The notes under the pieces were generated by a model. That model was not told where the DNA came from, did no database searches, and saw nothing but the letters and a program-made list of their open reading frames with translations. Made by a program: the position numbers and the translations under genes. Source: Pseudomonadota bacterium (GTDB taxonomy: Bacteria > Pseudomonadota > Gammaproteobacteria > Burkholderiales > JAJZQI01). From it: a stretch of DNA of 48,225 nt. Positions 1 through 48,225 of this stretch are shown here, piece by piece. Position 1 is the first letter of the stretch. Each line of letters starts with the position of its first letter. The stretch spans positions 1 to 48,225 of the forward strand of contig JAJZTZ010000003.1 of assembly GCA_021847305.1 (NCBI GenBank), in the 5' to 3' direction.

Positions 1-2
1 TG

Positions 3-1190
3 TGCATTGCCACCGGTCTGATGAGTTTTCCACTTGCCAGCTGGGCGGCTACGAATACAGCGAATTACTGGCTGAGCGTTACAACAGACAGTGGCGGCAT
101 GGGCTCAGCCATGACCAAACAAGCCGCCACCGAGTCCGCCGGCGGTTTTCTGGGCGGCCTTTTTGGCAGCCTCAGCAGCAAGGTTTCCGGCCCGACGCGC
201 ACACTGAGTCTGCAACTGAATTCACCGCAAAGCTTGCCTGCCGGCCCCAATGCCCTGCACGACATCCCCAAGGGCATGTCAATGGGAGACAGTCTGCCGC
301 TTGTCATCCCCGAGTTTGTTACCAGCTCGGCGGAAAAAGAGGAACAAACGCCTTTTGAACGGGGTGAAAAGCCCAAAGGACGCCTGCTGATTTACTGGGG
401 CTGCGGCGACAAGACGGGCTCCGGCCAGCCCAAAGTGATCGACTTCGCCAAAGTCACGAGTATGGCCGGCATGCCCAGTCATCACGGCTCAGCCGTTTAC
501 CCGCCATCCCCCAGCCGCGGCAAAATCTACGCGGCCTGGCCAAACAAGGAAAACAGCAAGCGCATTCCGTCTGACGCCTCACTGGTCGGCGACCATTTTG
601 TTCACGGCAACTATACTCCGGACATCCGCTTCAGCATTGGCAAGCAGCAGGATTTCATGGCCCCGGTAGAATTGAGCAACAACGGCAACACACTGAAGTG
701 GAAAGACATTCCGACCTCAATCGGCTTTTTCATCATGGCAAGCGGCAGCAATGCCAACGGCGACATGATTGTCTGGACGTCCAGCCGCGAAGCCGACACG
801 GGCTGGGGCATGATGGATTTCATGCCCACACCTGACGTGCGCAAGTTCGTCAAAAACAAAGTCGTGCTGCCTGGCGACGCGAGCGAATGCACTGTGCCCG
901 CGGAAGTCGCCGATAAAAGTCAGGGCCTGATGGTGCAGATGATTGCCTACGGCGAAGACATGAACGCTGCCTGGCCGGCAAAACCGGAAAAACCCCAGGC
1001 CTATGTGAAAGTACGCCTCAAGTCGGTTGGCTCACTGATGCTGGGCGGCACAAGCGGTGCCGCCAAAGCCGGCGGCGGCAGTTACAGCGCAGCGGGTGGC
1101 CGCAGCTACAGTTCGCCCCCGAAAGAGAAAAGCGACAGCGAAAAAGCCATTGATGGCGTGAAATCGATCCGTGGCCTGTTCGGCTTCTGA
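3..1190 (+). CDS. Secreted/periplasmic hypothetical protein (probably 5'-truncated by the window edge)
   Basis: The frame is open from position 3 (CIATGLMSFPLASWA reads like the end of a signal peptide). The rest looks soluble, with Gly/Ser-rich linkers and a GLFGF C-terminus. No recognisable catalytic motif. Confidence 0.7.
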   Translation, partial: CIATGLMSFPLASWAATNTANYWLSVTTDSGGMGSAMTKQAATESAGGFLGGLFGSLSSKVSGPTRTLSLQLNSPQSLPAGPNALHDIPKGMSMGDSLPLVIPEFVTSSAEKEEQTPFERGEKPKGRLLIYWGCGDKTGSGQPKVIDFAKVTSMAGMPSHHGSAVYPPSPSRGKIYAAWPNKENSKRIPSDASLVGDHFVHGNYTPDIRFSIGKQQDFMAPVELSNNGNTLKWKDIPTSIGFFIMASGSNANGDMIVWTSSREADTGWGMMDFMPTPDVRKFVKNKVVLPGDASECTVPAEVADKSQGLMVQMIAYGEDMNAAWPAKPEKPQAYVKVRLKSVGSLMLGGTSGAAKAGGGSYSAAGGRSYSSPPKEKSDSEKAIDGVKSIRGLFGF

Positions 1191-2607
1191 TCAATTTGCT
1201 GATCCCGCCACGCGCAGGGATCAGCCCATTTCATTGCAGCGGCTGTTTTACCAGCCGCTGCCTCATCTTGTGCTGATTTTTGCCTGCGTACTGACGGTCT
1301 ATGCCAACAGCCTGCACGGCAGCTTTCAGTATGATGACTTCAATGTCATTGTCGACGAGCCCCGCGTTCACAGCTGGTCAGCCTGGCTGGCCTCAATGCC
1401 GGGCATCCGGCCTCTGCTCAAGGCCAGCTACGTATTCAGCTGGAAAACAGGCAGCGTCGTCGGATTTCATCTTTTCAATCTGGCCTGCCACCTGCTCAAC
1501 GCCTTGCTGGTCTACGTACTGGGCCGACTGTTTTTCGCCGGGTACAGCACGCTTTCAGATGACCGAATCAATCTCGCCGCTCTATTAGCAGCCTTGCTGT
1601 TTGCCCTCCACCCTGCCAACACGGAAGCAGTGACCTATATCAGCGGCCGCTCGCTCTCGCTTACCGCCAGCTTTTATCTTGCCGCCCTGACAGCTTATCT
1701 ATACGGCAAACAAAAAACCTGGCTGCGCTGGCTGGCATTATGGCTGTTTGCACTGGCTCTCGGCGTCAAGGAAGTTGCTGTCACTTTGCCCTTTGCGCTC
1801 TGGCTATGGCAAGCCGACGGTTCGGCCAGACTGGCCCGACTGTGGCCATTTTTTGCTTTGCTGGGTGCCGTCGCTTTGGTGCTGCTGCTCACCCCCGTCT
1901 ATGATGCGGTGGTGTTCCACAGCTTTTCCTACCGCAGCCTGCAGGACAATCTGTCTCCTGCCATGGCCGGGGTTGCGTATCTGTTTAAAACGCTGCTGTG
2001 GCCGATGCACCTGAGCATAGACCCGGCCATTGATGTGCGATCAACAGGCTCGCCCGTTCCATTCATCCAGTTCGCGGTTATTGTGCTACTGGCCGGACTG
2101 GCCGCCTGGCGAATTCGCAGACGCCCGGGCGCGCTAAAGATTCTGGCTTTTGCCCTGTTATGGTTTTTCCTGCACCTGTTACCCACCCACAGCCTGATCC
2201 CCCGACTTGATCCGGCCAATGACCGTCATCTCTATCTTGCGGCCATAGGCCCCTGTTTTGCCTTGGCCTATGTCCTGACTGCACCGGGTATGATGTCGCG
2301 GGCGCTTGCCGGCAGCCTCGCGGTCACCCTGCTGACAGTGCTTGCAGGGCTGACCCTGATGCGTAATGAGGCATACCGGAGCGAAATCAGCCTGTGGCAA
2401 GCCGCAGCACACGTCTCGCCGAACAAACCCCGGGTGCAGAACAATCTGGGTTATGCGCTGGCTTTGCAGGGGCGTTATGCCGAGGCAGAGCGGGCATACA
2501 GATACGCACTGCAGGAAGATCCGAATTTCAGCAAGGCAAAAGAAAATTTGCTCATCCTGCAGTCACAGACAAAGGAGACAAGGCGTGCCGCAATCGCCGA
2601 ACACTAG
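1171..2607 (+). CDS. TMTC-like (GT-C fold) membrane glycosyltransferase with C-terminal TPR
   Basis: About 10 hydrophobic segments. Motifs FQYDD after TM1, RPL, HPANTEAVTYISGR, KE and DRHLYLA, then a TPR (NNLGYALALQGRYAEAERAYRYAL). Start codon uncertain. Confidence 0.75.
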   Translation: MACSASDQFADPATRRDQPISLQRLFYQPLPHLVLIFACVLTVYANSLHGSFQYDDFNVIVDEPRVHSWSAWLASMPGIRPLLKASYVFSWKTGSVVGFHLFNLACHLLNALLVYVLGRLFFAGYSTLSDDRINLAALLAALLFALHPANTEAVTYISGRSLSLTASFYLAALTAYLYGKQKTWLRWLALWLFALALGVKEVAVTLPFALWLWQADGSARLARLWPFFALLGAVALVLLLTPVYDAVVFHSFSYRSLQDNLSPAMAGVAYLFKTLLWPMHLSIDPAIDVRSTGSPVPFIQFAVIVLLAGLAAWRIRRRPGALKILAFALLWFFLHLLPTHSLIPRLDPANDRHLYLAAIGPCFALAYVLTAPGMMSRALAGSLAVTLLTVLAGLTLMRNEAYRSEISLWQAAAHVSPNKPRVQNNLGYALALQGRYAEAERAYRYALQEDPNFSKAKENLLILQSQTKETRRAAIAEH

Positions 2608-2616
2608 CCTTTCGAT

Positions 2617-2645
2617 TTGCCCCCGGTATATTGTGTTTTTATGAT
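2617..2645 (+). promoter_or_regulatory. Candidate sigma70 promoter for the AurF-like gene
   Basis: TTGCCC (2617-2622), 17 bp, TATGAT (2640-2645) in an AT-rich gap. Confidence 0.45.
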
Positions 2646-2689
2646 ATTATCAGCGGCTCGTTTGTTTCCCATAACGTGTTTCGCAGGAC

Positions 2690-3559
2690 ATGCCGCACGC
2701 CGAACTCTCGCTCATTGAGCAGCTCAACACCAACAGCGACCCGTATCACGACCCGCTCAAGCATCTGGACTGGAGCGAGTTGCGCACGGACGAGTTCTGG
2801 CTGCCCGAGTCGGCTGTGTCACTGGCTGGCGTGCCCGAATACGAGGCGCTGCCGGAAAGCACCCGCAAACGCCTGTCGCAGTACGAATTCATCGGTTTTA
2901 CCCAGGCCGGCCTGTGGCTGGAATCCATTTTCATGGAGCGGTTGGGACGCAGCCTGAAAAACACCCAGGCGCTGGCCGAACATGCTTATTATCTGCACGA
3001 AATCCGCGAAGAAGCCGGCCATAGCCTGATGTTCCTCAAGCTGATGGAAACCAGCGGCCTGCGCCTGCCGGGCATCTGGCAACGGCGGCCCAAATTCGCC
3101 GATTTCGTCGGTCGCAATACGCCGGTGTCCACCACGCTGTTCTGGCTGGCCGTTGTGGTTGGCGAAGAAGTGCCGGACAAGATGAACCGCCATGTGCGCG
3201 TGCACGGCGAAAAGTCGATCAATCCGCTGGTACGGCAGATGTGCACCCTGCACATCATCGACGAGGCCCGCCATATTGCCCATGCCCGCAGCGCCCTGGT
3301 GGACAGCCTGAAGGGAAAAGGTGCGCTGACCCGCATCATGCTGACTCCGGTGGTCAACTATCTGCTCAAGCAGTTCGTCAACACGTTCTACCTCCCCACT
3401 CCCGAAGTGTATGAACTGTCCGGCCTGACCCCCGGCAAGGACTGGGTGGGAAAAGCTCGGCGCAATCCGCAGCGCCAGGTCTTCATCGCCCAGTGCGTCA
3501 ACCCGACACTGAATTTCCTGCGCGAGCAGGGATTCAGGCTCGACGTTCCCAAGCTTTAA
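2690..3559 (+). CDS. AurF-family (ferritin-like) diiron oxygenase
   Basis: Paired ExxH motifs (REEAGHSLMF and IDEARH), plus WLE, GEEVPD and an N-terminal LDW segment typical of AurF-like N-oxygenases. Confidence 0.8.
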   Translation: MPHAELSLIEQLNTNSDPYHDPLKHLDWSELRTDEFWLPESAVSLAGVPEYEALPESTRKRLSQYEFIGFTQAGLWLESIFMERLGRSLKNTQALAEHAYYLHEIREEAGHSLMFLKLMETSGLRLPGIWQRRPKFADFVGRNTPVSTTLFWLAVVVGEEVPDKMNRHVRVHGEKSINPLVRQMCTLHIIDEARHIAHARSALVDSLKGKGALTRIMLTPVVNYLLKQFVNTFYLPTPEVYELSGLTPGKDWVGKARRNPQRQVFIAQCVNPTLNFLREQGFRLDVPKL

Positions 3560-3610
3560 TCTCAAAGCGCCAGAAATGTGCAGCGGGCGCAGTCTGACTT
3601 GCGCCGGCTG

Positions 3611-5245
3611 CTATTTCTTTTTCGCCACCTCGGCCAGCGTATTCACTGCAATCACGCAGTGACTGCCCACCTCGTCGATCAAACCGGCATTTTTGACTTT
3701 TTCCGCCACATTACTGCGCATGCCGCACAGAATCAGGCGCGTGCCGTTTTTGTCGCATGACTTGAGCAGGCTCGCCAACGAACGCAAGCCGGTGGCATCA
3801 ATGATCGGCACCGCATGCATGCGCAGCACCAGAGTCTTGGTATGGCTTTGCAGGCGCTCCAGTGTGGTTTCGATACGCTCGGCCACGCCAAAGAAATACG
3901 GCCCTTCCATCGAGTACACCACCGTACCGGCCGGCCATTCCATGTCCTGATCAGCCAATTCGCTTTTCAACGCCTCTTCCGACTGCTGCTCCAGCACCAC
4001 GGTTTCCGACATGCGCTTCATGAACAGCAATACCGCCAGCAACACGCCAATATTGACCGCAATCACCAGATCGGCAAATACCGTGAGAACAAACGTAATC
4101 AGCATCACGACGACGTCGGCACGCGGTGCAGTCAGCAGGGTATGGCGAAAATGCCGCCACTCGCTCATGTTGTAGGCCACCACAAAGAGAATGGCCGCCA
4201 GTGCCGCCAGAGGAATCTGCGATGCCAGGGGTGCGAGCAACAGCACGATGAGAATCAGCGTGATCGAGTGCACGATGCCGGCCAGCGGACTGGTGCCGCC
4301 GTTGCGGATATTGGTGGCGGTTCGGGCGATGGCGCCGGTGGCGGCAAACCCGCCGAACAGCGGCGAAACCATATTGGCCAGCCCCTGCCCGACCAGCTCC
4401 TGATTGGAATCATGCCGCGTGCCAGCCATGCTGTCGGCCACCACCGCGGACAGCAACGATTCGATGGCACCCAGCAAGGCAATGGTGAAAGCCGGGCCGA
4501 TCAGACGCAGGACATCGTCGAACTGCATGCTCGGCAGGGAAAATGATGGCAATTGCTGCGGCAAGCCGCCGAACGTGCTGCCCAGTGTGGCCACTTGCGG
4601 TGAGTCCCAGAAACTTTGCAGCAGCGTGGCCGCCACCATGGCCACCAGCGGTGCCGGTACGCGCCGCAGCACCTTGGGCGAAAGCAGCAGAACAGCCAGG
4701 GTAAACGCGCCTAACAGGGTCGTCGGCACATTCAGTTGCGGCAGACTCTGTAGCAGGTGCCAGAGTTTTTCGTGAAAATGTGCATTGGCGCCGCCAGCCG
4801 GGTGCAGACCGAAAAAGTCCTTCCACTGACCGACGAAGATAATCACCGCAATACCGGCGGTAAATCCGGTGATGACGGGATCGGGAATAAAGCGGATAAC
4901 GTTGCCGAGCCGTGCCAGTCCCATGGCAAGCAGCATGACACCGGCCATCAGCGTGGCGATTTGCAAGCCGCTGATGCCATATTTGGCGGTGATACCCGCA
5001 AGAATAACGATGAAGGCACCGGTAGGGCCGGAAATCTGCACCCGGCTGCCGCCGAACAGACTGGTCATGAAACCGGCAACGATGGCGGTGTACAGGCCCT
5101 GTTCGGGCTTGGCTCCGCTGGCTATGGCAAAGGCCATGGCCAGCGGCAAGGCAACCACGCCGACGATTACACCTGCCAGAAGATTGGTCATCCAGTGCTG
5201 TCTGGAAAACAGCCCTGCCCGTTTTGCTTCGAGAAATGCAATCAT
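3611..5245 (-). CDS. SulP/SLC26-family anion (C4-dicarboxylate/bicarbonate/sulfate) transporter with STAS domain
   Basis: GVIVGVVALPLAMAFAIASG, GGSRVQISGPTGA, ESLLSA, GAIARTATN; C-terminal STAS (GPYFFG...IDATG). Confidence 0.92.
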   Translation of the reverse strand: MIAFLEAKRAGLFSRQHWMTNLLAGVIVGVVALPLAMAFAIASGAKPEQGLYTAIVAGFMTSLFGGSRVQISGPTGAFIVILAGITAKYGISGLQIATLMAGVMLLAMGLARLGNVIRFIPDPVITGFTAGIAVIIFVGQWKDFFGLHPAGGANAHFHEKLWHLLQSLPQLNVPTTLLGAFTLAVLLLSPKVLRRVPAPLVAMVAATLLQSFWDSPQVATLGSTFGGLPQQLPSFSLPSMQFDDVLRLIGPAFTIALLGAIESLLSAVVADSMAGTRHDSNQELVGQGLANMVSPLFGGFAATGAIARTATNIRNGGTSPLAGIVHSITLILIVLLLAPLASQIPLAALAAILFVVAYNMSEWRHFRHTLLTAPRADVVVMLITFVLTVFADLVIAVNIGVLLAVLLFMKRMSETVVLEQQSEEALKSELADQDMEWPAGTVVYSMEGPYFFGVAERIETTLERLQSHTKTLVLRMHAVPIIDATGLRSLASLLKSCDKNGTRLILCGMRSNVAEKVKNAGLIDEVGSHCVIAVNTLAEVAKKK

Positions 5246-5346
5246 CGCGCCTCACCACTGTATACACTGCAACATTACAATTATATAGGGCGAAAACACC
5301 CTGGCAGCAATATGGCTTTATGGCGGGCGAACGCCTGCCTCCCGAC

Positions 5347-5378
5347 AAAACAAAAAAGGGCTTCCACCGGAAGCCCTT
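5347..5378 (-). terminator. Rho-independent terminator, probably ending the exbD...phoX transcript
   Basis: Minus strand AAGGGCTTCC-GGT-GGAAGCCCTT followed by TTTTGTTTT. Confidence 0.75.
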
Positions 5379-5435
5379 GCACTGCCGCTGCAGACCGGAC
5401 AAATCCGGCCCCAGGGGCAAACACAGCATTCTTAA

Positions 5436-5587
5436 GCAAGCGCTGATTTATTCCATTTATGGAATAAATCAGCAGGGCGGCTGCGCGGCACATGTCCGCA
5501 CAGCCTCACACTTTCAATGACTTGCGTCATTGAGCGGCCGGGCGAGAAATCTGCCCGGCACGGAAACGCAAATAAATCAGCGTTTCC
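5436..5587 (-). mobile_element. MITE-like structured repeat, copy 1 (152 bp)
   Basis: Ends GCAAGCGCTGATTTA...TAAATCAGCGTTTCC, with TTAA on both sides (5432-5435, 5588-5591). Its reverse complement differs from 23569-23720 at 14 of 152 positions (hand count). Confidence 0.8.
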
Positions 5588-5617
5588 TTAAAACACGCTA
5601 TTGCGGCGCTTGCGCAC

Positions 5618-7519
5618 TCAGTCCAGTTTACCCAGCGGGATATAGCCGACCATGCCGCGCTTGTCGACGTGGCTGGCCATATCCTCGCGGATTTCCACCG
5701 GATACTTGCTCAGATCGTCGTCCGCTCCCGGATGCTGCACATTGGCCATGAGGTAGGCATAACCATCCGCCGTGACCACCGGAGCAAGGCCGGTCCATTC
5801 CGCGCCGATGGGCGCCGTGGCAAGGCGGGTCAGCTGACCGGAAACGGTATTGTAGGCCCACAGCATGTTGTTGAGATGGTTGCCGCTGTCTTCGCCGATG
5901 AACAGAGTGCGCATTTGTGGCGAATACTTGATGTTGTCGGGATTGCCGATGCGCTCCGGATCGCACTTGTCGTGACTGTCAGCCACCGGGTTGGGCCTGC
6001 CGGTCAGCAACGCGCGGGTAGCGCCTGCCACCCAGCGGCTGTTGATCGGTTTGCCGAGCATGTCGCGCGCCTGCGGCTGCAACGAAGACGCGTAAACGAC
6101 GCCGCAGGCAAGCGCGCCATCCGGATCGGACAGGGAAATATCGTTCTGCGGCCGTTCGCCGTTCTTGCCGGTTGGCATACCGCCCTCGGCGTACGACACG
6201 GCAAAGTACAGCTGCCGGTCAGCCGGATTGGAGGTCAAGCCTTCCATTTTGCTGAATTCGGTCGTTGCACCCAGGTAGGCCGCATAACGACGGGTTTCCA
6301 GGAATGCGGCGGTTTTTTCCATACCGGGTTTGAGCTTCAGATATTCCAGACGGGTGACCCCGCCGGTGCCACCATAGACAAATACCGGGCGGTAGCCGGC
6401 AAAGCGCTGCGGATTCTGCTGATAGCCTTCGGCGGTAACGAAGTCGAAGATTTCAGAGAAGCGCAGCTTGCTGCGGATCATGGACCGCACCTCGGCATCG
6501 GTGGCGTGTCCCAGGCGAATCCACTGCAGATTAGCCTTGCCGCCGTTGCTGCCGTCAGTCTGGTTCCACTTGGCCGCGTACAGGGTACCCGAGGACAGGT
6601 CACCGGCACGATCAGCCACGTACATCCCCATCATCACATCACGCCCGTCGTCGCTCAGGTATACGGTACGCCGGTCAGGCATGACGGTGCCGAGTTCATG
6701 GGAAAAGCGCCCCATGGAATAGTGCTTGACGATGTGCCCTGCGCCCCGGCTATCGACCCGGACTTCGGTAATAAAGCCATAGGCGTAGGGATTGGCACCG
6801 CCATCGCGAGTCAGCTTGCCGGACGTGCCAAGATAGGCATTCATGGCTTCCAGCGGCACGCGTTCGAAATTGCGCGCATCCGGCTCATATTCCTCGCTGC
6901 CCAGGTGCGTATTCCAGGGAGTTTTCTCGCCGGCGCAAGGGGTCCACAGACCGTCCACCGATTTCATGTCGACATTTTTCAGGCTGACAGCCTGCAATGC
7001 GCCGCTGGCCGGGTCCTGCTTCAGTGTGGCTACGTTGATCGCCATGGGCAGCTTGCCGTACAGATTAACCCGGGCCGGTGCCGCGCCAGTAGCGGGAGCA
7101 TCGGTATCGTACTCGAAGTGCGTCACCAGATAGTAGGCCGACTGCTTGCCGTTGCGCTGCTCAATCAGCGAGTTGGAATCCGGTCCTTTGGCATAGAACG
7201 GCCCCTGCCCCTCATGCGCCGACTCATCATAGCTGGTCAGCATGAGCGGCTTGCCTTCCCGGTTGACGATCTGGCCGGCCGGCCAGCCGCCCACCACGTC
7301 GCCGGAGTGGTAGAGCACGTGATAGGCCAACGGCAGGCTGCGCGCTGCGCCGTCCGCTCCGGTCACGCTGACACTGGCGCTGCTGTGTACCCGGGTCATT
7401 TCACTGGCACCGCTGGGCAGGGATGAGGGGGCAAAGCTCACCTCGGCCCCCTGCGCTGTGACACTGCACAGGGCCAGCAGGGCGGCGGTCAGGGGCTTGA
7501 GCATGATGCGTGATTTCAT
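5618..7519 (-). CDS. phoX: PhoX-family (DUF839) alkaline phosphatase
   Basis: Motifs CAGEKTPWNTHLGSEE, MGRFSHE, KMEG, NPDN, IGED, EWTG and NVQHP; N-terminal signal peptide. Confidence 0.85.
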   Translation of the reverse strand: MKSRIMLKPLTAALLALCSVTAQGAEVSFAPSSLPSGASEMTRVHSSASVSVTGADGAARSLPLAYHVLYHSGDVVGGWPAGQIVNREGKPLMLTSYDESAHEGQGPFYAKGPDSNSLIEQRNGKQSAYYLVTHFEYDTDAPATGAAPARVNLYGKLPMAINVATLKQDPASGALQAVSLKNVDMKSVDGLWTPCAGEKTPWNTHLGSEEYEPDARNFERVPLEAMNAYLGTSGKLTRDGGANPYAYGFITEVRVDSRGAGHIVKHYSMGRFSHELGTVMPDRRTVYLSDDGRDVMMGMYVADRAGDLSSGTLYAAKWNQTDGSNGGKANLQWIRLGHATDAEVRSMIRSKLRFSEIFDFVTAEGYQQNPQRFAGYRPVFVYGGTGGVTRLEYLKLKPGMEKTAAFLETRRYAAYLGATTEFSKMEGLTSNPADRQLYFAVSYAEGGMPTGKNGERPQNDISLSDPDGALACGVVYASSLQPQARDMLGKPINSRWVAGATRALLTGRPNPVADSHDKCDPERIGNPDNIKYSPQMRTLFIGEDSGNHLNNMLWAYNTVSGQLTRLATAPIGAEWTGLAPVVTADGYAYLMANVQHPGADDDLSKYPVEIREDMASHVDKRGMVGYIPLGKLD

Positions 7520-7549
7520 AAGGCAATACTTTCCAGACTGTCTTGTAGT

Positions 7550-9259
7550 TTACAACCCGCCCGCTGCCGGGCGGGAAAAATCGAACATATTCATCAGGTC
7601 ACCAATGGCCGGCCGATTCTCCGGCACATAAGGATTGGCTTTGCCATGCACCGGGTTGGGCAGATTGTCGCGGCTGCGCTGCGACAGGGTCGGCAAACCC
7701 CAGTTGCGTTCGATGAATTTAATGATCGAGGCATGATCGTAGTAGGTGTGGTCGATTTCGCCCTTGCGTGCGTAGGGCGATACAGCGATCAGCGGAATGC
7801 GTGTGCCGTCGCCGAAGAAATCGACGATCTGCACATAGCCGGAATCGTAGTAGCCGCCGCCTTCGTCAAAGGTCACGAGAATGGCGGTTTTCTTCCACAG
7901 TTCGGGATTGGACTGCACGCGCCGGACGATGTCCTGTACCAGCTCCTCGAAACCGGTTTCCATGGCATAACCGGGGTGACCGGATACGCTATCGTACGGG
8001 GCAATCACCGACACGGCCGGGAACGTTTTGGCGTTTTTCACATCGACATAGAAGCGTTGCAAATCCAGCAGTTTGCTCTTGTCCGGCCCGCTCATGGTGG
8101 AATGGAAGAACGTCTGCGTGTCACACATGCCACAGTATTCGCGGTCGGTCTTCTTGCCGTCATTGCGGCCACCGCTATACCACTTCCAGGACAGGCCGGC
8201 TTTGCTCATTGCATCGCCAATGCTGGGAATGATCTGCGGCGGCAGCAACCGGGTGCCCGGCCCCATCGGCAGCGAACGACCGTCTGCGGTATAGGATGGA
8301 TCGAGGTTGTTGACCATGTAATAGGCCCCCTCGGCACAGTTGCCGTTGTTGAACAGCTTGTACGGCAGAGTGCTGATATAGGCATTGATGGCCGATACGC
8401 CGGCGGCGTTGGGGTCGGCACAGTTGAGATAGCTGCCGCCATTTTCCACCAGTTGCTTGCCGCCCTTGAGCACATGCAGCTGAGTCACCAGGTTGGCCGG
8501 CGGCACGCCCATTTTGCCGTTTTCGGTATAGAAAGCGACATCGGCAGACGCCAGGGCAAAATAATTCTGCGCCGTGCCGCCCATGATGGACTGGTGGTAA
8601 TTGTCCGCAATCGAATACTGTTCAGCCAGCTTTTTGAAATACGGCGCGTCGCCCTGCGCCATGTTGTAAAAACCCATGGCAACGGCGCCCTGATAGGTCG
8701 GCACGGACTCCACCTGATCGACCTTATCGCCCAGATAAAAGCCGAAATGGTCGGCAGTCCAGACAAACAGATCGTTCTTACCGCCATTCACCTGCTGCCA
8801 CATCTGCAGGAAGCGGTGGATCGGATCCCCCGTATGCGCGCCATAGCTGACGTACTTGGTAATCTGGAACGGTCCGTTGGCAAGCTGCTGCGGGAATCGC
8901 GCATCCGGCACATCGTGCTGCTGGCCGAAAGCACCGGCGGCGTAGGGCTGCGGCAAAGATGCGTAATCGCCGGTAATGCGCGGCGTCGGACTGTAACCCT
9001 GGCTGGCATCGGCGGTGCGTTGCATGGCCAGATGATAGTTGGGCCCCGGTGTGCCATCGCTATTTACAATGCCGCGCGACAGGAGGTTCCATACTGTCTG
9101 CCCCTTGGGCGGCTGATACACGCCGTAGAGATTATCGAAGGTGCGGTTCTCCCCCACCACCACAATGACGTGTTCGATCGGCGTTTGCGCCTTGGGGGCG
9201 GCAAGCGCCACAAGCGGCGACAAAGCCAGGACAACAGCCGTTGCAATTCGTGACAGCAT
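7550..9259 (-). CDS. Phosphoesterase-family protein (AcpA acid phosphatase / phospholipase C superfamily)
   Basis: IEHVIVVVGENRTFDNLYG, DNYHQSIMGGT, SGHPG, TFDEGGGYYD, GTRIP and YDHASIIKFIE. Sec-type signal peptide from the ATG at 9259 (the ORF track extends to a TTG at 9280). Confidence 0.88.
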   Translation of the reverse strand: MLSRIATAVVLALSPLVALAAPKAQTPIEHVIVVVGENRTFDNLYGVYQPPKGQTVWNLLSRGIVNSDGTPGPNYHLAMQRTADASQGYSPTPRITGDYASLPQPYAAGAFGQQHDVPDARFPQQLANGPFQITKYVSYGAHTGDPIHRFLQMWQQVNGGKNDLFVWTADHFGFYLGDKVDQVESVPTYQGAVAMGFYNMAQGDAPYFKKLAEQYSIADNYHQSIMGGTAQNYFALASADVAFYTENGKMGVPPANLVTQLHVLKGGKQLVENGGSYLNCADPNAAGVSAINAYISTLPYKLFNNGNCAEGAYYMVNNLDPSYTADGRSLPMGPGTRLLPPQIIPSIGDAMSKAGLSWKWYSGGRNDGKKTDREYCGMCDTQTFFHSTMSGPDKSKLLDLQRFYVDVKNAKTFPAVSVIAPYDSVSGHPGYAMETGFEELVQDIVRRVQSNPELWKKTAILVTFDEGGGYYDSGYVQIVDFFGDGTRIPLIAVSPYARKGEIDHTYYDHASIIKFIERNWGLPTLSQRSRDNLPNPVHGKANPYVPENRPAIGDLMNMFDFSRPAAGGL

Positions 9260-9289
9260 GGACACTCTCTCTTTAGACAAAATTGACTG

Positions 9290-9892
9290 TTAACGCGCAC
9301 CCAGCAGAGTCAGCGTGATCAGCTTCATCTGATTGGTCACTTCTTCGGCTTTGCTGGTGAAATAGTTGAAGAACAACATGGCATACAGGGCAATAAAAAT
9401 ACCCACGCCGGTGGCGTACAGCGCCGTACCGATGCCGCGGCTCACCGCCGCCGGATCAGCTGCCACGCTGCCGGAAGACAGGCTGTAGAACGCGTCGATA
9501 ATACCGAGAATGGTGCCCATCAGGCCCAGCAACGGGGACAGGGTGACGATGGTATCGAGGATCCACAGCCGGGAGATCACTTTCGGCTGTTTGTCTACGT
9601 AAATCGATTGAGCGATGTATTCCATCTGCTCATGGCCATGGTTTTCCTTGGCCGCTTCAACCACCTCGCAGATCGCCTCGGCCTGCGGGCTTTTGTGTGA
9701 GCGGAACGCGTCGAGAATCTCGCCGTGCAAGGTCTTGTCGTGCAGGTGACTGCGCACGAAACTCACCACATCCTTGCCTTCACGCAGGATGGTGGAGAAA
9801 AAAATCATTCGTTCGATGATGAGATAAGTTGCGAGCAGAATTACTCCGCCCATGATGTACATCACGATGTCGTGAATCAGAGTGAACGTCAT
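9290..9892 (-). CDS. exbB: ExbB/MotA/TolQ proton-channel protein
   Basis: Three TM segments; SPLLGLMGTILGII and GIGTALYATGVG motifs. Confidence 0.88.
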   Translation of the reverse strand: MTFTLIHDIVMYIMGGVILLATYLIIERMIFFSTILREGKDVVSFVRSHLHDKTLHGEILDAFRSHKSPQAEAICEVVEAAKENHGHEQMEYIAQSIYVDKQPKVISRLWILDTIVTLSPLLGLMGTILGIIDAFYSLSSGSVAADPAAVSRGIGTALYATGVGIFIALYAMLFFNYFTSKAEEVTNQMKLITLTLLGAR

Positions 9893-9906
9893 GCCAAAAA
9901 TCCTTG

Positions 9907-9934
9907 AAAAAACCGGAACCCTTGCGGGTTCCGG
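9907..9934 (-). terminator. Intra-operonic terminator-like/stabilising hairpin after the receptor gene
   Basis: Minus strand CCGGAACCC-GCAA-GGGTTCCGG-TTTTTT, immediately before the AAGGA RBS of exbB. Confidence 0.7.
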
Positions 9935-9943
9935 GCTGCTGCT

Positions 9944-12145
9944 TTAGAACTTGCCTGTTACGCTGAAGAACGCCATGCGGGGTGCGCCAGCCTGCAGGGT
10001 CTGGGTGGTGCCGTTCGGATCGGAGTAACCGTAGCCGTTGGTGCCCATGGAGGAGAAGTACTGCTTATTGAACAGGTTGTTCACGTTCAGCTGCGCTCTC
10101 ACTTCCTTGAACATGCCTACGTTGCGGGTCTTGTAGCCCACGCCCAGGTTCCAGATCCAGCGCGGATCAACGTAGTTGTCGTTGGAGTAGGTGTAGTAAC
10201 GCTTGGAGGTGTAGTCGCCACCCAGACGGGTGAACCAGGCACCATCGTCATACGCCAGTTCGGTCTTGAAGGTCTGCTCCGGCACGCCGACAACCTGCTT
10301 GCCACTCACATACTGCACAGTGGTACCGTTGAGGTAGTTGTCCTTGTACTGGGTGCTGTTTACGCTCAGGGCGTTGAACCACGACCAGTTGCGCGCCATC
10401 TTCCAGTTCAGGCCCAGATCGAAACCGTTGGACTCAACCTTGCCCACGTTGGCCAGCACGCTCGGGTTGCCGACGATACCGGCGCCGCTGCTGATGCTCA
10501 GCAGACGGTCGTAGAAGTCCACGTGGTACAAGGACAGCACACCGTCAAGCTTGTCGCCGTGGAAACGCCAGCCGCCTTCATAGGTAGTGGACGTTTCCGG
10601 GCGCAGATTGCCCTGAATGGCAGCAAAACCAGCCTGGGTAGTGCTGAACGGCTGGGTGTACAGCGCACGCATGTTCTGTGCGATACCGGCGAACAGTTCG
10701 TTGGACTGATCCAGCTTGTACACCATGCCCACCTGCGGCAGGAACGATTTCTTCGAGGTAATGGTACCGGACGGGTAGTTGGCACCGGTGGTTTCGTTGC
10801 CGGTCACATCAACGCGCGGCGACTTGAAGCCGACATTCACGGTCAGGCGCGGCGACACGGTGATGGTGTCCTGGGCAAACCACTGCAGGGTCTTTTCGGT
10901 GTAATTGAACGCCCAGTCGGTACGGAACGGATTGGACGGAATCACATACGGATCCAGCGCAGCAGCTGCCGTGTTCGCGTAGTAGCGACGGGCCTGATTG
11001 AATTTATCATTTTCATACCACAGGCCACCCTCGATCTTGTGCTTGTCCAGGGTATAGGTCAGTGTCGAGATCAAACCGCTGCGATTGATATCGTATTCGG
11101 TCGTACGGGTAGACGGAACGGTCGTGCCCGGGCTGAATACATACGGGGTCCACCACAAACCGGCACCGCGGTTGTTGTGGTTGTAAACAGTATTTTTCCA
11201 ACGCAGATGGTCGTTGATCTTGGCATCCAGGGTCACGCCGGACAGGTAATCGCGGCGCAGGCCAGAACCGGCATAGTAGGCATCATCCTTGGAGGTTTCG
11301 CCGCTGGTCCAGATACCGTTGGCGGAATCAATCGCCTTCTGCCAGTCCGGATAGTAGTTGTCCCAGTTGTAACCCAGACGGCTGGCCATTTCCTTGGACA
11401 GATCCTGGTAGTCGATTTCCTGACGGTCGGACCAGTTCAGGAAGGCGGACAGTTTGCTTTCACCGAAGAACTGCACGTATTTGGTGTTGATCTGCTTGTA
11501 ACGCTGCTCGCCGTGACCTTTCCACTTATCGGAATTCTGGTCCACGCCGCTGATGTAAAACTTGCCGCCGTTGCTCAGGCGACCGGTGTCCAGACGCACG
11601 AAGGTACGGCGTGCACTGTCGCTGCCCAGCATCTGGCTGGCGGTTACGCCAAACTCTTCTTCCGGATCGGTGGAGTAGAACTGCATGGTACCGCCCAGGT
11701 TACTGGTGGATGCGGTATCCAGCGAACCGGTACCCTGCGATACCTGCACGCGGCCGATGTTTTCGGAAGAAATCGCACGGGCAATGCTCAGACCGTTGTG
11801 GTTGCCGTAGCTCAGGTCACCCAGCGGAATATCGTCCAGGGTGTAACCAAGCTGGCTGGAACTGAAGCCGCGCACGCTCAGGTTGGTCGACCATTCATAG
11901 GCACCGTAGGTGTCGCTGGACTCGAAGTGCACACCCGGCACCTTGTCCAGCACTTTCAGCGGACTGCTGCCCGGTGCGGAATCCTCAATATCCTTTTTGG
12001 TGATGTTCTGCACCTGACGGGTCTGCCCCTGGCCGAACACGGTAATGTCTTCAGTCTGAACAGTATCGTCCTGCGCATAGGCGCTGCTGACCAGCGTGGC
12101 AGCGATCAGCACCGCCAGCGGACGTAAGCGAAACGCGTTACTCAT
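9944..12145 (-). CDS. TonB-dependent outer-membrane receptor
   Basis: Signal peptide, TonB-box-like EDITV, plug motifs (KVPGV, SVRGF, GGTMQF), alternating beta-strands, NNLFNKQY and terminal Phe. Confidence 0.95.
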   Translation of the reverse strand: MSNAFRLRPLAVLIAATLVSSAYAQDDTVQTEDITVFGQGQTRQVQNITKKDIEDSAPGSSPLKVLDKVPGVHFESSDTYGAYEWSTNLSVRGFSSSQLGYTLDDIPLGDLSYGNHNGLSIARAISSENIGRVQVSQGTGSLDTASTSNLGGTMQFYSTDPEEEFGVTASQMLGSDSARRTFVRLDTGRLSNGGKFYISGVDQNSDKWKGHGEQRYKQINTKYVQFFGESKLSAFLNWSDRQEIDYQDLSKEMASRLGYNWDNYYPDWQKAIDSANGIWTSGETSKDDAYYAGSGLRRDYLSGVTLDAKINDHLRWKNTVYNHNNRGAGLWWTPYVFSPGTTVPSTRTTEYDINRSGLISTLTYTLDKHKIEGGLWYENDKFNQARRYYANTAAAALDPYVIPSNPFRTDWAFNYTEKTLQWFAQDTITVSPRLTVNVGFKSPRVDVTGNETTGANYPSGTITSKKSFLPQVGMVYKLDQSNELFAGIAQNMRALYTQPFSTTQAGFAAIQGNLRPETSTTYEGGWRFHGDKLDGVLSLYHVDFYDRLLSISSGAGIVGNPSVLANVGKVESNGFDLGLNWKMARNWSWFNALSVNSTQYKDNYLNGTTVQYVSGKQVVGVPEQTFKTELAYDDGAWFTRLGGDYTSKRYYTYSNDNYVDPRWIWNLGVGYKTRNVGMFKEVRAQLNVNNLFNKQYFSSMGTNGYGYSDPNGTTQTLQAGAPRMAFFSVTGKF

Positions 12146-12201
12146 CTAAAACCCCCTGATTAATTGGCACTTTTATAAATAAACCGGCATATGGCCGCCG
12201 G

Positions 12202-12900
12202 CTAGTAGTTGATGGAGAAGACCAGTTTGGTACGGAACTCTTTCTGGTTTTCACCAACCCAGGCGTCTGCCGGAAATGCAGCAAAAGAGGCAGAACGAAC
12301 GGCACGCAAAGCCGCCTGATCGAGCAGCGGATAACCCGATGACTTGGTTACTTCCGCGGAAACAAGTTTGCCGGTGCGATCCAGCACATAGAGAATCTCG
12401 ACCGCGCCGGCCATCCCCAGGTCGCGGGCGCTGTCGGGATATACCTTGTTGTGTTCGATTTGCGCGCGCACATCCTTGGCGAAGCGCCCCTCCGCGGCTG
12501 CATTACTCTGCGGCGGGCTGGGCGGTGCCGGCGGGATGGTTTTGGCTTCTGCGGCAACCGGCGCCACGGGCACGCTCACCGGGTTCGATTCCGGCACCGG
12601 TGAAGGCTTGGCCGCCACCGGAGTCACCGGTGTTTGCTTTACCGGTTCGGGCTTGCTTTCGTGATGCACAGGCTGGGGCGGTTTGGGCGGTTCAATTGGC
12701 TTGGGTGGCTCGACCGGTTTGGGCTGCTCTACCGGCGGTTCGGCCAGCGTGACCTCAATCGGCGTCTCCGGCGGCAAGGGATCATGGCGGATCGCCAAAT
12801 GGGTGATGGCGAACGCCAGCATGATCCCTGCCAGCATGGCGCCACCCTGGGCAAACCACTCGCGCTTGTCGTAAACCAGCGGAATTGCAACGGCTGTCAT
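12202..12900 (-). CDS. tonB: TonB energy transducer
   Basis: One N-terminal TM, Pro-rich EP/KP linker, C-terminal domain (YPDSARDLGMAG...SSGYPLLDQAAL). Confidence 0.9.
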   Translation of the reverse strand: MTAVAIPLVYDKREWFAQGGAMLAGIMLAFAITHLAIRHDPLPPETPIEVTLAEPPVEQPKPVEPPKPIEPPKPPQPVHHESKPEPVKQTPVTPVAAKPSPVPESNPVSVPVAPVAAEAKTIPPAPPSPPQSNAAAEGRFAKDVRAQIEHNKVYPDSARDLGMAGAVEILYVLDRTGKLVSAEVTKSSGYPLLDQAALRAVRSASFAAFPADAWVGENQKEFRTKLVFSINY

Positions 12901-12915
12901 ATTCCCTCCTGTCCC

Positions 12916-13323
12916 TTATTTCCGGGCAGAAGCGATGGCAATGGAGGTAATGCCGGACGACTTGACCGTATCCATCACATCCACCAGTTGCTGTACCGAA
13001 GCATCGCGATCGCTGTTGACTACAACGTCTATGTCCTTGCCGCTTTGCTTGAGTTTCACCAGTTCCGCCTTAAGCGAGACCAGCGTCTGGTTCTGGCCGT
13101 CCAGCTGGATCACACCGCTCTTGCTCACGGTGACCACCACATGGACCCGCACATCGAGCTTTTCCGGCTGGCCAGCGGTCGGCAATTTGGTTTTGATTCC
13201 CAGCGCAGGTATCACGTGCAGACTGATCAGCACAAAGAACACCAGGAGAAACATCATCACGTCGATCATCGGGATGATTTCGATACGGGCCTTGCGGCGA
13301 GGCTCTTCGTGCCAGAACAACAT
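12916..13323 (-). CDS. exbD: ExbD/TolR biopolymer transport protein
   Basis: IEIIPMIDVMMFLLVFFV (conserved TM Asp), periplasmic domain ending DVMDTVKSSG; AAGGA RBS. Confidence 0.92.
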   Translation of the reverse strand: MLFWHEEPRRKARIEIIPMIDVMMFLLVFFVLISLHVIPALGIKTKLPTAGQPEKLDVRVHVVVTVSKSGVIQLDGQNQTLVSLKAELVKLKQSGKDIDVVVNSDRDASVQQLVDVMDTVKSSGITSIAIASARK

Positions 13324-13377
13324 TGCTGTTTCCTTAAAACTCTTAATTAAATCGGTTAGATCAAATCTAAGAGCGGC

Positions 13378-13462
13378 ACTATATAAGCAAGTAATTACAT
13401 ACCGATTAACCTTTTATTTCATTTATTTACTCCGTTACAAAACGATGCAAATGGTGTTACAG
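13378..13462 (-). promoter_or_regulatory. Candidate PhoB-dependent promoter (tandem Pho-box-like repeats plus -10)
   Basis: Minus strand CTGTAAC-N4-TTTGCAT-N4-TTGTAAC (13462-13434), then ATGAAAT-N4-GGTTAAT-N4-ATGTAAT (13422-13394), then exactly 10 bp, then TATAGT (13383-13378). Confidence 0.6.
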
Positions 13463-13500
13463 GCTGAAGGGTTTTAGCCGGACAAAGCAGAAATAATTAA

Positions 13501-13627
13501 GGAAGCACTGATTTAATCGCGCTTCCGTGCCGGGCAGATTTTTCGCCCGGTCGCTCAATGGCATTAGTCATTGAAAGCGTGAGGCCGTACGGACATGCGC
13601 CGCGCAGCCGCCTTAATCAGCACTTTC
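13501..13627 (+). mobile_element. MITE-like structured repeat, copy 2 (127 bp, short form)
   Basis: TTAA-GGAAGCACTGATTTAA...TTAATCAGCACTTTC-TTAA. Colinear with copies 1 and 3 but lacks the terminal hairpin module (25 bp shorter). Confidence 0.78.
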
Positions 13628-13765
13628 TTAAGGGTACGATTGCGTGTAACAGCGCACCGGACAACAGATGCGGTCAATGTTTTCCTGTCACAGCAAATTC
13701 ATTGGAAATTCATGGACAAACCGGCAAGACTTGCCATCTGCAGGACCGACTTGCGGCGCATTTTT

Positions 13766-13774
13766 TGTTATGAT
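13766..13774 (+). promoter_or_regulatory. Candidate extended -10 promoter of cstA
   Basis: TG-T-TATGAT about 45 bp upstream of the cstA start; no good -35. Confidence 0.35.
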
Positions 13775-13817
13775 GTGCAACACCTAAAACGAGACCAAAT
13801 AGCGAGACTCCACAATC

Positions 13818-15896
13818 ATGATGCCAGAACCACGAATCATGTCCCTGATCGGCTGGGTGCTGATTTCCCTCATCGGCGCATCGGCGCTGGGCGGCATTGC
13901 CTTGCATCGCGGCGAAGAAATCAATTCCCTCTGGTTCATCACCGCCGCCATCTGCGTCTACGCCATCGGCTACCGTCTGTACGCCGCCTGGATTGCAGCC
14001 AAGGTGCTGGTTCTGGATGAAACCCGCGCTACTCCGGCAGAGCGCCTTAACAATGGCCGCGACTTCATCCCCACCAACAAATGGATCGTCTTCGGCCATC
14101 ACTTTGCTGCCATTGCCGGCCCCGGCCCGCTGGTCGGCCCCACTCTGGCGGCACAGTTCGGCTATCTGCCGGGTACGCTGTGGATTCTGATCGGCGGCGT
14201 GCTGGGTGGCGCAGTGCAGGATATGGTCACGCTATTCTTCTCCGTTCGCCGTAACGGCCGCAGCCTGGGCCAGATGGCCCGCGACGAACTCGGCCCAATC
14301 GGCGGTAGCGCGGCGCTGATCGGCACGCTGATGATCATGATCATCCTTATCGCCGTGCTCGGTCTGGTGGTGGTTAATGCCATGAAGCACAGCCCCTGGG
14401 CCACATCCACCGTTTTCGCCACCATTCCCATTGCCATGTTTGTCGGCCTGTATATGCGTAACATCCGCCCCGGCCGCGTTCTCGAAGGTTCGCTGATCGG
14501 TGCGGCGCTGCTGCTGCTTGCCGTAGTGGGCGGCGGCTGGGTCGACCACAACGCCTCGCTGCGCGGTCTGTTTGACCACGAAGGCCTGACACTGGCCTGG
14601 TTCGTCATCGGTTACGGTTTCCTGGCCGCCATCATGCCGGTTTGGCTGCTGCTGGCGCCGCGCGATTACCTGTCCACCTTCATGAAACTCGGCACCATCG
14701 CCCTGCTGGCCATCGCAATTCTGCTGCTGCAACCGATGATCAAAATGCCGGCCGTCACCCAGTTCATCGACGGCAGCGGACCAATTTTCGGCGGCAAGCT
14801 GTTCCCCTTCGTATTCATCACCATCGCCTGTGGCGCGATATCCGGCTTCCATGCCCTGATTTCCTCCGGCACTACGCCCAAACTGCTGGCCAACGAGCGG
14901 GATATTCCCCTGATCGGTTATGGCAGCATGCTGCTGGAATCCTTTGTTGCCCTGATGGCCATGATTGCCGCGAGCGTACTGGAACCCGGCGTGTTTTTTG
15001 CCATCAACAGCCCGGCCGGCGTGGTTGGTAAGGAAGCCGCCGATGCTGTAGCCATGATCTCCTCCTGGGGCTTTCCGGTTAGCGTCGAACAGATGCAGGG
15101 GCTGGCCAGGGAAATGGGCGAAGCCACCCTGTTTGCCCGTACCGGCGGGGCGCCGTCGCTGGCAGTCGGCATGGCCTCGATCTTCGGCAGTGCTTTCGGT
15201 CAGGGACTGCTGGCCATGTGGTATCACTTTGCCATCATGTTCGAGGCCATTTTCATCCTCACCACTCTCGATGCCGGCACCCGTGTTGGCCGCTTCATGC
15301 TGCAGGACATGCTTGGCAACGTCTACAAGCCGCTCGGTCAGACCTCCTGGTATCCCTCGGTCATTCTCACCAGCGCACTGGTGGTGGCGGCCTGGGGCTA
15401 CTTCCTCTACATTGGTGTGATTGACCCGAACGGCGGCGTCAACCTGCTGTGGCCGCTGTTCGGCATTTCCAACCAGATGCTCGCCGCCATCGCCCTGTCG
15501 GTGGGGACCGCAATCATTATCAAGTCCGGCAAGCTGAAATACGCCTGGGTGACCGGCGTACCGCTGGCCTGGCTGGCCGTCATCACCACCACAGCATCGT
15601 GGCAAAAACTGATGAGCGATGATGTCCGGGTCGGTTTTCTCTCTGCCGCCGACGCCATGGCGCACAAACTCGCCAGCGGTACCCTGCCGCCGGAGAAGGC
15701 CGCTGTCGCGCCGCAGCTGATCTTCAACCTGCAGCTGGATGCAGCGCTCACCCTGTTTTTTGTCGCGGTGCTGTGGATCGTGATCCTCGACATGCTGCGT
15801 ATGGCCAGCCGCCATCTTGCCGGCAAGCCGGTTCTGCCCCTGGCAGAAGCGCCGCATGAACCGAGCCGGCTGGTGGAAGACTGGGTACGCGACTGA
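13818..15896 (+). CDS. cstA: Carbon starvation protein A family transporter (CstA/BtsT; peptide or pyruvate uptake)
   Basis: [49 protein letters not shown] and [11 protein letters not shown]; many TM segments. Exact start (13818, 13821 or 13839) uncertain. Confidence 0.95.
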
Positions 15897-16075
15897 TGCG
15901 CACCTGGCTGACACGTTTATGGCGTTACCTGCGGGAAGTCTCCGGAGACGACGCCTATGAACGCTACCTGAAACACCATGCGGAGGCCCACCCTGACGAG
16001 CCTCCGCTCTCCTGCAAGGCGTTCTACCAGCGCGAACTGGAACGCAAATGGAGTGGCGTTAAACGCTGCTGCTGA
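15896..16075 (+). CDS. YbdD/YjiX (DUF466) family small protein, 59 aa
   Basis: Translated by hand: [64 protein letters not shown] overlap with the cstA stop; YERY, HPD and RCC end are typical of this cstA partner. Confidence 0.9.
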   Translation: MRTWLTRLWRYLREVSGDDAYERYLKHHAEAHPDEPPLSCKAFYQRELERKWSGVKRCC

Positions 16076-16227
16076 CTTCGCTTACCTCCCTGTGCGCTTT
16101 CGCGTACTTCTTTATCGCCTCACACCAATTCCCCGCCGGCATCGCTAAAATCAGCTTCTTCGCCCTGGCCCGCATTCAGCTTAATAATGTTCTACTATTA
16201 AACGGTTAACCTTCATAAGCTGCGGCA

Positions 16228-18231
16228 ATGAATCCAGCGAAGATCAAAGAGTGGGCATCACGCGCAACGAACCAGTCCATTACCGGTAAGGTCGTCCTGA
16301 TTATCGGCCTGTTCGTATTCATTGCCATCGTGCTGGGGGGCATGATCTATCTGCAAGGCCGCATTTTCGACGGTGTGCGCGTGTATGTGCGCGGTGAGGG
16401 CCTGTGGGCCAAAGGACAGAAAGACGCGGTAATTTATCTTGAGCGGTACTCTCACAGCCATGCCGAGGACGACTACCGCGCCTTTCTCCAGGCAGTGGAA
16501 ACCAACCTGGGTGATCATGCCGCGCGGAAGGCCCTGCTGGCCACGCCACCCGACTTGCAAGCTGCCGCCACCGGCTTTGCCCATGGGCAGAACGACCCAG
16601 AGGACATTGACGCACTTATCTGGTTTTTCCAGCACTTCCAGTCGATCTCCTATATGCACCAGGCCATTGCCATCTGGACCGATGCCGACCAAAAAATTAA
16701 GGAACTGCTAGAAGTCGGCCAGGCAATCCGCCAGGAAATTCAGTCCGGCGCACATGATACCGAGAAGCTGAACAGCCTGCGCAGCCGGGTGAATTCCCTC
16801 AATATCGAGCTCCTCACGCTGGAAAACCGTTTCTCCTCGGTTCTCGGAGAAGGAGCCCGCTGGGTGAAACAAGCCACCCTGATTGCCAGCCTGACGCTGC
16901 TGCTGCTGTTTGTCAGCCTGGCCATGATCATCAGCCGCCAGCTTATTGCGGTGATTGCCCAAACCGAACGCGAACTGAAAATCAGCGAATCCCGTTTTCG
17001 CAGCCTCAAGGAATCCAACACCATCGGCATTCTTTCCTGGCGCATGGACGGTACGCTTGACGAGGCCAACAAACATTTTCTCGATATGCTGGGCTACAGC
17101 GAAGTCGAATTCAGGGAAGGCCGACTCAACTGGCGGGACCTGACACCCGCGGCGTTTCGCGCCCGCGATGAACAGACTATTGCCGAACTGCTGGAACACG
17201 GCAGTTGCACGCCCTTCGAAAAGGCCTTTCTGCACAAGGACGGCCACCCGGTGCCGGTCTATATCGGCGCCGCACTGCTCAATGGCGAGGTAAACCAGGG
17301 TATCGCCTACATCATGGATCTGACGGAGCGCAAGCAAACCGAAAAGCAGCTGCGCCTGGCCGCTGTTGTGTTCGACTCCAGCCATGACGGAATTTTGGTC
17401 ACTGATGCCGACATGCGTATTGTTTCCGTCAACCAGGCCTTATGCGAAATGAGCGGATATACGGAAAGCGAGCTGATCGGGCAAATACCTTCCATTCTTC
17501 AATCCGGCTACACCACGGTGGAGCAATATCATGAAATGCTCACAGCCCTGTACGGCCCGGGACACTGGCAGGGCGACATTGTCGATCGCAAGAAGCACGG
17601 CGCTCTTTTGCCGGTGCATATCAGCATCAGCGCGGTGAGAAATGAGGAACAGCAGGTCAGCCACTATGTAGCCATTATTTCCGACAACGCCGAACGCAAG
17701 GCGGAAGAAGAGCATCTGCGCCATATTGCGCATCACGATACACTGACGGGGCTGCCCAACCGCGTCCTGTTCAATGACCGTATTGAGCAGCTGATCAAGC
17801 GCAGCGAACGCAACGGCGGACGGTTTGCCATTCTGTTCTTCGACCTGGACAATTTCAAACCGGTAAATGACAATTTCGGCCACGCAGTGGGCGACAAATT
17901 GCTCCAGACCGTTGCCAACCGTCTGACCCAGCATGTACGCGGCACCGACACGGTAACCAGACTGGGCGGGGATGAATTCGTTATCCTGCTGGAAGAGGTG
18001 GCCAACCGGGATAGCGCAGAGAAACTGCTGCAAAATACCGTGGCTTCGGTCAGTGCCCCGTGCACCATCAACGGCCACGACCTCACCATCAGTGTCAGTG
18101 CCGGTATCAGCCTGTATCCGGATGACGGCACTGATATCAAGGCGCTCATGCACCATGCCGACCAGGCAATGTATCACATGAAACAGAAAAGTCGCCCGAA
18201 GCAGTTGCAGACGACAGCCCCACGCGCCTGA
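16228..18231 (+). CDS. Membrane-bound diguanylate cyclase (periplasmic sensor-PAS-PAS-GGDEF)
   Basis: Two TMs around a periplasmic region, two PAS/PAC domains, HDTLTGLPNR, FDLDNFKPVND, RGTD I-site and GGDEF. Confidence 0.92.
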   Translation: MNPAKIKEWASRATNQSITGKVVLIIGLFVFIAIVLGGMIYLQGRIFDGVRVYVRGEGLWAKGQKDAVIYLERYSHSHAEDDYRAFLQAVETNLGDHAARKALLATPPDLQAAATGFAHGQNDPEDIDALIWFFQHFQSISYMHQAIAIWTDADQKIKELLEVGQAIRQEIQSGAHDTEKLNSLRSRVNSLNIELLTLENRFSSVLGEGARWVKQATLIASLTLLLLFVSLAMIISRQLIAVIAQTERELKISESRFRSLKESNTIGILSWRMDGTLDEANKHFLDMLGYSEVEFREGRLNWRDLTPAAFRARDEQTIAELLEHGSCTPFEKAFLHKDGHPVPVYIGAALLNGEVNQGIAYIMDLTERKQTEKQLRLAAVVFDSSHDGILVTDADMRIVSVNQALCEMSGYTESELIGQIPSILQSGYTTVEQYHEMLTALYGPGHWQGDIVDRKKHGALLPVHISISAVRNEEQQVSHYVAIISDNAERKAEEEHLRHIAHHDTLTGLPNRVLFNDRIEQLIKRSERNGGRFAILFFDLDNFKPVNDNFGHAVGDKLLQTVANRLTQHVRGTDTVTRLGGDEFVILLEEVANRDSAEKLLQNTVASVSAPCTINGHDLTISVSAGISLYPDDGTDIKALMHHADQAMYHMKQKSRPKQLQTTAPRA

Positions 18232-18260
18232 AACATTACGTTACAAATTACCTACATTCC

Positions 18261-18288
18261 GGAACAGATCATCAATACACAGGTCTGA
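18261..18288 (+). promoter_or_regulatory. Candidate RpoE/AlgU-type ECF sigma promoter
   Basis: GGAACAG-N16-TCTGA, about 65 bp upstream of the 18352 start. Confidence 0.5.
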
Positions 18289-18351
18289 TAGGATATCCCC
18301 ATGCATTTCAGCTCTGGAATGCATACCGCAGACACGTTATGGAGGTTAATT

Positions 18352-18618
18352 ATGTCTAAACACATTCATCTCGCTCTTGCCGCCGCCCTGGCAGTGCTGG
18401 TTTCCGCCCCGGCCATGGCCGATATGGAGTCTGCCAAGAAAGCCACTGTTCACGGACTGGAAAAGGCTCAGGATTTCGTTGTAACCGGTGTCAGAAAAGG
18501 CGCATCCGGAGTTGAATATGGTGCCGAAAAAGCCAGCGAAGGCGTGGAACACGCCGCCAAATGGGTAGGCTTGCCGCCCAAGCCGGAAAAAAATCAGTGG
18601 AAAAACCCGGACATGTAA
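18352..18618 (+). CDS. Small secreted hypothetical protein (88 aa)
   Basis: GGAGG RBS, signal peptide ending AMA, then amphipathic 11-residue-like repeats (KGASGVEYGAE / KASEGVEHAAK). Confidence 0.75.
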   Translation: MSKHIHLALAAALAVLVSAPAMADMESAKKATVHGLEKAQDFVVTGVRKGASGVEYGAEKASEGVEHAAKWVGLPPKPEKNQWKNPDM

Positions 18619-18742
18619 AGCGGGTGGACATGGTTTGCCTGCGTACGGCAAACCATGTCAGCACAAGCCGTTTGCATTCACCAAACTGCAATAACAACGT
18701 GCTAATCTGCCCAGCACACGCAAATCCAATAAGGATACGGTT

Positions 18743-18886
18743 ATGAATATCACCGAATGGTTCCATGCCACTTTGCTCGTTGTCAGCGCCATTGCCTCCG
18801 CCACCGTGCTTACCCTGCTGCTCAACTCTATTGTTGACGCCATGCGGCCGCTCATCCGCCGCTTTAGCGAGACACCCGAGGCGTAA
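18743..18886 (+). CDS. Putative 47-aa single-pass membrane protein
   Basis: TAAGGA RBS 7 nt before the ATG. MNITEWFHATLLVVSAIASATVLTLLLNSIVDAMRPLIRRFSETPEA fills an otherwise empty gap. Confidence 0.55.
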   Translation: MNITEWFHATLLVVSAIASATVLTLLLNSIVDAMRPLIRRFSETPEA

Positions 18887-18941
18887 TCTCCTGCGCCGGC
18901 CTGCGGCAAAAACACGCGCAGCGGCGCATCAGCATTCCGCA

Positions 18942-19298
18942 TCACAGGACATAATGCGCAAACGAACGCGTTACTTTTCCCTGTGAATTGAACAGAAAAA
19001 CTTCCGCCGCGAGCTGTCCGCTCACACTGGTGTAGTACAGCACCAGGCTGTCTATTCCCACCAGGATGTTGTGCAGTTCGAAATGCAGGTCCGGCAGCAT
19101 CTGCAGTGCCTTGGCCCAATAGGCCCGCACAGCCTGCTTGCCGCTCAGAGTGCCGCTGGGCTCATTGGCAATGCGAACGATTTTCGGCGAAGACATGACA
19201 AAATCGTCAGTGTAGTGCATCAGTACCCGATCCAGATCATGGGCATTCCATGCCCCCACCCATTCAGCCGCAAACGCGGCGGCAAACTGCTGGTCCAT
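18942..19298 (-). CDS. SnoaL-like / NTF2-family protein
   Basis: AWNAHDLDRVLMHYTDD, GKQAVRAYW and LPDLHFE; GGAG RBS. Confidence 0.85.
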   Translation of the reverse strand: MDQQFAAAFAAEWVGAWNAHDLDRVLMHYTDDFVMSSPKIVRIANEPSGTLSGKQAVRAYWAKALQMLPDLHFELHNILVGIDSLVLYYTSVSGQLAAEVFLFNSQGKVTRSFAHYVL

Positions 19299-19317
19299 CT
19301 TTGTCTCCGGGTTGTTA

Positions 19318-20097
19318 TCAGAAATTGATTTCCGCGCGCATGAAGGTGACGGCCTGCCCCGACAGCAATACCCGTTCCCCCTGTGTGCGACAGATCAGTT
19401 CACCGCCGCGCCGGGAAAGCTGACGCGCCTGCAGCTCGGTCTTGCCCAGCCGCTCGGCCCAGTACGGCGCCATGGCGCAGTGCGCGGAACCGGTCACCGG
19501 GTCCTCGGCGATGCCATAGCGCGGGGCAAAAAAACGGCTGACGAAATCCACCGTGTCTCCCTTGGCCATCACGATCACACCGCGCCGGTCCAGACGGGAT
19601 AACTGGGCAAAATCCGGTGCCAGATTACGCACCGTTGCCTCACTGTCACACAACACCATGTAATCGTCGCCGCCCCATACCCCAAGCGGGGTGATCCCCA
19701 GGCCGGCCAGCAGCACCGCAGGTGCCGCGCAGGCCTGCATGGGCAGAGCGGGAAAATCCATGGTCAGCCGGTCGCTGTCGCGCTCCACCCGCAATACGCC
19801 GCTGCGGCTGGCAAAACGGATGCGGGGCGCGGCAACATGCATTTCTTCAAACAGCACATGCGCAGTCGCCAGCGTGGCGTGACCGCACAAATCCACCTCA
19901 GCCAGCGGGGTGAACCAGCGCAGTTGATAGCCGTCTTCCTGCGGGACGAAAAACGCTGTCTCAGACAGGTTATTCTCCGCCGCGATGGCCTGCATGACAG
20001 CATCGTCAAGCCAATACTCCAGCGGGCACACGGCGGCCGGGTTGCCCCCGAACACCCGGTCGGTAAAGGCATCGACCTGATACTGCATCAGCTTCAT
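19318..20097 (-). CDS. PhzF/PhzC-family isomerase (DAP-epimerase fold)
   Basis: VDAF...GGNPAAV, NLSETAF, EVDLCGHATLA and EDPVTGSAH. The start may be the TTG at 20103. Confidence 0.92.
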   Translation of the reverse strand: MKLMQYQVDAFTDRVFGGNPAAVCPLEYWLDDAVMQAIAAENNLSETAFFVPQEDGYQLRWFTPLAEVDLCGHATLATAHVLFEEMHVAAPRIRFASRSGVLRVERDSDRLTMDFPALPMQACAAPAVLLAGLGITPLGVWGGDDYMVLCDSEATVRNLAPDFAQLSRLDRRGVIVMAKGDTVDFVSRFFAPRYGIAEDPVTGSAHCAMAPYWAERLGKTELQARQLSRRGGELICRTQGERVLLSGQAVTFMRAEINF

Positions 20098-20113
20098 CGG
20101 CAAGCCACTCCGC

Positions 20114-20548
20114 TCAGGTCATCAGGGGATACATCCACACGAAAATCACCTGGCCCTGCGACTCCGCCAGCTGCGCCAGTTCACCCAGTTCCAGCACCAG
20201 CTCTTCCACCTCTTCCGTCTCCCAGCCTTCGTACTCGAAGGTGTCGGTAGCAGCCAGCTCCATCCCGGTCCGCTCCAGCCCTTCCTCGTCAAGCGCCGCC
20301 AGGCGCTCCAGCAATTCATCGGCAAAGCGCAGCACCAGCCCGCCGTCGCTGTTGACGTAAACCGGCTCGTAGTAAGTGGTCGCGAGGTCGAAATCATCGC
20401 CCACCAGCAGGCAATGCAGCATCACCACCTTGGCGATATCAATGCCGCGCCGTTCGATACCACTCCACTCGTCAATCGGATGCAGCGACTCGCCCACCGC
20501 TTCCAGTTCATCTTCTTCCGCCGCCACAAAATTCGTCAGTAAAGCCAA
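20114..20548 (-). CDS. Acidic hypothetical protein
   Basis: TTG start after a GAGGG RBS; coding-like codon pattern; very Glu/Asp-rich; co-oriented with phzF and snoaL. Confidence 0.7.
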   Translation of the reverse strand: MALLTNFVAAEEDELEAVGESLHPIDEWSGIERRGIDIAKVVMLHCLLVGDDFDLATTYYEPVYVNSDGGLVLRFADELLERLAALDEEGLERTGMELAATDTFEYEGWETEEVEELVLELGELAQLAESQGQVIFVWMYPLMT

Positions 20549-20674
20549 AATAACCCTCTTGTTTTCATCACATTCCTATATCGACTTTACTGGCTATTGC
20601 GTCGCGGTTCAACACAAAACCGAGCGTGAATGCCGGCACCGAGGTAACATTAAATGGCATAAGGAAAGACCGGC

Positions 20675-21013
20675 ATGACCACACACTGCGATCTGACGAC
20701 AAAAAATTGCAAACCCTGCGAAGGCGGCGTGCCGCCCCTGGAACAAAGCGAAATTGCCCGCCTGCTGCAAGCGCTCAACGGCTGGGAACAACACGGCAGT
20801 ACAATCGCCAAGACCTTCACTTTCAAGAACTATTACCACACCATGGCGTTCGTCAATGCGACCGCCTGGATTTCCCATCGCGAAGATCATCACCCCGATC
20901 TGGAGGTTGGCTACAACACCTGCCGCGTGTGCTATACCACCCATGCCATCAACGGCTTATCGGAAAATGACTTTATCTGCGCCGCGAAAATCGATGCCCT
21001 GTTGGCTCTGTAA
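20675..21013 (+). CDS. phhB: Pterin-4-alpha-carbinolamine dehydratase
   Basis: CKPCEGG, EDHHPDL, THAINGLSENDFICAAKID. Confidence 0.92.
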   Translation: MTTHCDLTTKNCKPCEGGVPPLEQSEIARLLQALNGWEQHGSTIAKTFTFKNYYHTMAFVNATAWISHREDHHPDLEVGYNTCRVCYTTHAINGLSENDFICAAKIDALLAL

Positions 21014-21034
21014 ATTCCTGCCCGGCCCATCCCC

Positions 21035-21553
21035 ATGCTGATCCGCCACCTGCAGCCCACCGACCAGCCGGCTTATGCCGCGCTGTGGCATGACATGCTC
21101 TCCGACCAGGGCGATTATTTTCGCATCGCCCTGGCAGATGAGCCGGAACCGCGCATTCCTACCGGCTACTCCGCCGGCAGCTTTACGCTTGGTGCATTTG
21201 ACCCTTGTGGCGAGCTGCTTGGCAGCGTCAGCCTGGATCGCAACAGGCAGACAAAATTGCGCCACAAGGCGCTGTTGTTCCGCATGGGCGTACGTCGCTC
21301 AGCGGCAGGACAGGGCGTGGGCAGAGCTCTTCTGCAACAAGCGCTGGCATCCGCCGCGCAAGAGTCCGGCCTGCATCACATCATGCTCACGGTACTGGCG
21401 AACAATTCGCGGGCCATCCGACTCTACACCTCGGCAGGTTTCCGCTTAAGCGGCAGCGAACCCTATTCCGTCAACATCAACGGCAACCTCATCGAAGAAT
21501 TGCACATGACTTGCCACCTTCCCTTGACGCCTGGCAACCAAAGCGGTTTTTAA
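21035..21553 (+). CDS. GNAT-family N-acetyltransferase
   Basis: Acetyl-CoA motif AAGQGVGRALL and NSRAIRLYTSAGF. Confidence 0.88.
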   Translation: MLIRHLQPTDQPAYAALWHDMLSDQGDYFRIALADEPEPRIPTGYSAGSFTLGAFDPCGELLGSVSLDRNRQTKLRHKALLFRMGVRRSAAGQGVGRALLQQALASAAQESGLHHIMLTVLANNSRAIRLYTSAGFRLSGSEPYSVNINGNLIEELHMTCHLPLTPGNQSGF

Positions 21554-21566
21554 CACTCCAACACGC

Positions 21567-22100
21567 ATGAAAGTGCTTGCGCTATCCGGCAGCTTGCGCG
21601 CCGCCTCCAACAACACCGCTCTGCTACGGGCCGCCGCACGCCTTGCGCCACCGGGCATGCGGATTGAGCTGTTCGGCGAACTGGGCCAGTTTCCCTTATT
21701 CAACCCGGATTACGGCGACATTTTCCCTCCACCTGTCAGGCGCCTGTATGAATGCCTGACCACAGCGGATGCCGTGCTCATCGCCAGCCCGGAATACGCG
21801 CATGGCGTCACCGGCACGATCAAAAATGCACTGGACTGGATGGTCGGCTGCGAAGTGTTTGTCAATAAACCCGTCGCCCTGCTTAATGCCTCACCGCGCG
21901 CCATCCACGCCCACGCCGCGCTGCGCGAAACGCTTTCGGTCATGTCCGCCCACTTGATCGAGGCCGCTTCCATCACCCTGCCCCTGCTCGGTTCCGGCCT
22001 GAACGAGGACGGCATCGTGACCCACCCGGCAATTTCTGCCGCGTTGAGTAACGCGCTCAGCGTGCTCGCAACCACGGCCAGCATCTCCCCCTCTACCTGA
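21567..22100 (+). CDS. NAD(P)H-dependent FMN reductase (flavodoxin-like)
   Basis: GSLRAASNN, SPEYAHG, KNALDW and KPVAL. Confidence 0.9.
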   Translation: MKVLALSGSLRAASNNTALLRAAARLAPPGMRIELFGELGQFPLFNPDYGDIFPPPVRRLYECLTTADAVLIASPEYAHGVTGTIKNALDWMVGCEVFVNKPVALLNASPRAIHAHAALRETLSVMSAHLIEAASITLPLLGSGLNEDGIVTHPAISAALSNALSVLATTASISPST

Positions 22101-22166
22101 GCGCGAGCCATTTCGCTAAAATCCGGCTCAGTTGAACCGTTTTTGTCATCCTCTGCCAAACACGCC

Positions 22167-22493
22167 ATGAGTCAGGTTTGCCTTGCTTGCGGTGCCTGCT
22201 GCGCCACCTTCCGCGTCTCTTTTTACTGGGCGGAGACCGATGCCCATCCCAACGGCACGGTGCCGGATCATCTGACCGTTCCTGTCGGCCCCCATCACGT
22301 ATGTATGAAAGGTACGGAGAAACAGCCGCCACGCTGTACTGCCCTGACGGGCGAAATCGGCAAACATGCCGCCTGCGCGCTCTACCCTCTGCGCCCCAGC
22401 ACCTGTCGGGAGTTCACAGCCGGCGATGAGCGCTGCGCCGCCGCACGGCAGAAGCATGGCTTACCTCCTCTCGCGCGGCAAAACCCGCCTTGA
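22167..22493 (+). CDS. YkgJ-family cysteine-cluster (CxxCxxCC) protein
   Basis: CLACGACC, RCTALTG and CALYPLRPSTCREF. Confidence 0.88.
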   Translation: MSQVCLACGACCATFRVSFYWAETDAHPNGTVPDHLTVPVGPHHVCMKGTEKQPPRCTALTGEIGKHAACALYPLRPSTCREFTAGDERCAAARQKHGLPPLARQNPP

Positions 22494-22622
22494 AATCACC
22501 CGGCATCCCCGAGCCGTTCCGTCAACAATTTCCGCTGGCAACGGAGTTGTTACGGTAAAATGGACAGCTGATGGCGGCCGCATCTGTACCCGTCGGCTTC
22601 CCCTACCCTCTTAGCGTAAGCA

Positions 22623-23120
22623 ATGATGAGTGATACAAAAGGCATAAGATTGTGCCAGCCATGCACGGCATGCTGCGACGGCTGGGTTCAGATGGTGATC
22701 AACGGCACACCGGTCTACCCAGGCCACCCTTGCCCGCACAGCACTGGTAAGGGCTGTAACGACTATCACAACCGCCCGATTGACCCTTGCGGCAACTTTA
22801 ATTGCGGCTGGGTATTACCCAATAGCCCCCTGCCTGATTGGATGAAGCCGAACGAAGGCAAAGTGATCGTGATTTTCAGCAAATTACACTGGCGTGGTCT
22901 GCCGGTTGATCTGGCTGTTCCGGTGGGTAAACAGATCCCGTCACGCTCGCTGCAATGGCTGAAGGAATTTTCCGCCAAGCACGCCCGCCCGCTGATTTAC
23001 ACCGAACAGAACGTGGAACACGGCGTTTTTCAGAAGCAGCAGCAGGCATTTGCCTATGGTCCGCCCGCCTTTCAGCAAGAAATGCAGCAGAAACAGCAGG
23101 AAGGGAAAAAGCTGTGGTAG
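22623..23120 (+). CDS. Cys-rich hypothetical protein with YkgJ-like CxxCxxCC N-terminus
   Basis: CQPCTACCDGW...CPH...GCNDYHNRP..PCGNFNCGW. Confidence 0.75.
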   Translation: MMSDTKGIRLCQPCTACCDGWVQMVINGTPVYPGHPCPHSTGKGCNDYHNRPIDPCGNFNCGWVLPNSPLPDWMKPNEGKVIVIFSKLHWRGLPVDLAVPVGKQIPSRSLQWLKEFSAKHARPLIYTEQNVEHGVFQKQQQAFAYGPPAFQQEMQQKQQEGKKLW

Positions 23121-23158
23121 GCAGGAATACACTGTTCTGACTTTGACCACCCTGAACC

Positions 23159-23584
23159 ATGTCCATCCACTGCAAAATCAACCACCCCGTCAGCACCGAG
23201 TCGTTCGTCGATCTGTTGCATGCATCAGGTCTGGCAGCGCGCCGACCGGTGCATGACCGGGACTGCATGGAAGGCATGGTGAAAAACGCCAATCTGACCG
23301 TGACGGCATGGGATGGGGACAGACTGGTGGGAGTGGCACGGTCGCTGACCGACTTCCATTATGCCTGCTATCTATCCGACCTGGCCGTGCATGCCGATTA
23401 TCAGCAACAGGGCATTGGCAAACTGTTGCTGCGCACAACCCGGCAGCAACTGGGCCAGAAATGTAAACTGATCCTGATCGCCGCCCCGGCCGCCAACGAT
23501 TATTACGAACACCTGGGTTTTGCCAGCAATCCGCGGTGCTGGGTGCTGGACAGCGACAGTCCGCTCAAGGAAACGCTGATTTAA
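23159..23584 (+). CDS. GNAT-family N-acetyltransferase
   Basis: LVGVARSLTD, YLSDLAV, YQQQGIGKLL and YYEHLGF. The last codons and stop lie inside MITE copy 3. Confidence 0.88.
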   Translation: MSIHCKINHPVSTESFVDLLHASGLAARRPVHDRDCMEGMVKNANLTVTAWDGDRLVGVARSLTDFHYACYLSDLAVHADYQQQGIGKLLLRTTRQQLGQKCKLILIAAPAANDYYEHLGFASNPRCWVLDSDSPLKETLI

Positions 23585-23720
23585 TCGCGTTTCCGTGCCG
23601 GGCAGGGTTTTCGTCCGGCCGCTCAATGACGCAAGTCATTGAAGGCGTGAGGTTGTGCGGACAGGTGCCGCGCAACCGACCCGCTGATTTATTCCATAAA
23701 TGGAATAAATCAGCGCTTCC
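23569..23720 (+). mobile_element. MITE-like structured repeat, copy 3 (152 bp)
   Basis: GGAAACGCTGATTTA...TAAATCAGCGCTTCC with imperfect flanks (TCAA and TTAC); sits between convergent genes. Confidence 0.8.
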
Positions 23721-24641
23721 TTACGGACTGACCGCCATGGATGGCTCCCAGATAAGGGTTGTGTTGCGTCCAGCCCTTTTGGCAGCGTACATGGCCTGAT
23801 CGGCCTCCTCAATGCTGCGCTCGACTGATATATCGGCTGCCAGCTGCGCCACGCCGAATGACATGGCGATATGCAATTCAACGCCATTGCCGGCATCGAT
23901 CGGCAGCGCCGCCAGACCGATACGCAAGCGTTCGACCACTTCATAGGCTGTCTTGACGTCGGTATTCTGCATACACAGCAGGAATTCCTCTCCGCCATAA
24001 CGAAACAGTTTGTCGTAGGGGCGGATATGCTCCAGCATGAAACGCGCTACGGCTGACAGCACTTTGTCACCGCTTGCATGCCCGTAAGTATCGTTGACCG
24101 TCTTGAAGCAATCGATGTCCATCATCGACACGCAACTGGGCTGGACGTTGCGCCTGACCAGTTCATGCTGCTCGCGCAAGCGGGTCAGCATGCCGATGCG
24201 GCTATATGCGCCGGTCAGTCCATCCAGGTTGTAGAGCTCGCTTTCCAGTTCGCGCTTGATTGTTGCCATTTCCAGGCGCATGCGTCCAAGCGCGGCAGCA
24301 AAGGCGTCGTACTCTTCAGCGGGCACAGGGTGGCAGGCTTCCGTCTTCACCAACAGATCGGCCGCCAGGCGGTGCATGGATTTGTGATCTTCTTCCATGG
24401 CGATGAAACCAGGATGCTGGCGCAGCTTGTCCGGCACGGTGCTGTAGTACCACTGCCCCAGGCGACACAAGCGGTGTGCGTCTTCTGCCACATCGTTCTT
24501 GCTGTACGGCAAATGGCAAACCATGGTGCGCGTAATGGCGTCAAACCATTCGGTGTGACTGGCAATCGCCAGGTCCAGCTGCTTGATGATTTCCAGCATT
24601 TCGCTCTGTCGAGCATTATCCACGCGCCGTCTCCTGTTCAT
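23721..24641 (-). CDS. CZB-domain diguanylate cyclase (DgcZ/YdeH-like)
   Basis: CZB zinc ligands H(TEW), C(RLGQWYY) and H(KSM)H; DIDCFKTVND, RPYD I-site and GGEEF. Confidence 0.9.
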   Translation of the reverse strand: MNRRRRVDNARQSEMLEIIKQLDLAIASHTEWFDAITRTMVCHLPYSKNDVAEDAHRLCRLGQWYYSTVPDKLRQHPGFIAMEEDHKSMHRLAADLLVKTEACHPVPAEEYDAFAAALGRMRLEMATIKRELESELYNLDGLTGAYSRIGMLTRLREQHELVRRNVQPSCVSMMDIDCFKTVNDTYGHASGDKVLSAVARFMLEHIRPYDKLFRYGGEEFLLCMQNTDVKTAYEVVERLRIGLAALPIDAGNGVELHIAMSFGVAQLAADISVERSIEEADQAMYAAKRAGRNTTLIWEPSMAVSP

Positions 24642-24648
24642 TTATTAT

Positions 24649-24670
24649 TAGGGCGTGTTAACACGCCTTA
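24649..24670. repeat. 22-bp near-perfect palindrome
   Basis: TAGGGCGTGTTAACACGCCTTA with a perfect 16-bp core GGCGTGTTAACACGCC, 7 bp from the DGC start codon. Confidence 0.7.
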
Positions 24671-24786
24671 ACCCGTTGTAGTACAGATAACAGGTTTGCA
24701 CTACATAATTATGGCGCTGCCCTAGCGTGAGCGGCGCCTTGCACAGGAAACTGGCCGTGGCGACAGCCAGAAAGGAATCGGAGCGG

Positions 24787-25593
24787 TCAGCGCTCCGTGG
24801 AACGGCGGTTGATATCCTGCCTGAGGCTGTCCATTTCTTCGCGCAAGGTTTGAATTTCGGTACGCAGCGCGCGGATATCCTGGTGCATTTCCTGCCGCAG
24901 CCGGGTCTCATCCTTGCCGATGAAAAAGGCCGTGATACTGGCAGTCACCAGCGACAGCATGGCAAAACCGATAACCACGACGATAACCGCGAAAAAACGC
25001 GATGCCTCGGTAGTCGGAACCACATCGCCGTAACCGACCGTGGCGCCGCTTTCAAAAGCCAGCCACAGCCCCTCGGCATAGCTGTGCACGGATGGCTCCA
25101 GCCAGTAGAAACCGGCCCCGGCAAGCGCCATAAGGGCAATACCGAGTACCAGCAGAAAAGGCGTGGTGCGCGGAGTGATGGTGCTGAGCGAGCCGAGCAC
25201 CCGGGTAAACAGCAGCGCAATGGTCGCTATGCGCAGCAAACGGGCCAACGCCAGCAATTGCGCGTCTTCCACCCCCAGCAGACTGATGACTGATGCCAGG
25301 ATAATGAGCAGATTGAGCCAATTGCCGATCAGGTAATGCCATTTATCGCGGCACAACCAGGTCATCAGAACAGTTTCCAGGGTGAAACCCACCACGACAA
25401 TCCAGTCGAGGTAAGCGCCAATGCGCCGCAACAGCGGGTGATCGCTCACAGCATGCAGATAAAAAGCCGGAATGACCAGAATGGCCAGGGACAGCATCAC
25501 CCAGTGCAGGCGGCGCTGCCACTGGTGCGCTGCGTGGGTTTCATTCTGGGATACCCCGGCCATGCCCAGCAGAGGAAGCAGGTGCGCCATCAT
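24787..25593 (-). CDS. Potassium channel protein (voltage-gated-like)
   Basis: Selectivity filter TVGYGD, Arg-containing S4-like ARLLRI, C-terminal coiled coil. Confidence 0.88.
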   Translation of the reverse strand: MMAHLLPLLGMAGVSQNETHAAHQWQRRLHWVMLSLAILVIPAFYLHAVSDHPLLRRIGAYLDWIVVVGFTLETVLMTWLCRDKWHYLIGNWLNLLIILASVISLLGVEDAQLLALARLLRIATIALLFTRVLGSLSTITPRTTPFLLVLGIALMALAGAGFYWLEPSVHSYAEGLWLAFESGATVGYGDVVPTTEASRFFAVIVVVIGFAMLSLVTASITAFFIGKDETRLRQEMHQDIRALRTEIQTLREEMDSLRQDINRRSTER

Positions 25594-25606
25594 GGTCGTG
25601 GCCGCC

Positions 25607-26950
25607 TCAGTTGCCTGCCACCGTCATGCGTTCCACCAGAATCGATCCGCACTGTTTGGAGCCGCGCACCAGCACATCGGTGCCGATCGCGACAATATTG
25701 CGGAACATGTCCTTGAGATTGCCGGCAATGGTGATTTCTTCCACCGGGTACTGGATGATGCCGTTCTCCACCCAGAATCCGGCCGCGCCGCGCGAATAAT
25801 CACCGGTGACGGCATTGACGCCGTGACCAAGCAATTCCGTCACCAGCAGGCCGCGGTCCATTTTTTTCAGCAAGGCGGCAAAATCCTCACCGGTGGAGTC
25901 CAGCACCAGATTGTGGTTACCGCCGGCATTGCCGGTAGAACGCATGCCCAGCTTGCGCGCAGAATAGGTGGAAAGAAAATAGCCCTGCACCACACCATTT
26001 CTGACGATGTCGCGATCACGCGTGGCCACGCCATCGTTATCGAACATGCAGCTGGACAAGCCTTTTTTCAGATGCGGCCGTTCGTGCAGATTAATCAATG
26101 GAGAAAACACTTCCTTGCCCAGGCTGTCAGGCAGGAAAGTGGATTTGCGATACAGACTGCCGCCGCTGACCGCGGAAACAAAATGCGAAATCAGGCCGGA
26201 AGCAATCGCCGCCTCAAACAGCACCGGCACCTCCATGGTATCGAGTTTACGCGCATCCAGTCGGCGCACCGTACGCTCGCCAGCCAGCTTGCCCACCTTT
26301 GTTTCGCTGTCCAGATCACGCCAGTCGCGCGCGGTGGTGTACCAGTAATCGCGTTGCATGCCGTTGTCCGACTCGGCGATAACGGCGCAGGAAATCCCGT
26401 GGCGCGATACCGGGTAGCCGGCCATGAAGCCCAGGCTGTTGGCGTAGATAAAATGCGACTCGTTGGTGTTGACGCTGGCGCCTTCGGAATTGTTGATGCG
26501 TTCATCCACGTCCAGGGCGGCGCTTTCGCATGCCTGCGCCAGTTCGATGGCGCGGTCCACGCTCAGATCCCACGGGGTGTACAGCTCGAGGTCGGGGAAA
26601 TCCCGTGCCAGCAGATCTTCGTCGGCCAGGCCGGAATAATCATCGCTGGCAGTATAGCTGGCAATCGACAGCGCTGCCTTGACGGTATCGCGCACTGCCT
26701 GCGGCGTCATATCCGATGTGCTGGCATGGCCGCGTTTCTTGCCGACATAGACGGTCACGCCAATACCCTTGTCGCGGTTGTATTCGATGGTTTCCACTTC
26801 GCCTTCGCGCACCGTCACGCTCTGCCCGAACCCTTCCGACACCTCCGCCTCGCAAGCGGTTGCACCCTGCGTTTTGGCCTGTGCCAAGATATCGGCAGCC
26901 AGTTCGCGCAGCTGATCGGGTGAATAATTGAAGCGTTCTGTTGATTTCAT
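25607..26950 (-). CDS. pmbA: Metalloprotease PmbA/TldE
   Basis: VREGEVETIEYNRDKG, MQRDYWY, FDNDGV, GVNAVTGDYSRGAAGFW and EEITIAGNL. Start taken at the ATG at 26950. Confidence 0.93.
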   Translation of the reverse strand: MKSTERFNYSPDQLRELAADILAQAKTQGATACEAEVSEGFGQSVTVREGEVETIEYNRDKGIGVTVYVGKKRGHASTSDMTPQAVRDTVKAALSIASYTASDDYSGLADEDLLARDFPDLELYTPWDLSVDRAIELAQACESAALDVDERINNSEGASVNTNESHFIYANSLGFMAGYPVSRHGISCAVIAESDNGMQRDYWYTTARDWRDLDSETKVGKLAGERTVRRLDARKLDTMEVPVLFEAAIASGLISHFVSAVSGGSLYRKSTFLPDSLGKEVFSPLINLHERPHLKKGLSSCMFDNDGVATRDRDIVRNGVVQGYFLSTYSARKLGMRSTGNAGGNHNLVLDSTGEDFAALLKKMDRGLLVTELLGHGVNAVTGDYSRGAAGFWVENGIIQYPVEEITIAGNLKDMFRNIVAIGTDVLVRGSKQCGSILVERMTVAGN

Positions 26951-27012
26951 GGTTGTCCCGGCTACTCGATCGCGGCAAAATTGCAATGATAACAATTTTG
27001 CGAGTATTGGCG

Positions 27013-27678
27013 ATGCCGGAACACAAATCTATCCATAAACCCCATCATGACGAAGATGATGAAGTGGAAATCATCTACACCTATGAGCACGACGGGGTGA
27101 CCGAGCATCACGTCGAGCACGAGGAAGAGGAAGAGCCTCGCTACAGCGGCCCGAGCAAAAGCCAGCTCAAGCGTGAAATGCTGGCCCTGCAGGACCTCGG
27201 CGCGCAGCTGGTCAAGCTGAACAAGGAGCGTCTGGCTCAGATCGACATTCCCGACGACTTGCGCAATGCCGTCAAGGAAGCGCAGAAAATCCGCAGCCAC
27301 GGCGCACTGCGCCGGCAGATGCAGTATATCGGCAAACTCATGCGTGAAGTCGACCCGGCGCCGATCCAGGCCAAGCTGGATGCCTGGGAAGGCAAATCCA
27401 ACGAAGAAAATGCCCGCTTCCATGCGATGGAACGCTGGCGCGACCGGCTGATCGGCGACGACCAGGCCTTCGGCCAGTTCATGGACGAACATCCGCACAG
27501 CGACACCCAGCAGCTGCGCGCCCTGATCCGCAATGCGCGCAAGGAACAGCTGAATAATCAGCCGCCGAAAAGCAGCCGTGCGCTGTTCCGTCTGATCCGC
27601 GAGATCATGGAAAGCGGCAACCAGGAACCGGACGACGCCACCAACAACGCCGACGACATGGACGAAGCGGAAGACTGA
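27013..27678 (+). CDS. yjgA: Ribosome-associated protein YjgA/DarP
   Basis: SKSQLKREM, RRQMQYIGKLMR, ERWRDRL and QQLRALIRNA; divergent from pmbA as in other proteobacteria. Confidence 0.92.
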   Translation: MPEHKSIHKPHHDEDDEVEIIYTYEHDGVTEHHVEHEEEEEPRYSGPSKSQLKREMLALQDLGAQLVKLNKERLAQIDIPDDLRNAVKEAQKIRSHGALRRQMQYIGKLMREVDPAPIQAKLDAWEGKSNEENARFHAMERWRDRLIGDDQAFGQFMDEHPHSDTQQLRALIRNARKEQLNNQPPKSSRALFRLIREIMESGNQEPDDATNNADDMDEAED

Positions 27679-27752
27679 CCCACGCGGTCAGGCCGGTCAG
27701 GGTCTGTCAGGTATTGCCCCACCCGGCGGAGACTGACGGCAATTGGGCCGGC

Positions 27753-29141
27753 TTACTGACGTGCGTCGTGCTGACCTGTGCCGGGATGGACGCCTGCCTG
27801 CTCTGGCGGAACCGGGGCCGCATCCGGCATTGTCGTCACGACCCGCTGCCGTTCCAGAAAACCAACCGCCAGGGCCTTATACAGCGGCTTGCGGCAAACC
27901 AGGCGGGAACTGACCGAACCCAGAATCGCGGCGGCCATGAGCGGAAGCAGCAAATTATGGTTGTCGGTCATTTCCATCACGATAACAAACGCCGTGATTG
28001 GTGCCTGTACCACCCCGGAAAAATACGCCACCATCCCCAGAATCACCACCGCACCCGCCGGAGCATAGGGCATCCAGTCGGCCATATTGGAGCCAAAACC
28101 CGCGCCAATGGCCAGCGAAGGCGCGAAAATGCCGCCCGGAATCCCGCTCAGATAGGACACAACGGTGGCCAGCATTTTCAGTATTCCATAACTGGCCGGC
28201 ATGGGATCGGTTTCCGACAGCAGTGCTTTTGCTTCCGTGTAGCCGGTCCCGTAGGTGGTATGACCGGAAACCAGCCCGATAAGCGCCAGGACCAGACCAC
28301 ACAGCGCAGCCATGGTCACCGGATGCTGTCTGAGCCAGGCGCCCCAGCGCCCCGGCAAACCACTCCGGGTTTCCAGCAGCACACGGCTGAACAGGCCGCC
28401 CAGCAAACCGCCGGCAATGCCACACGCCAGTACGGCCAGCCAGCCCTCATTGAAACCGAGTTCCGCCGAGGTATGGCCGAAATACGAATAATTACCGCTC
28501 ATTGCCAACGAAGTCATACCGGCCAGAATCACGGCGGTCAGGATAATACCGTTGGTACGTTGCTCGAATGATTTGCTCATCTCTTCGATGGCAAACACTA
28601 CGCCGGCCAGCGGCGTGTTGAAAGCGGCTGCCACGCCGGCAGCGCCGCCAGCCAGAATCAGCCCCTTTTCCAGTTCCGGGCGGGGAAAATTGGCCAGCCG
28701 GCTAAGCGAATGCATAATCGACGCGCCGACCTGGACTGTCGGGCCTTCACGCCCGACCGAAGCGCCCGAGAGCAAGGCCAGCAGAGTCAGGAACACCTTG
28801 CCGATACCGATACGCAAGGACAACACCGCTCCGCGCGCAGCATGATCGGTGATCTGCAATGCCGCGATGGTCTGGGGAATACCGCTGCCCTGAGAGCCGG
28901 GGAAGTAGCGCCGCGTAATCCAGGCCACCAGTGCCAGCCCGGCCGGGGAAAGCAATAACGGCCAATACGGCGAGGCCGTCAGCAGTTTTTCAAACAGCCG
29001 GTTGGCAGCTTCAGCACCCTCGGCAAACAGTACCGCAGTCGCACCCAGCGCGATGGCTCCGCCCCAGAACACCAGCCGCCTCTTCCAGTGACGTACAGAC
29101 AGCCAGACTGAACGGGAGCGACGCAGAAATCGTTTAGGCAC
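27753..29141 (-). CDS. ClC-family Cl-/H+ antiporter
   Basis: GSGIP, GREGP (gating Glu), FAIEE (proton Glu), GGIFAP and PLY (central Tyr). Confidence 0.92.
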   Translation of the reverse strand: MPKRFLRRSRSVWLSVRHWKRRLVFWGGAIALGATAVLFAEGAEAANRLFEKLLTASPYWPLLLSPAGLALVAWITRRYFPGSQGSGIPQTIAALQITDHAARGAVLSLRIGIGKVFLTLLALLSGASVGREGPTVQVGASIMHSLSRLANFPRPELEKGLILAGGAAGVAAAFNTPLAGVVFAIEEMSKSFEQRTNGIILTAVILAGMTSLAMSGNYSYFGHTSAELGFNEGWLAVLACGIAGGLLGGLFSRVLLETRSGLPGRWGAWLRQHPVTMAALCGLVLALIGLVSGHTTYGTGYTEAKALLSETDPMPASYGILKMLATVVSYLSGIPGGIFAPSLAIGAGFGSNMADWMPYAPAGAVVILGMVAYFSGVVQAPITAFVIVMEMTDNHNLLLPLMAAAILGSVSSRLVCRKPLYKALAVGFLERQRVVTTMPDAAPVPPEQAGVHPGTGQHDARQ

Positions 29142-29220
29142 TTGGAACCCGGGGGTGTTAAAAGGTTGGTAGGCGAGATTTTAAGCCCCGGGCCAACGCC
29201 GGACAACCTATTGTACAGAA

Positions 29221-32200
29221 TTATTTTGCAGAAACATTTTCCGCAGCCGACACATCCTCACTTCCACCAAACAGAAATTGCTCAATGACCGTATAAAATC
29301 GCTCAATATTCAGCGGCTTGACCAGATAATCGGCAAATCCGGCCGCCTTGCCATGAGCAATATCGCTCGGCATGGCATTGGCGGTTACCGCCACCACCGG
29401 CACCTGTTGCAACGCGGCATCGTCGCGGAATATTTGCAGCACCTGGTAACCGTTCATGCCCGGCAGATTGATGTCCAGCAGAATCAGATCCGGCTTGTGC
29501 AGGCGCGCGAGTTCGATGCCCAACGAGGGGTCAAATGCGGTCCGCAGCAGAATATTCGCTTTGCGCGCCAGCAACTGGCTGACCAGTTTCAGATTGGCCG
29601 GATTGTCTTCGATATACAGCACCGATTTTCTCGCACTGTCGACCGGAGTAAGCACCATATCCCCTGTCTGGCTGCGCTCATCTTCGCCCGCAGGCACAGC
29701 TTCCGCCATGGGCAGGCTCACCTTAAACAGGCTGCCGCGCCCCAGTACGCTTTCGGGTTCGATTTGGCCGCCCATCATTTCCACCAGGCGCTTGGTAATG
29801 GTCAGGCCGATGCCCGTCCCCTCAATTCCGCTGGATTCCGCTCCCAAACGGTTAAACGGCTGGAACAGCTCCTCCAGTTTGGCCACGTCAAAGCCTTTAC
29901 CGGTATCGGCCACGCTGATTACCACCCGATCTTTCTCTCGCCTGGCTTCAAAGCGGATACTGCCGCCCTCGGTGTTGTACTTGACTGCATTGGACAGCAG
30001 ATTCAGCAGCACCTGCTTAAGTCGCAGGCGATCAGCCACCACGACCAGACCGGCAAAGTCGCCCATCGTGAATGACAAACCGTGCCGTCCGGCAATCGGT
30101 TCAATCAACGAGGCACATTCCTCCGCCACTTCGGCAAGCAATACCGGCCCCAGCGACAGATTGAGCTGGCCGGACTCGATCTTGGACAAATCCAGCACAT
30201 CGTTGATCAGCTCGAGCAAATGTCGCCCGGCACCGAGAATTTCCTGCACGCTGTCTTTCTGATCCTGATCCAGCGAAGCGTCATACTCCAGAATCTGGGC
30301 GAAACCGAGAATGGCATTCATCGGTGTGCGCAATTCATGGCTCATGCTGGAGAGAAATTCCGACTTTGCCTGGCTGGCCTGTTCCGCCTGTTCGCGGGCA
30401 CGACGGAGCTGGAATTGGCGCTCCAGTTCGTCGCTATAGTCGCTCAGCACATTGAAGATATACTGCAACTCGCCATGTTCGTTGTGCACAAATGCGACAT
30501 TGGACTTGGACACGAACTCACTGCCGTCCTTGCGCTGTACCGGCAGCAGGCCCGACCACGGCTGCCCGGTCTTCGCCGCATGCAGAATCACCTGCAGCGA
30601 CCAGGTACGGACACTCTCGGGCATGAATGCGGCAATCTCTTCACCGAGCAGTTCGTCTTGCTCGCTTCCCACCATGCGCTCGAATGCCGCATTGGTATAG
30701 ACCACCAACCCCTCGGGCGTGGTCACGACGATGCCCTGATCGGTCGCATCGAAAATGCTGCGGAAAATCTGCAGATCCTGCTCGGCCTGTTTGATACTGG
30801 TGATGTCCTGCACCGTGCCAAGCATGCGTATCACCTTGCCGTTGGCGTCGAATTCGCCGGAACCGCGCTCATGCACAAAGCAGATCTTGCCATCCGGACG
30901 GATAATCCGGTGGATCACATCATACTGGCCGGAGGCAAATGCGACGGCTTCGCTGGCATGCACGCGCGGCAGGTCATCCGGATGCACCATCGCATAGAAA
31001 CCTTCGAGCGTGGGGACAAAATGATCCGGATTTTGGCCAAAAATCTCATAAATGATTTCCGACCAGTACAATTCGCCGGTTTCCAGGTCCGTTTCCCAGT
31101 TGCCGAGACGTGCCAGCTCCTGGGCTTGCATCAGACGTCTGCGCTCGCGCGACAGCGTACGCTCATGGCGTTTGCGCTCGGCAATGTTCTGCACAATGGT
31201 CCAGATAAAGGCATTGCCGCTCTCGTCCTGCACCACTACGCCGTTCACCAGCACCGGAATGCGCGTACCGTTCTTGTGCAGCAACTCCTTTTCAAACGGC
31301 CCGAACCGGCCGAGTTTGAGCAGTTTGTCCATGTAGCCCTGCTCGGCCTTGAGGTATTTTTCCGCCGTCAGCTGCCAGAAATCCAGCTGGTGATACTCTT
31401 CCTCGGTATGGCCGGTCAGCTGCAGCATGGCCTCATTCACTTCCAGGAAATGACCGTCCAGCGTACTGCGTGTCACCCCTACCGGGGCAATCTCAAACAA
31501 ACTGCGGAAGCGTTTTTCCAGCAGGCCCAAGGACAGCTCGGCCATTTTCCGTTCATGGATGTCAATGACCACACCCAGCATCTGAACCGGCGTGCCGTCG
31601 GCTGCGCGCACGACGTCGCCTTTACCCTGTAGCCAACGAATCTGCCCATCTGGCCAGATCACGCGATGCTCAATGTTGTATTCCGTTCCCTCCTCAACAC
31701 AGGCATTGACGGCTTGCACCAGCCTATTCCTGTCGTCCGGATGAAGCGCGGCCAGGTAGTTTTCATAGGTCGTCTCAAGCTCGCCAGCCTGATGTCCAAA
31801 CAATGGAGCAACAGACTCGGACCAGTAAACCATCCCGGTGAGGATATTCCAGTCCCAGGTACCGATATTGGCAAATGCCTGGCTGCGGCGCAGTCGTTCA
31901 GCATTGGCGGACGCCGTCTGCTCAAGAATCTTAAGTCGGGTGACATCGGTACGGATTGACACATACTGGTAGGGTACGCCGTTCTCGTCCATAAACGGCA
32001 CAATCGTGGAGTCGACCCAGTAAAGACCACCGCTCTTCGACCGGTTGCAGACCTCACCCCGCCACACCTTGCCCTGCGATATGGTCTGCCATAATCCCTG
32101 AAAAAATTGCCGGTCATGCAAACCGGAATTGACGATGCGATGGTTCTGTCCCACCAGCTCTTCGCGCTTGTAGCCACTGACTTCACAGAACTTGTCGTTG

Positions 32201-33456
32201 GCATAGAGAATGGTACCGGCGGCGTCGGTGGTACTGACAATCGCATGCCGGTTAAGCGCAAAGTGTTCCCGCTCGCGCTCGTAAAAATTGCGTTTAAATA
32301 TCCCCATCAGATCATGAAATGCCCGGCTGCGACGGGCCCGTGCACTAACCAGAGCAACCAGATAAGCCGGCTCGACCGGCTTGGTAATAAAATCATCCGC
32401 CCCCAGACCGAGTGCCAGCAACTGCTTGGCGATGTTGCGTTCAGAAGACAGGAACAGGATGGGCAACGACGCCCATTTCTCGTCTTCGCGCAAAATGGCG
32501 GCCACTTCCGGACCACTCACTTCCGGCATATTGACATCCAGCACCAGGACATCCGGCGGGAAAGCCTGCAGCATGTCCAGCACCTGCATCGGCTGCGTCG
32601 TGCTGCTCACTTCCATGCCGGCACGCTGGAGAATTTCCGTGGCGAAAAGCAGATATAACGGGTCGTCGTCCACCAGCATCACCCGGTAAGGCTTTTCCGA
32701 TGGGCGCCTCACCAGCCGACCAAGCAGCCCGGGCAAACGCTCCGGCACCAGCTGCTTGCGCAGACAATGGCTGGCGCCGCCGCGATATGCCGCCAGACGC
32801 GAGGCCATATCGTCGTTATCGGACAGGAAAATAACCGGTGGACAAGCAACGCAGCGCGATTGCATCGCAGCAATCGCCTTCTTGCCATTTGGCACCGATT
32901 GAATCAGCGTCTTGTCGATCAGCACCGCCGCCGGCTGCAGCTGCCCATCGCCAATCCGCTGCAGGGCGGACAGATCGTCAAAACACTCCAGCTGATAGCT
33001 GGCAGCCGCAAGAATCGCCCGCAGCTGAGCCTCCAATTCGGCATCGGCCATCAGCAACAGGATAAGTGGATGCTCCTCGGATGCAGCAGGCGAAGCAGTT
33101 GGAATAGCCTCGCTCCCCGGCAAGGGCAGCGAGGCACCGGTATAAAGTTCATCCAGCAGGTGTTCTGTTTCATACCAGAAGGCGTCGGCGACAGGAGCGG
33201 TGCTCTCGCGCAGACCGGCCAGGTGACCACCAAGCACAGAGACCGCCTGGCTCAGTGCGGCAAAGCCGAACACCTCGGCTGCCGGCCCGATCTTGCGCAG
33301 CAGCGTATCGATTTCCTGTAGCAAATGGGATGGCGGGCGCTTGGCCGCCTTTAAGCGTGCCACCAGATGCCGCAACGTCCCCAGCCGCTCCGGTAATTCG
33401 GCGATGTAAGTCCTGCGCAAGGCAGTAAATCTGCCGTTAGGTCCATTCATTGGCAT
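29221..33456 (-). CDS. Cytoplasmic hybrid sensor histidine kinase: degenerate Hpt-REC-REC-5xPAS-HisKA-HATPase-REC
   Basis: SHELRTP H-box; NLLSNAVKYN, DTGKG and GTGIGL boxes; receivers VDDD/LDVNMP/KP and IEDN/LDINLP/KP; five PAS/PAC repeats; no TM segment. Confidence 0.92.
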   Translation of the reverse strand: MPMNGPNGRFTALRRTYIAELPERLGTLRHLVARLKAAKRPPSHLLQEIDTLLRKIGPAAEVFGFAALSQAVSVLGGHLAGLRESTAPVADAFWYETEHLLDELYTGASLPLPGSEAIPTASPAASEEHPLILLLMADAELEAQLRAILAAASYQLECFDDLSALQRIGDGQLQPAAVLIDKTLIQSVPNGKKAIAAMQSRCVACPPVIFLSDNDDMASRLAAYRGGASHCLRKQLVPERLPGLLGRLVRRPSEKPYRVMLVDDDPLYLLFATEILQRAGMEVSSTTQPMQVLDMLQAFPPDVLVLDVNMPEVSGPEVAAILREDEKWASLPILFLSSERNIAKQLLALGLGADDFITKPVEPAYLVALVSARARRSRAFHDLMGIFKRNFYEREREHFALNRHAIVSTTDAAGTILYANDKFCEVSGYKREELVGQNHRIVNSGLHDRQFFQGLWQTISQGKVWRGEVCNRSKSGGLYWVDSTIVPFMDENGVPYQYVSIRTDVTRLKILEQTASANAERLRRSQAFANIGTWDWNILTGMVYWSESVAPLFGHQAGELETTYENYLAALHPDDRNRLVQAVNACVEEGTEYNIEHRVIWPDGQIRWLQGKGDVVRAADGTPVQMLGVVIDIHERKMAELSLGLLEKRFRSLFEIAPVGVTRSTLDGHFLEVNEAMLQLTGHTEEEYHQLDFWQLTAEKYLKAEQGYMDKLLKLGRFGPFEKELLHKNGTRIPVLVNGVVVQDESGNAFIWTIVQNIAERKRHERTLSRERRRLMQAQELARLGNWETDLETGELYWSEIIYEIFGQNPDHFVPTLEGFYAMVHPDDLPRVHASEAVAFASGQYDVIHRIIRPDGKICFVHERGSGEFDANGKVIRMLGTVQDITSIKQAEQDLQIFRSIFDATDQGIVVTTPEGLVVYTNAAFERMVGSEQDELLGEEIAAFMPESVRTWSLQVILHAAKTGQPWSGLLPVQRKDGSEFVSKSNVAFVHNEHGELQYIFNVLSDYSDELERQFQLRRAREQAEQASQAKSEFLSSMSHELRTPMNAILGFAQILEYDASLDQDQKDSVQEILGAGRHLLELINDVLDLSKIESGQLNLSLGPVLLAEVAEECASLIEPIAGRHGLSFTMGDFAGLVVVADRLRLKQVLLNLLSNAVKYNTEGGSIRFEARREKDRVVISVADTGKGFDVAKLEELFQPFNRLGAESSGIEGTGIGLTITKRLVEMMGGQIEPESVLGRGSLFKVSLPMAEAVPAGEDERSQTGDMVLTPVDSARKSVLYIEDNPANLKLVSQLLARKANILLRTAFDPSLGIELARLHKPDLILLDINLPGMNGYQVLQIFRDDAALQQVPVVAVTANAMPSDIAHGKAAGFADYLVKPLNIERFYTVIEQFLFGGSEDVSAAENVSAK

Positions 33457-33747
33457 GTATCGCCCCCCCAGAATGGTTCTATTTTTTTAGACTGTTGACC
33501 AACCGCTTCCGTGCCGCCTGCAAGGCCGGGCATAGCCCGACCATTAATGCAATCACATGATTTTGCAATCTGCTTTCATATCCCCCCCTATTCCTGCCCG
33601 GTGGACGGAGGAGGTACAGATTGACGACTTTGGCAGCAATCGATACTTTTTCTTCATGTATGACAATTCAGCTACGTCTTGCATAAACACTTATAATTAT
33701 TCTAAGTTAAGCATATCATATGCCCTTATTATAAACATGGATTTTCG

Positions 33748-34887
33748 ATGTTTACACTTCCCCTGGACATTTTGATTGTCGATGACACTCCGGCCAACCA
33801 GCGCATGCTGAAAAAGGCCCTGGAGGATTGGGGACATCACACGCGCTTGGCCGAAAACGGCAAGCTGGCGATTGATGAAGTCAAGCACAAGCTCCCCGAC
33901 CTGATTCTCATGGATGTACGCATGGACGTCATGGACGGGCTGGAGGCCACACGTCAAATCCGCCAGCATTGCGGCAGCCGCTGGGTACCGATCATTTTCC
34001 TCAGCGCGCTGAGCAAGATTGATGACATCGAAATGGGCCTCCAGGCAGGCGGCGACGATTACCTGCCAAAACCGGTCGATTTGCGCCTGCTCAAGATCAA
34101 AATCGGCGCCATGCAGCGTATTGCCGCGCTGCAACAGGCAAACGAGGAAAAATCCGCCTGGATTGAGGAAGAAAACCGCTCGGCGTCGGACCTGCTGGAA
34201 CGTCTGGCCCGCGAGCTTTACCAGCCGCCAGCCAGTCTGCAGCACATGCTGATACCGGTCGGCAACGTCTCCGGCGATCTGCCCGTCGCACTCCGGACCG
34301 CATCGGGGAAATGGCTGATGGGCCTCGCCGATGCCGCCGGGCACGGCCTGGCGGCCGCCGTGACGCTGGTGCCATTCAATAAAATCCTGCACCAGGCCGC
34401 CAAAGACGACATGCCGCTGCTTACACTCGGACACACTGTCAGCCAACGCCTGAACCAGTTGTTTCCGATCAACCGCTTTATCGCGGTGCTGCTGACCCTG
34501 TATGACCCGGCCAGCGGCACAGTGGAAGTCCTCAATGCGGGCCTGCCGGATGCCTATCTGCTGGACCGGCAGAACCGCGTGCACCGAAATTTCCCCTCGA
34601 ATTATCCGCCGCTGGGCTTGTGGTCGCCGGATACGCCGCTGCCCGCGCCGGAAGCATGCAGTCTGGCGGAAGGCGACATGCTGATGCTGTGCTCGGACGG
34701 GCTGACCGAAGCCTGCAACAGCAGCGAGCAGATGTTCGGCCATGAAGGCGTTTTGCAGCATCTAGACTGGCACGACCTGAACAGCGGCGCGCCGCGCATG
34801 AAAAACGCCATTGCAACACACTGCGACACGCAGGCGCCGCACGACGATATCTCGCTGCTGCTGTTGCGGCATAATCACAGTATCTGA
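33748..34887 (+). CDS. Response regulator fused to PP2C/SpoIIE-type phosphatase (RsbU-like)
   Basis: REC (IVDD, MDVRM, PKP) followed by SGD, ADAAGHG, NAG, SDGLTE and DDIS motifs. Confidence 0.9.
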   Translation: MFTLPLDILIVDDTPANQRMLKKALEDWGHHTRLAENGKLAIDEVKHKLPDLILMDVRMDVMDGLEATRQIRQHCGSRWVPIIFLSALSKIDDIEMGLQAGGDDYLPKPVDLRLLKIKIGAMQRIAALQQANEEKSAWIEEENRSASDLLERLARELYQPPASLQHMLIPVGNVSGDLPVALRTASGKWLMGLADAAGHGLAAAVTLVPFNKILHQAAKDDMPLLTLGHTVSQRLNQLFPINRFIAVLLTLYDPASGTVEVLNAGLPDAYLLDRQNRVHRNFPSNYPPLGLWSPDTPLPAPEACSLAEGDMLMLCSDGLTEACNSSEQMFGHEGVLQHLDWHDLNSGAPRMKNAIATHCDTQAPHDDISLLLLRHNHSI

Positions 34888-34902
34888 ACGACAGACATAA
34901 AT

Positions 34903-34932
34903 TAAAAAAGGCCGCTTACGCGGCCTTTTTTA
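34903..34932. terminator. Bidirectional rho-independent terminator
   Basis: TAAAAAAGGCCGC-TTAC-GCGGCCTTTTTTA between convergent genes. Confidence 0.9.
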
Positions 34933-34953
34933 TTTACTTCGCAGCAATCACTC

Positions 34954-35436
34954 TCAGTGATGATGGCCGCCGGCACCGTGCACGTGTTCGTGCTCGATTT
35001 CTTCCTTGGTGGCCGGACGCACCTCAGTGATGGTGCAGGAGAATTTCAGGCGCTGGCCGGCCCAGGGATGGTTGCCGTCCACGGCCACTTTATCCGGGGT
35101 CACATCGGTCACGGTGTAGAGAATGTAGTCTTCGTCATCGCCTTCCGGGCTGCCCTCGAACTGCATGCCGACTTCAACATTGTCCGGGAACAGATGACGC
35201 GGCTCGATGCGCACCAGTTCCGGATCATATTCGCCGAACGCCATGTCCGGTTCCAGAATCAGATCCACGGTGTCGCCCACACTCTTGTTGTGCAGTTGCT
35301 CTTCCACGATCGGGAAGATGCCGTCGTAACCGCCATGCAGATAGCTCACCGGTTCGTCGGTTTTTTCCAGCAGCTGACCGTCCATGTCATGCAGCTGGTA
35401 GTTGATGGAGACTACGGTATCTTTTACGACTTGCAT
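34954..35436 (-). CDS. slyD: FKBP-type peptidyl-prolyl isomerase SlyD
   Basis: YLHGG, AFGEYD, VDGNHPWAG and a short His tail (HEHVHGAGGHHH). True start is MQVVKD at 35436. Confidence 0.93.
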   Translation of the reverse strand: MQVVKDTVVSINYQLHDMDGQLLEKTDEPVSYLHGGYDGIFPIVEEQLHNKSVGDTVDLILEPDMAFGEYDPELVRIEPRHLFPDNVEVGMQFEGSPEGDDEDYILYTVTDVTPDKVAVDGNHPWAGQRLKFSCTITEVRPATKEEIEHEHVHGAGGHHH

Positions 35437-35441
35437 GGCAT

Positions 35442-35906
35442 TTACCCTTGTTTGATGAATTGAAGAATTTCGTTGGCATGCCCCTTGGCGGTCACGCCGT
35501 ACTGGGCGTACGTGAGCACGCCATCTTTGCCGATAATGAACGTGGAACGCACGATGCCCATGCGCTTGACCCCGTCTTTTTCCTTTTCCTGCCACACGCC
35601 GTAAGCGGCGCAGGCTTCGCCGTCAACATCCGCCAGCAGGCGCACGGACAGACCGTGCTTGTCGCGGAAAGCCGCGTGGGACATACAGTCATCCTTGCTC
35701 ACGCCGAGTACCACAGCCTCCTGCGCGGCGAACTCCGCTTCCAGATCACTGAACTCGATACCCTCAAGCGTACAGCCCGGCGTATCGTCCTTGGGGTAGA
35801 AATACAGGATCACCTGCTTCTTGCCGAGAAAATCCGCCAGTTTGATTTCTTCCATATCAGCGTCGGGCAGGTTGAAATCCGGCGCCTTATCACCTGTTTT
35901 TAGCAT
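35442..35906 (-). CDS. bcp: Peroxiredoxin Bcp/PrxQ
   Basis: YFYPKDDTPGCT, GVSKD and RSTFII. Confidence 0.92.
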   Translation of the reverse strand: MLKTGDKAPDFNLPDADMEEIKLADFLGKKQVILYFYPKDDTPGCTLEGIEFSDLEAEFAAQEAVVLGVSKDDCMSHAAFRDKHGLSVRLLADVDGEACAAYGVWQEKEKDGVKRMGIVRSTFIIGKDGVLTYAQYGVTAKGHANEILQFIKQG

Positions 35907-36068
35907 TGTTAACCTCGTTTCTGTATGCTTCTTTTGAGAGTGTCTTTGAGTTCACGCGGAGGTTGATTCAGCTTAATCAATCACCACGCCGAATACAACC
36001 GTAATTTGATTACACCGCCGATATGCGCAGTGTATCGGGGCATGTTTTTACGTCCTGATGCCGCTTGG

Positions 36069-37361
36069 TTAGCGTTCGAACACAGCAATCGACTCGACAT
36101 GCGCCGTGTGCGGAAACATGTTGAGAATGCCGGCGGCGCGCATGGTATACCCTTTTGTATGGGTAAGTACAGCGGCGTCGCGTGCCAGTGTTGACGGGTT
36201 GCACGATACATAGACAATGCGCTGCGGCGCGCCGCTGTCCGGCAGCGATTTCACCACTTCCACCGCACCGTCGCGCGGCGGGTCGATCAGCCACTTGTCG
36301 AACTCGCCCAGCGCTGCCAGGCTCTCTGGCGTGGCTTCAAACAGATTGGCCATTTCGAAACGGGCATTGCTGATGCCGTTGCGCTCGGCATTCTCTTTGG
36401 CGCGCGCCACCAGCCCCGGGTGCCCTTCCACCCCGACCACCTCGGCCGCCTGGCGGGCGATGGGCAGGGTAAAGTTACCCAGACCGCAAAACAGGTCCAG
36501 CACTTTTTCGTGCGGCCGGGCGTCCAGCAGTTTCAGTGCGCGCCGCACCATGATCTGGTTCACGCCGCTGTTTACCTGGGTAAATTCGGTCGGCTTGAAA
36601 GGCATGTAAATATCGAATTCCGGCAGACGGTAAGCCAGTTCGGGGGCATTTTCCGGATAGAACGGCTGCGCTGTGTCTGGCCCTTTCGTCTGCAACCAGA
36701 ACTGGATATGGTGGGTGTCGGCAAAGGCTCTGAGCAGGGCTTCGTCGTTGCTGTTGAGCGGCTCCATGACACGCAGCACCAGCACATCCACCGCGTCGCC
36801 CACCGCCAGCTCGATCTGCGGCAACCGCTCGCGGATCGACAGCTGCATCACCAGTTCGCGCAACGGCACGATCAGGTCGGAAATACGCCTGGGCAGCACA
36901 CGGCATTCGCGCATGTCGGCAATGAAGCTGCTGCGCTTTTCATGAAAGCCCACCAGCACGCCGCCCTTCTTTTCCACATAACGCACCGACAGGCGCGCCC
37001 GGCCGCGATAGCCCCACACCGGACCCTGCACCGGCGGCAGCCACTGCTGCGGCTGCACCTTGCCGATATGGGTCAGGTTGTCTTCCAGAATGCGCTGTTT
37101 GACCGCTACCTGGGTGGAAAACTCGACATGCTGCATGGAACAGCCACCGCACACGCCAAAATGCGGGCAGGCCGGCGTGGTACGGCGGAAACTTTCCTTT
37201 TCCACCCGCACCGTCTCGGCAAATTCATAACTGGGCTTTTTCTTGAACGAGCGGTATTCCACCCGTTCGCCCGGCAGCGCGCCTTCGATGAAAATGGTTT
37301 TACCTTCGACGTGGGTAACGCCGCGGCCTTCCTGATCCAGCGATTCGATGACAGCTTTCAT
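36069..37361 (-). CDS. rlmD: 23S rRNA (uracil-1939-C5)-methyltransferase
   Basis: TRAM domain, [10 protein letters not shown] Fe-S motif, [24 protein letters not shown] and MFPHTAHVE. Confidence 0.95.
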
Positions 37362-37705
37362 TTCTTTTCCAGCATTTGCAACACCCGGCCGAGCGGGCTC
37401 AACAACAACAGCGACGCAACACTCACACCCAGGGTATTGGCGAGCATGTCGTGCACATCAAAACTGCGGTACGGCGTCAGCCCCTGGGCAAATTCAATGC
37501 CAATACCCATGGCAATCAGCGCCAGGCCCACCCGCATGGGCGGGAAACCCAGCTGCCCCCACCAGAGCATCAGTAAGGCGTAGGTGGTGGCGTGCTCGAT
37601 CTTGTCATTCACTTCCTGGGCAAGCGGCGGCACGGGAATCAGCGACAGCACCCAGACAGCCAGCAGCCAGGCGATGCCCAGCGCCAGCCAGACCTTACGC
37701 AGCAT
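37358..37705 (-). CDS. VanZ-family membrane protein
   Basis: DKIEH, IEFAQ, R-S-F-D and DMLANTLG; small multi-TM protein overlapping both neighbours. Confidence 0.85.
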
Positions 37706-38486
37706 GGTCAACCTGCCAATGCTGTTCGAAGGTGCGCCAGTGCTCGCCCGGCAACTCCGCCAGATGAGTGCGCACCAGCGCCAGTTCGCGGATATACTGC
37801 TCCTGCGTCAGCCAGCCGCGGATCAACTGAAAGCGCAGGAACATCAGATAGGTGTTCACCACGTCGGTTTCGCAGTAGTTGCGAATGGCGCTGATTTCGC
37901 CATTCTGAAACGCGCCCCACACCTGCGAGCCATCCATGCCCTGCTTGCCGGGGAAGCCGCACAGCTGCGCCAGATCATCCAGTCCGACAAAGGCGCGTGG
38001 CTGATACATTGCCAGCACGTCCATCAGATCAAGATGGCGGGTGTGATAACGGGACTGGTAATTGTTGAACTTGAAATCGCGGTCGTCTTCGCCGGTATCC
38101 CAGTAGCGCGGCGCGACAATACCATGCACCAGCGAACGGTAGTGCAGCACCGGCAGATCGAAGCCGCCGCCGTTCCACGACACCAGCTGCGGGGTGTAGC
38201 GAGCAATACCGTCGAAAAAGCGGCGAATGATCTCGGCCTCGCCGTCTTCCGGCGTTCCCAGTGACCAGACCTTGAAATTGCCTTCGCCTTCGCGCAGTAC
38301 GCAGGAAATCGCCACCACACGTTGCTGGTGCAAGGGCAGAAAATCGCTGCCGGTAGCCTGGCGGCGACGCTGGAACGCCATGTCGGCAACAGCGGCATCG
38401 CTCACTTCGTCTCCGATGCTGAGCAGCTTGCGAATCCCGCGCACATCAGGCACGGTTTCGATATCGAACACCAGAGTGGGAGTCAT
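37695..38486 (-). CDS. Stand-alone DEDDy 3'-5' exonuclease (PolB-exonuclease-like)
   Basis: Exo I FDIET, Exo II WNGGGFD, Exo III YCETD. Confidence 0.9.
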   Translation of the reverse strand: MTPTLVFDIETVPDVRGIRKLLSIGDEVSDAAVADMAFQRRRQATGSDFLPLHQQRVVAISCVLREGEGNFKVWSLGTPEDGEAEIIRRFFDGIARYTPQLVSWNGGGFDLPVLHYRSLVHGIVAPRYWDTGEDDRDFKFNNYQSRYHTRHLDLMDVLAMYQPRAFVGLDDLAQLCGFPGKQGMDGSQVWGAFQNGEISAIRNYCETDVVNTYLMFLRFQLIRGWLTQEQYIRELALVRTHLAELPGEHWRTFEQHWQVDHAA

Positions 38487-38646
38487 GAAGGGGTGGCCAG
38501 CAGGAAAAATGGCAATTTTAACAGCCTGCCGAAGTTAAAGGAATGAGATAAAACGACGTGTTGCAAGCCAGCGCATTTGCAAAAATATGTAAACAGGAAA
38601 TGAAACAGACTGAAACAGGTGTGGGCGCGGAATCGGACTACACTGA

Positions 38647-38674
38647 AAGCCGAATCAAGCAAGCCGAATCAAGC
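38647..38674 (+). repeat. Perfect 14-bp tandem duplication
   Basis: AAGCCGAATCAAGC twice, with a partial third copy (CAAGCCGAA) just before the 38731 ATG. Confidence 0.8.
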
Positions 38675-38730
38675 GGATGAGGCGTACAATGCCACTCGCC
38701 GCAACCCAATATTAAAACCAAGCCGAACTT

Positions 38731-40767
38731 ATGCGATTTCTACGCCCGACGGATAAACGCGCCGAACTGGAAGAAGCGTTGCGCTGGCTGGTCGGCAGCG
38801 AAAACAATTCCGTTTCCCTGCTGGCTGCCCTGGTGGACCGGCTGCGCCCGCGCAAACTCGACAATATCGAACAAGCCCGCGCCAACCTCGCCCTGCTGGT
38901 GCAGTTGCTGCACAGCCGCGACCAGTACAGGGACGCACTGCGACAACACATCCTGGCAGTGCTGTCCACGCGCAACCAGACGCGGTTCTTCAGCGACGGC
39001 GGCATTCTGCCGGCAACCGGCTTTTTCACCGAGCTGCGCAATAATCTGATCAACCGGCTGCTGCCTGATGTCATTGACAGCAACAGCCTGCAGGATGAAA
39101 TCAAACAGATATTCCGCCACCCCAAGGACCATGTGTGGCTGGATGAACTGGAAGCGGAAGACCTGGCCCCGCTGCTGAAAACGCTGCAGCTCGGCACTCC
39201 GGCAAGCAATGCTGCGCTGCAACACAGCGAACAGGAAATGTTCGACGCGGTACTGCTGCTGTCGCACCGTATCAGCGCGCTGGGCATGCAACCCGAATTG
39301 CTGCGCCTGTGCCCGCATATTGAAGATTATGACTCGCCGTTTTTTGCCCAGGCAACGGAAACCGGCCTGCTGGTCAAACAGGTGCTGCACAGCGGCTGGA
39401 CCGAGCAGGCCGTCGCAGACAGCCGGCACATTCGCGTCCTGCTGCAGCAGTGCAGCGACATTCTCCGCGAAGCGCGCGGTATTTCCCGTGCCACCGGCAC
39501 CAGCCTGTCGCTCACCTATCTGCTGGCACGGCTGGAGCAGCAGCTCACCCGGCTGGATGAATTGCTGGCCATCCTGGGAGAACGCTGCGACAGCACGCCG
39601 CAGGCACAGCAGGAGCAGAGCTGGCACGGCAGCCTCGCCCGTATCGCCGTGGCCGACAATCAGCGCCGCAGCCTGTCGCTGCTGATCGCCAACATTACCC
39701 GCCTGCTGGCCCTGCGCGTGACCGAAAATGCCGGTAAAACCGGCGAGCACTACATTACCGACGACCGGAGCGGCTATTTCGGCATGTGGCGTTCCGCCGC
39801 AGGGGCGGGGGTGCTGATCGGCATGCTGGCGCTGATCAAGATCGGCATTACCAAGCTGTCGCTGGCACCCCTGAACATGGCTTTTTTACTCAGCCTCAAC
39901 TACGGTCTGGGATTTGTGCTGGTCTATCTGCTGCATTTCACCATCGCCACCAAGCAGCCGGCCATGACCGCCGCCACGCTGGCCGGCGCCATCAGCCAGA
40001 CGCGCGGCCGTATCAGCGACCTGGAACCGCTGGCGCGCATGGTGATCGACGTGCTGCGCAGCCAGCTGGCTGCCATTGGCGGCAATGTGCTGGTGGCGGT
40101 GGCCACCTCGGTCGGCATTGCAACGCTCTACGCCCTGGCTACAGGCAACGCCATTATCACTGCCGAAAAAAGCGACCATCTGCTGCACGACCTGTCGCCG
40201 CTAGACAGCCCCGCCCTGTTCCATGCCGCCATTGCCGGCGTCTATCTCTTCCTTGCCGGCCTGATCACCGGTTATTTCGACAACCTGGCGTCACACACCC
40301 GGCTATCCGAACGCATCCAGCAACTGCGCTGGCTGCGCTATGTTGCCGGCAGCAATGGCGCGAAACGGGTCGGCGACTTCTTCGGCAACCATCTCGGCGG
40401 TCTGGGCGGTAATTTCCTGTTTGGCTGCATGCTCGGCTCCACAGCGACACTCGGCTTCCTGTTCGGCCTGCCGCTGGATATCCGTCACATCGCCTTTTCC
40501 TCGGCCAACTTCGGTTATGCGCTGGCAGCCATGCAATTTCAATTGCCGCTGGAATGGTGGATCAAAGGCATTGTCGGCATTGCGCTGATCGGCATGGTCA
40601 ATCTGGCGGTGAGTTTCTGGCTGGCGCTGTGGCTGGCGATGCGCTCCCGCGGCGTGCCCCTCACGCGTGCCCGGGCCCTGGTGCCGGCGGTCGTACGCCT
40701 GGCCATACAGCGCCCTGCCGCGCTTTTTCTCCCGCCGCCGGACAAGCCGCGCGACCAGGCGGCCTGA
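38731..40767 (+). CDS. Membrane protein of the family usually annotated 'site-specific recombinase' (Gcr-like)
   Basis: TGEHYIT, NYGLGFVL, ATKQPAMTAA, IGGN, GNFLFG, LPLDIRHIAFSS and NLAVSF; soluble helical N-half and about six TM segments in the C-half. Confidence 0.8.
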   Translation: MRFLRPTDKRAELEEALRWLVGSENNSVSLLAALVDRLRPRKLDNIEQARANLALLVQLLHSRDQYRDALRQHILAVLSTRNQTRFFSDGGILPATGFFTELRNNLINRLLPDVIDSNSLQDEIKQIFRHPKDHVWLDELEAEDLAPLLKTLQLGTPASNAALQHSEQEMFDAVLLLSHRISALGMQPELLRLCPHIEDYDSPFFAQATETGLLVKQVLHSGWTEQAVADSRHIRVLLQQCSDILREARGISRATGTSLSLTYLLARLEQQLTRLDELLAILGERCDSTPQAQQEQSWHGSLARIAVADNQRRSLSLLIANITRLLALRVTENAGKTGEHYITDDRSGYFGMWRSAAGAGVLIGMLALIKIGITKLSLAPLNMAFLLSLNYGLGFVLVYLLHFTIATKQPAMTAATLAGAISQTRGRISDLEPLARMVIDVLRSQLAAIGGNVLVAVATSVGIATLYALATGNAIITAEKSDHLLHDLSPLDSPALFHAAIAGVYLFLAGLITGYFDNLASHTRLSERIQQLRWLRYVAGSNGAKRVGDFFGNHLGGLGGNFLFGCMLGSTATLGFLFGLPLDIRHIAFSSANFGYALAAMQFQLPLEWWIKGIVGIALIGMVNLAVSFWLALWLAMRSRGVPLTRARALVPAVVRLAIQRPAALFLPPPDKPRDQAA

Positions 40768-40802
40768 CAGCTTTCCCGCACCCTGTACGGCGCTACAGTG
40801 CG

Positions 40803-41693
40803 CTACCGCCGGGCCTTTTCCAGATCCGCACACATCATCTGTGCACCCTGCAGAATGCGTGGCGTAGGACGCTGAATCAGATCCGGCGGCAGCTCGTACA
40901 ACTGGTGCTGCTGTACCGCGCGAATCGGCAAACCCTGCCAGGCCGTCCACTGCCCCGGATCACCGGTATACGCCCCACTGGCGACAATGACCTGCGGGTT
41001 GCGCTGCACCACAGCCTCGACGCTTACCGTGGGCGTCAGTACCGGCAGATTGGCAAAAATATTCCGCCCGCCACAGGCGCTGATCACATCGCTGATGAAA
41101 TGCTTGCCGTTGACGGTCATCGGCGGTGCTGGCCACACCTGATAAAACACGCTCACCGGCTGGCGCAACTGGTAGCGCTGCTGCAGGGCATGCCACCGCT
41201 GCTCGAACTGCGCAGCGGCCGCATCTGCCTGCGCCGGCGTCCCCGCCAGTTGCCCCAACTGGCGCAACTGGCGGGCAATGTCATCCACACGGGGGGCTTC
41301 GGTGAGCCAGACGGGTATACCCAGCTGGCGAATCTGCTGCACCATCAGCGGCGAAGTACCGCTGGCCCAGCCAATTACCAGATCGGGTTTCAGGCGTACC
41401 AGGGTTTCGAGATCGACGCGATTGGCGTCGCCAATGAGAGGCAGCTGTTTTGCCGCAGGCGGGAAATCGCTGAAAGCACTCACTCCCACCACCTTACTGC
41501 CGGCACCGGCGGCAAACAGCAGCTCGGTGACATGAGGCGTCAATGCAACGATGCGCTGCGCCGGCTGAGCCAGTTTGACCACCCGGCCGGCATCGTCAGT
41601 CATTGTCAGCGCCGCCTGCGCCGGGAACGCCAGCCAGGCCAGCAAAACCGGCAGCAGAACAAGCCTGCGCGCGTACCGGACCTTACTCGGCAT
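40803..41693 (-). CDS. btuF: Cobalamin-binding periplasmic protein (BtuF-like)
   Basis: Signal peptide; RIVALTPHVTELLFA, SDFP, KPDLVIGW, VSVEAV and RPTPRI. Confidence 0.8.
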   Translation of the reverse strand: MPSKVRYARRLVLLPVLLAWLAFPAQAALTMTDDAGRVVKLAQPAQRIVALTPHVTELLFAAGAGSKVVGVSAFSDFPPAAKQLPLIGDANRVDLETLVRLKPDLVIGWASGTSPLMVQQIRQLGIPVWLTEAPRVDDIARQLRQLGQLAGTPAQADAAAAQFEQRWHALQQRYQLRQPVSVFYQVWPAPPMTVNGKHFISDVISACGGRNIFANLPVLTPTVSVEAVVQRNPQVIVASGAYTGDPGQWTAWQGLPIRAVQQHQLYELPPDLIQRPTPRILQGAQMMCADLEKARR

Positions 41694-42306
41694 TGCCCAG
41701 CGGCGCATCCACCCGGCCGTCAAGAAAACGCAGCTGCCACAACACGCCCTGACCGGCCGGCTGCGCCACCAGACGGGTCAGCGCGGCGCTGGCGACATGA
41801 ATACGGTAGGCATTGGCCAGCGGCATGGACAGGGCATGCGCCAGCACCATGCGAATCACACCGGCGTGGCACACCACCAGCACATGCTGACCGGCATGGT
41901 GTGCCAGCACGGAATCGAGCGCTTCACCGACCCGGCGGTGAAAATCCTCCAGCGGTTCGGCTCCGGCCGGACGGGAACCCACCGGATCGAGCTTGAAACG
42001 GGTCAGCGTATCCGGGTCGCTGGCCTTCAGTTCCGCCGGCGTTTTGCCTTCCCATTCGCCGAAACCGACTTCCTTGAGACGCGGGTCCAGATGCAGAGGT
42101 TTGTGCAAACGCCCCGCCAGCTCTTCGGCAAAGGCGTGGCAGCGCGTCAGCGGCGAGCTGATAACGGCGTCCCAGCCGGCAAAATCACCCACCGTGGCGC
42201 GCATCTGGTGCCAGCCTTTTTCACTCAGCGGATCATCAATCTGGCCGCGGTATTTGCGCCCGCCCACCGGTTCGCCATGGCGCATGAAATCAAGTACGGT
42301 GGTCAT
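41683..42306 (-). CDS. Histidine-phosphatase family protein (CobC alpha-ribazole phosphatase-like)
   Basis: RHG, SSPLTRC, EVGFGEWEG and HAGVIR; next to btuF. Confidence 0.8.
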   Translation of the reverse strand: MTTVLDFMRHGEPVGGRKYRGQIDDPLSEKGWHQMRATVGDFAGWDAVISSPLTRCHAFAEELAGRLHKPLHLDPRLKEVGFGEWEGKTPAELKASDPDTLTRFKLDPVGSRPAGAEPLEDFHRRVGEALDSVLAHHAGQHVLVVCHAGVIRMVLAHALSMPLANAYRIHVASAALTRLVAQPAGQGVLWQLRFLDGRVDAPLGNAE

Positions 42307-43397
42307 CGCATATCCTTCAGGCTCTGCTTCACCGCGGGCCAGTTGTACTGCAAGGGCTGGGCGGGCCAGCTGCCCATTTGCCGGACGCGCTGCTCCAGCG
42401 CCTGCTCGCGGTTGTCGCTGGCAGGGTGGGACGACAGCAGTTCGATATTGCCACCGTCCTGTTTGGACAGTTTGTCGAAAAAGTGGATCATGCCCTGCGG
42501 ACTGATGCCGGCGCGCTTGAGCGCTTCCAGCCCGCCCAGGTCGGCTTGCGACTCCTGATCACGGCTGAATTTCAGTCCGCCCAGCTGCTGCGCCATGTTC
42601 GCCAGCACAGTGCCGCTCATGTCTCCCAGCGCCAGACTCATCAGCGCGGACAGGCCGATGTTGTGGACCATGCCCTTCAGACTGTGGCGTTGCTCGACGT
42701 GCTGCACTTCATGCGCCAGTACGCCAGCCAGCTCCTCGGGGTTATCAGTCGCCTTGATCAGACCGCTGTGCACCACCACGAAACCGCCGGGAATGGCAAA
42801 AGCGTTGATGGTCGGATCATCTGCGACATACCACTGGTAGTGATAGCGCGAACCCTGCGTCAGCCGCTGGCCGATGTCGCGTACAACACGGGCGGCCTCG
42901 CCCTGCTGGGTCAGTTTCATCTGCGCGCGCACCTGCGCCAGCGACATCTCGCCCAGCTTCACCTCTTCCGCTTGGGGAATGCGCTGCGCCACCCAGCCGG
43001 CAATCCGGTCGGCATTCAGCCAGAACAGCAGCAAGGCGAGCAACGGCAAGGCGAAGAACGTACCCAGCACCAGCCAGCCGAAATGAAACCCTGCCCGGGT
43101 GCGGCCCACCCGCTTGCGCCAGCGGGCAAGCTGGCTGCCCAGCGTATCCGGCGCAGCGGCGAGGAACTGCTGCTGGTCGGCAGCGCTGACCGGGCTGCAC
43201 GACCAGCGCCCGGCCGCATCCTGCCAGTGCACGATCATCTGCTGGCCGTCAAACCCGCCGGCAGTTACCGTCACCTGCGCGGCCGGCACCGTCACACTGC
43301 CACCGGGCAAATCCAGCTGCAGCGAATCATCCACCCAGCGGCCGGAACACGGGCTGCCGCCGTCCGGCAACCCCGGGCCGAAACACAGCAGATTCAT
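42303..43397 (-). CDS. M48-family zinc metallopeptidase with N-terminal domain and TM
   Basis: INAFAIPGG, HEVQH (HExxH), SRDQESQAD and SSHP. Start taken at MNLLCF (43397). Confidence 0.9.
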   Translation of the reverse strand: MNLLCFGPGLPDGGSPCSGRWVDDSLQLDLPGGSVTVPAAQVTVTAGGFDGQQMIVHWQDAAGRWSCSPVSAADQQQFLAAAPDTLGSQLARWRKRVGRTRAGFHFGWLVLGTFFALPLLALLLFWLNADRIAGWVAQRIPQAEEVKLGEMSLAQVRAQMKLTQQGEAARVVRDIGQRLTQGSRYHYQWYVADDPTINAFAIPGGFVVVHSGLIKATDNPEELAGVLAHEVQHVEQRHSLKGMVHNIGLSALMSLALGDMSGTVLANMAQQLGGLKFSRDQESQADLGGLEALKRAGISPQGMIHFFDKLSKQDGGNIELLSSHPASDNREQALEQRVRQMGSWPAQPLQYNWPAVKQSLKDMR

Positions 43398-43401
43398 CAA
43401 A

Positions 43402-44196
43402 TCAGTTGTCACCATCCAGCAAGCCGCCCAGACCGCCCAGCACTGAGCCTTCGCCCACACTGCGGCCGCCGGCTACCGGCGCAGCCATGACGATGCGGTT
43501 GGCCAGACGCGACAGCGGCAGCGATTGCAGCCAGACCTTGCCCGGACCCTGCAGCGTAGCGAAGAACAGACCTTCGCCGCCGAACATGGCGGTCTTGATG
43601 CCGCCGACGAACTGAATGTCGAAGGACACCGAGGGCTGCATCGCCACTACACAACCGGTGTCGATACGAATCACCTCGCCCGGTGCCAGGGTGCGCTCTT
43701 TCAGCGTGCCGCCGGCATGGAAAAAGGCCATGCCGTCGCCGTCCAGACGCTGCATGATGAAGCCCTCACCGCCGAACAGGCCGGCACCCAGCTTCTTCTG
43801 GAAAGCAATGCCCAGCGATACGCCCTTGGCGGCGCACAGGAAAGAGTCTTTCTGACAAATCAGCGTGCCGCCCATCTGCGACAGATCCACCGGAATGATC
43901 TTGCCCGGATACGGTGCGGCAAAGCCCACGCGCTTCTTGCCGCTGCCCTGGTTGACAAACACGGTGGTAAACAGCGATTCGCCGGTGAGCAAACGCTTGC
44001 CGGCGCCGACCAGCTTGCTGAGAAAACCGGACTGGCTGGCCGAGCCGTCGCCAAACACGGTTTCCATCTGAATGCCGTCATCCATGAACATCATGGCGCC
44101 CGCCTCGGCAATCGCCGCCTCGCCCGGATCGAGCTCGATCTCGACAAACTGCATTTCCGCACCAAAAATTTCGTAATCGACGACGTCCATACCCAT
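43402..44196 (-). CDS. TIGR00266/AIM24-family protein
   Basis: AEAGAMM, TGESLF, QKDSFL, repeated FGGEG and GPGKVWLQSLP. Confidence 0.9.
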   Translation of the reverse strand: MGMDVVDYEIFGAEMQFVEIELDPGEAAIAEAGAMMFMDDGIQMETVFGDGSASQSGFLSKLVGAGKRLLTGESLFTTVFVNQGSGKKRVGFAAPYPGKIIPVDLSQMGGTLICQKDSFLCAAKGVSLGIAFQKKLGAGLFGGEGFIMQRLDGDGMAFFHAGGTLKERTLAPGEVIRIDTGCVVAMQPSVSFDIQFVGGIKTAMFGGEGLFFATLQGPGKVWLQSLPLSRLANRIVMAAPVAGGRSVGEGSVLGGLGGLLDGDN

Positions 44197-44303
44197 GTTT
44201 ATTACTCCATGTCAGAAATAGCATTTGCATGGTGAACAGTGAACGGAAACCGCAAGCAGAAACTGCCCCACAATTCACTCATCATTGTTCACCACTTCCC
44301 AGT

Positions 44304-45674
44304 TTACCCGCGCCGCCAGGTTGTCCCTTGCGGCCCGTCTTCCAGCACAATGCCGGCCGCCGTCAGCTCGTTGCGGATACGGTCGGCTTCGGCAAAATTC
44401 TTGGCTTTTTTCGCGGCGGCGCGGTCGGCAATCAGCTGTTCGATAGCGGCGGCGCTCAGCCCTTCTTCGCCGGCGCCGGCCTGCAGAAAATCTTCCGGCT
44501 GGCGCTGCAACAGGCCGAGAATACCAGCCAATTGTTGCAGCTGTCCTGCCAGCTGCGGGCTCTTGCTTTTGTTGACCTCTTTCGCCAGTTCAAACAGCAC
44601 GGTGATGGCGCCGTGGCTGTCGAAATCGTCATCCATGGCGGCCTTGAAGCGGGCCGGGTATTCCGCCGTCCAGTCGAGCGGCGACAAATCCACATCCACA
44701 CCGCGCAACGCCGTGTACAGGCCGGTCAGTGCGTTTTTGGCGTCATCCAGATGCGCGTCGGAATAGTTCAGCGGGCTGCGGTAATGCGCGCGCAGAATAA
44801 AGAAGCGCACCACTTCGGCGTCGTACTTCTGCAATACGTCGCGAATGGTAAAGAAATTGCCCAGCGATTTGGACATCTTCTCGTTATCCACGCGGATAAA
44901 GCCGTTGTGCATCCAGTAATTCACAAAGGCGTGGTCATGCGCGCCTTCGGATTGGGCAATCTCGTTTTCGTGGTGAGGGAACTGCAGATCCTGGCCGCCG
45001 CCGTGAATATCAAAATGCTCGCCCAGATAATGCTCGCTCATCACCGAGCACTCGATATGCCAACCCGGTCGGCCCTTGCCCCAGGGCGAATCCCACGCCG
45101 GTTCACCCGGCTTGGCCGCTTTCCACAGTACGAAGTCGAGCGGATCGCGCTTGTTCGGGTCCACATCCACGCGCTCGCCGGCGCGCAGGTCTTCCAGCGA
45201 TTTGCCGGACAGCTTGCCGTAACCGGCAAAGTCATGCACCGAGTAATACACGTCGCCGTTGGGCGCCGGGTATGCCAGGCCCTTATCAATGAGCGTCTGG
45301 ATCATCCGCACCATGCCCGGCACGAACTCGGTCGCGCGCGGCTCGATATCAGGCGACTGCACGCCCAGTTGCGCGGCATCCTCATTCATGGCGGCAATGA
45401 AGCGGCCAGTCAGGACGTCAATCGGTTCCCGGTTTTCCGCAGCACGTTTGATGATTTTGTCGTCAATATCGGTGATATTGCGCACATATGTCAGATCGTA
45501 GCCGCTGTCCCGCAGCCACCGCGCCACCATATCAAACACCACCATCACGCGGGCATGTCCCAGGTGACAGAAGTCATACACGGTCATGCCGCAAACGTAC
45601 ATGCGGGCCTTGCCCGGTTCAATAGGAGTGAATACCTGCTTTTCGCGCGCGAGGGTGTTGTAGATCTTCAGCAT
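44304..45674 (-). CDS. cysS: Cysteine--tRNA ligase
   Basis: [36 protein letters not shown] and KMSKS. Confidence 0.98.
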
Positions 45675-45777
45675 GGCAGCAACAAAATGGACAAAGTCTT
45701 AATCTTACCATGCCTGAACAAACGCTGATCTATCGGCGGTTCGCGCCGCATCGGATTGGCAGACCCCAAACAGCGCC

Positions 45778-46872
45778 TCAGCCCGGCGTACTCTCGATCA
45801 TGCGCCGGACCACGCGATTGAACGGCTCCACCCAGGCGCGGTCGAACTGCCCCTCGCAGGCATTGATCTCGGCAATGGCACGCAGCATGGAGCGGCCATG
45901 ACCGCGCTGGGCGTGCTTGAGCATGACCGCCTCAAACGCATCAAGAATGGCAATCAGGCGTGCACCGTCACAGATCTGCTCCAGCTTCAGACCAGCCGGG
46001 TAGCCGCTGCCGTCCGGCATTTCGTGGTGCTGGCGCACCATCTCCACCGCACCGCTCCAGACTTCCATGCATTCAAGCAGGCCGGCGGCATATTGCGGGT
46101 GTTTGTGCAGCACTTCGATATCCGCCGGCTCCAGTTGTCCCGGCTTGAGCCAGGCCGAATCGGGCAGAAACATCATGCCGATATCGTGCATGTAAATGGC
46201 CGCCTCCAGCTGCAGCGCATCAACCAGGCCGCCGGCCTCCTGATTGGTGCGCTGCGCCAGATCGGCCAGCCGCCCGGTACGACCGGAAAACAGCGGCGAA
46301 CGCCGCTCCAGCTGCAAAGCCAGGGTGCGGAAAAAATTCAGCTGCTGGGTGTGGTCATGCATCACCTCGGGGGCCGGCATCACCGCTGTGGGTGCCGGCG
46401 TTACGGCCGGCCAGAAGCCGGTTACCTGATAGATCAGCTTGCGCGCCATGGTTTCGGCGTTGCTTTCAGAAGCACGGCTGATGGCGGTCAACTCATTCAC
46501 CAGCACGTTCAGCCGCAAGGGCTCCAGACTGCGCCCGGTGCGCAGGGCCTCGATGGTCATTTCCAGGCGATCCACCGTCAGCAGCACCACCTCGCCCAGC
46601 ACGTTGCTGAAGCGCAATTTACCGCTGCGCACCTTATCCAGCAGACTTTCCAGCGGATGGATCAGACGCACCGCCACCTCCAGATGGCACAGTGCGGCAT
46701 CCCCCTTGAGGTTATGCAGGGCACGGAACAGGCTGGCAATGCGCTCGGCGTCGCCCGGCTGCTTGCGCAATGCCGCCACGTCAGCCTCGATTTGCGGCAC
46801 CCGATCAGACAGCGTATCGGTGTATTCGCTCAACCCCTCGTCATCCCTGCGTATCGACGCGCTGCGTGCCAT
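45778..46872 (-). CDS. Hpt (CheA-P1-like) domain fused to HD-GYP-type phosphohydrolase
   Basis: LFRALHNLKG (Hpt His), MHDIG and HHEMPDGSGYP. Confidence 0.82.
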   Translation of the reverse strand: MARSASIRRDDEGLSEYTDTLSDRVPQIEADVAALRKQPGDAERIASLFRALHNLKGDAALCHLEVAVRLIHPLESLLDKVRSGKLRFSNVLGEVVLLTVDRLEMTIEALRTGRSLEPLRLNVLVNELTAISRASESNAETMARKLIYQVTGFWPAVTPAPTAVMPAPEVMHDHTQQLNFFRTLALQLERRSPLFSGRTGRLADLAQRTNQEAGGLVDALQLEAAIYMHDIGMMFLPDSAWLKPGQLEPADIEVLHKHPQYAAGLLECMEVWSGAVEMVRQHHEMPDGSGYPAGLKLEQICDGARLIAILDAFEAVMLKHAQRGHGRSMLRAIAEINACEGQFDRAWVEPFNRVVRRMIESTPG

Positions 46873-46919
46873 GACTCTTTAATCTCCCTGTTTTATTTTG
46901 ATTTACACACCGAACTCTA

Positions 46920-46947
46920 ATTATAGGCAGCCGCTCCTCCGCCACAA
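46920..46947 (-). promoter_or_regulatory. Candidate sigma70 promoter of the Hpt-HD gene
   Basis: Minus strand TTGTGG-N16-TATAAT. Confidence 0.35.
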
Positions 46948-46991
46948 ATCAATTCTGCTACCATGAAAGCGTCTTTGTCCCGGCCGCTGCC

Positions 46992-48225
46992 ATGCCTGAC
47001 GATTTTCCCCTGACACAAGGCCTGCTTGATCTGGTTCGCCAGCGCAACGGCACCCTGCTGCAAACGCACATTTCCTGGGTTGTGCTGCTGGACGATCATG
47101 CCTACAAGATCAAAAAGCCCGTCAATTTCGGCTTTCTCGATTTTTCCACCCTGCCGGACCGCCTGCACGCCTGCCAGGAAGAACTGCGCCTCAACCGCCG
47201 ACTGGCCGCAGACTGGTATCTTGCCGTTGTGCCGGTCTGCGGCACACCCGCCGCCCCAGAGCTGGACGGGGCCGGCGAAGCATTCGACTACGCCGTAAAA
47301 ATGCGCCGCTTTCCGCCGCACGCCCTGCTGGACGAACTGCTTGAGGCCGGCGCGGTAAACACCGCCATGATCGAACAGCTGGCCGATAACGTGGCCGACT
47401 TCCACCAACGCTGCCCTGTCAGCCCGACAGGCAGCCGCTATGCCGCGTTCGACGCCATTCTGGCGCCGGCACGACAAAACTTTGCCCAACTCACCCCGTT
47501 TACCGCCGCCATTGATCTGCCCGGCATACTCGCGGAGCTGGCTGCCTGGACCGAACATACCGCCCAGCGTCTGCAGCCGGTTTTTTATCAGCGCGCCCAA
47601 CAAGGGCATGTCCGCGAATGCCATGGCGATCTGCATGCCGGCAATATCGCCTGGATCGACAACAAGCCGGTCATTTTCGACGCCATCGAATTCAACGCCG
47701 CGTTCCGCTGGATCGACACGATCAGCGAGTTGGCCTTCCTCGTCATGGACCTGTTTGCCCGGCAGCAAGCGGAGCTGGCCCAGTGCGCCCTCAATCGCTA
47801 TCTGGAGCAAAGCGGCGATTACCAGGGCGTAGCGGTGCTCGACTTTTATCTGGTTTACCGCGCCGTCGTACGCGCCAAAATTGCCGCCTTTGAGGCCAAC
47901 TGGCCACGCTGCCGCGACTACCTGCAACTGGCACTGTCGTTTACCCGCCCGCCGCCGGCCAGACTCATGATCACGCACGGCCTGTCAGGCAGCGGCAAAA
48001 GCACCGTCAGCCGAAACCTGGCCGCCACGCAAGCGCGCCTGATCCGGATTCGTTCCGACGTTGAGCGCAAGCGCCTTCATGGTCTGGGCGCGCTGGAAAC
48101 CAGCCACGAAAAAATGAACATTTACACCGCGTCAGCCACCCGACTGACCTACCGGCTCATCATGGATGCCGCACGCGCCTGTATTGCGGGCGGCTACAGC
48201 TGCATCGTCGACGCGGCCTTTCTGC
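46992..48225 (+). CDS. Bifunctional aminoglycoside-phosphotransferase-like kinase / P-loop (AAA_33) protein, 3'-truncated
   Basis: Absent from the ORF track because there is no stop in the window. Translated by hand: QTHISWV, AYKIKKPVNFGFLDFSTL, RECHGDLH, FDAIEFN, then Walker A GLSGSGKS and RSDVERKRL. Confidence 0.88.
   Translation, partial: MPDDFPLTQGLLDLVRQRNGTLLQTHISWVVLLDDHAYKIKKPVNFGFLDFSTLPDRLHACQEELRLNRRLAADWYLAVVPVCGTPAAPELDGAGEAFDYAVKMRRFPPHALLDELLEAGAVNTAMIEQLADNVADFHQRCPVSPTGSRYAAFDAILAPARQNFAQLTPFTAAIDLPGILAELAAWTEHTAQRLQPVFYQRAQQGHVRECHGDLHAGNIAWIDNKPVIFDAIEFNAAFRWIDTISELAFLVMDLFARQQAELAQCALNRYLEQSGDYQGVAVLDFYLVYRAVVRAKIAAFEANWPRCRDYLQLALSFTRPPPARLMITHGLSGSGKSTVSRNLAATQARLIRIRSDVERKRLHGLGALETSHEKMNIYTASATRLTYRLIMDAARACIAGGYSCIVDAAFL

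What the first reader, a model, noticed from the sequence alone, without database searches (positions are those of the whole stretch)
5618..13462. Self-contained TonB-dependent organophosphate acquisition locus: private ExbD-TonB-ExbB motor, receptor and two unrelated exported phosphatases under Pho-box-like control
Seen: six tightly spaced co-oriented genes (gaps of about 15-56 bp): exbD, tonB, receptor, exbB, AcpA/PLC-family phosphoesterase, phoX. There are Pho-box-like repeats upstream and a terminator downstream. I see no Fur-box-like palindrome, siderophore genes or ABC genes. Established: TonB receptors mainly import iron chelates, B12 and glycans; PhoX and AcpA/PLC enzymes release Pi from phosphoesters; PhoX needs an Fe/Ca cofactor. 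Inference: a phosphorus analogue of a polysaccharide utilisation locus, actively importing a bulky phosphorylated substrate (phospholipid fragments, nucleotides, phytate or polyphosphate) for stepwise or acid/alkaline-complementary hydrolysis in the periplasm. Alternatively the receptor supplies metal for PhoX. This is the best candidate here for an undescribed system.
Basis: partly seen in the sequence, partly recalled or inferred. Interest (0 to 1): 0.8.

Follow-up and report, generated by a model that had tools for sequence, protein, structure and literature searches.

The report
Phosphate-starvation TonB import and phosphatase locus
A sulfur-oxidiser-like betaproteobacterium keeps an outer-membrane importer, its motor and two exported phosphatases in one block that looks phosphate-starvation controlled, most likely to scavenge organic phosphorus; the idea is known from other bacteria, but this receptor family is untested.

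Summary
Six minus-strand genes lie at 5618-13323: exbD, tonB, a TonB-dependent receptor (TBDR), exbB, an AcpA/PLC-family phosphoesterase and a divergent PhoX-family protein. Unrelated genes flank them.

The phosphorus reading is supported by comparison, not by experiment.
- At least 32 of 80 related receptor loci carry a phosphatase gene (AcpA-like, PhoD or NPP) within four genes.
- The same six-gene order recurs in 6 Gallionellaceae loci.
- Pho-box-like repeats precede the receptor in 34 of 58 non-sulfur loci and in 0 of 7 sulfur-linked ones.
- No Fur box or iron-transport gene was found at the locus.

- A conserved terminator-like hairpin separates the receptor from exbB.
- The motor is not shown to be "private". 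It is the only ExbB-ExbD pair outside Tol-Pal found in this 85%-complete assembly.
- phoB and phoR were not found in the assembly.

Some cousins of the receptor sit beside choline-sulfatase and taurine ABC genes. The family therefore seems to serve scavenging of anionic esters, mostly of phosphorus.

Pho-regulated receptor-phosphatase loci are already described (Bacteroidota Pus systems, Caulobacter). I rate this a new variant of a known kind. The substrate is unknown.

The parts
13434..13462 (-). Distal Pho-box-like direct repeats with an 11-nt period: CTGTAAC (13462-13456), TTTGCAT (13451-13445), TTGTAAC (13440-13434).
   Evidence: Read. Consensus scores are 11.5 and 11.0. 56 of 2000 shuffles of the 200-nt upstream region reach the best score.
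13380..13411 (-). Proximal Pho-box-like pair GGTTAAT-cggt-ATGTAAT, then 8 nt, then TATATA (a -10-like hexamer). It lies about 55 nt before the exbD start.
   Evidence: Read. The genome's own pstS promoter has the same layout: TGGTCAT-attt-CTGTAAT, 8 nt, TATAGA. So do Gallionella loci L012 and L020. The consensus score is only 10, below my threshold of 11.
12916..13323 (-). exbD (135 aa)
   Evidence: PF02472, E 9.3e-28. All NCBIfam ExbD and TolR equivalogs score below their cut-offs.
12202..12900 (-). tonB (232 aa)
   Evidence: PF03544 TonB_C, E 1.4e-15; TIGR01352 at 55.3 bits, over its cut-off of 27.1.
9944..12145 (-). TonB-dependent receptor (733 aa). It has a signal peptide, a short N-terminus without a signalling extension, and a terminal Phe.
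   Evidence: PF07715 Plug and PF00593 barrel. The siderophore-receptor subfamily TIGR01783 scores 123.7 bits, below its cut-off of 223.5. Best named homologues are Sulfuriferula sp. AH1 at 83% and Sulfurimicrobium lacus at 81%. The best solved structure is FecA, E 1.5e-12, over the C-terminal half only.
9913..9934 (-). Intrinsic-terminator-like hairpin (9 pairs, 7 of them G-C, followed by T6) between the receptor and exbB.
   Evidence: Found. An equivalent hairpin followed by a T-rich run is present in all 10 other motor-type loci folded. In the consensus fold of 9 spacers, 6 of 8 pairs show a compensatory change.
9290..9892 (-). exbB (200 aa)
   Evidence: PF01618, E 3.5e-26.
7550..9280 (-). 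AcpA/PLC-family phosphoesterase (576 aa from the TTG; the probable start is the ATG at 9259). It has a Sec-type signal peptide.
   Evidence: PF04185, E 1.5e-60. TIGR03397 scores 194.6 bits (cut-off 362.75) and TIGR03396 scores 128.6 bits (cut-off 580), both below their cut-offs. PDB matches: acid phosphatase 2d1g, E 1.1e-21, and phospholipases C. The signal peptide is read.
5618..7519 (-). Divergent PhoX-family protein (633 aa) with a Sec-type signal and no twin arginine.
   Evidence: PF05787 at 84.4 bits, cut-off 24. AlphaFold model with mean pLDDT 91. Best Foldseek hit is P. fluorescens PhoX 3zwu, E 4.5e-20, TM 0.55-0.60, 16% identity; the next hit has E 2.5e-7. phmmer against PDB gives 2.4e-8.
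5356..5378 (-). Terminator-like hairpin (10 pairs plus a T run) downstream of the locus.
   Evidence: Found. It lies beyond the repeat copy at 5433-5591 and before the sulP promoter-like site at 5280-5307.

Best explanation
This is a phosphate-starvation locus for active scavenging of phosphorus compounds.

Proposed mechanism:
1. Under Pi limitation, a PhoB-type activator binds the direct repeats upstream of exbD and drives exbD-tonB-receptor.
2. A conserved hairpin after the receptor attenuates, or processes, the message that continues into exbB, the AcpA-like phosphoesterase and the PhoX-like phosphatase.
3. The receptor is energised by TonB-ExbB-ExbD. It carries a scarce phosphorus-bearing solute across the outer membrane. 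The solute is most likely an organophosphate ester such as a phospholipid head group, a nucleotide or a phosphodiester.
4. The two Sec-exported enzymes release Pi in the periplasm.
5. PstSCAB takes up the Pi.

Shown here: the gene content, its conservation, the linkage of the receptor family to phosphatases, and the Pho-box-like sites.

Inferred: induction by Pi limitation, the periplasmic location of the enzymes, the direction of flow, and the substrate.
For: 1. Gene identities.

2. Conserved order. The order exbD-tonB-TBDR-exbB-AcpA-PhoX recurs in 6 of 80 related loci, all Gallionella or Sideroxydans (L012, L020, L025, L033, L038, L050). L051 has it without phoX. In an even sample of 199 other genomes of the same order, 4 hold the receptor. 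Their contexts are motor plus AcpA in 2, PhoD plus an SBP in 1, and a sulfatase in 1.

3. Linkage to phosphatases. 32 of 80 loci have an AcpA-like (16) or PhoD/NPP (16) gene within four called genes. The count is 35 if a weak NPP-like cluster is included; only one representative of it was scanned.

4. Pho-box-like sites upstream of receptor homologues (p <= 0.05 against shuffles):
- AcpA class: 6 of 8.
- SBP6-ABC class: 2 of 2.
- MCP/GGDEF class: 10 of 13.
- PhoD/NPP class: 9 of 15.
- Unlinked class: 7 of 20.
- Sulfatase class: 0 of 3.
- Taurine-ABC class: 0 of 4.

5. Sites upstream of exbD in motor-type loci reach p <= 0.05 in 4 of 10, the window included. The window's proximal site has the layout of the genome's own pstS promoter. 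An OlsB/OlsA-like pair elsewhere in the genome lies behind four such repeats.

6. No iron signal. There is no Fur-consensus match at up to 3 mismatches near the locus. The receptor scores below the cut-off of NCBI's siderophore-receptor subfamily.

7. Habitat. Three studies have runs that hold half or more of the stretch's words; their runs are labelled mine drainage, sediment and groundwater. The relatives that carry the locus are iron oxidisers, where iron shortage is unlikely (my inference).
Against: - No expression data: no RNA run holds the locus.
- PhoB and PhoR equivalogs were not found over their cut-offs in this 85%-complete assembly. The best PhoB-model hit scores higher as OmpR.
- The window's own Pho-box score is only modestly above chance (56 of 2000 shuffles). 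The test uses a recalled E. coli consensus.
- 6 of 10 motor-type loci show no significant site by this test.
- The hairpin after the receptor could end transcription. The enzymes would then be separately controlled. No Pho-box scoring 11 or more lies in the 260 nt before exbB.
- 45 to 48 of the 80 receptor loci have no recognised phosphatase nearby.
- The substrate was not tested in any way.
- Whether the enzymes stay in the periplasm is unknown.
- PhoB control of an iron-uptake gene is reported for Synechocystis (PMC11126600, passages). A Pho box therefore does not by itself exclude metal import.
Confidence: 0.62

Rival explanations
1. Metal supply. The receptor imports an iron (or other metal) complex needed to load the Fe/Ca cofactor of PhoX during phosphate starvation. 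It does not import a phosphorus compound.
For: PhoX and PhoD are described as Fe-dependent, and PhoB is reported to control an iron-uptake gene in Synechocystis (PMC11126600, passages). The nearest solved receptors are iron transporters: FecA at 1.5e-12, FepA-like and FoxA. PhoD and PhoX are among the linked enzymes.
Against: - 9 of 80 loci pair the receptor with an AcpA-like enzyme alone. Others pair it with NPP-type enzymes. Cousins sit beside choline-sulfatase or taurine ABC genes. No single metal need explains these.
- There is no Fur-consensus match near the locus.
- There is no periplasmic iron-binding or ABC gene in the locus or its flanks.
- The receptor scores below the siderophore-receptor cut-off.
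- Carriers include iron oxidisers, and sources include mine drainage.
Confidence: 0.08
2. Inorganic or condensed phosphorus import. The receptor takes up polyphosphate, pyrophosphate, or phosphate bound in a metal or mineral complex. The two enzymes act on other substrates, or outside the cell.
For: Pho-type control and linkage to phosphatases fit any phosphorus source. The runs that hold the locus come from iron-rich settings. That phosphate is sorbed to iron oxides in such settings is my own knowledge.
Against: The linked genes across the family are esterases and diesterases (AcpA/PLC, PhoD, NPP, PhoX). Some loci also have DeoR/GlpR-type regulators and a weakly PhnS-like binding protein. The sulfur-linked cousins sit by enzymes and transporters for organic sulfur compounds. 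Both observations point to organic solutes.
Confidence: 0.12
3. House-keeping motor. The exbD-tonB-exbB genes are the cell's general TonB motor and serve all three receptors. Their position beside a receptor and two phosphatases is historical, not one dedicated system.
For: Only two ExbD-family genes were found in the assembly: this one and tolR in a full ybgC-tolQRA-tolB-pal operon. Three TBDRs and three TonB_C proteins are present. The similarity is mosaic: the window's ExbB and ExbD are 72-75% identical to Gallionella's while its receptor is 50%, whereas the receptor is 71% identical to L003 but ExbD only 47%. A terminator-like hairpin lies within the block.
Against: The same interleaved order, with the receptor between tonB and exbB, is kept in 11 loci of several families. 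This argues for co-function. The assembly is 85% complete, so a second motor may simply be unassembled. Pho-box-like sites sit in front of exbD.
Confidence: 0.1

Closest known systems
Phosphate utilisation systems (Pus; PusCD) of Flavobacterium johnsoniae and other Bacteroidota. Sources: preprint 10.64898/2026.09.03.749221, of which I read the abstract, introduction and discussion; and PMC8115612, seen only as a search listing.
   Same: A TonB-dependent transporter is clustered with phosphatases and phosphate-responsive control. PusCD1 and PusCD2 are reported as essential for growth on phosphatidylinositol and glycerophosphoinositol as phosphorus sources.
   Different: Pus transporters are SusC-like and work with a SusD-like surface lipoprotein. 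No such gene is in this locus. The locus here is in Pseudomonadota, carries its own exbD-tonB-exbB, and has AcpA-like and PhoX-like enzymes. Homology between the receptors was not tested.
TonB-dependent receptors of the Caulobacter crescentus PhoB regulon (10.1101/2023.10.07.561339, one passage), and the ElpS/CC0171 pair (PMC2996285, passages).
   Same: [quoted passage not shown] A Caulobacter sp. locus (L072) holds a 47%-identical receptor with a Pho-box-like site.
   Different: In what I read, no substrate is shown and no motor or phosphatase genes are described beside those receptors. Which Caulobacter gene, if any, is the orthologue is not known; the regulon lists are in supplements that I could not open.
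exbB2-exbD2-tonB4 (PA0693-PA0695) of Pseudomonas aeruginosa (PMC7035377, passages).
   Same: A TonB motor listed among the genes of the VreI/VreR regulon, which the paper ties to phosphate starvation. [quoted passage not shown]
   Different: It has the usual exbB-exbD-tonB order and no receptor gene between the motor genes. It is controlled through the sigma factor VreI. Its neighbours are a two-partner secretion system and genes of unknown function.
SftP, the TonB-dependent receptor of the ats-sft sulfate-ester cluster of Pseudomonas putida S-313 (PMC7711191, one passage; the primary papers are recalled, not seen).
   Same: A receptor clustered with esterases and an ABC importer for scavenging an anionic ester. 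This matches the choline-sulfatase and taurine-ABC cousins of this receptor.
   Different: It serves sulfur, not phosphorus. Homology of SftP to this family was not tested.
Phytate-specific TBDTs (PMC3400609, passage). The adjacency of beta-propeller phytase genes to TBDR genes is recalled, not seen.
   Same: A receptor in Pseudomonadota proposed to take up an organophosphate.
   Different: No phytase gene was seen in any of the loci examined here.

Membership tests
TonB-dependent transporter (receptor) | An N-terminal plug domain followed by a 22-strand barrel domain. | tested here: met
   PF07715, E 6e-14, and PF00593, E 2e-44.
TonB-dependent transporter (receptor) | A TonB box near the mature N-terminus and a C-terminal aromatic residue. 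| tested here: inconclusive
   The protein ends in ...TGKF. A stretch EDITVFG follows the signal peptide. The motif definition is recalled, and no model was scored.
TonB-ExbB-ExbD energy transducer | One gene of each of the three families is present. | tested here: met
   PF02472, PF03544 and PF01618 all score over their cut-offs. None reaches an NCBIfam equivalog cut-off.
PhoX alkaline phosphatase | Membership of Pfam PF05787 and the PhoX beta-propeller fold. | tested here: met
   84.4 bits against a cut-off of 24. Foldseek gives 3zwu at E 4.5e-20 and TM 0.55-0.60; the next hit has E 2.5e-7.
PhoX alkaline phosphatase | The Fe/Ca-binding active-site residues, including the cysteine ligand. | tested here: inconclusive
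   In the HMMER alignment to PhoX 4amf (the same stretch matches 3zwu), the stretch around Cys195, the following EE, GRFSHE and DD align with identical residues. These positions are invariant in 34 homologues. The full ligand list was not available to me; the role of the cysteine is recalled.
PhoX alkaline phosphatase | A twin-arginine (Tat) export signal, as in the characterised PhoX enzymes (recalled; a predicted Tat signal is mentioned for one Ramlibacter PhoX in PMC5768637). | tested here: not met
   The N-terminus MKSRIMLKPLTAALLALCSVTAQGAEV has no RR pair. It reads as a Sec signal.
AcpA / phospholipase C phosphoesterase family | Membership of Pfam PF04185. | tested here: met
   E 1.5e-60 over the full profile. 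PDB acid phosphatase 2d1g, E 1.1e-21.
AcpA / phospholipase C phosphoesterase family | Equivalence to Burkholderia-type acid phosphatase (TIGR03397) or to phosphocholine-specific PLC (TIGR03396). | tested here: not met
   194.6 bits against a cut-off of 362.75, and 128.6 bits against 580.25. It is a separate subfamily.
Pho regulon member | A Pho box (7-nt direct repeats with an 11-nt period) replacing the -35 element. | tested here: inconclusive
   The distal repeats score 11.5, with 56 of 2000 shuffles as high. The proximal pair matches the layout of the pstS promoter but scores 10. Family-wide enrichment is 34 of 58 loci against 0 of 7 sulfur-linked loci.
Pho regulon member | PhoB/PhoR present in the genome. 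| tested here: not met
   No hit exceeds the cut-offs of TIGR02154 or TIGR02966. The best PhoB-model hit scores higher as OmpR. PhoU and PstS are present. The assembly is 85% complete.
Pho regulon member | Induction by phosphate limitation. | not testable with these tools
   No RNA run holds the locus.
Bacteroidota Pus / SusCD-like system | A SusD-like surface lipoprotein gene next to the transporter. | tested here: not met
   All six genes belong to other families, and the gaps are 56 nt or less.
Siderophore / iron TonB uptake locus | A Fur box, a siderophore-type receptor, and periplasmic binding protein and ABC genes. | tested here: not met
   No Fur-consensus match at up to 3 mismatches near the locus. 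TIGR01783 scores below its cut-off. No such genes in the locus or its flanks.

The most novel reading that the evidence does not exclude
This receptor belongs to a large, uncharacterised family of Pseudomonadota TonB-dependent transporters specialised for small anionic esters and onium compounds. The family is used for nutrient scavenging rather than for metals or glycans.

Most members would be Pho-regulated importers of organophosphates, for example phosphocholine or phosphoethanolamine head groups, or nucleotides. Repeated offshoots would have switched to organosulfur compounds such as choline-O-sulfate or taurine.

In small-genome lithoautotrophs (Sulfuricellaceae, Thiobacillus, Gallionellaceae) the receptor travels as a cassette. 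It sits between the motor genes, and a conserved attenuator after it sets the receptor-to-enzyme ratio. This would give 'inorganic' chemolithotrophs an energised route to organic phosphorus.
Probability: 0.4. Interest if true: 0.65.

Novelty: new variant of a known kind. Interest (0 to 1): 0.5.

Why it matters
TonB receptors and ExbB/ExbD/TonB genes in iron- and sulfur-oxidising Betaproteobacteria are usually read as iron or siderophore uptake. One example is PMC13664910 (passages).

If the phosphorus reading is right, part of that machinery belongs to the phosphorus budget instead. Lithoautotrophs from the mine drainage, sediment and groundwater sources sampled here would then actively import organic phosphorus.

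It would also extend to Pseudomonadota a principle shown only recently in Bacteroidota, namely energy-dependent outer-membrane import of organophosphorus. The receptor family here is different, widespread and tractable. Janthinobacterium, Duganella, Roseateles and Caulobacter carry relatives with strong Pho boxes. The family's mix of phosphorus- and sulfur-linked members could reveal how specificity for anionic esters evolves.

Tried and rejected
Searches and checks that led nowhere:
- Expression: no RNA holder is listed for the locus.
- Presence/absence polymorphism between the flanking repeats: contigs of four DNA runs cover the locus at about the depth of its flanks in three of them. No joint skips the whole locus. 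I therefore dropped the idea of a recently inserted island bounded by the inverted repeats. The repeat has at least 40 copies genome-wide.
- Rfam scan of 5200-13900: only a sub-threshold GcvB match (24.6 bits against 42), overlapping the repeat copy at 5433-5591 and the spacer beyond it. I take it as chance.
- A Pho-box in front of exbB, which would make a second Pho promoter: none scoring 11 or more in the window or in 9 of the 10 orthologous loci. The one 11-point hit, in L050, lies inside the hairpin.
- IQ-TREE through treekit did not finish in the time limit. The tree used is FastTree with SH-like support only.
- phmmer of the receptor against PDB at E <= 1e-10: no hit.
- Earlier scan notes by place and by sequence: nothing.

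Literature searches found no paper describing this receptor family or the six-gene cluster. Two Gallionellaceae genome papers (passages only) do not mention it. One Burkholderia Pi-limitation proteome lists TBDRs only among the depleted proteins.

Tools not used: complex prediction, the protein-atlas search, the search of protein representatives and a structure model of the receptor.

Full report
**What is there**

The window is contig C2 of a 2.38-Mb, 184-contig assembly rated 85% complete. On its minus strand lie six genes with gaps of 15, 56, 51, 9 and 30 nt.

| Gene | Coordinates | Evidence |
|---|---|---|
| exbD | 12916-13323 | PF02472 |
| tonB | 12202-12900 | PF03544 |
| TonB-dependent receptor, 733 aa | 9944-12145 | Plug + barrel |
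| exbB | 9290-9892 | PF01618 |
| AcpA/PLC-family phosphoesterase | 7550-9280 | PF04185, E 1.5e-60 |
| PhoX-family protein | 5618-7519 | PF05787, 84 bits, partial profile |

- The phosphoesterase reaches neither NCBI's Burkholderia-type acid-phosphatase model nor its phosphocholine-PLC model. It matches acid phosphatase 2d1g (E 1e-21) and several phospholipases C in PDB.
- The PhoX-like protein is distant from characterised PhoX (phmmer 2.4e-8). An AlphaFold model built on 34 of the 120 listed homologues has mean pLDDT 91. Its best Foldseek hit is P. fluorescens PhoX (E 4.5e-20, TM 0.55-0.60, 16% identity), and the next hit has E 2.5e-7.
- Both enzymes begin with Sec-type signal peptides. The PhoX-like one has no twin arginine (read directly).
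- The flanks are unrelated: SulP/DauA-like and CstA, and further out AurF-like, TPR, GGDEF and PhzF-like genes.

**Control signals**

- Upstream of exbD lie three 7-nt repeats with an 11-nt period (13434-13462). Closer in is a pair, GGTTAAT-n4-ATGTAAT, followed after 8 nt by TATATA (13380-13411).
- The genome's own pstS promoter has the same layout. An OlsB/OlsA-like pair on another contig lies behind four GTCAC-type repeats. Its NCBIfam top hits are below their cut-offs.
- In a crude test with a recalled E. coli half-site, 56 of 2000 shuffles of the window's 200-nt upstream region reach the observed score. This is suggestive only.
- The only Fur-consensus match at up to 3 mismatches in the window is inside cstA.
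- PhoU and PstS are present. PhoB and PhoR equivalogs were not found, and the best PhoB-model hit is better read as OmpR. This may reflect the missing 15% of the genome.

**An internal hairpin**

- Between the receptor and exbB lies a 9-bp GC-rich hairpin followed by T6 (9913-9934).
- All 10 other loci with the motor arrangement have a hairpin of different sequence, followed by a T-rich run, at the same place.
- I gave 9 of the 11 spacers to the consensus fold. L033 was left out as near-identical to L025, and L084 because its spacer is longer. In that fold, 6 of 8 pairs show compensatory change.
- No Pho-box-like site scoring 11 or more precedes exbB in the window.
- I read this as an attenuator or RNA-end structure that sets receptor expression apart from exbB and the enzymes. 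It also means that 'one operon' is not established.

**Relatives**

- The receptor has 2846 homologues at E <= 1e-20 among 7999 scored candidates. The best named ones are Sulfuriferula sp. AH1 (83%) and Sulfurimicrobium lacus (81%).
- I made a profile from 15 of the 120 listed hits and scanned one genome per species. Of 580 confirmed matches the best 80 loci were kept, at 45-71% identity.
- tblastn with the window's six proteins finds all six genes in the same order in 6 loci, all Gallionella or Sideroxydans. L051 has the motor plus AcpA. L004 (Thiobacillus) has the motor plus receptor, with PhoD downstream. L003 (Sulfuricellaceae) has the motor plus receptor at a contig end. Nine loci have a receptor-AcpA pair.
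- I then called ORFs, clustered them, and scanned cluster representatives with Pfam and NCBIfam. My ORF caller missed the receptor in 4 loci, which I added from tblastn. This adds 15 loci with PhoD and/or NPP-type phosphodiesterases. These often come with a DeoR/GlpR-type regulator and an ABC importer whose binding protein is weakly PhnS-like.
- In all, 32 of 80 loci have a phosphatase within four called genes. The count is 35 with a weak NPP-like cluster of which only one member was scanned.
- Ten loci are sulfur-type instead. Six have a choline-sulfatase (one representative scanned: TIGR03417, 816 bits against a cut-off of 433). Four have an ABC system with a taurine-type binding protein (one representative scanned: TauA model, 388 bits against a cut-off of 304).
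- Fourteen loci, most of them Duganella and other Oxalobacteraceae, have MCP or GGDEF-EAL neighbours. The remaining 21 have nothing recognisable.
- In an even sample of 199 other genomes of the same order, only 4 hold the receptor at E <= 1e-150. Their contexts are motor plus AcpA twice, PhoD plus a binding protein once, and a sulfatase once.

**Pho boxes across the family**

I scored the up-to-270-nt stretch upstream of the receptor against 300 shuffles in 68 loci. Eight loci were skipped because less than 100 nt was available, and 4 because no receptor gene was called.

| Neighbour class | Loci with p <= 0.05 |
|---|---|
| AcpA | 6 of 8 |
| SBP6-ABC | 2 of 2 |
| MCP/GGDEF | 10 of 13 |
| PhoD/NPP | 9 of 15 |
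| Unlinked | 7 of 20 |
| Sulfatase | 0 of 3 |
| Taurine-ABC | 0 of 4 |

- Many sites are near-canonical, for example ATGTCATGCAACTGTCAT.
- The three motor-class rows in that call fall inside tonB and are not informative.
- Related loci are not independent, so these are counts and not a statistical test. The contrast with the sulfur-linked members is a useful internal control.

**Tree and mosaicism**

- The tree is FastTree on 82 receptors, with SH-like support only.
- The window groups with L003 and L004 (support 100). Its sister group, with supports of 87 and 93, holds one AcpA-linked locus and the choline-sulfatase/taurine clade.
- The Gallionellaceae six-gene loci fall elsewhere, with the Oxalobacteraceae.
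- Yet the window's ExbD and ExbB are 72-75% identical to Gallionella's and only 47-48% to those of L003 and L004. Receptor and motor have therefore been re-assorted between cassettes.
- Sulfur linkage arises at least twice on the tree.

**Is the motor private?**

- The assembly holds three TBDRs and three TonB_C proteins over the cut-off.
- It holds only two ExbD-family genes: this one and tolR, inside a complete ybgC-tolQRA-tolB-pal operon.
- The other two MotA/ExbB-family hits have no ExbD-family partner.
- In what is assembled, this locus therefore carries the only ExbB-ExbD pair. 'Private' cannot be claimed.

**Interpretation**

The best reading (about 0.6) is a Pi-starvation locus. The receptor, energised by TonB-ExbBD, imports a scarce phosphorus-bearing solute, most likely an organic ester. 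The two exported enzymes hydrolyse it, and Pst takes up the Pi. The gene content, its conservation, the phosphatase linkage and the Pho-box enrichment are shown. Induction, enzyme location and substrate are inferred.

The substrate is open.
- AcpA/PLC-type enzymes and the choline-sulfate and taurine cousins hint at phospholipid head groups.
- NPP-type enzymes hint at nucleotides. So does an earlier, unchecked scan note on a similar cassette (e1-5267707).

The rivals are metal supply for PhoX (0.08), inorganic or condensed phosphorus import (0.12) and a general house-keeping motor (0.10). Their evidence is set out in the Rival explanations section.

**Comparison with what is known**

- Pus clusters of Bacteroidota combine a TBDT, phosphatases and Pi control. 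PusCD1 and PusCD2 are now reported as essential for growth on phosphatidylinositol (preprint; abstract, introduction and discussion read).
- P. aeruginosa has an uncharacterised exbB2-exbD2-tonB4 set listed in the VreI/VreR regulon, which the paper ties to phosphate starvation.
- P. putida SftP is a TBDR in a sulfate-ester cluster.
- Phytate-specific TBDTs have been proposed.
- The present locus works like these but is not a member of Pus, since it has no SusD-like partner. Its receptor family, interleaved motor and conserved hairpin were not found described in ten literature searches. Supplements were closed.

**Verdict**

The locus is a new variant of a known kind, of moderate interest.

Noticed in passing
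window 5433-5591, 13497-13612, 23567-23723: A repeat of about 116-157 nt flanks the locus as inverted copies (87% complementary). It has a third copy in the window and at least 40 matches across the 2.38-Mb assembly. It contains a 33-nt palindrome (5441-5473). Contigs of public runs break at its edges, and its depth is about 20 times that of the flanks. It looks like a REP- or MITE-like element and is not specific to the locus.
   Followed up: partly
window 9913-9934; L004, L012, L020, L025, L033, L038, L050, L051, L083, L084 between the receptor and exbB: A conserved terminator-like hairpin lies between the receptor gene and exbB in every motor-type locus. The stem sequences differ between loci.
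   Followed up: yes
window 9290-13323 compared with L003, L004, L012, L020: Mosaic similarity. ExbD and ExbB are 72-75% identical to Gallionella's, but the receptor only 50%. The receptor is 71% identical to a Sulfuricellaceae MAG whose ExbD is 47% identical. Receptor and motor appear to have been re-assorted.
   Followed up: partly
L005, L006, L049, L063, L068, L071, L085 (sulfatase); L039, L044, L065, L066 (taurine-type ABC): Receptors 45-52% identical to the window's sit beside a sulfatase or a taurine-type ABC importer. One representative of each was scanned and reaches the choline-sulfatase and TauA equivalog cut-offs. In the 7 of these loci that could be scored there is no significant Pho-box-like site upstream. 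This looks like a sulfur-scavenging branch of the same family.
   Followed up: partly
L011, L018, L019, L022, L024, L036, L045 and others (Duganella, Rugamonas): Receptor homologues flanked by an MCP chemoreceptor and GGDEF-EAL genes carry some of the strongest Pho-box-like sites (scores 12-13). No phosphatase gene lies nearby.
   Followed up: no
G000 contig C155, about 9250-9288 (locus L087): Four tandem GTCAC-type repeats with an 11-nt period lie upstream of an OlsB-like/OlsA-like gene pair. This would fit Pho-controlled synthesis of a phosphorus-free ornithine lipid.
   Followed up: partly
G000, whole assembly: No PhoB or PhoR equivalog scores over its cut-off, although PstS and PhoU are present. 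There are only three TonB-dependent receptors, and one ExbB-ExbD pair outside Tol-Pal.
   Followed up: partly
window 14333-14351: The only Fur-consensus-like match in the window (3 mismatches) lies inside the cstA coding region. It is probably chance.
   Followed up: no
L017 12219-13682: In one Burkholderiaceae genome the gene after the receptor is an MFS protein with weak similarity to NTP/NDP exchange (TLC) transporters. This is a hint towards nucleotides as cargo.
   Followed up: no
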